Positions 1 to 64,000 of a DNA stretch of 64,000 nucleotides are shown piece after piece. Origin of the DNA: Trichosphaerium sp. ATCC 40318 (lineage: Eukaryota > Protista > Tubulinea); the NCBI GenBank assembly GCA_038496445.1, contig JALMLS010000397.1, forward strand, positions 186,001 through 250,000, read 5' to 3'. A model generated the notes under the pieces. The model was not told the origin of the DNA. It saw only the letters and a list, made by a program, of their open reading frames with translations, and did not search any database. Both the position numbers and the translations under genes were made by a program. How positions within the stretch are numbered: the stretch's first letter is position 1; each line of letters begins with the position of its first letter.

Positions 1-1262
1 AAAAAAAATACTATAGGTGATTTAATAGCTATCGCTGAAGGGCGAAACAACACGCCAACACCAGAAACTTGTTTGCAAGATGGTGGGAAAACAGAAAAGG
101 CACAAGAACAATCAACTTCGCAAAACTTTTCTAAATTGGCATCCAGGCCGTAGTTATTAAGATTTCACACGACAATGGCACGTCTTGGGGTCCCTTGAGA
201 ACTCTTGAATCGTATGAATGCGGTGGAGGATACGAATGCGGATACCAAAACATTGTTGAAGATGTCAAAACAAATAGCTTGTTTATTGCATATTCAACGC
301 ATGTTGGTACTCAAATGATTAGAAGTAACGACTATGGAGTCACGTGGTCAACACCTAAACGACTAAGTGACGGATTTCCAAAAACATTCCGCAACCCAGC
401 TCCTGGACATGGTGTAAGTTTTTCAAGAAGTGTATCTTGATTGCTTATGTATTCTCTTAGCTTCAACTGTTACAACCTTGTATGTCTACCAAGTGTCACC
501 AGTACAGATTAATAATACCATTTGTCTGCTCTATAAATGGAACTGAGCACAGTTGTCTGATTGCTAGTGACGATCATGGAGCCACATGGCATTCAGCTGG
601 AGTAGCACAAGCTGGCTCTAAAGAGGCGCAACTTGTACAAGTACGTTAAGTTGTTGCAATCAATTGCACCCTTTATAACCTTCATTGCAGCTCATTAGCT
701 GTGGTGATGATGGAACGGTTTATTTGAATGCAAGGAATTTTGGAGAAACAAAAGGACACAGATTGAGTGCTTTATCTTTTGATGGCGGAGATACTTTTTC
801 TTCATTTTCTGTTGTGACAGATTTAACAGAACCAGTCACCAACCAATGGACTGGTATAGTAGGATCTTTAATAAGGTAATGCGAACTACTGTAGGTTAAC
901 GCTGTCAATTAATTTTCTGAAATAGGTGGACGTATGCTACTGATACAGGACTCAACAAGTACTTGACTTTTTTTTTTGCTGATAACTAACTCATTTAGGA
1001 TTCTATTTTCAGATCCTGGTGCACAAACTTCAAGGTCTAATTTGACTGTTTACATGACAACAGATGAAACGTCAACATGGCATGAGAGTAAACTTATAAA
1101 TGAAGTCACGTGATTATTGTTAGTAGTAAATTATTAATTTTTTTGTGTTAGGGTCCAAGTGGCTATTCCGATATGGCAAAAATCAGTAACGCCCATGTTG
1201 GCATTCTCTTTGAACGTGGGTCTCCACTTCCATATGACAAGATATCATTCTTGCAATTCTAG
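1..1262 (+). CDS. Sialidase (GH33, BNR/Asp-box beta-propeller), 5'-truncated by the window edge, multi-exon
   Basis: Spliced translation shows GDLIAIAEGR, Asp-boxes SHDNGTSW, SNDYGVTW, SDDHGATW, SFDGGDTF and TTDETSTW, plus YLNAR and GPSGYSDM (nucleophile Tyr). Stop TAG at 1260-1262. Confidence 0.9.
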
Positions 1263-1548
1263 GAACAAAGACGCCTGGAAACACCGCAGCAATAAAGCAT
1301 TATCCAGACGTTGAGTGTATCTGTCTTTGTTTTTACAAACATTTTTGACATGTCGCTATTTACTGACAGCCTTGGTATCATAAAATCTATTACACAGCAT
1401 GGAATTTTCTTGTTAGAAATTAGCAATGACATGCAGTATCTCATTAGCACATGACAATGTTTTTTTGTGCGAGTTCCAGCAAGCCTTCTATTGGCGTATC
1501 TGCTAGAATATTTAGCCATACCTCTAATGGAAGCTCTACATTCTCCAT
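1259..1548 (-). pseudogene. F-box-like gene fragment with frameshift
   Basis: ATG at 1548 gives MENVELPLEVWLNILADTPIEGLLELAQK (F-box-like LPxEV). The frame appears to change at the T8 run near 1460, and the reading ends against the sialidase stop. Confidence 0.4.
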
Positions 1549-1794
1549 TCGAGGTCAAGTGACACCAAAGCTGCTATTTTCAAATCCATTAGAAATAATT
1601 TACCAGTTGTTTCATAATGGTAATAAGTTTTCTAGAAACTGTGCAATCACACATGACACAGCGGTTTTAACTCACTTTTAAACAACTCTTTTAAAAAGAC
1701 AAAGCTGAGAAGTTTTAAAGTTTCAATTACATTCAAGAAAAGTTCCTAACAATGGAGATAACTTTATCTTGTAGATTTAGTTACACAAGGATTA

Positions 1795-3365
1795 TCATTT
1801 GAATACGATTTTCTTAAACTTCTTCTTCCTCCAATATGACAAAGCAACTTTACATAATGTTCTCACATTAGGAATGTAATCCCTGACTTGTTCATGTACA
1901 TCTTGATCATCCAAGTCATCTAAGATTTAGGTTAAACAAGAGTAATGCTTATAAACTTACAGCAAGCTAATTCAGCATATGCTAACAAGAAAGCATACAA
2001 TACATTTATCCCTATTTGTGTTACAAATATAATACTAATGGAAAAAAAGAAAACAAACAGCAAAAGCCTGAGCTTGCTGCAGCATATAACTTTTATCTTG
2101 TACCTTTGATAATGTACACATCAAATATTCTTAAAGCTGCTGGTATACTTCTACGGAACAAAAAACCAGGTACAAAAAGATTAGCACAATCCTGTATCAT
2201 CTTGAAAGAAGAATTATAAAGTTACTCTGCAATAAGACATCGTAGTAAACGTACATAATTGTTAGGGTAAAACTTTGCAAACAGCTCATTGGCTTTGGTG
2301 TACCGGTGAACTAGTTAAGAAAAGCTTAATAAGGTGGGTATATATTTGTGGTTTTCTACTGTTGAGGTTGTTTTCTTACCCCAAAACAGCATTACTGGAT
2401 GCTCTGTCCATTCACCAGTTTTATCATTTTTATTCATTTTATCAAAGATACACTTCATTGTCCAGAAAGCGTGCTAAGAGTTACATTAATATGCAGGAGC
2501 CACCTTATTTGATTACCTCTTCAGGCATAATTGATACGAGCAATGAAGCATAAAATATATCTAATTTCGGGTATGATTAGCATTCTTGTATTATTCTTAT
2601 TGTGACTTTGTTTAACCTACCACCTGAGTATTCTGTTGAGGCTGTAGCTAGATACGCACAAAAGATACGTTTAATCAATATCTTCCTAAATTCTTTAACA
2701 TGATACTACTGGGTTGCCAACTGTACCTTGGTGAACCTTGTCTAAACAAGCGATGATCAGCAGGAAATGATCTGTAGATATCCAGCGGCAAATAAAGTTC
2801 AGCTTTATGATGTTTTTCCCCTTCCTTTTCCTTCTCATATTGATCCAAGTATTCCTTAGTTTTGTTTCAATGAAGTGTTTTCTAACATACAACAACAGTC
2901 AGAAAACTGCTAACCTGATAACTCGTTTTGGATGAATGCATTGCTTCGTAACCACCAGATAAGTGAAAATACGCAAGACCTAAAAAAAGGTAAAACGAAG
3001 TAAAAGAAGATTGAACAAAAAACCACACGTGATATAACTGTTTTGCGTGGAACCACAGTACCTCTGATACCTTTAGGGAAGCCTTTCCAAGCAATTTTTC
3101 TCAGCTATCATTATATTTAGTAAAGCCACATCATTTCATTGAGAAAGCACACACTAGTACCTTTGAACACTCTGCATTCGAGCAGTTGCCACTTGACAGC
3201 TCTTTAAGTCTTGGTTTTAACCATGAGCAAATCTTGGTGTCTTCGACAATCTCTTCAGGAGTGTTGATGCTACATAAAATGTAAGTAATCAATAACAGAA
3301 TGGCGATTGTACAAAGTTAAAAAGTATCGAAGTTTCGCAGATTTGAACGTCATTTTCCTCCCCAT
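1795..3365 (-). CDS. TBC (Rab-GAP)-domain protein, multi-exon; one apparent in-frame TGA (possible pseudogene)
   Basis: Spliced peptides LRKIAWKGFPKGIRG, LDIYRSFPADHRLF (Arg finger), LLVSIMPEEHAFWTM and ALRIFDV. In-frame TGA at 2867-2869 in my model. Confidence 0.7.
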
Positions 3366-3809
3366 TTTTTCGCAGGCTGATTTATCTAGTACGAGAGGTT
3401 TTCTTGTCCAGTAATTGTTGATATGTTCGATCATCCCCTAAACAGAAGTCGGCATTTAAGCAAAGGCTCCTTGCGCCTGGTTTGTACTGTCAACGCATTC
3501 TTTTATTTGAAAATGACATGATCAGAAAACACGTGCATCGTCTCTCAGTAAGTTTTCCCACAAGTTATCACACTCCACGATAGTTTTTACGTATTTACTA
3601 ACTTGTGCTAGTGCTAACAAGTCTTTGATAGGATTATACGCTAGTACGGTTAACCACATTTCTAACGGGAGCTGTACGATCGCCATTATGGGCTCGTCAA
3701 TCTGTCAAATTATTTTGACTACACCAAAGAAATCACGTGACTAAAAGTAAACAGAAAGAGAATAAAGGTTGATATAAACGATATTTATTAGGGCGTGAAC
3801 AAAAGATTT

Positions 3810-6134
<2,325 letters not shown>

Positions 6135-6337
6135 AGTTTTACGGTTTTTTTAGATTGTTTTACATCGTACGTGTTAAACAGATCACCAAAGCAAACACAG
6201 CTATTACTACTCTGCCTGCGCTCATACTGCCGTTAGTATAATGTGCTACAGAGGTTGCCTTAGGCACTATGGCTTAGCAGTTGACCTGATCAAAGTTTTT
6301 TGCCGCTAAAGTCTGTTACATCTTTACTGCTTCGAAA

Positions 6338-8073
6338 ATGGCAACTATAGCACCTAATTACACACGCCAGCTACCAAAGGAGGTAATATACGGTTCAAAA
6401 ATTGTACATTTACGCTTTTTCAGATGCTCCTTGAAATATTTGATTGCTTGCCGTATGATAGTATTCTAGTGATGTTACTTGTATCAAAGCGATGGTTAGC
6501 GATAGGCTCAGAGCGTTTGGTAAGTAAAAGAGTCATTTCACGTTTTAACAGCGCTACAGATGCCCTTGTGCCAAAATTTGTTTCATATGCCACATCAATT
6601 GCCGCCTCAGTACTCTTCTTGGATCTCAGTGTTTACAAAACGTTACCGCGCTTGGGAAAGTATTCAAGATAATATTATGATAATAGGAGGTCAGCCAAGG
6701 GTGTTTTAATTACATGTAAACTGACATTTTGTAAAAGGGCACTGCCCACTTGCAGAAGTAAGTGGTAATGGGCTTAGCGTCGCTATAAACACTACAGGTG
6801 AACTGGATTGGGTACTTTATACGAAATTCTCAATTTTGGTTAACAACTTCGTTATAGAGCTTTTGTAGCCAAAGACCTTTGTTCCCCATCCCTTTTGGCG
6901 TACTGGATGTTCCTGTGCATTATTTCGAAGTGACAGTCACAAGATGGGAAGAAAACGCGTAAGTCTACATACACGCCTTCAAAAACCGCTTCTTTTTCTA
7001 CCATTCGCTTTGAAATTGTTTTTCATGAAAATTCTATTCGTTTGCTCACAACTCCGTCAGCGTTATGACTTGCGGTATTGCACTACCAGATTATGTTAAA
7101 GCACACCCTGGAACACAACCTGGTTGGAATAGAGGATCTATAGGCTACCACGGGGACGACGGTCGTGTGTTTTGTGGTGAGTTATTAATTTTGACTTCAT
7201 TTTGTGCATGTGCGCTGATGCTCTCTCTAGAGGTTGGATTTTCTCCTTCTGCAAGGTTAGAATCTTGGGAAATGGGAGACGTTATTGGATGTGGTTTTGA
7301 TAGAGAACGTTCCATTATATTTTGGACAAGAAACGGCAAGTTGCTTGAGGATGAGGTTGGCTCAGTACGTTACTTTGTTTCCTTTTTTTTTCTTAATGTG
7401 AGGCATTTCGTGGACAGTTTAAATCTTTTTTCGTGTGTTGTACTTGTTCCTTGAGTTAGCGCATTGAATAATTAGATTATCCCGAAACACAATGTGCTGT
7501 CATTTCGAAATGACAATTTTTTTGGTTATTCTGTGAAAGTGTTTTCACAACTAACGTGTATTCAAATAGTATTGGATACCTATCCCAAAGTCTTTTGAAG
7601 GTGTTCATAATATCCATGCTCTTATTGGATTAGATTCTACACGTGCAACTGGAACAATAAATTTTGGTAAGTGCCTTCACTGCACACGTGCACTTTTGAG
7701 GAAATACTAATTTTTTTCGTAGGTGCAACGCCGTTTTTGTTTAGACTTGAGGATTCCAAAGATCTACTAGAAAATTATAATAAGCAAGGTAGAGTTATAG
7801 ATGATAGAGCTGCAGCACGACGTGATAGATTGTTCCAGTTTGTCAGGTTATTACAGCGTATAGAAGAACAAAACAGGTACATCTCAATGAAAATAAAAAA
7901 GCAAAAACAATTTAAACCGTCTTTTGTTTCTGACTTTTTGGTTGTTTAGAGATACAGAAGTTGCTCCTGACGATAGTGACGAAGCTATTGATGATGAAAA
8001 TAATGATAGTGATGATGGGGACGTCGTTATGGATGATGACGCCGATATGGTCGAAGGTGAAGATACCGATTGA
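6338..8073 (+). CDS. F-box + SPRY domain protein, multi-exon
   Basis: QLPKEMLLEIFDCLPYDSILVMLLVSKRW (F-box); HYFEVTV, PGWNRGSIGYHGDDG and GDVIGCGFD..IIFWTRNG (RanBP9-type SPRY); acidic tail. Confidence 0.88.
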
Positions 8074-8637
8074 TAGTTCTTTGCATGAGTCTTATTGCAC
8101 ATATCGAAAACTGAGTAGGCGATATCCTCTACCACGCCCTCTTAAATTGTTTAAAATGTCAATCAATTGTAAGCAACGCAGCCAGCTTTAAAAGCAGTAA
8201 ACCAAGTTAATAAGCCAGATCTGAAATATTGCGTTAAGTATTGTATTTTTTTTTTACTAACCATCACAATAAAGTACTTCTTTCAACGCAGTGCATGACA
8301 ACAAGCTTTGATGGCGAGATGAATGAGCACGGCAAATGGTAAATACAAGCGCTAGCATACAATGGCAATCGTACAAGCAGCACAATTATACAAGTGGTAC
8401 CCTTAAAGAAGAGTGAATATGTCGGCGCTAAATTAGTTCTTTTTATCTTAGTTTTTTCCAGCTCGTAAGTAGTTGTACTAATGAGCCACTATCTCCACCA
8501 TTGGAGGCTTTGTACTGTCATTGCCATGCAACGCAGGTTGTTGATCATCGTTAAGCGGCTTTGCCTGATAAGGTAAGTAAATAGTTTGACTTTTTCATTT
8601 TAGGAAGGATTTCACATCTACCATTTCGTAACGAACG

Positions 8638-10821
8638 ATGAAACTTCTCCTCGTACTACTTCTCGCAGTAGCGACATTAGTTGCTTCCGAAACGCGTGTT
8701 GAAAAGGCTTCACGTAAGCTAGACAGAGCTTTAGATAGATACATGGAGTACGTGTAGTATAGCCCAAAAAAAAAGTCGAAAAGTTTGTCAACTAACAAGT
8801 TGGCCTTTAACAGAGCTAAATATGACCTCCACGTGCCAAAAATGAGGTACGTACTAAATAGCCTGTACGTTGACGTCTAAAGCATTTATTTAAAGCGATT
8901 ACAAAACGTGTCCAACTATTCCTGAAAGTAAGACAAAGCCTACTTCCGTACACTGTCTCAAGTGGTCAGGTAATTAAACGAAAAAAAACTTCATTTTTTG
9001 GATATTTCGAATCAATTTTCTTTTTTTGTCTAACGTCTCCTTCTCTGTTATAGATGTAACAGCAATTGGTGCTCTTGGTGATAGTTTAACTGCCGGTGTT
9101 GGCGCCAGATGCAGTAATAGTACGTAATAGTACCAAATACGTCACCTGACACGTAAAACAATGTGAAAACGCTGAAAAAAAAACATGTTGGCCACGTTTT
9201 TTCTTTTTATTTGTTTTTCGGCTACAAGGCGTTATATTTATGCTAACATCAATATCTAGTCTTGTGCTTAGCCACTGAATACAGAGGAGTCACGTGGGAT
9301 ATTGGTGGTGACGATGTAAGTTTCTTTCCAAAGTTGAACGAAAAAGCCATTTACACAATGAGAACTATTATTAATTCTTCTTTAGAACGAAGTCACTTTG
9401 GTTAACTTTTTGAAAAATTACAACCCAAGCATTTACGGTACGCGCGGATATTTGATTTTTCCGAACAACACTACATTTGCTCTTCCTTTTCGTGCTTAAA
9501 AGAGATTTCAACCAACAATTCAAAAAATAGGTGCTTCCACTGGAAGAGGTACAGGAAACACTCGTCTTAATGTTGGAGGTAATGTCTTCGTGTGTACTGA
9601 ATGAAGTCACTAAGTATTGTATAGTATCTGGTGCTGTATCAAGAGATATGCCAGCTCAAGCTAGAGCTTTGGTTAACAAGGCACGTGTTGTAAACCGGTT
9701 TTTTTGTGTTGAAGAAAATTCTGTTCGGGCTAACAATTATCCTTTAGTTCTCCTCCGATCCTAATGTTAACCCTGCTGACTGGAAGGTTGTTAACTTATT
9801 CATTGGCGGTAATAATCTTTGCAGATGTTGTCAAACAAGAAACGATCCATCTGATCCAAACGCACCAACTGCATACGCTGGTCACATCGAAGTGCGAGAG
9901 AAAAAGACCAAAAGTTTCTATTATTAACCGCTATCCAACTATAGGAAGCACTTGATATTATTCAAGCAGGTCTACCTAATACATTCGTTAACGTGATGCC
10001 AATTGTGGACATTGTTCTCCTCGGGTAAATAATTACTACGCCCTCACATGTGATTTTTTTTTTTGATTCGCATTATTTTCTTATCACTTGATGTAACTTT
10101 TGTACAACAGGGAAGTTTCTCAAAGCGGAGGTTTCTGCCGTACTTTACTTGGAAGCTTGTGCCCTTGTGGTATCTCTACAAACCCAGCCGATATCGAGGT
10201 AAGAAAAGTTCCTTGTAACAAAAAAAACATCAACTGTTACTTTGTATTGTTCTAACACTTGTAGTACACTTATAATGCATACAAAGAATACGTCAAACTT
10301 ACCGAGGAATTGGTTGCAAAAGCAAAATACAGCGCAACATCAGACTTCGCTGTTGTATCTCTACCTTTCTTTACCGTACGTCTGTTAATCTACGGGAAAC
10401 GTGTTTATTTCTACCGACTTGTTATTGATTATCTATCCTAGGATACCGATCTTCCAAGAAGGCCTGATGGCACTGCTGATACTTCCTACTTTTCACCAGA
10501 TTGGTACGTACCAAGCATCCTAAGCAGCCGATTAATGAACTTTTTTAACCTCTAATTAGCTTCCACTTTTCTTTCAAAGCACATGCAGCTGGCGCTATTG
10601 CTATGTTCAACAGCATGCAAGAACCTGTTGGCAGTAAAACACGTGTGATTGATTTCAACGCATCTCCAACATGCCCTGACCCAGAAAAGAACCCTTACAT
10701 TGCTACAGCAAAGAACAACGGAGGTACGACGAAAATAAACAAAATATAGGATTTGGAGGATATTAACTTTTTTTACCATTTAGGTACTTTCTGTCCTGAT
10801 GACTCTAACGCCATCTTCTAA
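8638..10821 (+). CDS. Secreted phospholipase B1-like SGNH/GDSL lipase, multi-exon
   Basis: Signal peptide MKLLLVLLLAVA; IGALGDSLTAG, EYRGVTWDIGGD, DWKVVNLFIGGNNLC and YFSPDCFHFSFKAH. Confidence 0.9.
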
Positions 10822-11375
10822 GTTTAATAAAATTTCTTATTGACTAAAACCTTGCCTCCATTCTTTTCGATAAAAGATGATTGAACTTTCGAGCTTGGAC
10901 CAAAAATGACATGCAATCGTACTATGCTCATTGCGTCCTGAGATGCTTAGCAAGTTAACAAAAACTTAAAAAATTCCAACCAAAGCTGGGGTGTTACGTA
11001 TTCTTCCCTTTTGTGCTACAATTTGACAAAGGGGTTTGCTACTACTTTTTGTCGAAATTGATTAGAGCCACGATTGACTAAACAATGCGCTGTTTTCTGC
11101 AAAAATGTTGTACAAAAGGGCTCCATAAGAACGGATTTCGAAGAAATACAACATGCCGCCAAATTTCGCGAAGTGTAGTGCGCCAGGTATAATTCTCTGA
11201 GCTATCTTGGTGTGTTCTTGAGCTTATCTGAAATAGCTATTTCTTGGAATTTCTGCTAACAGACTGCCTTAACAGTCAAGCAAGACAAACGCAAAAGTTC
11301 TGGCAACTCGCTCAATCACAAAACGAGTGACCCGTTTTTGACGTCTTAACATTCTTGAAGAAGTCTCCGAGTAAA

Positions 11376-12119
11376 ATGGAAGAATCAGAACAAAAACGAA
11401 AGCAAACGAACTACGACGCGCAGATTTATTCTATTCTACAACTTCCAGGTGATATTCAGACATATATATGTACTTTCAATAGAGAAACATTTTCAAAGTA
11501 TCACGTGTTATCAAAAAAAGCTGCTACGAACACACATTACGATGAAAATCTGAACCGAAGAGGCGTTTGGATTCGTTGGTATAATAATGGCTCTTTACGA
11601 AGTAAAACAATGCTTTTCAAAGGTAAGAGACAAGGAGAGACGAAAAAATGGCATAAGAAACCGAACAGACAGTTATATCTCCAAGCTTGGTACAGCGATG
11701 ATACAAGGCATGGCAAGTATCAAAGATGGTATAAGGACGGACAGATACAGATCCTTTGTAAGTTTGTTCATGGAAAAACGAATGGTGAGAACAAGTCATG
11801 GCATGAAAATGGACAGCCCCATGTACAAGTTACTTATGTTGATGGCAAAAGGCAAGGTGATCTCCTAGTGTGGTATAAGAACGGCCAATTAAAAGCAAAA
11901 AAAAAGATGAAGGACAACAAGATTCACGGTGAGGCCAAGGAATGGTATGATGTAGGACGACTCAAGATACAATCAGTATACAATAAAGGAAAGAAGAACG
12001 GTGAGTACAAGGAGTGGTATGAAAGTGGTTTACTCAGATCACAAAGTAGATGGGTTGATGGTAAAATATGGCACTGGGCCACTCGTCCTTCAAACTACAA
12101 AAATCTGTCGTCATGGTGA
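11376..12119 (+). CDS. MORN-variant (YwqK-like) repeat protein with F-box-like N-terminus, intronless
   Basis: Repeats of G..K.WY.NGQL; N-terminal SILQLPGDIQTYI; paralog of 58061-59048. The 3' end may be garbled. Confidence 0.85.
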   Translation: MEESEQKRKQTNYDAQIYSILQLPGDIQTYICTFNRETFSKYHVLSKKAATNTHYDENLNRRGVWIRWYNNGSLRSKTMLFKGKRQGETKKWHKKPNRQLYLQAWYSDDTRHGKYQRWYKDGQIQILCKFVHGKTNGENKSWHENGQPHVQVTYVDGKRQGDLLVWYKNGQLKAKKKMKDNKIHGEAKEWYDVGRLKIQSVYNKGKKNGEYKEWYESGLLRSQSRWVDGKIWHWATRPSNYKNLSSW

Positions 12120-12786
12120 ATACAAACAATAGAATGAGGCACAACAATTGATATTGCATTGATGGAGGTCAAGATACAAATAAGCAATTGCTGAAAACAA
12201 CTGTAGACATTAAGTTCTTGGATGCTGCTAATATTTTCATACAACTTTGTCTTGTTGTTTACTGAAGTGTATGAAAGTGCACTGATCACAAAGTAGATGT
12301 TTTTATACCCACTAGCAATACAGTTTCACAACAAACTCTATGATTAGGCACAATTTGTGTTGTCTAAGTTTAAACCCAATACTTAAAATGTAGTTTGCTT
12401 GTGATGCTGTAATATTTTCGATAATATGAAAATTATTGAACGTTGTATGAAAGAATGACAACTGTTTTTAAAAAACAATACAGTACAACAAACTCTGCTT
12501 GTGTTGTCTTTTTACATCTATGTCGTTTCCAAAAAACAAATGTTCCTTCTTTGTACTAGAACCATCACTATGTCCTCTTTGTGCAAAATTCACTAGCTTA
12601 TTGAGCCTTTTCTTTCTCTTTAGCTGGTTCTAGTTTTGAGGCTTTGACTTCATGATGCAACAAATGGCCAATCACGCCCAATTCAATTTGTCTTCTGTCA
12701 CTGTCCAGTTTTCCACTATTTTTTAAAAAAAAGTCTAATCACCATGTATTCTTTTGATACTACATTAAACACAACTATTTAATTTA

Positions 12787-14033
12787 TCATACATGCTTAT
12801 TACTATCATTTTCTTCTTCAAATGCTTCTTTAACACCCTCACCTTTAAACTCTACAAGATTAGGACAAGCTTTTCCAATGTTCCTCAATCCTTTTGGTGT
12901 CTTTTCAGCTAAAATACCAACATCAAGGTACTTTAATGTAGGACAAGATATACCATCTAGATTCATACCAGTAAATGTAGCATTACCATAGCTTGTAATC
13001 TTCATACGCTCTAAAGGCAACTGAAGCAAAAGTCTAAACGCATCATCTGTTCCACTCTGATTTGTGTTGATATGCTTTAGCTTCTTGCAATGAGTTAATA
13101 AAGCTTGTGCAAACTCCCTCTCTAGTTTACCATCCTCTAGTCCAAATATATTACCAGATAAAGGCAATCTAATGTAACGAATATACTCCAGATTTGGCAT
13201 ATGAGGAAGAAACCAGGAAACAATAAAATCGTGATTAGTTGGCCTTTGTGATAGATTAGCAGGGCAGCTAAGGCTAAAAACACGAATGTTATGGAATGCA
13301 GAGCATGAAATTATTAATTTTTTGCATCTTGCTATTATTAAATCTAGGTCTATGTGGTTTCCAGCTTCCATTATAACGCCATGCAAGATGTAAGATCTCT
13401 ATCCCTCTTGCCTTGTTTAAAATAGTTTTAAACAAGAAGAAAGCATTTCGACAATCTTTCACAATCACCTTTGTTAGATTTGATAGAGGCGATGACTGTA
13501 ATGCTTCATTTAGTGCCGATGAAGTGTTTGCTCGGAGATTAAAGATATATAGAATCTCAACAGACTGAGAAACTTTATCAATAAGTTGACTTAGAGGCTT
13601 TGTATCAAATCGACCCCATAATCGCCCAGCTGAAAGCACTAACCATACAATCTTTGAGCTCCTAGGAATATTTCCTATAGCTTCTAATACATATCTTGCT
13701 GCTCCAACTTCCATTCTGATGCATATTGACCTATCATTGCATTCACTAGGTGAGTCTAATTGTGCTGGCTTCTTATTTTTTGTAAAGTCTAAAGTTAGAA
13801 GCGGTTTGATGTATAGATAGTCTCTCCATGTACTAGATACGCACCCAGCCACACTTCGAGTTTCCAGAGATAGGTACGGTCGAAGTAAGAAGACTGCGAG
13901 TGGTTTTGAAAAGCTAGAATCCCTAAATCACGCGTTAGGCTTCTGTTATGTTGGTTTGATGCGTTTTAAGACATAGTTTGGATGATTTGAACTGATATTT
14001 TTAAAGGTATGCTTACTTTTCAATGCTTGCCAT
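12787..14033 (-). pseudogene. F-box/LRR gene with frameshift near 13385
   Basis: Exon 1 MASIEK plus an intron, then F-box-like FSKPLAVFLLRPYLSLETRSVAGCVSSTW. The LRR-like ORFs 13289-13852 and 12787-13386 overlap in different frames with no convincing intron between them. Confidence 0.6.
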
Positions 14034-14472
14034 GGAGGCTCTGCTAGTATATTAACTTGTTTGGTGTTTATAAGACAAAGAACAACCTAAGTTGACTATA
14101 AAAAACGATTGTTTTGGCTCGTTTTTTTTTTGAGGTTTTATCGCATTAATTTCTTAGTTGATGGCATAGAACTTGCGTGTTACAAAGTAAAAATAAATCA
14201 CGTGGTTGACACTCTGGAGAACATGTAACAATATTTGCCTGAGCGATCAAAGAACATTCTGTTGACGAGCTATTCCTAGCTAGATCACCTGATAATTATG
14301 AGGCAGAGTACCTTCACTAGATCACGTGATCAAACACTGTTTGAAATTCAAGCCTAGAAACCCTTTTTTGTTCTTGCTGTTATGAGCGTTTAAAGCAATG
14401 ATATATTAACGGTTACATTACGTTAAGGAAATCTTTATTTTTTCATAAAATTGGTAAAGGTTTTTTTTTGCT

Positions 14473-16387
14473 TTACTTTGCCTTACGAGGTTTCTTACCA
14501 CTGCCTTTCTTTTTCTCATCTTCAAATTTCATCCATGGGATGATTGGTGATGTTGTTCTCATGTAAGCTTGGTAAGCAGATCTACGTCTACCCTATAAAC
14601 GAACCAGTTAAGAAAACTCTTCTTAAACAAAGTAAAGTAAAAAAACAAAAGAAAAGCGACTTTGACAGCTTGTACCTTTTGTAAATGTCTGTCAGCAATA
14701 AAATCAATATGAATACCAAGTAACCATGTAGAGGATATCATTGCTACGAATATTGGTTAACATAAATACGTAAAATATAATCACGTGCGAAGACGTGATG
14801 GCAAATAGCTTGTAATCCGAAAAAAAGAAATTTGATTATCGTTAAAAACAGCTTTGTCAGCTGACACTTCTTTTTGTCATTTCATTGCGTACCTCCAGCA
14901 AAACACCATGCGCTGTCAGAAACACCGAAACCAATTACTGCAAGACCCCACCAAAATAGTAGCTCACCAAAGTAATTTGGGTGACGAGAAAAGTACCACA
15001 AACCGTCGTTTAGGAGAGTTTGTCTGGATTTACCTAACATAGAGATGAGCAAAAAATACAATGTTAGAAAGGAAATATGTATTTTGGTATTATTGGCGTA
15101 ATAACCATTTTTTTGAAGTTATTTTTGACACTATGAATGCAGGTTATATGTCTTTAGCTCAGTCCAAAGGAGCCAAAAAGTGTTGCCTGATTTGGAAAGA
15201 CATGTGCCTTAGGAACACAGCAATTATTTAAGCCTAGTGGGCAATAGATATTTTTTCGCTTAAAACAAGCATTGGTCTACAATGTAGTGTGTTTTTGAAG
15301 TGTCAAAAATGACTTGAAAAAAAGACGCCAAAAAGAAAATGAAAAAAAGCACATCACATGCCACATTTTTAACGAAAACATTTTCTTTCTGTACCTGCAC
15401 GTGCACGGATTTCTTGCTTTACAGTCCATGCGCGTAGCTCATAATCAGACCATATTTCAATGACAACACCAAGTAACATCATCAACGCGCCAGTCTAAAA
15501 CGTAAATTAAAAAAAACAAAAAAAGCAGCATGCTTCGAAAAGAAAAAAAATAAATAAAAAGAAAAGGATGCATACAAGGTCACGTTGGCTTAATTCTCTA
15601 CGAGATACATGGATATAGTAGAAGCATATTGTTACGCTTCCGAATATGATAGTAGGAAGAACAAAAGCAGCAATTAAACTCGTAATCAAAAAGAATTTTG
15701 GAAACATTTTTTTAAGCTCTACAATTCTTGGATCTTCTCTAAACCCTAACAAGAAAATCAGTTTCGCGCTCAATAACTGTCGTTCTGTTGATTGGTTTTT
15801 TTGAACGAATTCTTTATTCTACGCCTGCTTTTAACTCTATGGCGCTTTTTACGTACCGAAATGCCATTCTTCGCGTCTGAAATAATTGTAAAAGAGAGAA
15901 GCAGCCCAAACCCAAACTAATACGCCCACAATTGGTACACGTGGTCTGTATATTGCGCGTGGGGTAAATTGGTAGAAGTGAAAGCCAAGTACTGGAATAA
16001 AAAACCAAAATGGTGTTGTGTGCCATGTACTTCCTGTAATCAAGCTACAATTGGTTAGACATTACAACAATTACCACAGCGCACCTCACAAGCCAGAATA
16101 GTACGATAAAGTTAACAAACAGAATAAAGTGAAAGGCGTTCATTGGAGGAGCGGTACAAAGCGGTTTTAACATGTCTGGCACTAAGAAGAGTCAGCTAAT
16201 GATGAAATAGCAAAATCAGCTGTTAATTACCTTCAACGGCTGTAGGGCATACAGCTAGGATAAAATACGACATAACAATTGATGGAACAGCCAAGCAGAT
16301 CATCAGTACAAAACTTTTCATATCATTCACATACTGGCCCTTAGGCACTCTTACGGTTTGAATCGGCGCCGCTGTGGCACTAGACAT
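14473..16387 (-). CDS. DUF1295 / steroid 5-alpha-reductase-like membrane protein, multi-exon
   Basis: Hydrophobic helices; EEWHFG..REDPR and [19 protein letters not shown]; Lys-rich C-terminus. Confidence 0.85.
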
Positions 16388-16794
16388 AGCGAAAATATAC
16401 GATTGCGTGGCAAGTTTGACCAATCACGAATATTCGCTTTATAAAACATTTGACTCTTGTCCTCCTGCTTGGAGTGCCATAGTTGTGCGTTGTCCAACAA
16501 ATTTACGCGTTTTAATCCCTTTACTAGTTTTAAACTGTTCGTTATTCGAGCTCACCGCACTCTGTGTATTCGCTACATTACTTCTTTTTCTCATCTAGAA
16601 TAAGTAAACCTTGTTACGGCGTCTGTATTGCCAAATTTGTGCTATTTCGATTATTGTAGTCTTGACAACTGAGAGCTGAGATTGGCTGTAAACGAGGGTG
16701 CGTCAAGGCACGTGATATGCATCTGAACCAGTACGATTTACTTGATAGTGAATGATTGAAATGGAGTAGAAGGTTGCAATACCTAGCGTTTATT

Positions 16795-18185
16795 CTACAG
16801 TGCGATAGTATACACAACCAATAAAGCAGCAAGACTTAATTGTAAGAAGCTTCCATTTGAAGCGTCAACTGGTGCAGATGTGTCGACTGGAGCAGCAGTT
16901 GGAGAAGTAGGCTCGACAGAACTAGGCACAAACTTTGAGACTTGACGGCCATTGAGGGGTTGTACAGGTCTTGCGTTTCCTTTCAGAACAGGAACTGTTT
17001 GAAGAGCATTGAATTGATCGACTGTGATTGCTCTAACGTCCTTCATTATGTAAAAATGTACGCCCTCAGAACATGGTGGTGTGGTCAATGAACCTGAGTA
17101 AGTGTAGTACTCTTTACCATTAACAGACTCTCCAATAGTAGCTTCCAACTACGAATGTAATGTCAGTCAAGGAATGTTAGGTAATTCTTATAATGTGCTG
17201 AAAATTAACTACCATACTAACTAAGTAGCATTATAAAGTACGTACATTTAAAGTAACATTAGTCGAATTTCCAGATAATAGAGGCAACATAGGTGTCAAC
17301 TAAACGATCATTAAATGACTTGATTTGTTTTCCAGCACAAAAATACGAACCGCTGCAATAAAAGGATCTTCTGTTGTAACGCTTGCACGTGCTTCAAAAG
17401 TAATACCGACAACAGTGGTTTTTGAATCTACAGTATGAACCTACAAGGGCAGATGTTAACAAATAGTGCGTATTGTAAGAAGGAGTGAAGTTGTTTAAGC
17501 GAAAGATGTTTTTGTACCAAATGAACTTCAGCGGACTTTGATGCTCCTTCAAATGTATGCTCACTCAAAACGTGTACATGAAATTGAATAAGAGGTAGTG
17601 ATTCACCACCGATCGTTGTTGACAAGGATTTATCATCAACATCAACTATAAAACCATTAAGTATTTATCAACTCAGTTATCACCAAGCGTACTTTGAATG
17701 TTGTGCCCTGTGTTCCTTAATTCATAGTCTACGCTTGCACCATACTGAGTGCTCTAATGTAGTTGTTTTTAGCCATTACACGACTACTGAAAAGAAGCAC
17801 TTACCAAAGCCATTAGATTTGAGTCTGCTACTGCGTCAGCATCCTTTATATCGATAGGAGATTGGCTTGAACCATCGCAATCTATCAATCAAATCAGCAT
17901 TTAGACAGAAAACGTTCGTATTTCTAAGAGAAAAAAGTGGTAACGTAAGGTATCACGTGATATACACAAAAAAAAAACCGAAACACATTTTTCCCAAACT
18001 GACTGTTCTTAATAAAATTGATTTGGGGCGTATGGGTAGTTGATCAAAATAGACGTACCTGGGTTTGAGCAATATGTTGCCCAGTTACTTGGTCCGCTGA
18101 GAGTATTGTCGTATGTGAAATGGCAAGAAGCACCAGAAGTGTAAGAAATCAAAGAGATTAAGGTGAGTAACTTGAGGAGATGCAT
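16795..18185 (-). CDS. Alpha-carbonic anhydrase, secreted and probably GPI-anchored
   Basis: Signal peptide; GPSNW, QSPIDI, QFHVH, SEH, AEVHLVH, YYTYSGSLTTPPCSE and NARPVQPLNGR; Ser/Thr/Pro stalk and hydrophobic C-terminal tail. Confidence 0.95.
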
Positions 18186-18303
18186 TTGTTGTAATTGGCA
18201 AGTTATGTTTAGTAATAACAGAGCAAACTTGGGTCAATAGTGGTCATTGGAATTGACCGGATAACGCGAAAAAAAACATACCGGTAATTTCGTTACATTT
18301 ACT

Positions 18304-18472
18304 CGGGTGATTATGAGATTTGTTTCATTCGTGCTGTTGATGGTCGAGGATGGACTCTCGTGAATTGCTCCAGGGACCTGTCCAGGGTGAGACCTGGCCG
18401 AGGATCTTGTGAATTGTTCCAGGGACCGGTCCAGGGTGGGACCCTGGTTAGTCACCATCAAGCACTCACCCG
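18304..18472 (+). ncRNA. Candidate structured RNA or DNA element of unknown family
   Basis: GC-rich island with nested inverted repeats (CGGGTGA/TCACCCG; GTGCTGTTGATGGT/ACCATCAAGCAC) enclosing two tandem units of about 50 nt that contain hairpins. Confidence 0.4.
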
Positions 18473-18770
18473 TCCGTTCCAATCGTATTGTTCATCGGAT
18501 AGGCTTGCCTAAAAACAGTGGTCTTAATTACTTCACTCAAAACCTGCTTGCAGTCCACTGTGAACCAAGCGAAAAATGATACAAATAGTAAAAAAAAAAA
18601 ACAAACGTGGTAAGTATTCTAGACTTGACAATGCTCCCAAGGGAGGAGACACCCTCAACTGTTACCCCATTTACTTTACTGACCTGTTAGAAAAAAGCAA
18701 ACAGACTTTCTTTGCATTATTTTGTTCACTACACAAACACTAAATCGTGTTTATTACACTACATCACTAG

Positions 18771-19946
18771 CTATTCAAATGTTGCTTGTTTAAAGCTCAA
18801 GTGTAGATTTTTCAGATGCTCTCTGTTGAGTTCCCTTATTCCCAACCCACCAAGCTCTACTACATTGCTAGGGAGTGGGAATAATCGCCGCATACCAAGA
18901 TTTGACTTGTTGTTATAGTATACTTTGTCAACATAGACTTCAAAGCAATGTACAGAACTCATCATGTAGAGAACATGTAGATTCTCTAGTGCATTAATAG
19001 CATATTTTCGGATATTAATACGTGATATATCTAAAGTATGCACACTCGCTAACATCTCAACACCTGCGCTTGATATCCCCTTGCAAAGTGGCACCCTGAT
19101 AGTGTGTACAGACGCCAAAGCTGTCAGACCTTCATCTGTTATCTGTGTATCTCCTAAATTAATATCATGGACACCAGCCAAAGCCAACACCTTAACAGAC
19201 TCATCTGTTATCGACTTGCATCCATACAAGCTAATACTATGGACTCCAGCCAATGCCTTGATACCCTCATCTGTTATTTCACATTCAAACAAGCTTATAG
19301 TGTGTACTCCTGCTAAAGCCTTCACGCCTTCATCTGTTATTGGTATCATTCCATTCAGGATGATGGCGTGTACTCCCGCCAAAGCCTTCACGCCTTCATC
19401 TGTTACTAATTCACAAAGAGACAAGTCTATGGTGTGTACACCTGCCAATGCTTTCAAACAATCATCTGTAACGTTGGTTTCTTCTAAATGTATTTCGTTT
19501 ACACCAGAGAGTGCTTTTATACCCTCGCCTGTTATTAATTTGCAAAACGACAAGCTGATAGTATGTACGCCTGTCAGGGCCTTGATGCCTTCATCTGTTA
19601 TTAATCCGCAAGAAGACAAGTCGATAGCGCGTACACCTGCAAGTAAGAGCAAGTGGCTGTCGTTAACGGCTTTTTTGAATGTCTTCGAGAATGTAATAGT
19701 TGTATTTTGAAGCAGAGGGCTTCCAGAAAGCAGTTTCACTCCGGATTCGTTGCAAACCTCTATTTTACCGTATCCTATGTGAGTTTGAACGATTTCGTGC
19801 ATTAAATGGCATGTATGGGCTACAGAGAGCGCAAGTGGACCGTTTTTAAGTATTTTTACGATTGTTTCTGCTGGTAAAGCGTCAAGGCTAATTGTATCCT
19901 CTTTTGCATCATTAATAGTTTGTTTAAGGTTACCTTCTGTTGCCAT
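18771..19946 (-). CDS. F-box-like + LRR protein (about 25-aa ITDEGIKALAGVHTIxL repeats), intronless
   Basis: 391-aa ORF; N-terminal LDALPAETIVKIL; about 9 LRR units. Confidence 0.9.
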   Translation of the reverse strand: MATEGNLKQTINDAKEDTISLDALPAETIVKILKNGPLALSVAHTCHLMHEIVQTHIGYGKIEVCNESGVKLLSGSPLLQNTTITFSKTFKKAVNDSHLLLLAGVRAIDLSSCGLITDEGIKALTGVHTISLSFCKLITGEGIKALSGVNEIHLEETNVTDDCLKALAGVHTIDLSLCELVTDEGVKALAGVHAIILNGMIPITDEGVKALAGVHTISLFECEITDEGIKALAGVHSISLYGCKSITDESVKVLALAGVHDINLGDTQITDEGLTALASVHTIRVPLCKGISSAGVEMLASVHTLDISRINIRKYAINALENLHVLYMMSSVHCFEVYVDKVYYNNKSNLGMRRLFPLPSNVVELGGLGIRELNREHLKNLHLSFKQATFE

Positions 19947-20291
19947 AGTGTGTATGTTTAGTCTATTTAAGGCATTTAAGGCTTAAAATAGCTATTTTGC
20001 CTAATATTCAAAAAAAATCGTGGAATCAACCTAGATTGATCGAACCAAATAACGTCACAAAAAAGTATAACATGCCATTCCTTGCTTGCCAGAGCCTGTT
20101 ACAATAAAGCACCTGACTACTGTGTGGTTAAGAAATACTCTTACACATGTATATTGTTCACATAACAGTTTGCTCGTACAAACTCTAAGGCAAGCGTTCT
20201 TTGTTGTTTTAAAAATACAAGTTTAATCATTCCTTTTTACAATATAGTGAATCCTAGCCTGGCAAATATCTGTGTTACAAATCCTTTACGC

Positions 20292-21858
20292 TCAGGACAT
20301 CGTTTTAAAGCATCAGCCTTACATGAGTGTTAACATAGGCTAATAAGAAGAACAGTTCGTACTTGTGCTTCAATTGTTTGATTTGCTTCTATTCGTTTTC
20401 CGAGCTCAAGTTTCCATTCATTGTACTCTCCACCGTTTTTAAACCCAAGAACAACTGGATCTTCGTGTTCCAAATGTAGTGTTAAACAGTACTCAGAACT
20501 AAAAATAGATGAGATTAAAATATCACGTGTGATGAAGCAAAAAAGGGTCGTACTTGGGAACAAGGATATCTCCGGCTACTTTTTCACTTAGTTTCTCAAT
20601 GCTTTTAAAAGGTATAATAAATCTTGACGAAAACGGTTCTGTTTGTCCATATATTATAAGTCTGTCGTTGTCCATTTTACACCTCGTTTTTATCTTTTTC
20701 TTATCCGTACAATAGTAAATATGACCAGAGTATACTGAAATAAGTCAACAACAACAAATTGTGAATGTGTTTTTTGAAACTGTCACGTGTTTGTCCGTAA
20801 TGAAAAACGTTTTCATTGGTTATTAACTTACCTGAAGGTTTATCCATTACATTAGTCATCAATGCAGCTACCCAATCATATAGTTTTAACCAAGCAGCTT
20901 CCAATTCTTCGCTCCACTAAAAAACGTTAATTTTATGTTATTCTAAACTTGTGTGCCTTATCATCCATACACTCTCTCAAAGTATTCGCATATGCAACTC
21001 GCATTGTATCGAAATCGGATATGCTAACTCCGTATACTCGATGTGTTATTCCTAAAACACAACTTTAGGTACCAATTACATCCAAAAACAAAACGAAAAT
21101 ATAGTTGCAATTCAAGGTGCTATTTTACCTAATCCTTTAGCGATACTGTGAAACGCCACGGGATCATCAATTACTTTTATCAAGTGTCCTAGATTTTTAC
21201 CAACAGCTAGAGTTGCCTTTAATTTACTAGGGAATGCCTGTTTTTTAACTGGGTCCTGGGAAAATAACTTGGAGGACATATTCCTATTTTTGCCGGTTAT
21301 TTTCAGGTACAACAAATCTTTTTCTGTTATTGCGCACGTGGAGAAATGTGTTAGTCTTGATTGTTGAGTTTCTCTACTACGAGATTCTGTGTCCATGAGC
21401 CAATCATAAGCGTCCAAAATTAGGCGTTTCTCTTTTTTCGAAATATTCGGTAAATACATTGTTGAAGCATGTGAGCAACTTCTTTCTCTTCTCTTCTTAG
21501 ATGGTGTCTTTGTCCTGAAATTTTCGGACAACTTGATCAATTGACGTTCAATGATATTTGGTAGCACGAGAGCTTCTATTTCTTCATCTGTTACTCTATA
21601 AACACAAGTAAACAAAGAAGAATTGACAAACTCACAAAAGCGTATTTATCAAAAGTGTAATTTAAGTACCTTCCCAAATGATACAACCGCGTTACTCCAT
21701 GTTGCTCCAGTATATCAACTATAGCCTTTACTTGCTTTTTTTTAAACTTAACTTTGAGTTCAACAAAGAGGTCTGGTACAATATGAGACATGGGCGTATC
21801 AGGTTCTAAATAACAATTAAACGCGTGATTTGCTACGTATAAATGCAGTACATACCAT
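20292..21858 (-). CDS. SAM-like + globin + PH-like multidomain protein, multi-exon
   Basis: Spliced peptides IVDILEQHGVTRLYHLGRVTDEEIEALVLP (SAM); ISKKEKRLILDAYDWL...KLFSQDPVKKQAF...LGITHRVYGV...WSEELEAAWLKLY (globin); VYSGHIYY...EYNEWKLEL (PH). Confidence 0.75.
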
Positions 21859-22530
21859 AGCGATGACGTAGCTCTAGTGTATTATTCTTTGAGCTGTAAG
21901 GACACGCCATAATAATCAAAAATGTGCAGATGGTGTTGTTTATGACGAGATTTTTGTGGTGAAGTTACGTAACTTAAGCCACGTGTTTACGAAATCTGCA
22001 GTACGTCGCTGAAACTTGTTTCTCCGTAAGAAAAACTTAACGTAATATAAATAACGCGTTACGATAGGCCAAGCGCATAACATTCTTAGAGACACCACTG
22101 AAAACAATGGTGAATTGTGTAGGAAAGCGGAGTTAGAATCAAAAGCCACATACTGCCAATATTATACGTAACTACTATTCTAAAATAACGTTGCTACAAC
22201 TCTGCACATTCTCTTTAGGCAGTGTCAATTCAAAAACATGTGCCAACAACAGCCAGACTAATAAATCAAATGATTGTAGTTTTTTTTCGCAAGCACCCTT
22301 TGACTCAAGTATATGAAGAAGGATAAGTACTATTTGACAACCAACAGTTGGTTTCAAAAAGCAACTCAATTCAAACGTTATTTTGATACATTAAAAGTAC
22401 ATTTATTTACACTAGCCACGATGAAACGTGAACTTTAAAAAATTTGGACCAAAACAGCATAAAATTACAGAAGTCCCATGAGAAGTGGTTGCACCACGAA
22501 AGGTTTTGGAGAAAGAGAAACAAGGATTAT

Positions 22531-23399
22531 TCACTCTGACCACTCCTCATCGCTAGCCCAATAATCCTCCACGACTTCTTTCGCTTCCTTTACAGCCTCT
22601 TTGTCATCACGTAGAGTCTTTGCTCTTTTCTTCCATTTGGCTTCAGACTTCTTAGATGTATCCAGCTTACGTTTTAGAGACGTATTTGTTGTTTTAGACT
22701 TTTGTAGATCGGTTTCGAGTTTTTTGATTTTGTCGTCCGCTTGTCGCAGTAATTGAAGCATAGATACCTAAAAGGGAGTCAACAAGGCACAGTCCAGCGT
22801 ATTTAGAATAAAAAACGAATCAAAGACCCACCACACTCCTCCCTACATTCTTCTCGGATTACAAATGTAACCAAGCGTAGGTTTAGGGCACAAGATCGCA
22901 TTGCGGGAGCTGATTCAATGTAGTGACGCACACGAAACGTGCAAAGTAGCGCCACCTTATAAAGGCGACCTACTGCGTATACACGCAAGTGTGGGTAAAA
23001 TACTTGCTAACCAACAGGCCTCAACGCGTTTGTTGCCCATGATTTGTGTGCGCATAATCCTCGTCAAATTATAGGCAAAGCGAGCGCTGCAGCGCAAAAA
23101 CCACAACCCCACTACGATAGCACCTAGCTGGTGGAACTTCCAGCAAGTAAAACCCAAGCCGGCAAGCGGGAGTGTTTTTAAAGCGTAAAGTGCCCCATAT
23201 CAGATTATATGCGCGTGGGTACTTGTCAAAGCTAGTATAATGTGAACGTGCGTTAGTTTGTTCAGCTAATTCGTGTAGCGAGCTTGCGAACCCTTCTAAT
23301 ATCGCTGAACCTTTTGCGTGTAGTCTAAACGCATTTAGTAAACTTTTCAACTATTTTACAGCTTAGACAATATCACACCGCGTACCCAGCCCGATTCAT
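22531..23399 (-). CDS. Hypothetical multi-exon protein with C-terminal coiled coil
   Basis: ATG at 23399 and several plausible GT-AG introns; last exon 22531-22761 is a Lys-rich coiled coil. Internal splicing not resolved. Confidence 0.35.
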
Positions 23400-23746
23400 G
23401 ATTGAAGAGCGATATTGCGCGAAAACAGAAGATTTGATGCAGTTTTGCAAAAAGACGCGGGAAAATGTTAAGCAAACTGAACTGTTGAGTCTTAATCAAG
23501 AAATGCAATTCGTACATTACACGTGTAGCAGTGTTTTTCCACCCTTTGCACTGTTTGTAATGCGTTTTGACAAATTCATTGGCGACAAAGGGCATCACGC
23601 GCGTTTAGGTAACTTTATTGGCCTACTTATAGTAGTGGGTGCTAAACGGCTAGAGCCTCTGTAAAGGTGTAAAAGTCGACTATAACGAGTTAGTAGCCGG
23701 CAAAAATATAGTAAAGAATGTTAACCGCTTTGACATTGTTTTTTAT

Positions 23747-24127
23747 TCAATCAATGTGAAACACTTCCTTCAGCGGTTTCATTACTGGTGAGTTATCAGG
23801 GTTAGACGGCATTATATCTTTCATATGAGACCACCATTTCTTACAAATAGGTTCCTTGGAGATTGTTTCCCATTTTTCGATAGAATCAAGCTCTACCTGC
23901 GGTGCTATGAAAACTAGAGCGTAAAAGGCAATATTTATATTACGCACGTAACCGAATAACTGTTTTGTTTCTGGGTGAAGGAAAATAGAATAGTTGTATA
24001 CACCATGTGCTTTTAGGACGTCTTCTAGCTCTTTCCATATCGGATTGTGTCTTTTTTCGTATTCAGCCTCACTCCCTGGGTTAACCTTCATAACAAATCC
24101 CTTACGAATGCGTTGTTTACCACTCAT
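23747..24127 (-). CDS. rhaM: L-rhamnose mutarotase
   Basis: EYEKRHNPIWKEL, HGVYNYSIFL, KKWWSHMKDIMPSNPDNSP and LKEVFHID. One in-frame 51-nt GT-AG intron (23897-23947) restores the typical length of about 109 aa. Confidence 0.93.
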   Translation of the reverse strand: MSGKQRIRKGFVMKVNPGSEAEYEKRHNPIWKELEDVLKAHGVYNYSIFLHPETKQLFGYVRNINIAFYALVFIAPQVELDSIEKWETISKEPICKKWWSHMKDIMPSNPDNSPVMKPLKEVFHID

Positions 24128-24246
24128 TATTTTTCTTAAACGTGCTCAAAACAGTTGAAGGAAATTGTACTTGAACGCCAGAAAAACAAAGATGGTCAAC
24201 GTTTTTAAAAAATTGTTTTTTATTTTTTATCCTCTCAGAGAAAACA

Positions 24247-25440
24247 ATGTCAGAAAGCTGCCAACCAAAACCAAATAATCTGGAAACGATAAAAGTTGAA
24301 GGAAAGAGTTTAACTATTGATCCAGAGGACATTGAGACATATTTTAAAGCGGATATTACGATTAACGCTATTCAACAAGTTTGTAAAGAATTTTCTTATG
24401 ATGTCGTTAATCTACTCTTCAAGTACGCTCGCTATAGCCACCTCTTTCTCACGCATCTTCAGAACTTCTGGAACAAATAAAACAATCTCATCCCCTTAGT
24501 TCTTCTCGAGGCACTATCACTTGGTACACAACTTACGTACAGATGGAAACGAACTAACTTCTCAAAAGGCGAAAAACTTGGTGTTAAACTGGACAAACTG
24601 TTCTCTGAGGTAGTTTTGGGCGAGCAAGCTTACTTTGATCCATCTCCTCTAAGGACAAAAGTGCGCTTTGTCTCAAAGTTATCACCCTGCATCATAAACT
24701 ACCCTGATGTACGTGGTATACTGTTGGGAGATGTCGAAATTCGGCCAAAGAAAAGTGGGGTTTTTTCGTGTGGCGACTCTTTGGGGTGGCCCAGTTCACG
24801 TGGACGTGATTTGATGTTATCAAATGCGAAAGATAATACCACTTATTTCCCACTTCTGTAACAAACGTGCAATGTTTGGAAGTAGAAAAGCACCCACATC
24901 AGAAACACCTGCTCTACGTATCAAAAGTTCAGAAATTAACTTTAGTTTTAGACTTCCTCTATCAAGATTCTCCTTAAGAAACAAAACATAAACGTAGGTG
25001 TATCAATGCACAATGGATCTTCCGTTGGCTTTTATATACCCGGAAGCAACAATGGGAATGTTTTAACATTCTTTGGTGCGACCTATTTTTTGAAGGTTGT
25101 TTTTTCCTTCTTTTTTCTTTCTTTCAACTTGATGACACCCTTCCGTTTTAGGTTCTTTGGATGAGCTAATAAAGTTACCTCAAAGCTTGGAATGGTTAGA
25201 AGAGTCTTATGTAGGCTCTCTACGCCTTAGCGAGAGCTACTTTGATCCGTTTTCAACGCAATATGTGGTTTTGGCGTTTGTCCTGGCAGTCGCTTGTATA
25301 TTGTCACATCGATGAATAAGATGGTAGAACACATGCGCAGTATAGCCAAAAACAATACCATTGACGTAAATAAAACGCGTACAATATTCAATTTAGGCTA
25401 CCCTGTAAAAACAACAGATGAAGAAAATGGACTATTGTAA
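24247..25440 (+). CDS. Hypothetical multi-exon protein
   Basis: ATG 24247 is divergent from rhaM; exon/intron pattern present; stop TAA at 25438-25440. No family recognised, and the splice phases were not fully reconciled. Confidence 0.4.
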
Positions 25441-25779
25441 TCTGCTTTCGCTTGATTTCAACACCAGATCTGTATGTAATATTTTGTTGTTGAAAATAAA
25501 ACCAGTTATCTTGACATAGTCATTGAAAACCAAAGAGCGCTGTCAGGCTCTTGGCATGCCTAAACTAAATCACGGTAGTGCTTAATTCATCTAGTTTACT
25601 TTCATTTCATACAAGAAGAATGTATTGTAGCTGAAGTCTCACTACAGACAATAGGAAAGTAGGATATTTCAAGCAAGCTGCGTGTAACTCTGCTTGTACC
25701 AATGTTTGTACTAGCCAGATGCGTTCTCCCTTATTCACTGAGAAAAGTTGTATAGGCTTTCAATCATGCTTGTGTAAGA

Positions 25780-27120
25780 CTACAATTTCTTTTTTGTTAA
25801 AGTAGCAAGGTTCTTTTCAAGTGTTGATAGATTATCTCTTATCATTTTATCTTGCTCTTGCTTCGGTTTACCCACCATACGCCAAGGCCAAACACAATCG
25901 ATTGTCTCTAGAACTAATATGTGATAATCATAGTTTTTGATTGTATTTGGTGTGAGTATCCCAGCATCATCAGCCTTTTTAATAAATATATCCATAAATC
26001 CATAATCCTTAATCTCTTCAAAAGCAAAACCATACCACTCTAAAAACACAGGTGCCGCACCTACAACGTAAATCAGAAAAAAGAAAGAAAACAAAACAAA
26101 ACAAAACAACACCTAAAAATGAATACTTACCTGACCACTCCCAATCTATCACTGCCGTAATTTTATCAAGCTTATCGCTTACCATAATATTACGTAAGTC
26201 ATAGTCTCCATGATACAAAACGAAAGGGACATTGACATCAACATATGCGTCTAAGTTATCCAAAAATTTCAATATCTTTGGTACATAAGCAAGCAATGAA
26301 GTCAATCCCGCTTTTTTAGCGTCTCTAATGCGTGGCATTAGAAACCCCTTCAAAAAACTTTTCAAATCAGAGTAAGGTCCAGGAGATACACCCATATCAT
26401 TAACAAAGTGAAAGTACGGCCCTACAGGCGCCAATGTTAGCTTCCTGACCAATGTAGTGCACATGTGTTTGTACCTATTTTTACTGAATTGCCTTCAGCT
26501 ATGAAACCGCCTGCCTGTGGCAATACACATGCCTGAAGTTTTTTCATTACGTCCACCATCTGATCAAGAAGAGAGCTTTTTTGTTCTGATGACATCTTAT
26601 CCCAAACTTCAACTAAGCATTCGCCTGGTATGCGTGACATACCAATATACCGAAACCCAAAAGGCTCTGTAGAAAGAAAACGTTAAAAAGAGGAAACAAA
26701 GGAAGATTTTGAAAGCGATGGGTACCCGATGATTTATCCCAAAACTTTACCTCGGGGATTATTATATCTGTGCATTTGTTAATGTACTTGTAAGCGTCCA
26801 CTTCAGCTTGTATTTTTTCTTCAGGCCTTTTCATAAAATTAGCAAAACCACGTGCATTTTCGGGAGAACTACGGTACCATGAAAACCTTGATATTCTTAT
26901 AGCGTATTCCTCACCTACGCAAAGTTAGTGACGTGAAGTGCACGTGGACAAAAGGGTTGTAACCTGTCGTAGACTGTATGAGGTAAACCTTGTTGTTCCA
27001 TCCTGTAGGCACTGCTTCAAATTCTTTACATTGTTGTGGCAACATGTCGTGCTTGTCAAACATTTTATTTACTTGATCTCTTGTCAACGAGAGACCTTGG
27101 TGATGTGGTGACCCTGACAT
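25780..27120 (-). CDS. Aminoglycoside phosphotransferase (APH)-family kinase, multi-exon
   Basis: GWNNKVYLI, AEVDAYKYI, MSRIPGECL, LYHGDYDLRNIMV and AVIDWEWSG. Confidence 0.88.
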
Positions 27121-27368
27121 TTAGAAACGAATTATGTGTATGACTTATTGTAGTTGACTTTCAGCTGAAATAACAATCCACGTATTTTCGCGGCATGAAA
27201 CGTGTTGGTTTCATTGAACATTCAGTTTTGAGAATCAATGTGGTACACCACCTTTGCAATAAGAAAAAAAGAATAAAGCAATCTAAATCCGTATTGTAAG
27301 TAAGATGTAGGAAACTAATCAAGTACTTACTGCTACAAATACACGTTTTGTACCACACAAACAGGCAA

Positions 27369-28130
27369 TCATTGTACTGACACCCGTACAGTCAGAAGAG
27401 CACAAAGAAATAGAGCCATCAGGCTTAGTACTTGCTCTATGATAGTGTGATAAATTGTACAGTTGCCAGGCCATCTCATGTCACGTACAACATAATACAA
27501 GGAAACAAATCTATAGCAATATGCCAGCAAAGAAATGGAATACAGTCCATGCAAGCTTCACTAGTGCGTACGTCTATCATTGCTATAATTACAACATTGT
27601 TAATTAGGTCAAACCTTACTGTGTCTGAAAACGATGAACATACAAACACGTGCAATTAAAAACCATTTGAATTTCACAGAGGCGCTCTACATAATTTTAA
27701 TTTATTTTACATTGTAACCTACGCCCATCATGTCGTAGTGCTCATATCCAGCGTTCACTGCTTTAAATAAAACCATGAACAGCATTCATCCAGTACATTA
27801 GTGCCGTAGAAGGTATTATACCCAATATCACGAGGTTCAGTATCACTGCTAACCGCGAAACAAGAAAATCAAACTTGCAAACAAATACAGACGCTATTGT
27901 CGCAATCATCATGCCAACTTGTACTATACCGAACAAGCACGAGATAAATGCTAACGTTTTGAAGTAATAACAGCCAAAGCTAAAATAAACTGCCCAAAAC
28001 CCAAAAATAATCGCTACCTCTAGCAAACTACCTCCTACGCTACAATAAGAACAAATACAATACCTGAAAGTCGCTAAACGCGTCTAAACGAATAAACGTA
28101 CCAAGGGAGTAACCGCTAGACGAACCCATA
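27369..28130 (-). pseudogene. Multi-pass membrane protein gene, apparently frameshifted
   Basis: Hydrophobic ORFs 27763-28026 and 27369-27554. The frame breaks near 27765, and the splice phases do not reconcile. Confidence 0.3.
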
Positions 28131-29089
28131 CTAATATACAACTATTCAAGTAGCTACAGGATGAAGACGAAAGTCACAATGATTCAATCGGATTGAAATT
28201 TTGTTCAAAAAAAACAAGTAACAATTATTAAAGTACGCCAGTATTTATAAAAAGCAGAGTTGTACACGTTATTCACATTAAAAGGTTGTTTACTGCTTAT
28301 TTTCTTTCTGTTCTTTTTCTTTTTGGGCCTTTGCTTCAGCCTTTTTACGTTGTTCTGCCAACCTTGTTTGTTGAAGAACACCGACCATAAGATCACGTTT
28401 GTGCATAGCAGCGTTGTGACGACCGAGCTACAATGCGTCAGTGGGGAAATTGTGAAATGATTATGTAAAAACAGCCTAACGGCGCATAACGGCTACGTAC
28501 CCTCTTTTTGGCGTATCTGTATGCGCGTTTATCAAAACCTAGACGCAACATTTCTACAATACGTTTCTCGTATGGTGCGCGACCAGCAATCTCGTTGACG
28601 CATTCTCTAATGAATTTTGATCTTTTGGCAACTTTCTAAGCAACAATTTAGCGAAACTGAGTTATCGCCATTAAATTTTGGTAAATTAATCCAATAAGCC
28701 CACAGGCCGTTTAAAGTAGCCATTGGTAAGCTTTAGCGTGTTTTTCTCAGGAATCAGTTGAAAGCGTTTTGAGTGGTGTTTTTAGTTTAAATAAATACGC
28801 GAGGAGTGATTAAAGCGCAAAAACAAGTAAATTGGGAGCGTTTGATGCAACGAAATGGATCTAGTACGTACACCTTGTGGTCGTGAGCGCTTGAATCCAC
28901 GAGTTTTATGACCACGTTCTACGCCATAGGCGACACCAGCAGTAAGAGAGGACATCCTAAAAAAATTTTTGGCTACAAGACTTTTTACGAACTCTAGCCT
29001 AAATATTTTGCGTGAAAATATTCCTGTGCAGGCAATTTTTTGTTCAATTACTACAGCGCCAAAACTAGTTCAACAGTGTAAATAAAATT

Positions 29090-30034
29090 TTACTTTACAG
29101 ATTTAGATACAACCCAATCCATCGCTTTGAACAGACCTTCGCCTGTGAGCGCACAACAAGACTGACAAAAAGCATTAGCCCAAACATGTTGACACGATTA
29201 AAAAACGGTACCTGAATATGATATTGGTGCGTTGTGACGTTATTTAAGCCCAAAGCATCTGACACTTCCGCTGATGACATGGCGCCTTTCAAATCGTTCT
29301 TATTCGCTAGTACTAACAAAAGGGAGTGTTTTAAACCCTAAGGCGATATGAGCAACAGTGTTTGTGGGTAACAATTATAATTTTTTGAAATACTTTTTAG
29401 CTTTATTCAAAATCCAATTTCACCGTACCTCATGTGATAGCATCTTTGCTAACTCTGCTTTGACAATGCCTATACGCTCTCTATCTGTACTATCTACAAC
29501 CATCATCATGACCTGTTGTTGTAAGTTAAACGGAGCCGGATCAAAAAAGGCATGGGATTTGAGGTATTTTTTTTAACCGTTGACAGCCACTCAAGTATGG
29601 TTTTTGCGTTGTGATTACGACGCATTAGCTATTTGAAAAAAATAAAACATACAGATGTGTCGACGTAGTATGTGCTCCACGTTGCTCGGAGGGATTCTTG
29701 TCCGCCAATATCCTACGCGATTTTAAGTGTTTTACCAATTAATAAAGGTCTGTAGCTTCATACCCAAACATTAAACTTTATATTCTTGTAAACGATCTCT
29801 TCCACGTTACTGCCGATCGTGGGCGTCGTTAGAACGACTTCATCCAAAAGTCTGAATAGTAGCGTCAGATTAGACGCTCATATGGTACCGTACAGTTTAT
29901 ATAGCGTTGTAGTCTTTCCTGCATTGTTCAAACCAACAATAATGACTTTAAACTCTTTTAGAGCGAACAGCTTATTCCACATCATTGAAAATAGCTGCCC
30001 CTACATGGGTATTATTATTGTATACGTTTGCCAT
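29090..30034 (-). CDS. ARL5: ADP-ribosylation factor-like GTPase ARL5
   Basis: [43 protein letters not shown] and [10 protein letters not shown]; these are ARL5-type signatures. Confidence 0.9.
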
Positions 30035-30308
30035 CTATGGTTAAAAAAAAAGAAAGGTTGTAGTGCCATTTTAACAGCAGCGATAGATCAATTGGAGTTT
30101 AATGTCGCCTCTATCGCGTGAGGATTGAATTTATTTGGTTTTACAGTATTCAAACACAAGTCTTGCCAAATAAACAAAACAGCTTGTGACAGGCACTTTT
30201 AAGCTAATAATACACGCGCATAGCACGATCTTTGCCACTGAGCCATATTCTGCGCTCTCTAACTAATATTCCATCCCAAGTAGCAATACCGTTAAAGCGG
30301 TCTTAGTT

Positions 30309-30515
30309 TCACGTTTCTTGTGTAGTAGCCAATGTAGTCTTTGTAGTTTTGACGGCTTTCGCTATTGTGGTCCGAACTTCGCCGTCAATAGCTGTTATCT
30401 TTCGTAGTTTCTCTGCGTTCTCCCTAAGCTTTTCAATAGTGTGTTTTATCATTTTAAGCTCCAACAAGATGTTTTCTTGCGTGTTACTAAGTTCGTTATT
30501 GTTTCTTTGTGCCAT
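30309..30515 (-). CDS. Small coiled-coil hypothetical protein (3' end uncertain)
   Basis: ATG-initiated 68-aa ORF with a heptad pattern. Confidence 0.3.
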   Translation of the reverse strand: MAQRNNNELSNTQENILLELKMIKHTIEKLRENAEKLRKITAIDGEVRTTIAKAVKTTKTTLATTQET

Positions 30516-30811
30516 GTAGTGTACGTGTCATAGAATTGAGAGGGTTTTTGGGTTGATTTGTTCAAAAAGATTTTGGCGGTACAGTTCTTTTTGCTCGTTT
30601 GTGTTTTGGTGAGAACCTGCACTCGAGTCTTACACTACTTGATCTTATCTGATACTTTAGTGATAATAATCCGACAATGATTAGCCGTATGATAGGCGTT
30701 TAATTTTTTTTTTTGAATTTATTGAAATCTTTTGCAGAAATGATGACTCACAGATACTTCTGATAACTGAAGAAAGTATGAGGCTGATCTGTATTTATTT
30801 ATTTTATTTTT

Positions 30812-32207
<1,396 letters not shown>

Positions 32208-32751
32208 AAAATGTATTCAGTGTTGTATGAGGGTGGTGTAGGTAGATAATTGTAACAAAATAAGTAACTTATCGATAAGTGTTAAGGTCTTGCCAACGAC
32301 TATTCTTATGAAGTGTTTGAATACTTTTGCAAGCGTCCATGTAGGAGTATCTTCAGTTGTCGTCGAATAGTTTTCATAGCATTGATTGTAGTTCACAATT
32401 AAACCAAAAGAAAAAGTACCTAATTTGTCATTTGTACGAAAGACTCACCCTGTTAACCAATTGTCCGAAATGTCATTTTGTTGTCTTATAATGTTTGCTG
32501 CGGATATTCTATTGAGAGTACCTACGTAGTGATATGAATCACTGCCATGAGGATGTACATACTCAACAATGTTAAAGTGTTGCACGACGAGCTCTACTTG
32601 AAATAAAGACGTGTAGGCAATACCTTTGGCTTTACGGATTTTTTTTATTGTACACAAGCCCGCCACTTTTTTTTTCATTTGTACATGATGTTTTGTTTGC
32701 TTTTTTGTTAAACTAAGACGTCTCTTCATCGCAGGGACTTGCTGGTATTTC

Positions 32752-34654
32752 CTATAAGTTTAATAAGATCTTAGCCTTTAAGTTCTTATTTTTTTCTTCC
32801 AATCTTGTAATTTTTATAAGAAAGAAGAACGAAAGAAAATGAGGGTCGTACACATTGCATTGTAATTCTGCTTGTTAAGTACATCATGTTGTGTACTGAC
32901 TTCGATAAATATATTTACACCATATAATATAACAATTGGATGTAGTTTAGAAAGTATTTGATCTCCTTGCTTGTAGGTTGAGACACCAAATTTGAGTGAC
33001 TTTAAATTTGGTATAGAATGTCCAAGTTGCACATAATCTGTTACAGGGCAGCAAACGTTGATGAACAGACTTGTCAATTGCGTATACATCTAGAAAAGCA
33101 GTTAGATCAGTTAACAAAAAAAACAGTTGTATTTTTTAGACGGTAAATTATCACGTGACTTGGTCACGTACCTTCAAGTTTTCCATTGATTGATCTTCAT
33201 GAACTTTTAACAATGTCAGATGCCTCAAAGATGTCAAGTTACAAATAACGTTATGCCATTCTTTGTAATAACAATAATCTATGCCTTCTATTCTTAGGTT
33301 TTCAAGATTTTTGAAAGCCAATAGTACACCTGAAACACAAGTTAGAGCTCAAGATCGAAAAGTGGAAGAAAACGAAGCTAGAAGGTTTTTTTTTTTGGGT
33401 TTTTATGCAACAAGAAAACATGATGTTCTACACTGATAGGTAAGGCGGAAAACGTACTTGGGTTAATTGTCGTTGATGTAAAATCGTCAATTGTGTCTTG
33501 TGTTCTACTTAAAACTAAGGTAGTAATATTTTCAAATCGAGATAAAATCGAGGTCATCTGCGACTTTACCACGCCATCCATAGCCCGAAGATGAAGGTTC
33601 TGTATATTAGTCAATATATGACATTTGAAAGTCAAAGCATCAAGTGTATCAGCATGCCGCGGATCACATAAATGAACAGTCAATTTTGTCAATCTCGATA
33701 ACGTTGATATATTACTGACATTGATTGACCTTCCAACCATCTCAAGTGACTCTAAGTTATGACAAGAAGAAATATCAACAGTCCAATCACCACGCAGTGT
33801 CAACGATTTCAAGCATCTTGGTAGCCATGGTTCGTTTGCTAAGGCCTTTGAAAGCGCAACATGGCATGAAGAAATGTCGATGCCAAAGTCTTTGTTGAAA
33901 AGGGGATCAAACTTCCCCTTGGCCCATGCGAATCCTTCGCCGCGTAATATAGCACTGTGCGTGTGCTCAGATAGTATTTTGAGTGTCCTACAGTTAATTG
34001 TACCGGTAATAAGAGCCGGACAACGAACATTCTCTTGAAGAATTGGTTCAAGTATTAACGGATTATCGGAATGAACAAGTTGTGATGATATTGTTGTGAA
34101 TTGGAAGGGATTTCTTATAATCATGTCATCGGTTACGTAAACATCAATTCTATTTGGGAGATACTTTAGGAGGTCATTTAAGTCTATTCCATTGTTCCAG
34201 TTGCGAACATTCAACGTACTGACAAATATTAGTGATCTTTCTCAGAGAAAAATGGTTTTAAAGTACCGTAAGTTTTTGAAATTCTTGAGCAGGTGGTACG
34301 CCTGTACTTCATTATCAGGGCTACTTGGAAACCAAAAATACTTAATATTATCATATGATGCTTTTTTCCAAGCTCTTGAAACTATTCACAAGTTCAGCAC
34401 GTGAAAGAAGAAAAGTGATAAAAGAACAAACAAAAGCTGACCTAGTGCAATGCTGCCAAAGTCTCTGAGATGAGGACATGGAGAACAGTTATTCCTATTC
34501 GAATGGCAGTACTTTTTAATATCGTGAATAGTAATGTAATCGAATATGTGGCTTACAATCTACTCTTTTTGTTAACTTTGAACAAATAGCTGGTTATATT
34601 TGTTGACACCTCAACCTCTACGAAAAGCACTAAACGTGCAAACCGCATTGGCAT
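32752..34654 (-). CDS. F-box/LRR protein, multi-exon
   Basis: N-terminal FVEVEIVSHIFDYI (F-box-like); LRR-like units LKSLTLRG, LESLEMVG, LTKLTVH and ITTLVLS. Confidence 0.7.
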
Positions 34655-35353
34655 GAATGATGTTTTAAAGGCAGATTTAAATCAAGTATCAAGGCACAAG
34701 AATGATTTGGTCGGATTGGTAGTTAGTCGCTCACCTCTGTCGGTAGGAGTGTTGTAAAGTCCACACAACGTCCCAAGCTGATAATTTCAAGAGGTTGGAA
34801 CACGAGTAAGTGAGTATTGTAGCTTTTCAGCCAACTGTCAAGAATGTTATGTGATGCAGACATTCGGATACGTTTTATAACACTTGGGAAGTTGCGTAGG
34901 GTTCCTAGTGACTATGGAGTATGAAATGTAATGTTTTTGTAAGTTTGCGTACTGGTTGAGATATAAAAGGTTTCACATGACGAAACTATTATAATTAGCG
35001 CGTATAGTGTAAGTTAGAGCGTACAATTTCATTTTGTGTCAAAGCTGGCACTTTGCTTTCTTTACAGCTACTCCTGTGATGAACCCAATCTTTTATCTAC
35101 GTTGTTGTTACTACAGGCATCAAATTGGCAAAGTCGTAACCTGACATGACCTTGAACAATAATACGATGCTTTACATACGCTACATCGATTGCGAGCATC
35201 TTTATTGCAGCTACTGCATCTATTCATGACAAGGGACAATTTTTGACGGTCAACGGCTGTATGCCAGTATTATAGCTCGAATATGACACTATACAGCTCT
35301 TGCATGCCATAAGTATTGGTTATATCAGTTTAGACGCTAGGATAATACAAAAA

Positions 35354-37106
35354 ATGCTACAATGTGTCAGAAACAGGACAATACATTCTACCTATAACTG
35401 TAGAAAGAGTTTTACGCATAACAAGACAAATCATAACGTAATTGCTCGAATAAGCGCGCGTACATACGAAAGGAACCCCTTAGGTCCAAATGGGCGACGA
35501 AACAAACGAACAAGGAGATCACGTCGAAGTAAACCGCAATCGGACGCACGGATTCGGCGGGATCGATACCAATACAATGTAGAACCGGATTACGCTAAAC
35601 TCTTCAAGAGTATAGACTTTCAGGCGCCACAATCATCAGAAGCTGACAAAGCAATGACTGAAGTCATTAAATCAATATCACAACAAAACACTGAGAGCCC
35701 TGGCGAGGTTGCAACAAGACTGGCAGTTTTTGGAAATATTCGTCATCAAGTACGCAAATGGTTCAATAATAGGGTTGATTTGAAGCTATTTGGATCAAGT
35801 GTAACGGGATTGGCAACAAAAGGTGGCGATCTTGGTACGCAAACGAGATATTCAGACTTTACTTTTTTGGTAAAAAAATCACAGAAAAAACTGAAAACTG
35901 TTTTCCTTTCTGTGCTCTTGTTTTTGACTTTTAACTTTAGATATATCATTGATAGCAAATAGAGGGAATACTTCTCACTCAAGACATATAATATTCGAAA
36001 TCTATAAGAGAATGAGACGTGGTACACATCAGCAATATTTTTGACTCAACTTTTTTGTTTTTATTTTATTTACATTTCCTTTAACAACTCGCTCTGTTAT
36101 ATTACGTTGTACAATCCAAAGGGTAAACAGCCTTCTCTAAAATATTCTAGCAAAGCATATGTATCCAACAGAAGCACCTAGACTACGAGCGCGTGTACCA
36201 ATCGTCAAGTTCGAGTATTCCGAACCAAAAATGCCAATGTTTCCTGCGGATATTTGTGTAAATAACAGCTTGGGTGTTCGTAACTCTGAAATGATACGTG
36301 ACTACTTAGCAATTGACCCACGTGCCAAAGAATTAAGTACGTAAAACAAAACTTGAGAAAGTGTGCAAAACGATAGTACCTGCCTTTTACGAAGTTTTTA
36401 TCACGTGTCTTTGTCATCCTCACTTCTATTTTTAGTTGTATTTGTAAAACATTGGGCTAAACACCGTGGAATTAATGCTGCATATGAGGGAACATTCTCT
36501 TCGTATTGTCTTACAATTATGGTTATATACTTTCTACAAGTCATAGAGAACCCTATACTACCGAACTTACAAAAGCTTGGTAAATATTCTCACTCTTTTT
36601 ACCTTTTTTTTGTTGACGATTTCTGATTTTTTCGTAGGTGGTTCTTCAAATAAAGTAGTTGTAGATGGTTGGGATTGTACATACTGTGAAAATATTAATA
36701 CACTAGTTGGATTTGGAAGCGAAAATAAGTCTTCTGTGGGTCTATTAGCAACTCAGTTTTTCAGGTTTTATGCGCAGACTTTTAATGCAAAAGAACATAT
36801 GGTTTGTATAAGAAAAGGTCATTTAGTAGATAAAATGACCCCAGAAGTATTAGTAGTAATGGATCCATTTGAGGTAACTATCATACTTTTTTGTTTTGGG
36901 GCTACAGCCCTCTCACAGACGCCCTTTTGATTTTTTTACATCAATGTCTTATTCTTATTTTTTTCTTACGTATTTTTCAATAGCTAAGTCACAATTTGGC
37001 AAAAGCAACAAATAGTACACAATTGCTTCGGTTGCGTAAAGAATTCTGGCGTGCCTGGGCGCTATGTCTATCTGCAGATAAGATAGACATAAACACTGCT
37101 ATTTAA
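35354..37106 (+). CDS. Cid1/TUTase/MTPAP-family non-canonical poly(A)/(U) polymerase, multi-exon
   Basis: LFGSSVTGLATKGGDLDI, ARVPIVK, DICVNNSLGVRNS, VKHWAK, SSYCLTIMVIYFLQ and DPFELSHNLA. Confidence 0.92.
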
Positions 37107-37178
37107 TGCTGTTTTTTTCAACACTTCTTGTACAATACATAAAAACCACCAAGCCCGTATTTTATATCGTACAGTAAT

Positions 37179-40084
37179 TTATTCAAAGTTATCATTTGTT
37201 ACAGCTTCTTTATCCTGAAAAAGGTAGTTTAGTTCTTTGTCTCGGAGTAGTTGTTTTGAGACCCGTTAGTACATCAAAGTGAAAACGAGTTCTATCCTTA
37301 GCTTGGTTACTGAGAACGGGAAGTGTGAGTGACATTTTACAGTGCAATTTGAATGACATGCATGAATTCGTGCTGCTAGAACATGTGTAGAGTGTTCCAA
37401 TTATCTTATAATTGACCTCCCTTTACACCATTGGTTGGAACTTTTTTGATTCCAAAAAGATGAGATGTCCTTCCTTCGCTGTTGGCTTATTCATCTCTAA
37501 GTCATCTGTATCTGATTCACTTGATGAATAATCTACAAAAGCACGAGTATTGCCTTTGTTACTCTTTTTCAACAAGTTTGGACTGCTCATGTACTCCTGA
37601 ACAAAGTCATTCGGCTTATTTGAATTGGAGAGTGCTGCAATAGCTCCTTCTAATCCTGCAACACGATCATCAAGGTTTTCCAGATGACTTAGAATTTTCT
37701 AAAGATAGTTTTGTCAGAACAGAAATCGAATAAATGATTGTGGCGCTTTAGCTGTAAAACAGAAAAATTTGAACTGTCCGAAATATTTGTAAGGAAATTA
37801 TCACTGCTACACACCAGATTCAAGTAAAATAAAATGCGCTGTAATAGATTTACTCTGTATGTTTTCTCAGAGTGGAAAAGAGTGCAACTAGTTCTTGGCT
37901 TACATGTGAATCGTACCTTAAACGTGTTGTCTATCTCTGCAAGTTTGTATGTTACTGGATCAGCACGTCTCATTGCTACAAGTCTACTTTCATGCATTCT
38001 TTTCTTCTTATTAAAAGCAGATATTTTACCCTTATTAGCGCTACGTGGTGATTTGTTTCCCTTCTTTGGAGAAGCTGCACGTTTTTTATTGTTTGGTGCT
38101 GGAGAATTAGCCTTTTTATCAACTGTTGGTGAGTCACGTTTTTTACCAGTTGGTTGCTTTGGTGCTACTTTCTTAGGTTCAGGTGTCTTTGATCCTGGAG
38201 CTTTACCTTTGCTTCTCAAATCCTAAGCACAGTGAGCTTATGTTCAAGCAGAAGTGTTGTAAAACAGTCACATAAGGTTTTATTAGATGACTTCTTCGTA
38301 CCTTGAGTAGCTTTTGCTGATACATTACAATCAGCTTTTCCGCTGTAACATTGACATCATAATCATTTTGTGGACTGAATCCATTACATCCATAGACCAT
38401 TTGCTCGAGTTGTGTTACAGATGATAGACAGACGCCAAGAAATCCATTCGAACTCTGGCGGATATAAACCACAACATCATACATAAGAATATCACTTATA
38501 CTACCCGACTATTTAACAGATTATTAGCAAAGGTTCTTTTCAAACATTTTATGAGAGTGTAACTTACAATAATATTGTCCCGCCATGAACTGTTCTAGAG
38601 GGTGAGAAAGTCAGTTTGAGAATTTTTATACTTTTTGGATTTTTTCTTGTTTTTTCCTTGTTTTGTAACATACCTTTTTGCTTTCTGTTATTTTATTTAA
38701 TGGGACAATACAATATCTATCACTTAATCTCATACAATATGCTGGTTTGAGGTATGAATTGCTATCTGGTTTACGAAGTGCAATACCAATCTCATCGTTG
38801 CCTAATTTTCTCACCTAAAACTTTAAATAAATATGTTGATTGGTAAACTACCACTTCAAGTGCTACCTACCTTTGGCGCTATATTTTTTACGAGGTTTCT
38901 TGTATTGTTGCCAAAGAGCGTTGCATCACAATTACTGTATATCTTAGCGTTGTCCTTTGATGCGTGGACAATGCTGACACGTCCAAGCTCCAGTGGCAAG
39001 TCATACTCTTCTATACTTATAAAGCGATCACGTGGGACATACTTGTCTTTTTTTCCACTTAAAGTACAAGAGATATCATAGAGATGATCAGGATACTTTA
39101 ATTTGGAGAATCTACTTGCCCAGTCTTTAACAAAAAAGTCAGCAACCAAAAAGACAAATTGTTTGAACGAAAAAGAACGAAATGACACGCACGTGTGTTG
39201 AGGGCAAATAAATCCAAGAACTCGTTATATTTGTTATCAAGAAGACTAAGTTGGAACACTCTATTGTGGAATCTACTAATGATACAAACACCTATTCTCC
39301 TTCTTATATTTGAGGTTCCTTTTGGGTAACGCTGGCTTTGGGTCCATCTTGACCCTAGGCATATCACAACTTCTTTAATATCAAAAGCAATAGTATTATG
39401 GCTTTCGGTATCCTACAAAGTGAATTAAGGTATGTACAACGAAAATAAACAAAGAAAACTCAGTGTCAAACTTTTGTGTTGATAAACAAGAACAGGACGT
39501 ACCCGAATACGTAGAGAGATACAGTCTAACGCGAGTTGTACAGTAACCATCTGTGTTAACTTGGTTTTACTACTGTACAGGCCCAAGTGTGCCTCGTACT
39601 CATATTCAATGCCAAACGCAGGCTCCGGCATAAAAAATGAAGGCTCCTAGCAAACAATAAACATCAATTAACCGATTTCAATACATCAAATTCAAAGGCA
39701 CGTACGTTCATTGCTCCGTCTACAATAAACTGCTTTTCATCGCCTTTTGGCTCCCAAGCGGATCCAGTACTTTGTTGCCTAAAAATAGGTTGGCTAGAGG
39801 ATCTAAGCTGTGTCGTACCATCTGAAGTACCAGTCTGATGTACAGACTATTTGAGGTCCTCCATCTAGCGTAACGAATGATGTGTTTTCCAGTTTTAAGG
39901 CCTTCTTGGACATGTTGCTATTGTCTCTTGACTTTGAATTATCTGAGAATTTCTCTTTCGGGCGTTCATGAACGGGATACTTTTCGCTTCTAGATCGGTA
40001 CTTCGTAGGGTCGTTTGGACAACGTTCAGTGCACCCCCGATTTACACAACGCCGTGTTGTTGCCCAGACATATTGATAAAGCAC
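37179..40084 (-). CDS. Hypothetical multi-exon protein with a Lys/Pro/Ser-rich region
   Basis: Consistent exon chain with GT-AG introns; no family recognised; start position uncertain. Confidence 0.55.
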
Positions 40085-40170
40085 ATACTAGGGTAATGGT
40101 TGCGAAGAGTGAAAAAAAATACCCGTTTCTGTCAAGCTTGTTCAAAAAAACCTCTTAGCATCTCTACGTT

Positions 40171-41726
40171 ATGGAACAGCATCGTGAGTTACCCGTACAT
40201 TACTTTTTGACACGAAATCTTTGTGACATGTCGGTAATTCTGTGTAACACTTTCCAGTGTCATTGGAGATACGCAAATGCACTACGGATATCGTCGAAAA
40301 TGGCAAAAAAATAACGCCTGAGCGCATTGGCATTGTGTTTAAAGAAATTATGCAAGGAAAACCAGCACCAGCACAAGTGTCAGCGTTTTTAATCGCTTTA
40401 CGCTATTCCAATCAAATGCTTGAGCCAGATGGTTCAATGTTACACAAAGTAGCTGCTACAGTATTTGACTTCTCCATAAACAATATTACAGGTACAGTGT
40501 TGATTTCTCACGGGAAAATTGTTTTCTGAATCTGTTATTACTACTTTTGTTGTTTAACACCCACTTAGGTATCCCTGAGCCAGTTCTTGACATTGTAGGC
40601 ACTGGAGGAGATGCATATGACACTTTTAATGTTTCAACAGCATCGTCATTTATCGTATGTCATCACATCGCTCTCTGTAGCTCATTAACGCCAAAATGTA
40701 GTGCGCCGGCTGTGGTGTCACTGTTGGCAAGCAAGGAAACCACTCTTCTAAAGGAAAGAGTGGCAGCGCTGCGCTCGTTGAGGCACTAGGCGCAAACATG
40801 CTCATGTCAAAAACTCAACTAGGTAACTGTCTAAACACTCAAGTATCTGGTGCTCTAACAGCTTTGTCAACCAGACAATTGCATTAAAAACATTGGTTTT
40901 GCGTACTTCTTTGCCAGAGAACACCACCCAGCAATGAAGAATGTAGTGGCTGTGAGAAAGTATGTAGTACATTAGATTATCAGACATTAACTGGAATTGT
41001 AGATTACTAGGCGTTAGGACAGTCTTCAACTTGTTAGGTCCGCTTATGAACCCTTGTAAACCTTCCCACATGTTAGTGGGTGTAGCTAGGGCTGATATAG
41101 GTGCGTCATTAGTCAAACTTAGCGAGAAACTTACACTACATAGGTCCTGTCTACGCACAAGTTCTAAGACGACAAAAGCACGTGAAACGAGCGCTAGTAG
41201 TACATGGTGTACCAGAGCCTAGCAAAGCACCCAGAGGTACTCAGTTAGGATTCAAATACCCGTTTAACAAAGTTGCTAGGCTTGGATGAAATAAGTCCTA
41301 TTGGTAATACACTAGTGTGGGAAGTAAACGGCGACTCTGAAGTAAAGGTGCGGAGAATTTAGAAGTGCAAATTGTAGACTGTGCTAAAACAAATGTACAG
41401 GCGTATAGCATAAGTCCCAGCGACTTTGGTCTTCCTGAACATGAGATGTCAAAAGTGGCTGGAGGAACGCCTCAAGACAACAAAAAGACATTTTTAGAGA
41501 TAATTGGAGGCGCCAGTTCCCCTGTAGCTGATTTTGTGACGATGAATTCAGCGTACGATCGCTGCTCAAGAATTCTTATTTACTGACGTGCTGTATTAGA
41601 GCTGCACTGTACGTTGCAGGCGTTGCAAAGGACTTCAAGGATGGTGTCGCGGTAGTGAAAGAGGCGCTTATTAACGGAAAAGTTAGAAAATTAGTCGACC
41701 AATATGTTTCATGTTCTAATGAGTAA
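40171..41726 (+). CDS. trpD: Anthranilate phosphoribosyltransferase, multi-exon
   Basis: [47 protein letters not shown] and GLDEIS. Confidence 0.95.
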
Positions 41727-41957
41727 AGAATGTGTGCTATGTACTTTTACGGCGTTTGTTCAAGTTAGTAGTTACTTAAAGCACGTTCCCCATTAAGTAT
41801 TTTTAATACCCGCGGTATTGGACAACACATAGCTCGTTAGTGTAGGTGCGCTCGGTTTTTCATGTTACGCAAGTGGCCTTTTGGCTGTTCTGCGCTTTTT
41901 TAGACGCACTCCTATAATTCATAATATTATTGTCTAGCCAACCTTAGTACAACCACA

Positions 41958-44900
41958 ATGTCCTCAGCTGAAGGTATTTATCGATTGAATGCATTTTTAT
42001 CTTTTTGTCTCGTTGGCTCTTATCTTTACCCTTGCTTGCAGAAAACTCTGCGTCGGTGTCCGCCGAAGAAAACAGAGAGAGCGATAGTATCGAAGTTAGC
42101 GAAAGCGTTAGCGGCGAAGCACCAGTTGTTGTTAAATCTATCAGTATGCAACGACCGATAACTCGTTTTTACCTTATAATTTTTTAGGCAAAGAGTTAGA
42201 AATGCAGCGCAAACAAACCATACGCAAGCTCCCAAAGAACGTAACACAACTCGACCTATCTGCAGAGAAAATCGTTAAAGAAGACGTATGGAAAGCAGAA
42301 AAGAGTTGTATTTCAATCCGTAAGTTCCCTACTACCTTTACTTCGCTCCCAAACACATATTGCTACTAAAGTCCTAATTTTGCTCAGTTTTGAACTGCCG
42401 TATGCTTCTCAGGGAGATGGTTGAATACAAACAATACCAACAGCGTATCGTCAACGTAAGTTCGACTCTATTTGCGCCTTTATTAACGAAGAAATCAGGG
42501 TAAATTGTCGTTGGCCGAAATTAAAGGTCTGTTGGGTCTCTCTGGCACTGAACGTGATGAACCTGATCTAATCAAAGGTACCGATTTAGAGCTTTTTGTA
42601 GTTTACGGCGTTTTTTATTTATTTTGACAACCAATGCTTTTAGTGCATTACTGATCGCTTATATACCTTTAGAAATCATGGAATTGCGTCAGCAACTCAC
42701 GAAGCAATTGCGTAGCAATTTTAAAAAGGAGCGTGAATACAAACGTTTGGAGCAAAAGATTGAATTGCTTATTAGCCACAAATACAATATCGAGGTACGT
42801 AAAGCGCTATGATGTTTGTTTAAGTGCTTAATTCTATGTTGTAGCAAATGGAAAAACCTAAACAGAAAAAAGACAAGAAGAGAAACAGAGAGGTTGTACC
42901 AGTTACTCAAATCACCAAGGCCAAACTTCGCTTGTACTCACAACTCTTGTATGTGTTGCAAACAAAAGCAGAGTACCTTGGAAGATTGTACGTCCGAAAT
43001 CGTCATCGTTATCCCATTTAACTTAATTATTTAGGTCTACGCTTATTACCGCTAAAGAAATGGCTGAATTCCAAACTACTATGATTATTACTCTGTTCGG
43101 TAACGCCTTTTCTCATCGTGAGGAATTCTTGATTCTTGAACTGTTCAGTAAAGCTATTAAGTTTGAAATTGAAAGACACACTGATGTTGGTGCGCGATTT
43201 TGTGGTCTTTTGACGAGTTTTTTCTGTGGCTCACTAGCTTTTTAGAGGATGTCAACAAGTTCACAGAAGAACATGAATCGTCTGTACCAAGAATGGTGTT
43301 GGCGTACAACAGCAGAAAAGCTGGTCAAAACTACCTTACAAGGAACTTCGGAGAGGTCGTACGCGAAGCTATTGCCATTGAAACAAGCTTCGAACTCAAA
43401 CCACTATCTGTACGTAGATTGATTTATGTAATTTATAGCCTAATCGTTTGTCTAGATTTACCTTCGTATGATTAATGAAGAGGAAGTACGCACTGGTAAA
43501 AAATCAAGCAAGCCACGTGCCATTACACCTGAGGAAGCCTTGAAGGATCCTGAAGTAGGTGAAATTATTGAAGAGCGTAAAAAGGCTATTGGTGATGTTT
43601 GCAATTCTTTCCTAAATGTTATTTTGAAGACACTAAAGGTATGATTTTGTTACATATTTTTTTGAAGAAAGTCAATTAATGATTGTGCTTAGGATGTCCC
43701 ATACGGTTTGAGACTCATTTGCAAACGTATTTACGATTACACCCTCGCTAAATACCCAGAAATCAACCCTGTACGTCTCTTTTAAGCGCTTATTGTTGTA
43801 AAAACGACTCATAGCCTTGTAGATCAAAATCTGGAAGGTTGTAGGATACTTTGTATACTACCGTTTCATCAATTTGGTTATTGTACAACCAGATAACTAC
43901 GACTTGTGTAACCACGACGATGTCGGCATCAACGTTCGTAAGAACTTGGTTGTGGTGCGTGCTTTTTTCTTTGCTGGTTTTGGTCATTTGTTCACTGTTA
44001 ATCATCCTTTCTAGATCTCCAAGTTGCTTTACAAAATCTTCGGTTTGGGTAAATTCCCAGAGAAGGCTGAATTCAGCATTCTTAACGAGTTTGTTCTTGC
44101 AACACGTGAGAAGATTCTCGTTTACTTCCAAGATTTGTGCGACGTACAAGAACCAGAACAACATTTGAATATCAACCGTTACAATGAACTCGCCCAAAAA
44201 ACAACACCTTTTGTAATTATTGGTATTAAGGAGCTCGTGCTCACTCACAGACTCCTCGACAAACATATAGCTCAACTCAGCAAAAATAACAAAAAAGATC
44301 CTTTGGCTGTTATTCTAACTGAACTCGGTACGTTTTATACTATTTACATACTGGTGTCTGTTCTTGAGACTTATGTCGTTACTTAGAGGCTGTACCAATT
44401 GACCACGAAGAAGATGAAAAAGAAGTTCAACTAGAGCTTGAGAATCGTTTTGCACCTCGTGCTAGTGAGGAAGTATCACCAGAGCACCTTTATGACCAAA
44501 CAGTCGAATATATCGTACAAATGTTCCGACGCCTCGAAGTCGAGCGTTTCAAGGCCAAGTCCCTCGCTGAAATCCTTAAAGCTGCAAGCAATCACAACAG
44601 TGCGTAATTTCTATCTCACCTTTTTTTGTTTGTGGCTGATGGAAGTGTTAGATAAGGATATTGTTGCCCAAGCAGAAAAGGTAATTGGTAACGTTGAGAC
44701 CCTTAAAGAAAAGGGCAAAATTGCCAAGGATGATGATAATCTCAAGAACCTTCTTCGTGACGTTGCTTTGGAAGTAGCCAATCGTGAAGCAAGACGGGAA
44801 TCACAACGTAAAGAAATTGCTCGTTTGCGAGCAACCAACTCGTCCCTAAAGAAGCATAATGGCTTCTTGGAAGCTCAAAGTGACGAGTTTACAAGTTACC

Positions 44901-45389
44901 TCAAGGTTATGAGACAAGGCATCTTCGAGAAGCGTAAGAAGAAAAAGACCAACAGATTCCAAGGTCTCTTCTCTAAGACAACTGGTACCAAGAAGTTCAG
45001 TTACAAGGAACTCAAGAAACGTCGTGTTATTGTACACTCTGACGTGCCTTCTATCAGGTACGAAGCTTGCTTATTATTTTTTGAAGATCTAACTCTGTTG
45101 TTTTAGTCAACCTAAGACTAAGTTCTTTATCACTACGCCAGAACCTGGTAAATTCGAAGTTGAGGCTAAGATTGGTGGTCTCAGTGTAGGTCAACTTGAG
45201 GTACGTATTCGAGACTAAGAGTTTGTGAAGTTTAGTATGCTAATGTTTTTACTTCAGCTTGATCTTGAGGATCTATTAGAAAAGAAGGAACATAATAAGG
45301 GTGAATTAGATTTGGGTCAAGTCACACTAGATGTGAATATGACACTTTACCTCATCAACAGAGAATTCATTGCAAATTTGAAAAAGTAG
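41958..45389 (+). CDS. IQGAP-related RasGAP protein (GRD + RasGAP_C, no CH domain; Dictyostelium DGAP1/GAPA-like)
   Basis: LEQKIELLI, LFGNAFSHREEFLILELF, VPYGLRLICK, GYFVYYRFINLVIVQPD, LAKLLQNL and KFSYKELKKRRVI. Confidence 0.9.
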
Positions 45390-45621
45390 ACTAACCTACT
45401 CCTTACCTTGTCGTAGACAGGACGTTAATTAAAATAATAAAAAAATGACCAAAAAATGTTTTGTTTAATTTTCAGACCTTTCATCATTGTCTGCTTACGT
45501 GAATTCAACCCCTTTGTAATGTGCTTTGGATATATTCATTCTTTGTGAGAGCGAGAAAAGCCGCAAGATTGAAGATGGGTAGTTAGAATAATTTCGCGGA
45601 TTTATTTTTTTAACTGAATTG

Positions 45622-48600
45622 ATGCAGAAAAGTCTCAAAAGACTTCGGTCTGTAATGAGCGCAACCCCTCCTCGAATTGTTGATGATGACGAGCAGCGTC
45701 GGGCTGTACGATGGTCGTCGTACAAATCAGGAGATGAGTCAGAAACAGCCATCGATTTCCTTGTCATGACAGGTTTGCTAGGCGTTGTAGTAATAATATT
45801 AACAGCTTTTCAGGAAGTAATCGCGAGTTTAAAGCGCTTTTCGCTTATTTGAAGCCGTTAGCCGGGGAAGACAGTGTTCGTCGCGTTATTGTGGATAAGA
45901 ATACATGCTATGTTGGTAAAATGGGTGTTTGCAGCGCTGCTCTTTGTTCTTTTAGAAAAATCAAAAAAGACTCTGTGAGCTCTGTTTGCGACTATTTTAA
46001 GCCACGGTACGCGTTTCTGAACTAATTTAGATTGTGTACACAACAATCATGTTAAATCAATTTATAGAGCAGTAATTATAGCAGGAACTGCTCGTGGGAT
46101 ACAGAGCGCTCATGTTGAGCGTGGTGATGTGGTCGTAGCAGAAAAGTAACATTTGTCTGTCATAACAACGACACCACTAACATTGAGCTTACTAGAATAC
46201 TTGAATACGACGTTAATGATGGAGTTTGTACTAAAACAGCAGAGTACGAGGCTGGCGATGTACTAGTAGACCGTTTAAATGATGCTGCGTCCTTCTGGGA
46301 ACCAAGAAACGGTACGTTTAAATACGTAACGTCGGGGGTTATCAGTCAGCCCGATAACAGTGCTGTAGACACAGAAGCAACTGTTCACGTTGGCAACTTA
46401 GTATCAAGCACTACGCAGATGGATAGTAAGATGCTTAAGAGCATATCAAAGGGTTTTGATGAAGTACCTTTGGGCGCTGAGTTAGAACCTCTAACGCCAC
46501 TTGTCCATGAGCATTGTGATGAGTGGATTGTTATAAAAGTACTAAATATCAGATTTCTGAATGTAAAATCAGACTTTATTGGTTCGTTAACGTTTACTGC
46601 TAGGGAGTTAGTAATCGTGATGCTAAAGCAAAGAATTCAGATAAAACAGCTTGTCTTCATGCTGCTGATTTGATTGCTTTTGTGTTGAGTGACGTTGATG
46701 TAATGGAAGGAATTAATCCTCATCATCTTGTTTTGGAAAATGAAGAAGAAGAGAGTGTCACAGAAGTTGAGAGTAGTGCTCCTAATAGTAGTCGTCAAAA
46801 AGAAGAAGAGAGCGAAGGTAGTCTTTCTGAGAGCACGGATAGCGAGTCATCAGACTCAATAGAGGATATGTTATCACCAAAATCGAGTAGCAGTATGGTA
46901 AGTACGCTTATTTGATTTTTCTTACTTCTTTATTTTTTCTTGTTTGTTCTCCAGTTTTGTTAATCTCTGTCTATGCAGTCAGTTACAAAAAAACCTAAAG
47001 GAGTTAAAACTATATTACGGTCTGAGCTTGATTTTGGAGATGATGAGACTTTTCTTGGATCACCCAATATTATCAAAGCTCGTTTTTATGATTCTTCTGT
47101 TTTTGTCAGTTTACTCCCTCATTACACAAAAGAAGAAGTATTTGCTGATGCTACAATATTAAAGTACGTTATTTTGAAAGTATACGAAAATAAGTATGAC
47201 TTTATTTCTAGTCAGTACAATTACCTATTTTTTGGTTCTTTTTTTTTTTTCCCAGTTTGTTCACGTGTTTCTTTTTCTTTTGTCGCCAAGCTAATTTTTT
47301 GTTTTAGAAGTGAATTGGCTAGAAATTTAGTTACGCTTAAAGGTGTTATCACAGAACCTCCTTTCGGCGTGGTTATGTCTACTGAAAAGAAAGGTACTTT
47401 GTATCATTGTATTCATGACAAGCATCTTCACGAAAAATGGGACTTGCTTCAAAAAATATCAATATTGTTTGAAATCACTTGTAGTGTACGCAGTTTACAT
47501 GCTGTTACTGGATTTCGTGGTAAGTAATATCCAAACAAGCAATATTGTCATCTTACTACAACCTAGGTACCTTGACAAGTCATCAAGTTTGGGTAAGATA
47601 ACATACTTCCAGCAGATTTTAGTGTGTTTCTTTTACGTTTCTAATCTTTGTCGCAACAGATTGATAAAACGAATGATGCTCTGTTTTGTCCTTGTCATGA
47701 AGAATCATCTACTTTATGGCACGCACCAGAAGTTATCCTTGGAGAAGCTCCAGATATTCGTTCTAATATATTCAGTATTGGCATAATTATGTAAGTGTGG
47801 TTTTATCCTCAAAAGGTAATAACACTATTGCTTCTTAGGTGGGAACTTTTCTCAGGAGAGCATCCAAGCACTATAGATGTTATAACAGACAAAAAGATAT
47901 CTACGCTAAGTAATGTTCCAGAAGAGTTCGGAAAAATACTTTCTCTTTGTTTGCACAAGGTACCTTACATGCCAAACGTACAGACTGACTAAAATTTTTT
48001 TCTAGGAAGCAGAGAAACGTATGCCATTAACGGACCTTATTGTTGCTTTGAGTACTATACGTAATAAGCTTGAAAGTGCTGGTAAATCACCTTGGTTGAT
48101 TCCAAAGGAAACAGGAACTTTGGGTAACTGGGTATGACGTCTTTGAAGTTTACTTCTTTATTTCTTCTTTTGCATTTTTCTACAAAAGGAACCACTTATC
48201 TTCATCTTTTTCTTTGTCTCACATGATCAATCCTTTCGCAGTAAAAATCAACCTGGTATACAAGTCTTATTGCGGTGTAGGTTGACACTGATGGATATCA
48301 GACATTGACTCTCAAGGATGACAATGGTATTCAACTTCCTGTTGAGTATAGGACTTTGGAAGGAATTTTTGAAAAGTCACTTAAAGGCATAAACTATACG
48401 ATAACAAAAGCAAAAATGATTAATAATCCAACAAACGAGGACGCATTTGCATCATTGTATAAAAGGTATTGATGATAGAGACAAGAAAAGTTGTTTACGT
48501 TTTTTTTTAGGTTTAATGACAGAATGTCTCGAAGTGCGCATGTTTTTGGAGAAGCTTCATGGTTACAGGCAAATATAGTTTAAATCATAATCGCCTTTAT

Positions 48601-50764
48601 TTACTATGTATAGAAAGGTACACCCAAGGTTATAAAACGGCGAAAATGGGTTCATAAGGAGCTCACAAAGTTCGCAAAACAAATACCTGCTAATAAAGGC
48701 AAGAATTGAAAAAACGAAGAAAAAAAAGAAGTGACTATCTTCTGACTGCTTGTTGTAGGTACAAAGGTCTGGGTTGTACCAGTGGTTCATGCGAGCTCTG
48801 AAGGCACTTTAAGAAATATAGCGCGGTCAGGTATGGCCGCTCTAGGCGTTGCTGGTATGTTTTTAGCACGTTCTAAGTTGATACGTATTAAGTTATGATT
48901 AGCGAAATTTCGTACAGATCAGGGTTATTTCGGTAAAGGTATCTATGCAACGAGTCATGTAGAATATTGTGCGGATGTATACGGTAAAAAGAATGACGAA
49001 GGTAAAGCCTTGGCGTTTATGTTTTGAAACAAAAAAGTAATCTCAACGTTTTAGGCGAAATTGTTGTAATGGTTTCATGGGCAGTTCTTGGTAACCCTTT
49101 CCCTGTCATTGAGAATCCAAAGCTTCCAGGCATGAAATGTCCAAAAGGAACAAAATCACTCATGGGCAAGCCCTGTGTTGATGGCTACAGCTCTCACTTT
49201 GTACAACTCACATCAACATCTTGTGTTTATTTTGTTAACTGTTTTATAGGTTGTTGTGCGACCATTGACAGAAAGAAAAGCAGAACGTATTTATGTACCA
49301 TGTACTAGAAAAGAATCAGAAAAAACATCACGTGTACATGATGAATTTGTAAGTCCATGAGTCCAAGATCACGTGATTTTTTTGACGATGTTTTTCAGTG
49401 ATGTTAACTTTCTTTAATTCAATGCTAGGTGTTTTTTATGGACTCACAAGTGTTACCACGGTATATTGTACATATAAAAAAGAGAGAACTAAAAGATGTT
49501 CTTCAATCAAAAGAAAGAACATATGTACAAAGAGTACTTCAACATCATTCTGTAGATTTTGATGGTAGTATGACAAAAGAACATTTGGTATGGTTGGCTC
49601 TTGAAAAGAAAGTTAAAGCGCTGCCGGAGCAAAAACTACCTGCGCAAGTAGATCACACAAGTACGTCTTTATTTATATACAGATACTATAATCCACGCCG
49701 TTAAACAAGAAAGCTCTGAGTAAGAGTAGAAATGATAGCAAAAAACTATTTCAGAGGTATTCATTTTTTTGACTCGTTTTTCCTTTAGATCGTGCAAGAA
49801 CTGTAAGACGGCTTGTTATTAGTGAAGAGAAGTATATTGATATGTTATCTATGTTATTAGATGTACGCCAAACGGATTTATGTTATCAAGTTCTTATGGT
49901 GACTTTTAAAAGGTGTATAAAGTTACTCTTCAGGAGGTTAGGTCTTCCAGTCGTTTTTTGATTCAATCACATATTGATACTATATTTAAACATATCAATG
50001 ATATACGAAAGATACATAAATCAATAGTAAAGAGACTCAAATTTGCTCTTAAACATTGGTCACCTATGCAAGTTATTGGAAAGGTTATAAAGCCTTATGT
50101 ACGTTCATCTTTCTTCTTTTTTTCTTGTCTTTGTTTTTTTCTTATCAACAATGACTACAAAGTTATTTTTTATTCTTCTCAGTATAACTGTTATGCGGTT
50201 GTAACTTTTGACGTTGCAATTACGGTTTTTTGGAGGGTGTCGAGTACTTCGTACTACAAAGAGAATACTAATCTCAATTGGTTGTTTTCTTACATTTTTT
50301 TTGGTTTAGTTGAAGTTTGAGGTTTATAAAGAATATATTGATCACCACTACAAAGCTGTGGGAACAATTTGGGATCTTAAAAAACAGTCTGGGACATTTA
50401 GACGAACTCTTGGACGTTGTGTTGAGCAAACCGGATATACTATTGGACAGCTTTTAAGTTTTGTTTTATCAAGGTAAAAAAACCACGCTTTCTCGTTTTA
50501 TAGTTTATCCACACCCTTGGTTTAATATGTACATAAGGTTTCTAATATTTAATGATATAATGGGAGAGCTATACGATAGTACACCTGACGGGCATCCAGG
50601 TATTGATAAAACACCAAAAACAAAAAAAAATCCTTATCAAATAATTTCAGCCAAAACTGCTCTGGTTCTTTCTCCCCAACTTCTTTTAACTTTAATTACT
50701 CACTATTTTCTTTATAGATAAGCCATTCTTGAAGAGCTGCTGTGAGATATGTTCAAAACGTTAA
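45622..50764 (+). CDS. Multidomain protein: PNP/MTAN-like nucleosidase + TKL pseudokinase + PARP catalytic + RhoGEF (DH), multi-exon
   Basis: Manually spliced continuous frame. PNP: IDFLVMT..E, FKPRAVIIAGTARG, GDVVVA, WIVIKGVSN. Kinase: GTLYHCIH, WHAPE, SIGIIMWEL. PARP: VVH, GYFGKGIYAT, HDEF, QVLPRYIV. DH: RLVISEEKYIDML, DTIFKHI, TPDGHPD. The start codon is uncertain. Confidence 0.8.
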
Positions 50765-51094
50765 GATCATTTCAAGGGTCAACAAACCTTAGCATTTTGG
50801 TGCACACGGACGATCCAGTATCCAATATGGGGTTTGATGTTAAGTGTTCAATTTATCTCACTGTAAATAATATTGCTCAGAGTTGAACAAAAGGACTGTT
50901 TTTCTCAAAGAAATGACAGCAATGATTCACCTCTAATACGCCGTGATGTAGTGGATCAAAATTCGATTTTCAAATTTTTTATTTCAAAATAGAGCGGAAG
51001 ATAGTTTTTTTCTTCACGCAGAGTGTACACTTGTTAATTTGACATAACAAGAAGTTTATTTTTGGGGTGGAAAAATCCTTGTTTTCTACTACAT

Positions 51095-52000
51095 CTACCA
51101 GTTCTTGCAATAAGCGTTTACAGCTTTTAACAAATCAATACAGCTTTCAGTGATTCTATATCTATCAGAGTAGTGTATTGTATGTACTCCTTTAAGAGCC
51201 TTTACACCTTTGTTAGTCACACGAGTGCAACCAACAACACTGATTTGATGAACTCCTTTAAGAGCTTTAATACCTTCATCTGTAATGCGTCTGAGACCTT
51301 CAAGGTCAATAGTATGAACCCCAGCAAGGGCTTTAATGCCTTCATCTGTTACCTGGTGACAACCTCTAAGATTAATAGTATGAACACCTTTGAGTGCTTT
51401 GATGCCTCTATGTGTGACTAGGGAACAATCTCTAAGATTAATAGTATGTACACCTTTGAGAGCTTTAAGTCCCTCATCTGTCAGTTTTTTACAGTCTGAA
51501 CAATCAATCGTGTGAACTCCAGCAAGATATTTCATACCTTCACTTGTAATATACGTGTCTCTAAGGTTAATGGTATGAACACCTTTTAAATATTTAATGC
51601 CTTCATCTGTTATTTTCCTACAGTGCACAAGGTTGATTGAATGAACACCTTGAAATCTTTTCAAATCTTCATCAGAAACCAGTGATGTTTCTATTTGTTT
51701 GATATTTCTACAACCACCAAACAGTGACAGGTAAGTATCCTTCATGTCTATCACAAGTATACTACTATTTTTCATGACACCTTTATATTGCATAACCTTT
51801 AGAATGTCAGGGTGGTTACTGATAGTAACTGTCTTGTATCCAACAATATTGTGGATTAAGTCAGCCATAAGGTGACATGATTGAGCAACAGAAAATCTTG
51901 ACTTTGAATCAGTATGATGAAGAATGGTTGCGATGACTTCAGGTGGGAAATCAATAATATTACATTCTTCTCGTTTATCGAGCCTGTTGCTTTCATTCTC
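51095..52000 (-). CDS. F-box-like + LRR protein, paralog of 18771-19946 (first exon uncertain)
   Basis: The frame extends upstream of the listed ORF to IIDFPPEVIATIL..SVAQSCHLM; ITDEGIKALKGVHTINL repeats follow. Confidence 0.88.
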   Translation of the reverse strand, partial: ENESNRLDKREECNIIDFPPEVIATILHHTDSKSRFSVAQSCHLMADLIHNIVGYKTVTISNHPDILKVMQYKGVMKNSSILVIDMKDTYLSLFGGCRNIKQIETSLVSDEDLKRFQGVHSINLVHCRKITDEGIKYLKGVHTINLRDTYITSEGMKYLAGVHTIDCSDCKKLTDEGLKALKGVHTINLRDCSLVTHRGIKALKGVHTINLRGCHQVTDEGIKALAGVHTIDLEGLRRITDEGIKALKGVHQISVVGCTRVTNKGVKALKGVHTIHYSDRYRITESCIDLLKAVNAYCKNW

Positions 52001-52801
52001 TGTACTTTATAAAACCATAAGTATAAGGAATTGACAAAAAAACCTCAAGTTCGCTCCTTGTCACAAAAATAGTTTAAACTGATTGCTTCTTGACCGCCAT
52101 TCGGCTTGGCTGTACAAGCTAGAATTATTATACGGTTGTAACCCGGCCATTGGCGTGGAGATGAGCGAAATGACCGGTTTGGGATCAAATTAAATGGAAA
52201 TTGTTTGTACGTACTGTCCCTCTACCTTTACAGTTGTTTCCATGTGTTTCAGAAGAGCATCATCGATTTTTTGTTTCAGAGACGTATTCGATACGTTTAG
52301 AATATTCTCTAGTTGGTTTACAAGCGTTTGGCGTTGTTTTGCTGAAACAGTACTGTATGCTCCCGAATGGTTCTTGGTATAGTACGTGAGAACCTGCTCT
52401 AATGATACCAGGAAAATTCATGATTTGATGCGATGCACTTGAGATAGTTATGATTTGTCGTTGGAAATGTCACTTGTCAAATTCTCTGCAATAGCAACAC
52501 CTTCGAACAAAAAATTGTGCTACAATATGAATGTTGACATGCTTGAATTACTCCGGAGGTTGTGGTATTGTAGACAATGTCGAGACAAGCGACTGCTTAT
52601 AACTCGTAAGGCCAAAACAATGCTTGAAATTTTGACACTTGTCAAATAAGTGTTTATTGATCAAGTCCAGGCGTGTTATTGTACCTTTTGTATTAATAAT
52701 AGTTGACTTGCAATAACATTATTGGGTACTCTAGAACTAAATCATGCTCACTAACCACCTCGAAAGTAGCATTTTATTCTTTGAATCCAAATACAAGTTT
52801 T

Positions 52802-55212
52802 TTATGTATTTGTTCCTTTAACAGATTCTCCACCATTGTAGAATGTATTACCAACAAAAACTTTTGCAAAATCTCCTCCAATAATACCCAAATGTATAAT
52901 CCTATCACCTGTTTGATTAACAGGGTTTACATTACGACCAACAACAATACCTAAAAAACATTTAAAACTCTAAACTTAACAATTGGTCACTGAGCTCTTA
53001 CCGTCCTCAGGCGCTCTGTATGTCTTTATACTATTTCCGAAGATATCCCTTACTTTTGCTATCTTTTGTCCTTTTGTAACCCATGTATTAGGTGCTGGAA
53101 ACACTTCAAGAATACCACCAACATCAGTGTATAGCCAATACCTACAGAACTTAAGCTTAACATTGGCTTTAAATAAGACCAAATGTAGTTCACTTACGAC
53201 TTTGTGCATATGGTTGGCATATTATCTTGAGTAGGTGCAGGTAATGGTCTCTCAGGTGATAACATTTTCAACAACCCAAGGGTGTTAATAACTCCATTTT
53301 TGGCTCTATTAATAAAGTTTTCTTGGAATACCTATATTCATCAGCTAAAAGCTTGTAGTTACGTTTATACAGCGTCCAAGCGTACTTGTGGATTACCAAT
53401 TTCTACAGTTACGCTAGACCGCTTTCCATTAGAAATAACACCACGAAGTGAACGATCAAGGCCAGTGTTATGTACTAATAATCTCGGTTATTTGTTGCCT
53501 CAACTTTAAGTAAAATTATGGATCTTACCTATGATTTGAGGACGAAGCATAAGAGCCATTTGTCGCTCTGTTTCGTTGTTCATATCAACACGAACATAAA
53601 GCGAGTTTTGTCTTCCAAAACTTGCTGTATGCAAGTCAAGAAGATAGTCAACTTGATCAATTAAACCATGAAGAATTCTAAAATTAAATTGGGCAGAGCA
53701 GTTCCCAGTACTAATACCAGGCATAACTCTATTCAAATCTTGACCATCACCAAACTCTCTCTTCTTTAACAAGTATCCTAAATGAACTATCACGATCACG
53801 ATCACGATGGCAAGCATGCTTAAGTTGACTTAAGTTGTCCGTTACTGAAGAAAAAAGAGAACGGCCTCTTTTTCATTTTAGTACCTTGCGGATTTGTTAC
53901 TGGTATAGCTACCACAGTACCACGTAACTCATTAACATCAAGCTCATTGAATAGCTTATGTATCATTGGTATGCCGTTAATTTCATTGCCATGTATGGCA
54001 GATGTAAGCCCAAAAACAGGACCTGGTTTGTTTAGTTAATTTTTACCTGGGGAGTGTTGTTTATTTTACCTTCATGTCCTGTTGCTACTATAACTGGTAC
54101 GGATATAGGTTGGCTAAGTGCGTTTTGTACTATAGGAACCCAGAATTTGTAGAATCTGTGGCGCTCTAGTTTCTAAGAAAAAGCCAATCAGCTATTACTA
54201 CAACTCAAAGAAATTGGCCTTGTTAACATACTCTGAAGTCAAGATCTTGTTTGTTGATTGTCACAACTTCAACATCTTTCACTAAATAAATGTAAGACGC
54301 AGAATGGCTAAACAATAGTAAGTTATTTTTTTTTGTTTTTTTGTACACATTGTAGTATCTTCTTCCTCGTCATCTTCGTCCGATTTCAGTCCAAGGAGTC
54401 TATTCATTGCTCCGCTTATATTTGATAGAACGTTTGAAGAGAAGAAAGGCATGCATTCTATGCTTGCTCTCAAAGCCTTTGTAAACTTTAGTTTTCCTTC
54501 TCTGTCGTATTTATCGCAAATTCTATTAAGTGCTAGCACATTGATAGACCGATAGTATTGAAGCTTATAAATTTCTTCTGATATGGATGCAATGACAGTT
54601 TGATTAGCTTTTGTGTGTGGCTCTAAAATCAAGAGAGTATTAGAGCATAATGTAGAGTAATGTCAACACTCGGATGTAAAAAAACCAGTAATTGTTTTGG
54701 GAAAATATGATGGTGAGTCTTTCATTCATTAGACTATTTATAGAAAAGTGTAATGGTAGTGATTGATGTTTTTTATTAAAGCTATAATGGTTCTTAAATA
54801 ATTGCCTGACTATTTTATAATCCGTGTCACTTTAAGTGTATGCACGTGCCTTTAAGGAACTTTTTGTAATTTTTATTAATTTCTTCTTGCTGTTGGACAT
54901 AGAACTTGTCTATTTTATCGAAATCTTTCGCTGCTAGATCCTTTATTTTTAGCTTCCATTCATCACGACCTTCCTTCGTTGACGCTACAAAACATGAGAA
55001 GTTATTGCGGATTGAAGTAATCTCAGAAGATCATTGCGAAAGCAACACTTACCCTTCTTAAAGGATGAGTATAATTGAAGAGCCTGAGCGTAATTAAAGT
55101 ATTTGTCGGACCATTGAGATAGCTGAGCTAATTTAAACTGTTTTGACCACATTTGGGATTCTCCGCGCTTCAGCGTATCCTGAACAGATATAGATAGCTT
55201 TCTAGATGTCAT
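52802..55212 (-). CDS. SPX domain fused to an AstE/AspA (M14) zinc peptidase/deacylase, multi-exon
   Basis: SPX: MWSKQF...QWSDKYFNY, FDKIDKFY and KLQYYRSINVLALNRICDKYDR. M14: GLTSAIHGNEING, PVTNP, DLNRVMPG, LDLHT and VTVEIG, with a biotinyl-like C-terminal barrel (GGILEVFP). Confidence 0.85.
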
Positions 55213-55286
55213 TTGTTGCAAATTATTCACGTTTTTAGTGTATCTGTTTAGAACGTGTACAAATGCTTTGCTACGCGTGGTAGAAA

Positions 55287-55444
55287 ACGGAGTATTGTTT
55301 ACTCCGTAAGATTTTCAAGCGATACCGAGGAAGACCTTTAAAAAAGTTGGAAATACATTTTTTGAACGAACATCCAAAAAAAAAAGATGTTCATAATTTT
55401 TTTTGGTTGTTCAATTTTTCGGATGTTCACGGCTTACATGTTCA
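55287..55444. promoter_or_regulatory. Repeated motifs in the bidirectional promoter
   Basis: Inverted repeat ACGGAGTA-N5-TACTCCGT (55287-55307); TGTTC-core motifs at 55368 (inverted), 55386, 55406, 55421 and 55437. Confidence 0.45.
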
Positions 55445-55617
55445 TCTTGGACGCTCTATTTGACCTAATACGATACAACACAACTACTATATTATGATAA
55501 CATGAACGTCAGTGCGAACAGCAGCTATACTTTCGAGGACAATTAACAACTTCAACTCTGAGAAAAATTGCCAGCGACACTCATATTGAACAACCTAAAA
55601 CCACCATAACCACTATA

Positions 55618-57770
55618 ATGGCCCATCCTAACACCGTCGAGATTTGTCAACCTGGAGACTGTGAGTACTGAACCGTTAAACTTTTTTGGCTTCTATCTGC
55701 TCTAACTTCGCTCATAGTTGAACCAGAAGTTCATTTTTACGAGAAAGTCATCAAGTACGCTCCTGCTGGCTAAAAACGTAGCCATCATCAATTGGTAACG
55801 CAATGTCTTCTTTAGTGCTGGTTTATCTAGCGTTGTATCCGGATTCTTACATATGAGCACAGCCAGTATCGTAACGAGATATCAGGTGCATAAAATGTAT
55901 GTTTTTAAAGTCAGCTAACTTCCGAAAAAGCATCTAAATCCGTCTGCTGATGCCTCGAAACTCCGTGAAATGCTAGACTACAAACCTCTACACTTCCGTT
56001 GGTCAGGCGCTGACCTTTTTAACTGTACTACTGAGCAAGGGTACGCGGGAAAACCTTACTATTTTCAAATTAATCAATTTATTCCAGTGTGCGAAAGATG
56101 ATTCTGATTGAATCCAATTCGTGCCCTTCTGGCCAAAAGTCTATGCCAACTGCATCAGAAGACGAAATGGGAGGATACATTAGGCTTATGGAACGTACTT
56201 TTAAGCCTGAAGTAGACGCTGCTATGAAAGCTGGGACACTACCAGAAGGAGGACTTGGTATGAATAATTCCAAGAAAATAACGCATATTGAACTTACGCT
56301 GCTGACACTTTGTTTTAGCTGTTATTTTTGATAAGAACAAAATGGAATCGTCAGGATACGCTTGTGCTATGGCTGCTGCATTTGACGAACCAGTTTATCT
56401 TGCAGGTACTGTACAATAGTAGATATAAACCAAGACTCATTTTTTTTAAGAGTGTCACTACGGAACAACAGACAACCTCCGTTGGGAAGATGGCGTTCTA
56501 AGTGTGAAATACGAGAATGAGTGGAAACCTTTGCGAGCAGTTTTCAGGTATTGATTAACTAACCGCAAGATGGATTGGAGCTTAAACTATCTAGATATGT
56601 GACAAAGAAGCCGTGGACAAGAATTCCTCTTGTAACTGCTAAAACTCTAGTTTTGAACCCTATTGCTGCTTGTCTCGCAGGAGGGCGTAACAAGCTAGTA
56701 GCAGCAAAAGTACGAACCTTCGAAACTGATTCTTTTGATTCCTTGAGTACACTTAATTGTATTCACAGGCATACACTTTTCTAAACGCTGAGCTTGCTGA
56801 TTCTGGACTCAAATTATTTACACCAAAGACAATTCGTGATGTATTCAAAAATGAAGTTCCTCTGTGGGTAAAAAACTTTGGAGGTTTTGCTGTTGTAAAG
56901 GTACAATTCCGCTTCTTTTTTTATAATCACGTGAAAAACACGTGATTATTTTTTTGTTCTTTCGTAGAATGTTCGTTCGCTAACTTGCTTGTAGAACCCT
57001 TATTCAAATGCTGGACAAGGTGTTTGGACCATCACTGACAAAGCTGAATTGGATGCTTTTATGGCTACCGAGCAAGAGTACGATCAATTCATTGTTCAAT
57101 CTCTTGTTGGAAACCACGCATGGAGCAGCAGAACTCAAGAAGGCGCTTACTATCATGTTGGAACAGTAAGGATTCTAGAGTGTGGAGATTTCTTACTGTT
57201 TATAGGTTCCAGATAAGAAAGGTCGTATCTACTGCGCTGATCTACGTATGATGGTCCACTATGACGCTTCAAAAGGTTGCCTCAGACCACTTGTATCGTA
57301 TGCCAGACGCGCAAGAAAACCGCTGACAAAGTCTATTGAAAAGCAAAGGTACAACATTAGATCTTTTTAAATACGTGCTTATAACGTTTAGCTCATGGGA
57401 TGTTCTTGGTACCAATTTATCTAAACTCTTACCGGATGGGAGCTGGACCACCGAAACAAGCAGGCTATTGCTTCTTGATACAAAGGACTTTAACAAACTC
57501 GGTATGAATTCGACCAAAAAAGTCAAGGTGTTATTTTAACTGTTTAAAGGTCTTGGTATTGATGATCTTATTTCTGCATACATTCAAGCTGTATTGGCAT
57601 GTGTTGCAATTGATAAAATGGCAGTTCGACTCACCAAAAATGTACGTGTCGTAGCGAAGTTGTGATCTGTAAATTCTTACACCTGTTTTTTTGAATAGGG
57701 TGAGTTCAACATGGAACTGTTCAGATCACTCAACAACGATAACGCATTGATAAGCGAACTCAAAATGTAA
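55618..57770 (+). CDS. Uncharacterised circularly permuted ATP-grasp amide/peptide ligase, multi-exon
   Basis: N-terminal GADLF...[12 protein letters not shown] (D and ExN metal motif placed first), later [21 protein letters not shown] and ADLRMM. Confidence 0.75.
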
Positions 57771-58060
57771 ATACAAACAAACCCTGAATTACAAATAAAA
57801 GCAAGTTACTCACTACTACATACACTTTCTGGTGTGCAACTTTGCGGTACAAAGGGATGAGCTGGGATGTAAAGCAATAAGTGGTAGCACGGGTATCAGT
57901 CAGTATTTGGATCCATATCATATAGTCAATGTTTGTTCCAAGTAGCAGATAACTGAGTACATATTGCAGAAAAACAAGGGATTTGAACTGATAGACATGT
58001 TTGAGTTGATTGTTACGTGAAGATTTATTCTGGTTTTAGTTGCAAAGTTGAGTACTAATG

Positions 58061-59048
58061 CTATTCATCTAGTATTCCATTTACATATTTAACATCCTTA
58101 ATTTGTTCACCATCGTAATTCCAAGCCTTATACTCTCCATGTAGTTCACCATCAACATAATGACAATGCTCTGACAACTGACCGTTCTCATACCATTTCT
58201 TACACTCTCCTTCTTGCTTGCCATCTATAAAAGTAAACTGTGCTGCTATTTGTCCGCTCTCATACCAACTCTTTGTCTCTCCGCCAAGCTTACTATTTAC
58301 AAAAATACACTTTGCTTGTAACTGACCACTATCATACCACTTCATAATATGATGTGATTGTTGTTCACCGTTAACAAAGTATAACTGTCCACTTAGATGT
58401 CCATTATCTATCCATACTTTACATTCTCCTTCTTGTTTATCTTTAACAAAGAAACCTTGCTCAGCTAACTGGCCATTCTCATGCCAACTTTTAACCTCTC
58501 CTTCTTTCATACCATTCACGTAATTCAACTTTTTCCTCAACTGACCGTTATCATACCATATTTTTGAATCTCCTTCTCGTTTATCATGAACATAAGTACA
58601 CTGCTCAGCTAACTGTCCATTATCATGCCATCCATTGAACACTCCTTCTATCCTACCATTGGCATAGTTAAAACATGTCTTTAATTGACCGTTATCATGG
58701 AAACACTTGAAAGCGCCATCACAACAACCATGTGTTATATAAGCTTCGAACAAAATAATTGATGTGCGGGTTTCCTTATCATACTTCTGTCTAAGCCATT
58801 TACCGTGTTTATTAAACTCATTATCAAACCTTGTGCTCGTTGCTGCTTGTTTTGATAAGAGAGGCCACTTTTTGTAAATTTCAAGGTCTAATGCGCCTAT
58901 TTCATGGTGTAGCTCGGCCGGAAGGTCTAATATGCATGGCGTAGAGTCGGATTCAGGTTTGAATGTGCTTGCCTAATTAATAAAGTTCGTAATGCGATAT
59001 TTGACGCTTTTAACGTTTACTGCCCAGTACCTCGCGTTTTGTTGTCAT
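58061..59048 (-). CDS. MORN-variant repeat protein with F-box-like N-terminus; one 5' intron (58973-59030)
   Basis: MTTKRE|ASTFK..CILDLPAELHHEI, then about 9 EG..K.W..NGQL repeats. Confidence 0.88.
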
Positions 59049-59699
59049 TTGGAACTTATTCGGGAAGTTTAACCGTGTTATGGTGTAAATCTATTTTGGT
59101 GTGCCTGCAGCGTTTTATTTTTGTATGAGGGCGTAGAATCTTAGTTTTAGCGTCCTTTTTGAGAAATCGTTGTATAACGATTTGTGTTGACCAAGTATCC
59201 TGACTTTGCTTCCATTTTTGAACAAATTGATTTATTCAAAACGGCAAATATTCGTAGTTTGAGACCGTTAGACTCGGTGACAGTTTTAGAATTATGTGCT
59301 AGTGAATGGCTCGTGGCGCTGAAGTAAATGGTAAGGGATAAAGTACTGCCTTTCACTTTAAAAACATTTTCCGATTTTGACGAACTCCTGGACTGTACAC
59401 ACGCGGGAAAGACAGTTAATTTCGTGTTCCGAGTTGTTGGCCAAAGCGAATGACTTCAGTTTTTTCGATTGGTCGTTGTACACTTACTTAATATCAACAA
59501 ACTGCAGTGAGAACACTTTAAACTGACACCTTTTTCAACGTTCGGTTTAAGCTCCAAACTGTTTAAACGTTCTGTAGGTTGTCAAGAAGACCCAAAAGAC
59601 TGAGATCCTTCTTGTCCAATCACTATTACAGTACCTTCCTAATCAGAAAAAACGAATTCGTACTCAGTTCATTAATCACGTTTTTTCTTTAAAGTGCGT

Positions 59700-60560
59700 C
59701 GTTACATTACAGTAAAAAGATTAACTTGTCGTTTAATTTCTCCAAAAACAGCATTGCAACTGGTGAGCCTGTAGGCTTTAATGTAGATTTTGTGCCAAGT
59801 GAGACTACCACTCCACTTGAGACAATAATGTTCGAAATACCACTTCCTAGGTACTGGTAAAAAGATTATAGATAGTTGTAGTCTAATTTGTAGAATAAGC
59901 CGGTTTAGTTTGGGTAGAGTCAAGACTGAATCCAGACATTTTAGATTATATCGAAGAAAAGAAAAACATGTCAGGAGAAACCAGGTACATATTCTTGGTT
60001 GATGGCCCTTTCCTCACAATTTATAGGCTTTGTCACGCATCACTCATTCAAAAAATATTGATAAAGTCTTGATCAATGGTAAGATGAAAGCTTCATTCTT
60101 TGGCACAAATATTACTGTAGATCAATGTATTGCATACCCAATGTATGATGTCTCTCGGATTGCATCTTCCCAAGAGTCAAGTACTTTGGTAGTACCATAA
60201 CAAAATAAAACATTTGTTATGATGTCCAGAGTTATCGGGATATGTAACTTATTATTTGCCCACAAATACTAATATTGACTCTATAACAGATGTTTTATTG
60301 GAATCATTTGAGAAAAAAAAGTTGTTAAGATCCAAGCCGTTAATAACCAATCACTTGCATCTCAATCACAACGTAGTGTCATTTTTCGCCCTTAACCACA
60401 CTTGGCTGAGTTGCAATAAAATTGACTGTAGGATTTCTTTGAAGTTTGCCAGGTGAAAATCACGTGATACGTTGTTTGGTAATCCTACTGGAAGATCATA
60501 CATTATCCTTCTTCAACAGCTATCCAGTCTGAATACTCTAATGCCTCGTTTTGATGGTTC
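59700..60560 (-). pseudogene. Degraded coding-like sequence (possibly LRR-type)
   Basis: Leu-rich peptide fragments interrupted by multiple stops. Confidence 0.25.
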
Positions 60561-60755
60561 TTTTCAGCCACTTAAAAGGAAATTTAACATCTTAAACGTA
60601 TGAAAGTGAACCTGACGATAAAGCTAAATTGTACTTTTCGTAGTATGTTGGCAAGTCTTAAGCAACAGAAATACACTTTGCTTTCCAAATTTATTTGCTT
60701 TTTTTGGTTTCAGGACACTCAGTCGCTTCGGTCAAACTATAGTGCTATTGCCATT

Positions 60756-62094
60756 CTATCCTCGTAGTGACAGTACAAGATACACTATAGATCCTGGGTA
60801 TATGCCATAGTGCTGCAATGTCCTTTCAAATGCAATTATTCTTCCCTCAAAAAAAAGACGCATTTTAGTGTAAGGAATGCCTAGATTGTCTGAAATCTAA
60901 TGTAACATTAGTGATTACAACGTGGATTATCAGGTATTCTGCTTACCGCCTCTGCAATATCTTGTACAATTCCCAAAGGATCGATATATAGGTCTATACA
61001 ATTTCTACAGGGTATTTTGGCTCTAACTAACTGTTTGGAGCCTTTCCATTTTATGCTAGCCTAAAAATACTTAACGACAATCAGTTGCGACAATTCTCAT
61101 TTACCTGTTCTTTCATTGTAGGCTCTGTCATATGTTCGGCTTTATTGGGCGGGTTTGCTTTGAATCCGTACAAGTGTACATCTTTCTGTAACTGCGAAGC
61201 AACACACATCTCGTACCTAACAATAGACGTGAGTTTTCCAAAAACAAAAACAGTTTGAGAAACATACCACATTGCAAACCTCTCCTCATCCCCGTTTGAC
61301 ACAACGCGGTGTATACCCGCTCTATTGGCTGCCCCAACTTTGACGGCAGCGTCACCTGCCCATATAATATACATACCTTTAGGTACATCAACCCACTTGA
61401 ATTCTGCCTTGTCATACATTTGAAGGCCAGATGAAGAAGAGTGTAGGCTTATTGAGAATAAACCAGGATCAACATGTGAACTACAAACTACTTTGCCCTT
61501 TTCTATCTTATCTGTTGGATATAAAGTAATATCTAGCATCCCATATGAAGCGCCTTCATCATTCATTATAGGTACAGTATCCCCTGATAGCTTTTGAGTC
61601 CATTGTTGAACAGGGCGCTTAACAACATCTTTTGTGTTTGTTAGTTTTTTCATTGCCTTATCAAGATAAGATGACAAAGCCTTCAAAGGATCTCGGAGAC
61701 TCTCAGGCGCTTCTTCTATTTGATCCAAGTGACTTCCTGTTAAAACTCTATATCCTTGTCTACCACTAGATGCACTAGTGTATCCGATACCTACGTGAAC
61801 AGTCATACACTGTCGTGTGTGACAGAACTCACCAAGCTTTGTTTTAAACACGGATTTGAGCTCCGCAGATTGTGATAAGAACCCTCGCCCATGCTTGACG
61901 ACACTTTCAACGAGTTCTGATAACGTCTGTGGTGCAGCCACCTTAATAGCGTAAGATTTACTCAGTATGCAGTATTAGAGCTACTAACGTACAAAACAAT
62001 ACCCGTTAGTGTTAATTTTTTGTTTAAAGGACTTTACAGTAGCTTCATCGCCCTTCAACAACGTTTCAAGGTCTAGAAAAGGTAACCTCGCCAT
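60756..62094 (-). CDS. 2OG-Fe(II) dioxygenase with C-terminal ubiquitin-like domain, multi-exon
   Basis: LPFLDL, SHVDPGLFS (HxD), GLQ, AGIHRV (H) and ERFA. Spliced tail ISDNLGIPYTKMRLFFEGR..TLQHYGIYPGSIVYLVLSLRG*. Confidence 0.85.
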
Positions 62095-63073
62095 TTATTC
62101 GTTATAGCGTTGATATCAAGTTCTAATTCGTTATTTTGAGGTGAAGCTTAAGCCACCTTTCAATGAAAGCGTTTTAGTCATTTACAAAGACCTTGCTGCG
62201 TTTTACATTGTCTTTCTTTCGTAGGCTGTCCATTTTAGTAGGCATAACTCGCTTCTCATGTACGTAGAAAAACCTTTTGAACTAGTTTTTCCGAGTAGCT
62301 TTGAACAACTAAATTATTTTCTTCAAAACCTCTGAAATTTCCGACTCCCATACACTGTTTTTCGAAGCTGATGGTCGGTCCAGACTGTTGTAACTCCCTG
62401 AAGAACTGAAAAGCATAAAATGGAAAGACCTTACGAAATTAACTCTGCTAGAAGTAATTATAGAGAATACTGTAACACTATCATGGCTTGTGTTATCTTT
62501 AACTTGCTACTACTACAAATGGTATAGGCTTCTCCGCATTCCTATTTATGACAGCTCTGAGGCAGTCACATTGCGCTTTTCAAAATAGCTTGGGAGTAAG
62601 TAACACGTGGAACGAGCTACAGCTATTTAAAAACTCATTTATTTTGCTTGTTTCAACACATGCTGTACGTTTCAGCCATCACATTCACCACAGAGATATG
62701 CTAACAGGTGATGATTGGGAAGGTAAAGCAGCACACATGACATGGATTAGAGCAATATTTTATGGACCTACACTATTTTAATATCCACTACATTGCGCTA
62801 AAGAAGTCAAAAGATAAGTTCATTGTTTTTAGTGAGAAATCTTTCCTGGCGTTGTTTCACTTGTCACGTGGTTAAAAACAAGTACATGTGCAAAGTAAAA
62901 ACGCTATAAAACACTGTTACTTCTTGTCTACGAATGCACTAAAAGGGTTACCTAGAAATGTTATTTGAAATGTCATACGACATTTTCTTTCCAAAGCTTA
63001 ACTTGAACTTAACCTTTTTTTGAAGTACATTTCGTTGGTTTGTAAACCATTGTTCTATGTTAAAACGGTTCAT

Positions 63074-64000
63074 ATGATGAAGCATACCTCAATTTCCTAC
63101 GATAAAGAGCCGAATACTTCGTCTAAACCCAAAAGTCGTGAAAACGTTGTAAAAGAGTTCTCCGATGGTACGAGCGACGCTTTCCACAGTTTAGCGCTTG
63201 TAAAAATTTGTGTAAAAACTGTTTAAATCAAAACCATTTCAAAGTCAGCTAAAACGCCTTTATAGTTGCTGTTGTCGCGTCAAAAAACGACAACGCAGCG
63301 ATTTGTAGTATCGCACGCTTGCCGCGTGGGACAATAGTCAAAAGTCCTGATGGCACATTCGCAATGACACTTGGTACGTTTAGAATGACCGCTATGACAT
63401 GTACTTACCCTGTTCGCTTCCCAGATCACACGGTGTTGGAAGGACACAGATTTTGCATTAAACGTGTTCCAAAAGGTACAACCCTACAACATTGTTGGTG
63501 TAATTGTTTAAGGTGAGTGCGTGTATTCTTGGGATCTTCCGTTTGGTAGAGCGACACGGGACATTGAGCCTGGTACGTCTTTTTCTTCTTCTTTTGCGTA
63601 GAGGTTTGGTCAAATGCCACGTGAACAGCTCCCAACTCAAGTATAACTCACCGGAACATTGTGCAAGGTTTACCTCGAGGAATACCGCATAATTTCGCGT
63701 GTATTATCTAGGAAGGCGTTGAGAAATAGTGTGGTAGCGTTTACAGCGGCAGTTGACTGAACTGGAGTTTCGTTTTAGTATTGCGCACGTGATAAAAGGT
63801 GTTGATTTTTTTTTTGTAATAGGTAATTATTTGTGTAATCAAGGGCTTCTTGATGCCTTATCCACACGCTCAAGCGTTGACTACGAACTTCCCAAAGAGC
63901 CTAACTTCGAGAATGAAATTTTACCACATGTACGTTTTTAATTCGCCACAGCAGATACTCACTCGTATATTTAGGGAGATATCAATGAGGAAAAATTCCA
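63074..64000 (+). CDS. Hypothetical multi-exon protein, 3'-truncated by the window edge
   Basis: ATG 63074, with exons and GT-AG introns running to the window end; no family recognised. Confidence 0.4.

Follow-up and report, generated by a model that had tools for sequence, protein, structure and literature searches.

A 64,000-nt stretch of the genome of the amoeba Trichosphaerium sp. ATCC 40318 (the window, in which all positions below are counted) carries on its forward strand a 24-exon gene whose product would combine, in this order, a PNP-like domain, an acidic and Ser-rich linker, a TKL-like pseudokinase, a PARP, a helical linker and a terminal DH domain. The gene is real and most of it is expressed, and RNA joints link its kinase, PARP and DH parts. 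With moderate confidence, we read it as a single lineage-specific multidomain signalling gene in which, of all the modules, only the PARP is clearly a live enzyme. No description of a PNP-like, pseudokinase, PARP and DH combination was found, and our searches, made with pieces of the protein, found neither an orthologue nor a paralogue of the gene, so that conservation of the architecture was not seen.

Gene model and transcript evidence

The coding span (45622-50764, forward strand) reads in a single frame from the ATG at 45622-45624 to the TAA at 50762-50764, with a CDS of 3216 nt, 1071 codons for amino acids and no internal stop. RNA depth over the gene is low; of the 23 introns, 11 are seen as GT..AG joints or by a loose end in RNA contigs from two runs. 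The introns (~84 nt) and exons (~134 nt) compare with means of 75 nt and 154 nt in the Trichosphaerium genome, the GC content of which is 37.7%, and intergenic gaps of ~230 nt and ~330 nt separate the gene from its neighbours. The first-pass annotation had joined all four domains in one frame by splice phase. The frame held over the entire span and, at the transcript level, joint 48131/48281 links the kinase C-lobe exon with the first PARP exon, while joint 49660/49789 links the exon holding the PARP C-terminus and linker with the first DH exon; the join of the PNP-like and kinase parts (46897/46979), however, is predicted, as no RNA contigs lie over 46522-47082. This join uses an 81-nt predicted intron (46898-46978, GTAAGT...CAG). 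The RNA contigs give no support either to the path across 48466-48758, for which 36 alternative in-frame paths exist, or to a 26-nt micro-exon (47567-47592); both are predicted.

Domain calls were made exon by exon, which confers low power on exons of 7-98 aa, and no exon reaches the Pfam gathering score on its own. At this low power, the PNP_UDP_1, PADLOC and PARP profiles gave zero exon-wise matches. Among the earlier domain calls, profile searches gave weak but consistent matches for the DH domain and the kinase C-lobe, whereas PNP, PARP and SAP went without a match. The four-domain layout as a whole is mostly borne out: the DH domain and kinase C-lobe are backed by Pfam and PDB, the PARP by alignment and by its protein-language-model neighbours in the Atlas, and the PNP-like domain by its tiling on Cap17.

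Pseudokinase, PARP and DH domains

The putative pseudokinase begins with exon 7 (46979-47163), which by sequence reading is the N-lobe, with LGSPN for the Gly loop and VFVSLL for VAIK, and for which Pfam gives no match. Exon 8 (47308-47519, predicted junctions) leads from the hinge to the catalytic loop and ends in F-R-(G) (47513-47519) at the HRD site. The micro-exon follows as exon 9 (TLTSHQVW, canonical TAG/GTAAGA sites) and keeps the frame; it is needed, as direct splicing from 47519 to 47660 runs into a stop codon. Exon 10 (47660-47790, 3' junction in RNA) reads CPC (47687-47695) for DFG and continues with WHAPEV and SIGII; it weakly matches the kinase fold (PF00069; Pfam Pkinase E 0.02, profile positions 146-187), and five of its seven best PDB matches are STE20-type kinases (STK25, MST4), aligned over the APE region. 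Exon 11 (47839-47959) continues the C-lobe and exon 12 (48006-48131) holds its end and a linker, both with both junctions in RNA, a contig at 48022-48130 being joined to 48280-48431. In our alignment by eye the VAIK Lys, HRD Asp and DFG Asp are absent, as had been noticed on first reading; VFVSLL, FRG and CPC stand in their place, and the Gly of FRG depends on the predicted micro-exon. This pattern resembles TKL-type pseudokinases, in which the C-lobe is likewise kept (here WHAPEV, SIGIIMWEL and an Arg-containing helix) and the catalytic Lys, HRD Asp, catalytic-loop Asn and DFG are lost, although the N-lobe here is too divergent for detection by Pfam. The search for relatives of the pseudokinase part found none. 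MLKL-type and plant decoy pseudokinases serve as scaffolds or decoys.

The PARP-type region opens with exon 13 (48281-48465), an N-terminal part that an RNA contig joins to exon 12 and that has no profile or PDB match, followed by an uncertain, predicted exon 14 of 23 nt (48511-48533, donor GTGCGC). Exon 15 (48759-48854, junctions predicted) bears the His motif VVPVVHASS (His 48788-48790) and exon 16 (48903-49001) the Tyr motif GYFGKGIYAT (Tyr 48944-48946), aligned with G.GiYFA. Exon 17 (49055-49200) would form the middle sheet, an RNA contig at 49079-49200 being joined to 49250; exon 18 (49250-49348, both junctions in RNA) carries the putative catalytic Glu in HDEF (49343-49345), and exon 19 (49429-49660, RNA joints on both sides) the last strands VFFMDSQVLPRYIVHIKK and then a 60-aa linker. 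Exon-wise searches of Pfam and PDB left the PARP exons unmatched. The H-Y-E triad (VVH, GIY, DEF) claimed earlier nevertheless stands, as the three residues align with columns that are invariant across 49 bacterial PF00644 domains, with exons 18 and 19 abutting, a joint outcome with a shuffle probability of ~4e-4. Furthermore, an HMM trained on 21 bacterial PARP domains, verified as PF00644, fits exon 16 (P 0.0035) and exon 19 (P 0.002; Fisher 0.025), and the top three named Atlas clusters for exon 16 are all PF00644 (0.86-0.89, lead level). Like PF00644 PARPs, the domain also has a C-terminal Q..P.Y[IL]V strand, whereas its His motif is H-A-S instead of H-G-[ST], and it is accompanied by no WGR, regulatory, macro or ankyrin modules and is flanked by the pseudokinase and the DH domain. 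It is probably an active PARP-type ADP-ribosylating enzyme.

A SAP/HeH-like motif had been proposed in front of the DH domain, a proposal that we do not retain, since profile searches of 49429-49660 gave no family match at E up to 10 and the SAP consensus Gly is missing. The DH domain starts in exon 20 (49789-49862, 5' junction in RNA) with RRLVISEEKYIDML, which alone has no Pfam or PDB match. Consecutive, colinear matches to Pfam RhoGEF, both below the 27.6-bit cut-off, come from exon 21 (49913-50098, 3' junction in RNA; E 1.9e-4, 22.1 bits, profile positions 25-84) and exon 22 (50310-50473, both junctions in RNA; E 0.039, 14.6 bits, profile positions 84-133), and 10 of 13 PDB matches of exon 21 are DH domains, among them those of Vav, ECT2L, BCR and P-Rex1. 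In these respects the domain is that of a Dbl-family RhoGEF. Exon 23 (50538-50599, both junctions in RNA contig X2) covers a shortened CR3 region: compared with the alternative splice 50457/50502, which would match the consensus length better, the isoform supported by RNA has a CR3 helix ~6 residues shorter. Exon 24 (50718-50764) adds the final 15 residues and the TAA. RNA contigs at 50716-50787 cross this stop, and ~330 nt separate it from the next gene; the earlier view of a DH domain without a following PH is thereby upheld, in contrast to the DH-PH tandem of the Dbl family. A further difference, seen by eye, is an Arg at the position of the CR1 Glu of that family.

The N-terminal PNP-like domain

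Exon 1 (45622-45772, predicted, donor GTTTGC, no RNA contigs) encodes a 43-aa N-terminal tail and the putative first strand AIDFLVMT, its piece SETAIDFLVMT aligning with the first strand of the Cap17 PNP domain. Exon 2 (45814-46006, predicted; an RNA contig stops inside it at 45970) has a conserved Glu in REF (45825-45827), and its fit to its Cap17 segment is non-significant (z 1.3). Exon 3 (46068-46145, with an RNA loose end at 46145/46196) holds the candidate core AVIIAGTARGIQSAHVERGDVVVAE, which aligns with Cap17 KVLMMGIAAGLREKMVLGEVIISE and fits at the expected Cap17 HMM positions with P 0.005 against shuffles. Exon 4 (46196-46311), the variable middle, is covered by an RNA contig at 46196-46310 with a joint to 46368/9. 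The 57-nt in-frame GT..AG intron that follows (46312-46368; RNA joint 46310>46368, cut +1, contig X1) had been overlooked in the first-pass annotation. Exon 5 (46369-46538, 5' RNA joint) reads VHVGNL...AELEP...WIVIK against Cap17 ATIASGE...AEME...LIVR, and exon 6 (46604-46897, no RNA coverage) ends the domain with GVSNRDAKAKN, aligned immediately after exon 5 with Cap17 GISDFGDSTKD, before turning into the acidic/Ser-rich linker.

[quoted passage not shown] The result is a whole-fold colinear alignment to the PNP_UDP_1 superfamily (PF01048), with post hoc criteria and a non-significant exon 2. A Cap17-family HMM over the six exons yields a Fisher P of 0.03, and matches at Cap17-invariant columns number 19 against a shuffle mean of 14.5 (P 0.13). 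With short queries, Pfam, PADLOC (E up to 10), PDB and a representative library gave no match to the N-terminal exons, and phmmer with a 114-aa PNP-like piece, run exhaustively against 1.84 billion proteins, did not find a true relative; in the Atlas, the 114-aa piece is nearest to cNMP-binding clusters. One of these short queries contained a 19-aa intron read-through. A PNP-like fold is thus a candidate assignment whose support is the colinear tiling on the Cap17 family.

Within this alignment, an Asn (46613-46615, in KGVSNRDA) occupies the position of the catalytic Asp of RG[IV][ST]D.GD (Cap17 D472, DtcC D353), a change that had escaped the first reading. All of the 120 family members compared carry this Asp. 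In DtcC, D353A abolishes defence, and the same outcome is given for Cap17 D472A (10.1101/2023.01.24.525353). Further family motifs are altered as well, GIAAG to GTARG, SGE to VGN and GD to DA, whereas TAL..EL retains its Glu and E.E is intact. The likeness to the immune ATP nucleosidases Cap17 and DtcC lies in the colinear first strand, G.A.G loop, GDVVV strand, E.E motif and [KR]G[IV]S strand; it is set against the change of the catalytic Asp and of several other invariant residues, and a profile-level match is absent. The label "nucleosidase" in the Cap17/Detocs sense finds no support here, as an Asn stands at that invariant position, and the substitution fits better the softer phrase of the same annotation, a nucleotide-sensing scaffold. 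Because the PNP-like domain appears to have lost its catalytic Asp, we infer that the protein is not the ATP-depleting immune effector that its first domain resembles.

Eukaryotic fusions of the Cap17/DtcC type likewise place the PNP domain first in a multidomain protein of signalling type. The fusions described by Rousset et al. 2023 (10.1101/2023.01.24.525353) comprise PNP-NLR proteins and PNP with Roc-COR, STING, Argonaute or a death domain; pseudokinase, PARP and DH are absent from the partner domains given there, and the examined part of Table S6 of that study holds no "PARP", "RhoGEF" or "Amoebozoa" entries.

Alternative readings and proposed function

If the 81-nt intron were retained, a PNP-like gene would end at a TGA at 46913-46915 and a separate pseudokinase-PARP-DH gene could begin at the in-frame ATG at 46973-46975, in a region where RNA contigs are absent (46522-47082). 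Such a pair would leave a stop-to-start gap of only 57 nt, far from the actual flanking distances, and the 81-nt stretch runs from a GTAAGT donor through a T-rich tract to a CAG acceptor, is near the genome mean intron size and preserves the frame when spliced, so that we consider two adjacent genes clearly unlikely. More weight, though still that of an unlikely reading, goes to an N-terminal 270 aa unrelated to PNP_UDP_1, with another or a novel fold and a motif likeness by chance. The unmatched database searches, the cNMP-binding Atlas neighbours, the invariant-column matches not above shuffles and the poor fit of exon 2 all speak for it; the ordered, abutting pieces on Cap17, unreproduced by any shuffled set, and exon 3 at its expected HMM positions speak against it, and the empty searches were made with short queries, one of them with intron read-through.

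A further reading, an active Cap17/DtcC-like ATP nucleosidase acting as an immune executioner triggered via the other domains, would suit the N-terminal position, as in fungal PNP-NLR proteins, the two retained Glu-containing motifs and the in vitro activity given for eukaryotic members of the clade (10.1101/2023.01.24.525353). Against it stand the Asn at a position where alanine abolishes function in both Cap17 and DtcC and the altered GTARG, VGN and DA motifs, which make this reading very improbable. A decaying fusion, that is, a recent outcome of this genome's rampant domain shuffling with low-level transcription and no selected function, would explain why catalytic residues are gone in two domains, perhaps three (counting the CR1 Arg seen by eye), the shortened CR3 in the sole RNA-supported isoform, the lack of detected relatives and the low RNA depth. 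Yet 24 exons stay in frame across 3.2 kb with no stop, the splice sites are intact and used, and neither the PARP triad nor the kinase C-lobe motifs have been lost; we regard decay as improbable.

In the single-gene signalling reading that we favour, the first domain would derive from the PNP_UDP_1 fold, in its Cap17/NLR-type branch, having lost the catalytic Asp and other invariant residues, and the two dead enzyme folds, PNP-like and pseudokinase, may have regulatory roles in ligand binding or docking. The PARP, as the sole clearly catalytic module, would draw on NAD+ for modifying itself or proteins kept close to it, and the DH domain might bind, and perhaps activate, a Rho/Rac GTPase as output or as substrate recruiter. 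Judged from the architecture, it is plausible that ADP-ribosylation is coupled to Rho/Rac signalling and that the protein has a role in immunity. In the related nucleosidase MTAN, D197N exemplifies Asp-to-Asn mutants that bind substrate and do not cleave it, so the pocket of the PNP-like domain may have kept its ability to bind an adenine nucleotide. Taken one step further, the Asp-to-Asn domain could serve in nature as a "substrate-trap" that senses ATP or an adenine-nucleotide signal and gates the PARP and DH domains via the pseudokinase. This is a long shot; if true, a bacterial-type ATP-nucleosidase effector fold would have been turned into a receptor, giving Amoebozoa a new type of cell-autonomous sensor for stress or immunity.

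Gene model and transcript support

The window is eukaryotic in character, with ~37% GC and short GT-AG introns. On its plus strand, a chain of 24 exons assembled from three-frame reading and splice sites runs in one frame from the ATG at 45622 to the TAA at 50762-50764, yielding a CDS of 3216 nt and a product of 1071 aa with no internal stops; the interval proposed in the first-pass annotation (45622-50764) coincides exactly with the start and stop of this chain. The mean exon and intron lengths of 134 and 84 nt can be set beside the 154 and 75 nt published for the Trichosphaerium draft genome, at a GC content of 37.7% (PMC10521059). Upstream lies a distinct IQGAP-type gene (44627-45106, plus strand, RasGAP_C E 6e-19), which runs on to about 45389 and leaves a gap of ~230 nt before ATG 45622. 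Downstream, a convergent gene (51095-51868, minus strand, LRR_6 E 4.5e-16) ends ~330 nt away and carries about nine near-identical 'KALKGVHTINLRDC..VTDEGI' repeats.

RNA support consists of contig-level spliced copies of parts of the gene in two sequencing runs, with GT..AG joints or a loose end, and backs 11 junctions of the model. These comprise 46145/46196 and 46311/46369 in the N-terminal part, 47790/47839 and 47959/48006 in the kinase part, 49200/49250 and 49348/49429 in the PARP part, and 50098/50310, 50473/50538 and 50599/50718 in the DH part. The two most important are those that join domains: 48131/48281, at which one contig connects the final exon of the kinase part with the opening exon of the PARP part, and 49660/49789, at which another connects the exon coding for the PARP C-terminus and the linker with the exon that begins the DH part. 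An RNA contig also traverses the stop codon. Furthermore, the contigs revealed a 57-nt intron (46312-46368), in frame and free of stops, which the first-pass annotation had overlooked; if kept, it would add 19 residues to the PNP-like domain with the frame intact.

RNA contigs of the two runs gave no cover of the gene start, of the predicted 81-nt intron 46898-46978 linking the N-terminal domain to the kinase, of a predicted 26-nt micro-exon (47567-47592), or of the stretch 48466-48758, where the modelled 23-nt exon has a GTGCGC donor and 36 alternative in-frame paths exist besides it. Since brute-force enumeration returned hundreds of in-frame splice paths across 48466-49079, an unbroken frame in that interval does not by itself speak for the model. 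A T-rich intron stretch at 50110-50143 matched many high-depth contigs of 31-78 nt in runs X1 and X4 at 90-95%; these look like a low-complexity or dispersed pyrimidine-rich element, not expression of the gene.

PARP, kinase-like and DH regions

Domain searches were run exon by exon, and as the exons span 7-98 aa, the power of profile searches was low. Because no PARP exon matched Pfam or PDB in this way, bacterial PARP loci were collected over genome contigs with a degenerate DNA pattern (W-H-G-[ST]...G-x-G-[IV]-Y-F-A), which returned 107 loci against ~8 expected by chance. The two that were checked both contained the PARP catalytic domain PF00644 (E 7e-47 and 2e-27), one together with WGR and PARP regulatory domains. 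Many of the loci came from Spirosomataceae, Lachnospiraceae/Oscillospiraceae, Myxococcota and Armatimonadota. With an HMM of the bacterial domains, the P value versus shuffles was 0.0035 for exon 16 (GYFGKGIYAT) and 0.002 for exon 19 (VFFMDSQVLPRYIV), with a Fisher value of 0.025. When the exons were added singly to an alignment of 49 bacterial domains, the His of exon 15, the Tyr of exon 16 and the Glu of exon 18 fell on the invariant His, Tyr and Glu, the last being a column unused in the pattern collection, and exon 19 began one column past the end of exon 18. Shuffled exons reached each of these placements 8-32% of the time, and ~4e-4 jointly. In the protein-language-model cluster search (Atlas), the top three named clusters for a 42-aa open segment around exon 16 were all PF00644. 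On these sequence grounds we accept the predicted PARP identity and the H-Y-E triad put forward in the first-pass annotation.

For the kinase-like part, exon 10 gave a Pfam Pkinase match (E 0.02) and PDB alignments to STK25 and MST4 covered the APE region; the N-lobe had no Pfam match in exon-wise scans. By eye, LGSPN occupies the Gly loop, VFVSLL the VAIK, FRG the HRD, LTSHQ the catalytic-loop Asn and CPC the DFG position, and a WHAPEV motif, a SIGIIMWEL motif and an Arg-containing helix are retained. This combination of replaced catalytic motifs and retained structural ones bears out the designation as a pseudokinase. Word-based searches with open segments of kinase and PARP found no relatives, and the only metagenome match to the kinase exon (contig L110, 5842-6471) was dismissed as a chance nine-residue GVITEPPFG in an apparent phage structural-gene block.

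The proposed DH domain was recovered by colinear Pfam RhoGEF matches on two consecutive exons (E 1.9e-4, profile 25-84; E 0.039, profile 84-133) and by exon 21, for which 10 of 13 PDB matches were DH domains (Vav, ECT2L, BCR, P-Rex1); exons 20 and 22 had no PDB match in the exon-wise search. As noted in the first pass, no PH domain follows in the gene model; the SAP/HeH motif also claimed there found no support in the exon-wise Pfam scan. The position of the CR1 Glu is, judged by eye, an Arg. Within the CR3 region (50457-50538), the splice seen in RNA, 50473/50538, leaves CR3 ~six residues shorter than would 50457/50502, an alternative unobserved in RNA with a GTTTTG donor and a 44-nt intron, which would yield LLIYPHPWFNMYIRFLIF. 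The latter product would fit the usual DH helix length better and may represent an alternative isoform. The CR1 Arg and the shortened CR3 of the RNA-backed splice render the predicted exchange activity uncertain.

The N-terminal domain and its likeness to Cap17

The first-pass annotation assigned the N-terminal domain to the PNP-family nucleosidases, of which the fold is partly upheld and the enzyme activity is not. No true relative emerged from exon-wise Pfam, PADLOC and PDB searches or from an exhaustive phmmer search with 46197-46538 among 1.84 billion representatives, and when 120 Cap17 proteins were run against the window with tblastn, no match rose above noise level. Two phmmer matches proved, on checking with Pfam, to be repeat-protein artefacts, and the motif match in one viral contig lay in an ATP-grasp gene. 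A weak Atlas lean towards cNMP-binding was discounted, since the query included intron-coded residues and the shared features numbered fewer than 170.

Against E. coli Cap17 and 120 family members, the family HMM gave exon scores that were marginal at best (P 0.005 for exon 3 and 0.015 for exon 4; Fisher 0.03). When exon pieces were placed separately on the family alignment, five of them tiled the Cap17 PNP domain in order and abutting: SETAIDFLVMT on the first strand, exon 3 on KVLMMGIAAGLREKMVLGEVIISE, exon 4 beginning two columns past exon 3, exon 5 on ATIASGE...AEME...LIVR, and, in the column right after it, exon 6 (GVSNRDAKAKN) on GISDFGDSTKD. By criteria that were post hoc, this arrangement appeared in 0 of 200,000 shuffled sets. 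The fit of exon 2 to the family was not significant, and at the columns invariant in Cap17 the identity did not exceed that of shuffles. From this sequence comparison, a true PNP_UDP_1 relationship seems quite probable.

In Cap17, D472 lies within RGISDFGD, the D472A primer (Table S7) encodes ISAFGD, and defence is abolished by this substitution, as it is by DtcC D353A (10.1101/2023.01.24.525353). The equivalent Asp is present in 120/120 family members, whereas the Trichosphaerium gene has an Asn (46613-46615); it likewise has GTARG for GIAAG, VGN for SGE and DA for GD, but retains the N-terminal Glu and the E.E motif. The Asn in place of the catalytic Asp, together with the other changed residues, makes an ATP nucleosidase unlikely. 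The D197N mutant of E. coli MTAN, at the equivalent position, binds its substrate and does not cleave it, and by this analogy ligand binding by the PNP-like domain may persist. In E. coli EcPF14, the chromosomal type III CBASS described in the Cap17 paper (locus L001, 455-4015; cyclase, WYL regulator and Cap17) adjoins IS3 and IS110 remnants, and RefSeq names Cap17 there an MTA/SAH nucleosidase.

A putative signalling protein and its rivals

On balance, and with somewhat better than even confidence, we favour a single signalling protein in which the PARP would be the only clearly live enzyme, the DH domain would recruit or activate a Rho-family GTPase, and the PNP-like and kinase-like folds would act as regulatory binding modules. 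Among the rivals, an N-terminal domain without relation to PNP carries the most weight, being unlikely yet worth keeping in mind: the fruitless database searches would suit it, and the ordered tiling of the Cap17 domain speaks against it. Two genes split at 46913/46973 would be compatible with the uncovered intron at that point and are rather improbable, since removal of that intron keeps the frame and only 57 nt would lie between the two genes. Doubtful, too, is a decaying fusion lacking selected function, to which the altered kinase and nucleosidase residues could be attributed, and with which the conserved PARP triad, the open frame through all 24 exons and the splice sites in use sit poorly. 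An active ATP nucleosidase effector, for which the retained Glu and E.E motif might be invoked, seems very improbable in view of the Asn. For the single signalling protein, the only hint of an immune or stress role comes from analogy: in bacteria and fungi, the Cap17 clade is associated with immunity.

Scans of viral contigs revealed no relatives of the gene, nor did the searches of protein representatives, metagenomes and words. Our literature search turned up neither this architecture nor any paper in which a PARP-type ADP-ribosyltransferase is joined directly to a Rho-GEF module. Eukaryotic PNP fusion partners include NLR, CHAT, Argonaute, STING, Roc-COR and death domains, and the combination of PNP-like, pseudokinase, PARP and DH is absent from the fusions listed in the accessible part of that preprint (Rousset et al., 10.1101/2023.01.24.525353). 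What is new in the gene is the way known domains are combined, which does not make it a new class of system; as a single orphan without known relatives, it offers a lead for experiments rather than a general principle. If the model holds, the fold of an ATP-destroying immune effector, found from bacteria to fungi and sponges, would persist in a protist, catalytically disabled, inside a signalling protein, and a PARP-type ADP-ribosyltransferase would be tied, physically and directly, to a Rho-GEF module.

Follow-up and report, generated by a model that had tools for sequence, protein, structure and literature searches.

Head-to-head genes for an ATP-grasp ligase and an SPX-linked AstE/AspA amidohydrolase in Trichosphaerium: a probable eukaryotic remnant of a bacterial three-gene cassette

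Two genes that stand head to head in the amoeba Trichosphaerium sp. ATCC 40318 encode a predicted ATP-grasp ligase (gene A) and a predicted AstE/AspA zinc amidohydrolase that lies behind a diverged SPX domain (gene B, Table 1). We propose that this pair probably descends from a three-gene cassette conserved in bacteria, which we will term A-R-P and of which the pair would be a eukaryotic remnant, and that its two enzymes would make and break the same amide, with ancestral control by the SPX domain. New here are the three-gene bacterial cassette, a second eukaryotic pair with an intact SPX domain, and the reading of the N-terminus of the amoeba protein as a diverged SPX. All positions refer to the window, that is, the whole 64-kb stretch of DNA that was analysed.

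Table 1. Features of the divergent gene pair (positions in the window; A, ligase; B, hydrolase).
Feature	Positions	Strand	Description
Gene B	52802..55212	-	11 exons, 540 aa; diverged SPX, then AstE/AspA zinc amidohydrolase (predicted); manual model, clean ORF
Gene B exons 1-6	55212-55053, 54984-54850, 54622-54347, 54281-54232, 54172-54070, 54022-53885	-	
Gene B exons 7-11	53777-53529, 53474-53386, 53331-53198, 53141-53002, 52950-52802	-	
Gene B exons 1-3	54347..55212	-	SPX-like helical domain, ~aa 1-190
Gene B exons 5-11	52802..54172	-	AstE/AspA catalytic and C-terminal domains (predicted)
Gene B intron 2	54623..54849	-	227 nt, GC-AG junction, partly retained in one run
Shared divergent 5' region	55213..55617	.	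405 bp between the two ATGs (55212, 55618)
Gene A	55618..57770	+	14 exons, 482 aa; manual GT-AG model, clean ORF
Gene A exons 1-7	55618-55660, 55718-55754, 55816-55885, 55931-56040, 56088-56257, 56319-56405, 56451-56547	+	
Gene A exons 8-14	56595-56709, 56769-56900, 56995-57165, 57206-57348, 57392-57501, 57550-57641, 57699-57770	+	
Exon 5 of gene A	56088..56257	+	E95-x-N97, putative metal-binding motif, ahead of the ATP-binding part in family A
Exon 10 of gene A	56995..57165	+	Glycine-rich loop after K287, plus FIVQ hinge (putative)

A first-pass annotation of this DNA had described two intron-rich genes that share about 400 bp of divergent promoter, and the gene models in Table 1 agree with it; the stop codons of gene B (52802) and gene A (57770) bound exactly the stretch that it had singled out. 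Both genes are present as spliced contigs in public runs. For gene A, 12 of the 13 introns were found as joints in spliced contigs from four public runs, and loose ends fit intron 7. Gene B has its introns 6 and 8 among the listed joints, and contigs span exon 3 into the M14 exons. Thus, the SPX exon and the hydrolase exons belong to one transcript, as the first-pass annotation had supposed. Intron 2 of gene B is absent among the listed joints and was placed at the sole junction that both keeps the reading frame and agrees with the depth profile. Record 15 of run X4 reads straight through this intron (54600-54879) at lower depth. A template-switch oligo tail at 55597 puts the 5' end of the gene A cDNA at about 55598, and gene B contigs extend to 55292 and 55323, that is, to at least 55323. 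The 5' ends of the two transcripts are therefore at most about 275 bp apart.

Gene A contains every ATP-grasp motif, in the permuted order, that had been quoted for it: IESNSCPSG at residues 94-102, the lysine and glycine-rich-loop stretch at 285-297, FIVQ at 319-322, and DLR at 356-358. By analogy with known motifs, these would supply the E-x-N metal ligands (E95 and N97), the ATP-binding lysine (K287, the last codon of exon 9), the glycine-rich loop, and the hinge glutamine. E95/N97, K287, the glycine-rich loop, the hinge up to residue 322, and D356/R358 all fall in columns of alignment A1 that are invariant or nearly so, and gene A retains 90 of the 91 columns with a conservation of at least 90%. 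The family to which it belongs (family A) was retrieved with exon 10 as the query (133 representatives at E <= 1e-3); it comprises more than 3,600 proteins and has no Pfam model. The gene A protein matches homologs of 480-500 aa over its full length, with 38-57% of residues identical. A Pfam scan of the gene A exons gave no match, and full-length homologs gave only sub-threshold matches to RimK, ATP-grasp, and ATPgrasp_YheCD (14-15 bits, versus cut-offs of 21-27), of which those to RimK and ATP-grasp cover exactly the exon 10 region. The Pfam models CP_ATPgrasp_1/2, GSH_synth, and GSP_synth had no match at E <= 0.1 among 10 family A homologs, and a profile of alignment A1 searched against PDB sequences returned only PurK, at E 0.76.

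The fold was recognised by structure comparison on a homolog. The AlphaFold model of P0035, which is 48% identical to gene A, has a pLDDT of 90.6, and the three-domain ATP-grasp fold was seen on this model rather than on a structure of gene A itself. In VIA-align its best match was 3k1t (Z 17.7 over 328 residues, rmsd 4.0, with only 12% identity), a structural-genomics entry from Methylobacillus flagellatus named "putative gamma-glutamylcysteine synthetase," and Foldseek agrees. We take 3k1t to be a circularly permuted ATP-grasp of type 2. LysX/ArgX, glutathione synthetases, GspS, YjfC/YgiC, Ddl, and RimK follow at Z 12-14, and hundreds of ATP-grasp chains match at Z >= 8. Chains of the glutathione synthetase and GspS type align from about residue 12 of P0035, while the match to classical ATP-grasp enzymes begins only near residue 135, which fits the E-x-N motif standing first in family A. 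Glutathione synthetase (2hgs, 1m0w) and GspS/YgiC/YjfC have the same order of elements, with E-x-N before the lysine and the glycine-rich loop, and are collinear with family A from residue ~12 to ~427 (Z 12-14), although at 9-14% identity the likeness is one of fold and element order only. The homolog model thus supports an ATP-grasp ligase fold with a circular permutation of the glutathione synthetase type for gene A, in agreement with the ligase identity and motif order that had been suggested from its motifs.

The hydrolase domain of gene B is easier to assign. The Pfam model AstE_AspA_cat, scanned against single exons, scored above its cut-off of 25 with exon 6 (34.1 bits, 2.6e-8) and with exon 7 (32.6 bits, 7.2e-8). 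The zinc ligands H252, E255, and H337 (in the motifs HGNE, 252-255, and DLH, 335-337), the NR motif N303-R304 (in DLNR, 301-304), and the catalytic E395 (in VEIG, 394-397) sit in columns that are at least 90% conserved across 67 partner proteins; overall, 68 of 77 conserved columns are retained, every catalytic one among them. Among solved structures, 2qj8 and 3cdx are the nearest in sequence, and gene B is 39-50% identical, end to end, to the bacterial operon partners described below. The sequence comparisons confirm the assignment of this domain to intact AstE/AspA zinc amidohydrolases, as first annotated, and because the Pfam matches exceed the cut-off and the zinc ligands and catalytic glutamate are kept, we predict that it is an active hydrolase.

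In bacteria, homologs of both genes occur in a cassette of three, A (~480 aa), R (~300 aa), and P (~330 aa), where P corresponds to the hydrolase of gene B. P lies inside the flank of A at 66 of 82 loci and at 52 of the 61 loci with at least 2.5 kb of downstream sequence, and the order is A-R-P in 40 of those; as the loci are the closest matches and mostly from Saprospiraceae, these proportions are not independent counts. Stop and start codons of cassette genes overlap at two loci (L019 and L001). R resembles E. coli GshB (1gsa at 4e-20; Pfam GSH-S_ATP at 4.5e-30) and is RimK-type in Planctomycetota and Naegleria. The first-pass annotation had predicted that a ligase and a hydrolase would be neighbours in bacteria, as a two-gene unit. 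The pairing holds, but the size of the unit does not, as the third gene, a GshB/RimK-like ligase, had not been foreseen.

Bacterial RimK-type ligases are reportedly encoded beside AstE/AspA (COG3608) deacylases, and comparative genomics (Iyer, Abhiman, Burroughs, and Aravind, Mol Biosyst 2009) reportedly read such pairings as writer and eraser. R and P fit this pattern of an ATP-grasp amide ligase with a zinc hydrolase. The cassette described here adds the larger ligase A, and in the amoeba and in the second eukaryotic pair it is A, rather than R, that stays beside P.

A different reading of the cassette is that A, R, and P form one biosynthetic pathway, in which P is a deacylase that frees an amino acid or removes a protecting acyl group for A and R, or acts on an intermediate in the manner of ArgE, DapE, or DoeB-like enzymes. 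Among characterised enzymes, bacterial P is nearest in sequence to DoeB, an N-acetyl-2,4-diaminobutyrate deacetylase (6twm, 1e-10), and as AstE/AspA enzymes such as DoeB act within pathways, P could supply A instead of opposing it. Translational coupling of the three genes in one operon also fits, being usual for successive steps of a pathway. We nevertheless consider this reading somewhat unlikely because an SPX domain placed only on the hydrolase makes more sense if that enzyme carries out a turnover step, and because of the reported writer and eraser pairings elsewhere.

The bacterial trees of A and P share their major splits, so the congruence that the first-pass annotation had anticipated is present. 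In both trees, a fully supported split puts the amoeba genes with the Bacteroidota/Myxococcota side. Both genes may plausibly have come from bacteria, and may have been acquired in one event.

The SPX domain that had been claimed for gene B stands by way of an ortholog, but not by any significant Pfam score on the amoeba exons alone. When single exons were scanned, Pfam SPX (PF03105) scored 12.4 bits on exon 3 (E 0.16, cut-off 27.8), and neither a PDB sequence search, nor the Atlas, nor a fold search with exon 3 revealed SPX on the amoeba exons; exon 3 alone is modelled as four helices (pLDDT 70) without a Foldseek match below E 2. However, another eukaryotic contig (L092) carries an A homolog head to head with a hydrolase, P0498, that matches both SPX (47.6 bits, E 3e-12) and AstE_AspA (110 bits, 1e-31). 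P0498 is 49% identical to gene B, and the M14 parts of the two proteins are sisters (support 99/94). Two collinear segments of the gene B N-terminus align with the P0498 SPX, and they were matched by 1 and 4 of 2000 shuffles. As its sister carries a bona fide SPX, the N-terminus of gene B, with the motifs W34-SDKY-FNY41, D74-FDKIDKFY82, and L130-NRICDKYDR139, is probably a diverged SPX. Neither the head-to-head pair nor the SPX-AstE/AspA fusion is peculiar to this amoeba, and the search for both in other protists that had been suggested was thus successful.

The N-terminus of P0498 (MKFGKHL...EWRDFYIDYSALK) has all of the canonical lysines and is predicted to form the basic surface that binds inositol polyphosphates. 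P0498 resembles the SPX proteins of phosphate homeostasis (VTC subunits, Pho81, Gde1, XPR1/SYG1, and SPX transporters) in having an N-terminal SPX before an effector, and it shares with them the MKF start, the W..Y.DY..LK motif, and the K-x-x-K-K-x-x-K helix; the difference is that the effector here is an AstE/AspA amidohydrolase. Among the papers searched, none names both an SPX domain and aspartoacylase or succinylglutamate desuccinylase. The SPX ligand residues reportedly divide into two clusters (Wild et al. 2016), Tyr, Lys, and Lys in the phosphate-binding one and three lysines spaced i, i+3, i+7 in the other. The amoeba protein departs from P0498: a 20-aa leader precedes the usual SPX start, which reads MWSKQF instead of MKFGK; R132, D135, K136, and R139 stand where P0498 has four lysines; and the position of K26 holds Gln or Leu. 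Four of the six ligand positions are lost or changed, one of them by a reversal from Lys to Asp, and no basic surface of this kind is predicted for gene B. Phosphate sensing by the amoeba protein is therefore doubtful. The lysine spacing in P0498 (i, i+3, i+7) is that of the cluster mutated in Cryptococcus Pho81 (K221/224/228; PMC7587432).

These losses raise the possibility that the two amoeba genes are neighbours by history alone, as a leftover without present functional coupling, and that the N-terminus of gene B is a decayed helical module that senses nothing. It is consistent with this that two of four strain differences in the SPX region are non-synonymous, versus none of 11 in gene A (all 11 are synonymous), and that R is missing from the window. 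But the head-to-head order and the fusion have both been kept over a very deep divergence: between the amoeba and contig L092, terminal branches in the P tree are ~1.4 substitutions per site, the GC content is 37% versus 59%, and one genome is intron-rich while the ORFs of the other are intronless. Also, both enzymes retain their catalytic residues and both are expressed. We regard a mere leftover as quite unlikely.

We favor the view that the pair is a working remnant of the cassette. A point against this view is that R was not found within the window: if A needs R, then the amoeba pair would be an incomplete pathway unless R is encoded elsewhere in the genome. What we infer for the chemistry, for the opposition of P to A, and for the regulation is as follows. 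In a protist lineage, P would have gained an N-terminal SPX, and A and SPX-P would have come to lie head to head, in an arrangement since kept in at least two very different genomes. With ATP and Mg2+, A would turn a carboxylate into an acyl-phosphate and couple it to an amine. The amide so formed would be an N-acyl amino acid of small size, a short peptide, or a tail of amino acids on a C-terminus. P would hydrolyse this amide, and if A makes and P cuts the same bond, then the pair would set the level of one product. GspS likewise couples the synthesis and hydrolysis of one amide, except that GspS carries its hydrolase, a CHAP amidase, in one polypeptide with the ligase, whereas here the hydrolase is a separate AstE/AspA protein. 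In the ancestral fusion, SPX probably made hydrolysis depend on inositol pyrophosphate and thereby on phosphate status; given the eroded binding surface in the amoeba, this control may have been weakened, re-purposed, or lost there. A stronger claim, that a phosphate-status-gated cycle of this kind, built from an SPX-AstE/AspA protein and an undescribed ATP-grasp family, makes and breaks an amide metabolite or protein tail and is conserved across distant protists, is one that we can put forward only tentatively. If it were true, family A would make an unrecognised metabolite that is widespread in eukaryotes and bacteria.

Eukaryotes also use ATP-grasp ligases and M14-like zinc hydrolases (AstE/AspA or M14) on related amides: the NAAG synthetases RIMKLA/B with aspartoacylase ASPA in animals, and TTLL ligases with CCP carboxypeptidases. 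These belong to other subfamilies, and they are not known to be neighbouring genes or to carry SPX. We found no orthology of the amoeba pair to either of them.

A last alternative is that A (in bacteria, with R) tags a conserved protein with amino acids, at its C-terminus or on a side chain, and that P is a carboxypeptidase-like eraser, in parallel to RimK on ribosomal protein S6 or to the TTLL and CCP enzymes on tubulin. The RimK-type R of some lineages fits such a tag, as do TTLL6 and RimK among the structural matches of P0035 (both at Z 12). Family A is also ~70% identical from Rozella to Mortierella, as would be expected if it docks on a conserved macromolecule. However, the structures that match best belong to ligases of small molecules (3k1t, glutathione synthetases, GspS, and the E-64 pathway enzyme Cp1B), and we found no conserved candidate target gene in the cassette neighbourhood, so we think that a protein tag is unlikely. 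Among eukaryotes, family A occurs in early-diverging fungi, Naegleria, Reticulomyxa, and Cyanidium. In most eukaryotic carriers (Podila, Rhizoclosmatium, Cyanidium, and Naegleria), no P was found within 8 kb of A, a point against the view that we favor; in Naegleria fowleri, A adjoins a RimK-type gene at two loci, a point for conservation in eukaryotes.

The best-supported reading of gene A (the predicted ligase gene) and gene B (the SPX-like and AstE/AspA gene) is that they are a ligase-hydrolase pair descended from a bacterial cassette of three genes, A-R-P: a family A ligase, a GshB/RimK-like ligase (R), and an AstE/AspA-type zinc amidohydrolase (P). Both genes are intron-rich and they are divergent, with start codons 405 bp apart. 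The limits that the first-pass annotation gave for the pair, 52802-57770, match the stop codons of gene B and gene A.

To check splicing, contigs from four public sequencing runs were placed on 52700-57900. Twelve of the 13 introns of gene A are skipped exactly as modeled, and the remaining one is consistent with short loose ends. The joints listed for gene B include introns 6 and 8. Bacterial contamination of the window is ruled out because many spliceosomal introns in both genes are removed in these contigs. Two contigs begin in exon 3 of gene B and run on for 262 nt (run X4, record 14, 494 nt) or 213 nt (run X2, record 5, 374 nt). These lengths correspond to exons 4 and 5 plus part of exon 6, so the N-terminal and hydrolase domains are on one RNA, as the first-pass annotation's SPX-M14 fusion implied. 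Intron 2 of gene B must be GC-AG because no other frame-preserving junction agrees with the depth profile. (It is left unspliced in one lower-depth X4 contig, at 54600-54879, which could be intron retention or pre-mRNA.) The 5' end of the gene A cDNA is marked by a template-switch oligo tail at 55597 and gene B contigs extend to 55323, so the 5' ends of the transcripts are at most about 275 bp apart. A high-depth contig from run X3 (depth 461) links 52974 to 54326; the ends of this joint are non-canonical (CT..TA), and the 255-nt loose ends on both sides are unlike the window. The contig is probably chimeric or foreign and not a splice form.

Coordinates of the gene pair, neighboring features, and related loci
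Feature	Location	Strand	Description
Gene A	window 55618-57770	+	14 exons, 482 aa, GT-AG introns of 40-94 nt
Gene B	window 55212-52802	-	11 exons, 540 aa
Gene B intron 2	window 54849-54623	-	GC-AG, 227 nt, several-fold longer than neighboring introns
MORN-repeat ORF	window 58061-58753	-	Intronless, 230 aa, just downstream of gene A; Pfam MORN_2 3.8e-37
P0036	L092 4264-6204		A homolog; ~180-aa low-complexity insert between the E-x-N segment and the rest
Naegleria fowleri A + RimK-family gene	L085 7440-10586		Same strand
Naegleria fowleri A + RimK-family gene	L094 7873-11001		Same strand
Transporter/channel genes by bacterial cassette	L001 1237-5753
Transporter/channel genes by bacterial cassette	L002 7453-8502
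Transporter/channel genes by bacterial cassette	L087 5010-7985

For the Pfam, homology, structure, and Atlas searches, exons were scanned singly, with homologs or orthologs used in place of the complete spliced proteins. No exon of gene A matches Pfam, and full-length homologs give only sub-threshold RimK/ATP-grasp matches, around the lysine and glycine-loop region. A query with exon 10 retrieved 133 proteins from 1.84 billion representatives, and spliced gene A aligns over its full length to many proteins of 480-500 amino acids (38-57% identity). Two word-index searches counted 2,043 and 3,640 relatives; the named members listed are all "hypothetical protein" and none has a Pfam domain. An AlphaFold model of a homolog (pLDDT 90.6 and pTM 0.91, from alignment A1 of 21 sequences) was compared to known structures with Foldseek and VIA-align, and this predicted structure falls firmly within the ATP-grasp superfamily, which is the fold that the first-pass annotation assigned to gene A. 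The best structural match is 3k1t (Z = 17.7), and LysX/ArgX, glutathione and homoglutathione synthetases, GspS, YjfC/YgiC, D-Ala-D-Ala ligases, and RimK follow at Z of 12-14. Glutathione synthetase and GspS-type chains are collinear with the model from about residue 12, whereas the alignment of classical ATP-grasp enzymes starts only at about residue 135. In gene A, the E95-x-N97 metal motif is followed by K287, the glycine-rich loop, Q322, and D356/R358. As the alignment from residue ~12 agrees with the placement of E95-x-N97 before K287, the permuted order that was noticed in the first pass is real, and it is of the eukaryotic glutathione synthetase type. Gene A retains 90 of 91 highly conserved columns, and all 11 of its differences from related strains are synonymous.

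In bacteria, family A is carried by Saprospiraceae and other Bacteroidota, Planctomycetota, and Myxococcota (cultured carriers include Tenacibaculum, Neolewinella, Lewinella, and Portibacter). In fungi, it is found in Mortierellomycotina, Mucoromycotina, Glomeromycotina, chytrids, Rozella, and Basidiobolus, which are nearly all of the early-diverging lineages listed. These early-fungal members (P0253-P0371) are about 70% identical to the Podila verticillata protein that was used as the query (P0006), and no Dikarya are among the 120 best matches to it. The fungal proteins often have an N-terminal extension of 50-250 amino acids, and Physocladia obscura has two copies that are adjacent by locus tag. 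Other eukaryotes with family A are Naegleria fowleri, Reticulomyxa filosa, and Cyanidium caldarium.

The hydrolase domain of gene B is more easily recognized. Pfam's AstE_AspA_cat is above its cut-off on exons 6 and 7, and bacterial proteins can be aligned to the domain from end to end, with 39-50% identity. It retains 68 of the 77 columns with at least 90% conservation, including residues assigned by sequence as the zinc ligands (H252, E255, and H337), the catalytic glutamate (E395), and N303-R304. The nearest solved structures by sequence are uncharacterized AstE/AspA proteins. Searches for eukaryotic orthologs with an alignment that mixed a bacterial P with the amoeba exons gave only bacteria among the 120 matches listed, and Atlas searches with exon 7 and with a bacterial P gave only bacterial AstE clusters. 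(MAFFT put short exon pieces in wrong places.)

Comparative genomics has already linked ATP-grasp ligases to AstE/AspA hydrolases in bacteria, and the first-pass annotation expected the bacterial homologs of these two genes to be neighbors. Indeed, one Planctomycetota genome has an A homolog that runs into the start of an AstE/AspA gene, and a RimK-type gene comes next. With one genome scanned per species, 80 further family A loci were recovered, the best-scoring ones. A homolog of the gene B hydrolase domain is present in 66 of 82 loci (tblastn). Of the 61 loci where the sequence continues for 2.5 kb or more past A, 52 have P, and 40 show the A-R-P order on one strand; because the loci are best-scoring and rich in Saprospiraceae, these fractions are not independent counts. 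The linkage of A and P is found across at least four phyla. R, with about 318 amino acids, is an ATP-grasp ligase that resembles E. coli GshB (Pfam GSH-S_ATP, 4.5e-30; 1gsa, 4e-20). Clustering of the flanking ORFs gave no widely conserved neighbor beyond A, R, and P. Genes for Mg2+ transporters (CorA, MgtE) and mechanosensitive channels (MscS) adjoin the cassette in a few loci of different phyla, so they are recurrent but too few to be called conserved. Trees of A and P from matched loci share their major splits, as expected for genes that travel together; the first pass had proposed congruence of the trees as a check. Both amoeba genes fall on the Bacteroidota/Myxococcota side, and the split from the Planctomycetota type is fully supported.

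Eukaryotes preserve different parts of this cassette. We found no R gene in the 64-kb window (a weak tblastn match at 16409-16783 was dismissed, as it has no supporting reading frame), and no P lies within 8 kb of A in Podila, Rhizoclosmatium, Cyanidium, or Naegleria. In Naegleria fowleri, a RimK-family ATP-grasp gene lies 3' of A, on the same strand, at two paralogous loci; this heterolobosean retains the A-R half of the bacterial cassette. (At both loci, kinase and guanylate-cyclase genes come next.)

The A-P half was found in a second eukaryotic contig, L092, a 16.7-kb contig from the public run SRR8931237 (59% GC, intronless ORFs). There, an A homolog (P0036) is head to head with a 689-aa protein (P0498) with matches to both SPX (47.6 bits, cut-off 27.8, E = 3e-12) and AstE_AspA_cat (1e-31), so the fusion and its linkage to A, which the first pass proposed to seek in other protists, extend beyond this amoeba. 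P0498 has only two matches among PDB sequences, both weak and both SPX domains (5ijp and XPR1, 8tyu). A metagenome scan with P0498 gave bacterial AstE genes only, including one bacterial A-P contig. The called start of P0036 lacks the first ~47 residues of gene A, so the true start is probably upstream. The hydrolase part of P0498 shares 49% identity with gene B, and the two are sisters in a tree (ultrafast bootstrap 99, SH-aLRT 94). Both branches are long and long-branch attraction is a possible cause of this grouping; the shared fusion and gene order point the same way as the tree. Two trees place gene A with the clade of P0036, and the support is moderate to weak (SH-aLRT 89; 76/76).

P0498 also bears on whether gene B has an SPX domain. 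On the amoeba exons alone, the SPX domain that the first pass reported has no significant match: the N-terminus gives a Pfam E of 0.16, PDB sequence searches with exons 1 and 3 gave chance matches only (alpha-actinin and designed repeat proteins), exon 3 found nothing in the Atlas and no relative in a metagenome scan, and a search of the PDB with exon 3 folded alone was uninformative. Alignment to the SPX domain of P0498 supports it. Residues 22-41 and 106-139 of gene B align with SPX residues 3-22 and 215-248 of P0498, where 1 and 4 of 2000 shuffles, respectively, were as good. As these two segments are collinear, the first ~190 residues of gene B are very probably a diverged SPX domain.

In 2016, Wild and colleagues reportedly distinguished two sets of binding residues in SPX domains, a phosphate-binding cluster and a lysine surface cluster. 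P0498 has the N-terminus Y-I-D-Y-S-A-L-K and the signature helix K-I-T-K-K-F-E-K, and its sequence has the tyrosine and all five lysines of the canonical binding surface. The i, i+3, i+7 spacing of its lysines is that of the lysines that were mutated in Cryptococcus Pho81 (PMC7587432). At the corresponding positions, gene B has R132, D135, K136, and R139, with Gln or Leu for the N-terminal lysine: two conservative changes and two losses, including one charge reversal. Because the binding residues are intact in P0498 and changed in gene B, control by phosphate or inositol pyrophosphate is plausible for P0498 and the ancestral fusion but doubtful for this amoeba.

If the two genes are a ligase-hydrolase pair, then A, with R where present, would form an amide, and P would cleave it. 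We infer this chemistry from fold class and family behavior only. ATP-grasp ligases that are shaped like family A couple carboxylates to amines, as in glutathione and glutathionylspermidine, and AstE/AspA enzymes hydrolyze N-acyl amino acids. Another ligation product is the epoxysuccinyl-amino acid made by Cp1B (PMC12568646). The closest characterized relative of bacterial P by sequence is the deacetylase DoeB, and P may be a deacylase within a pathway instead of an eraser. Also, the targets may be proteins and not small molecules, or the gene arrangement in the amoeba may be a relic. As to where the ligase-hydrolase pair came from, a bacterial origin is likely because of the bacterial operon, the bacterial P without an SPX extension, and the patchy distribution in eukaryotes. 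The family A tree does not settle whether the eukaryotes are one group, or the direction and number of transfers.

SPX domains are known as eukaryotic receivers of inositol pyrophosphates, and the effectors that have been described act in phosphate uptake, export, or storage. If our reading is correct, then two very different protists keep an SPX-bearing amide hydrolase next to a dedicated ligase, which would point to a new output of phosphate signaling: perhaps a nitrogen-rich or charge-balancing compound, or else a protein tail. Family A, its three-gene cassette, and the SPX-AstE/AspA architecture with a conserved divergent pairing in eukaryotes all appear to be undescribed in the literature that was searched, where "SPX domain" is never mentioned with aspartoacylase or succinylglutamate desuccinylase in one paper. 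Gene A flags a family of over 3,600 proteins with no Pfam model and a confidently predicted ATP-grasp fold, whose bacterial cassette is tightly conserved and which maintains about 70% identity across chytrids, Rozella, Mucorales, Mortierella, and Glomeromycotina. As several carriers are cultured bacteria, the product could be traced by ordinary genetics and metabolomics and then tested for in protists.

One family A protein has a different architecture: P0114 (1409 aa) has an RFC1-like AAA+ ATPase region and a C-terminal family A domain (residues ~886-1360), which could reflect either a true fusion or the merging of gene models.
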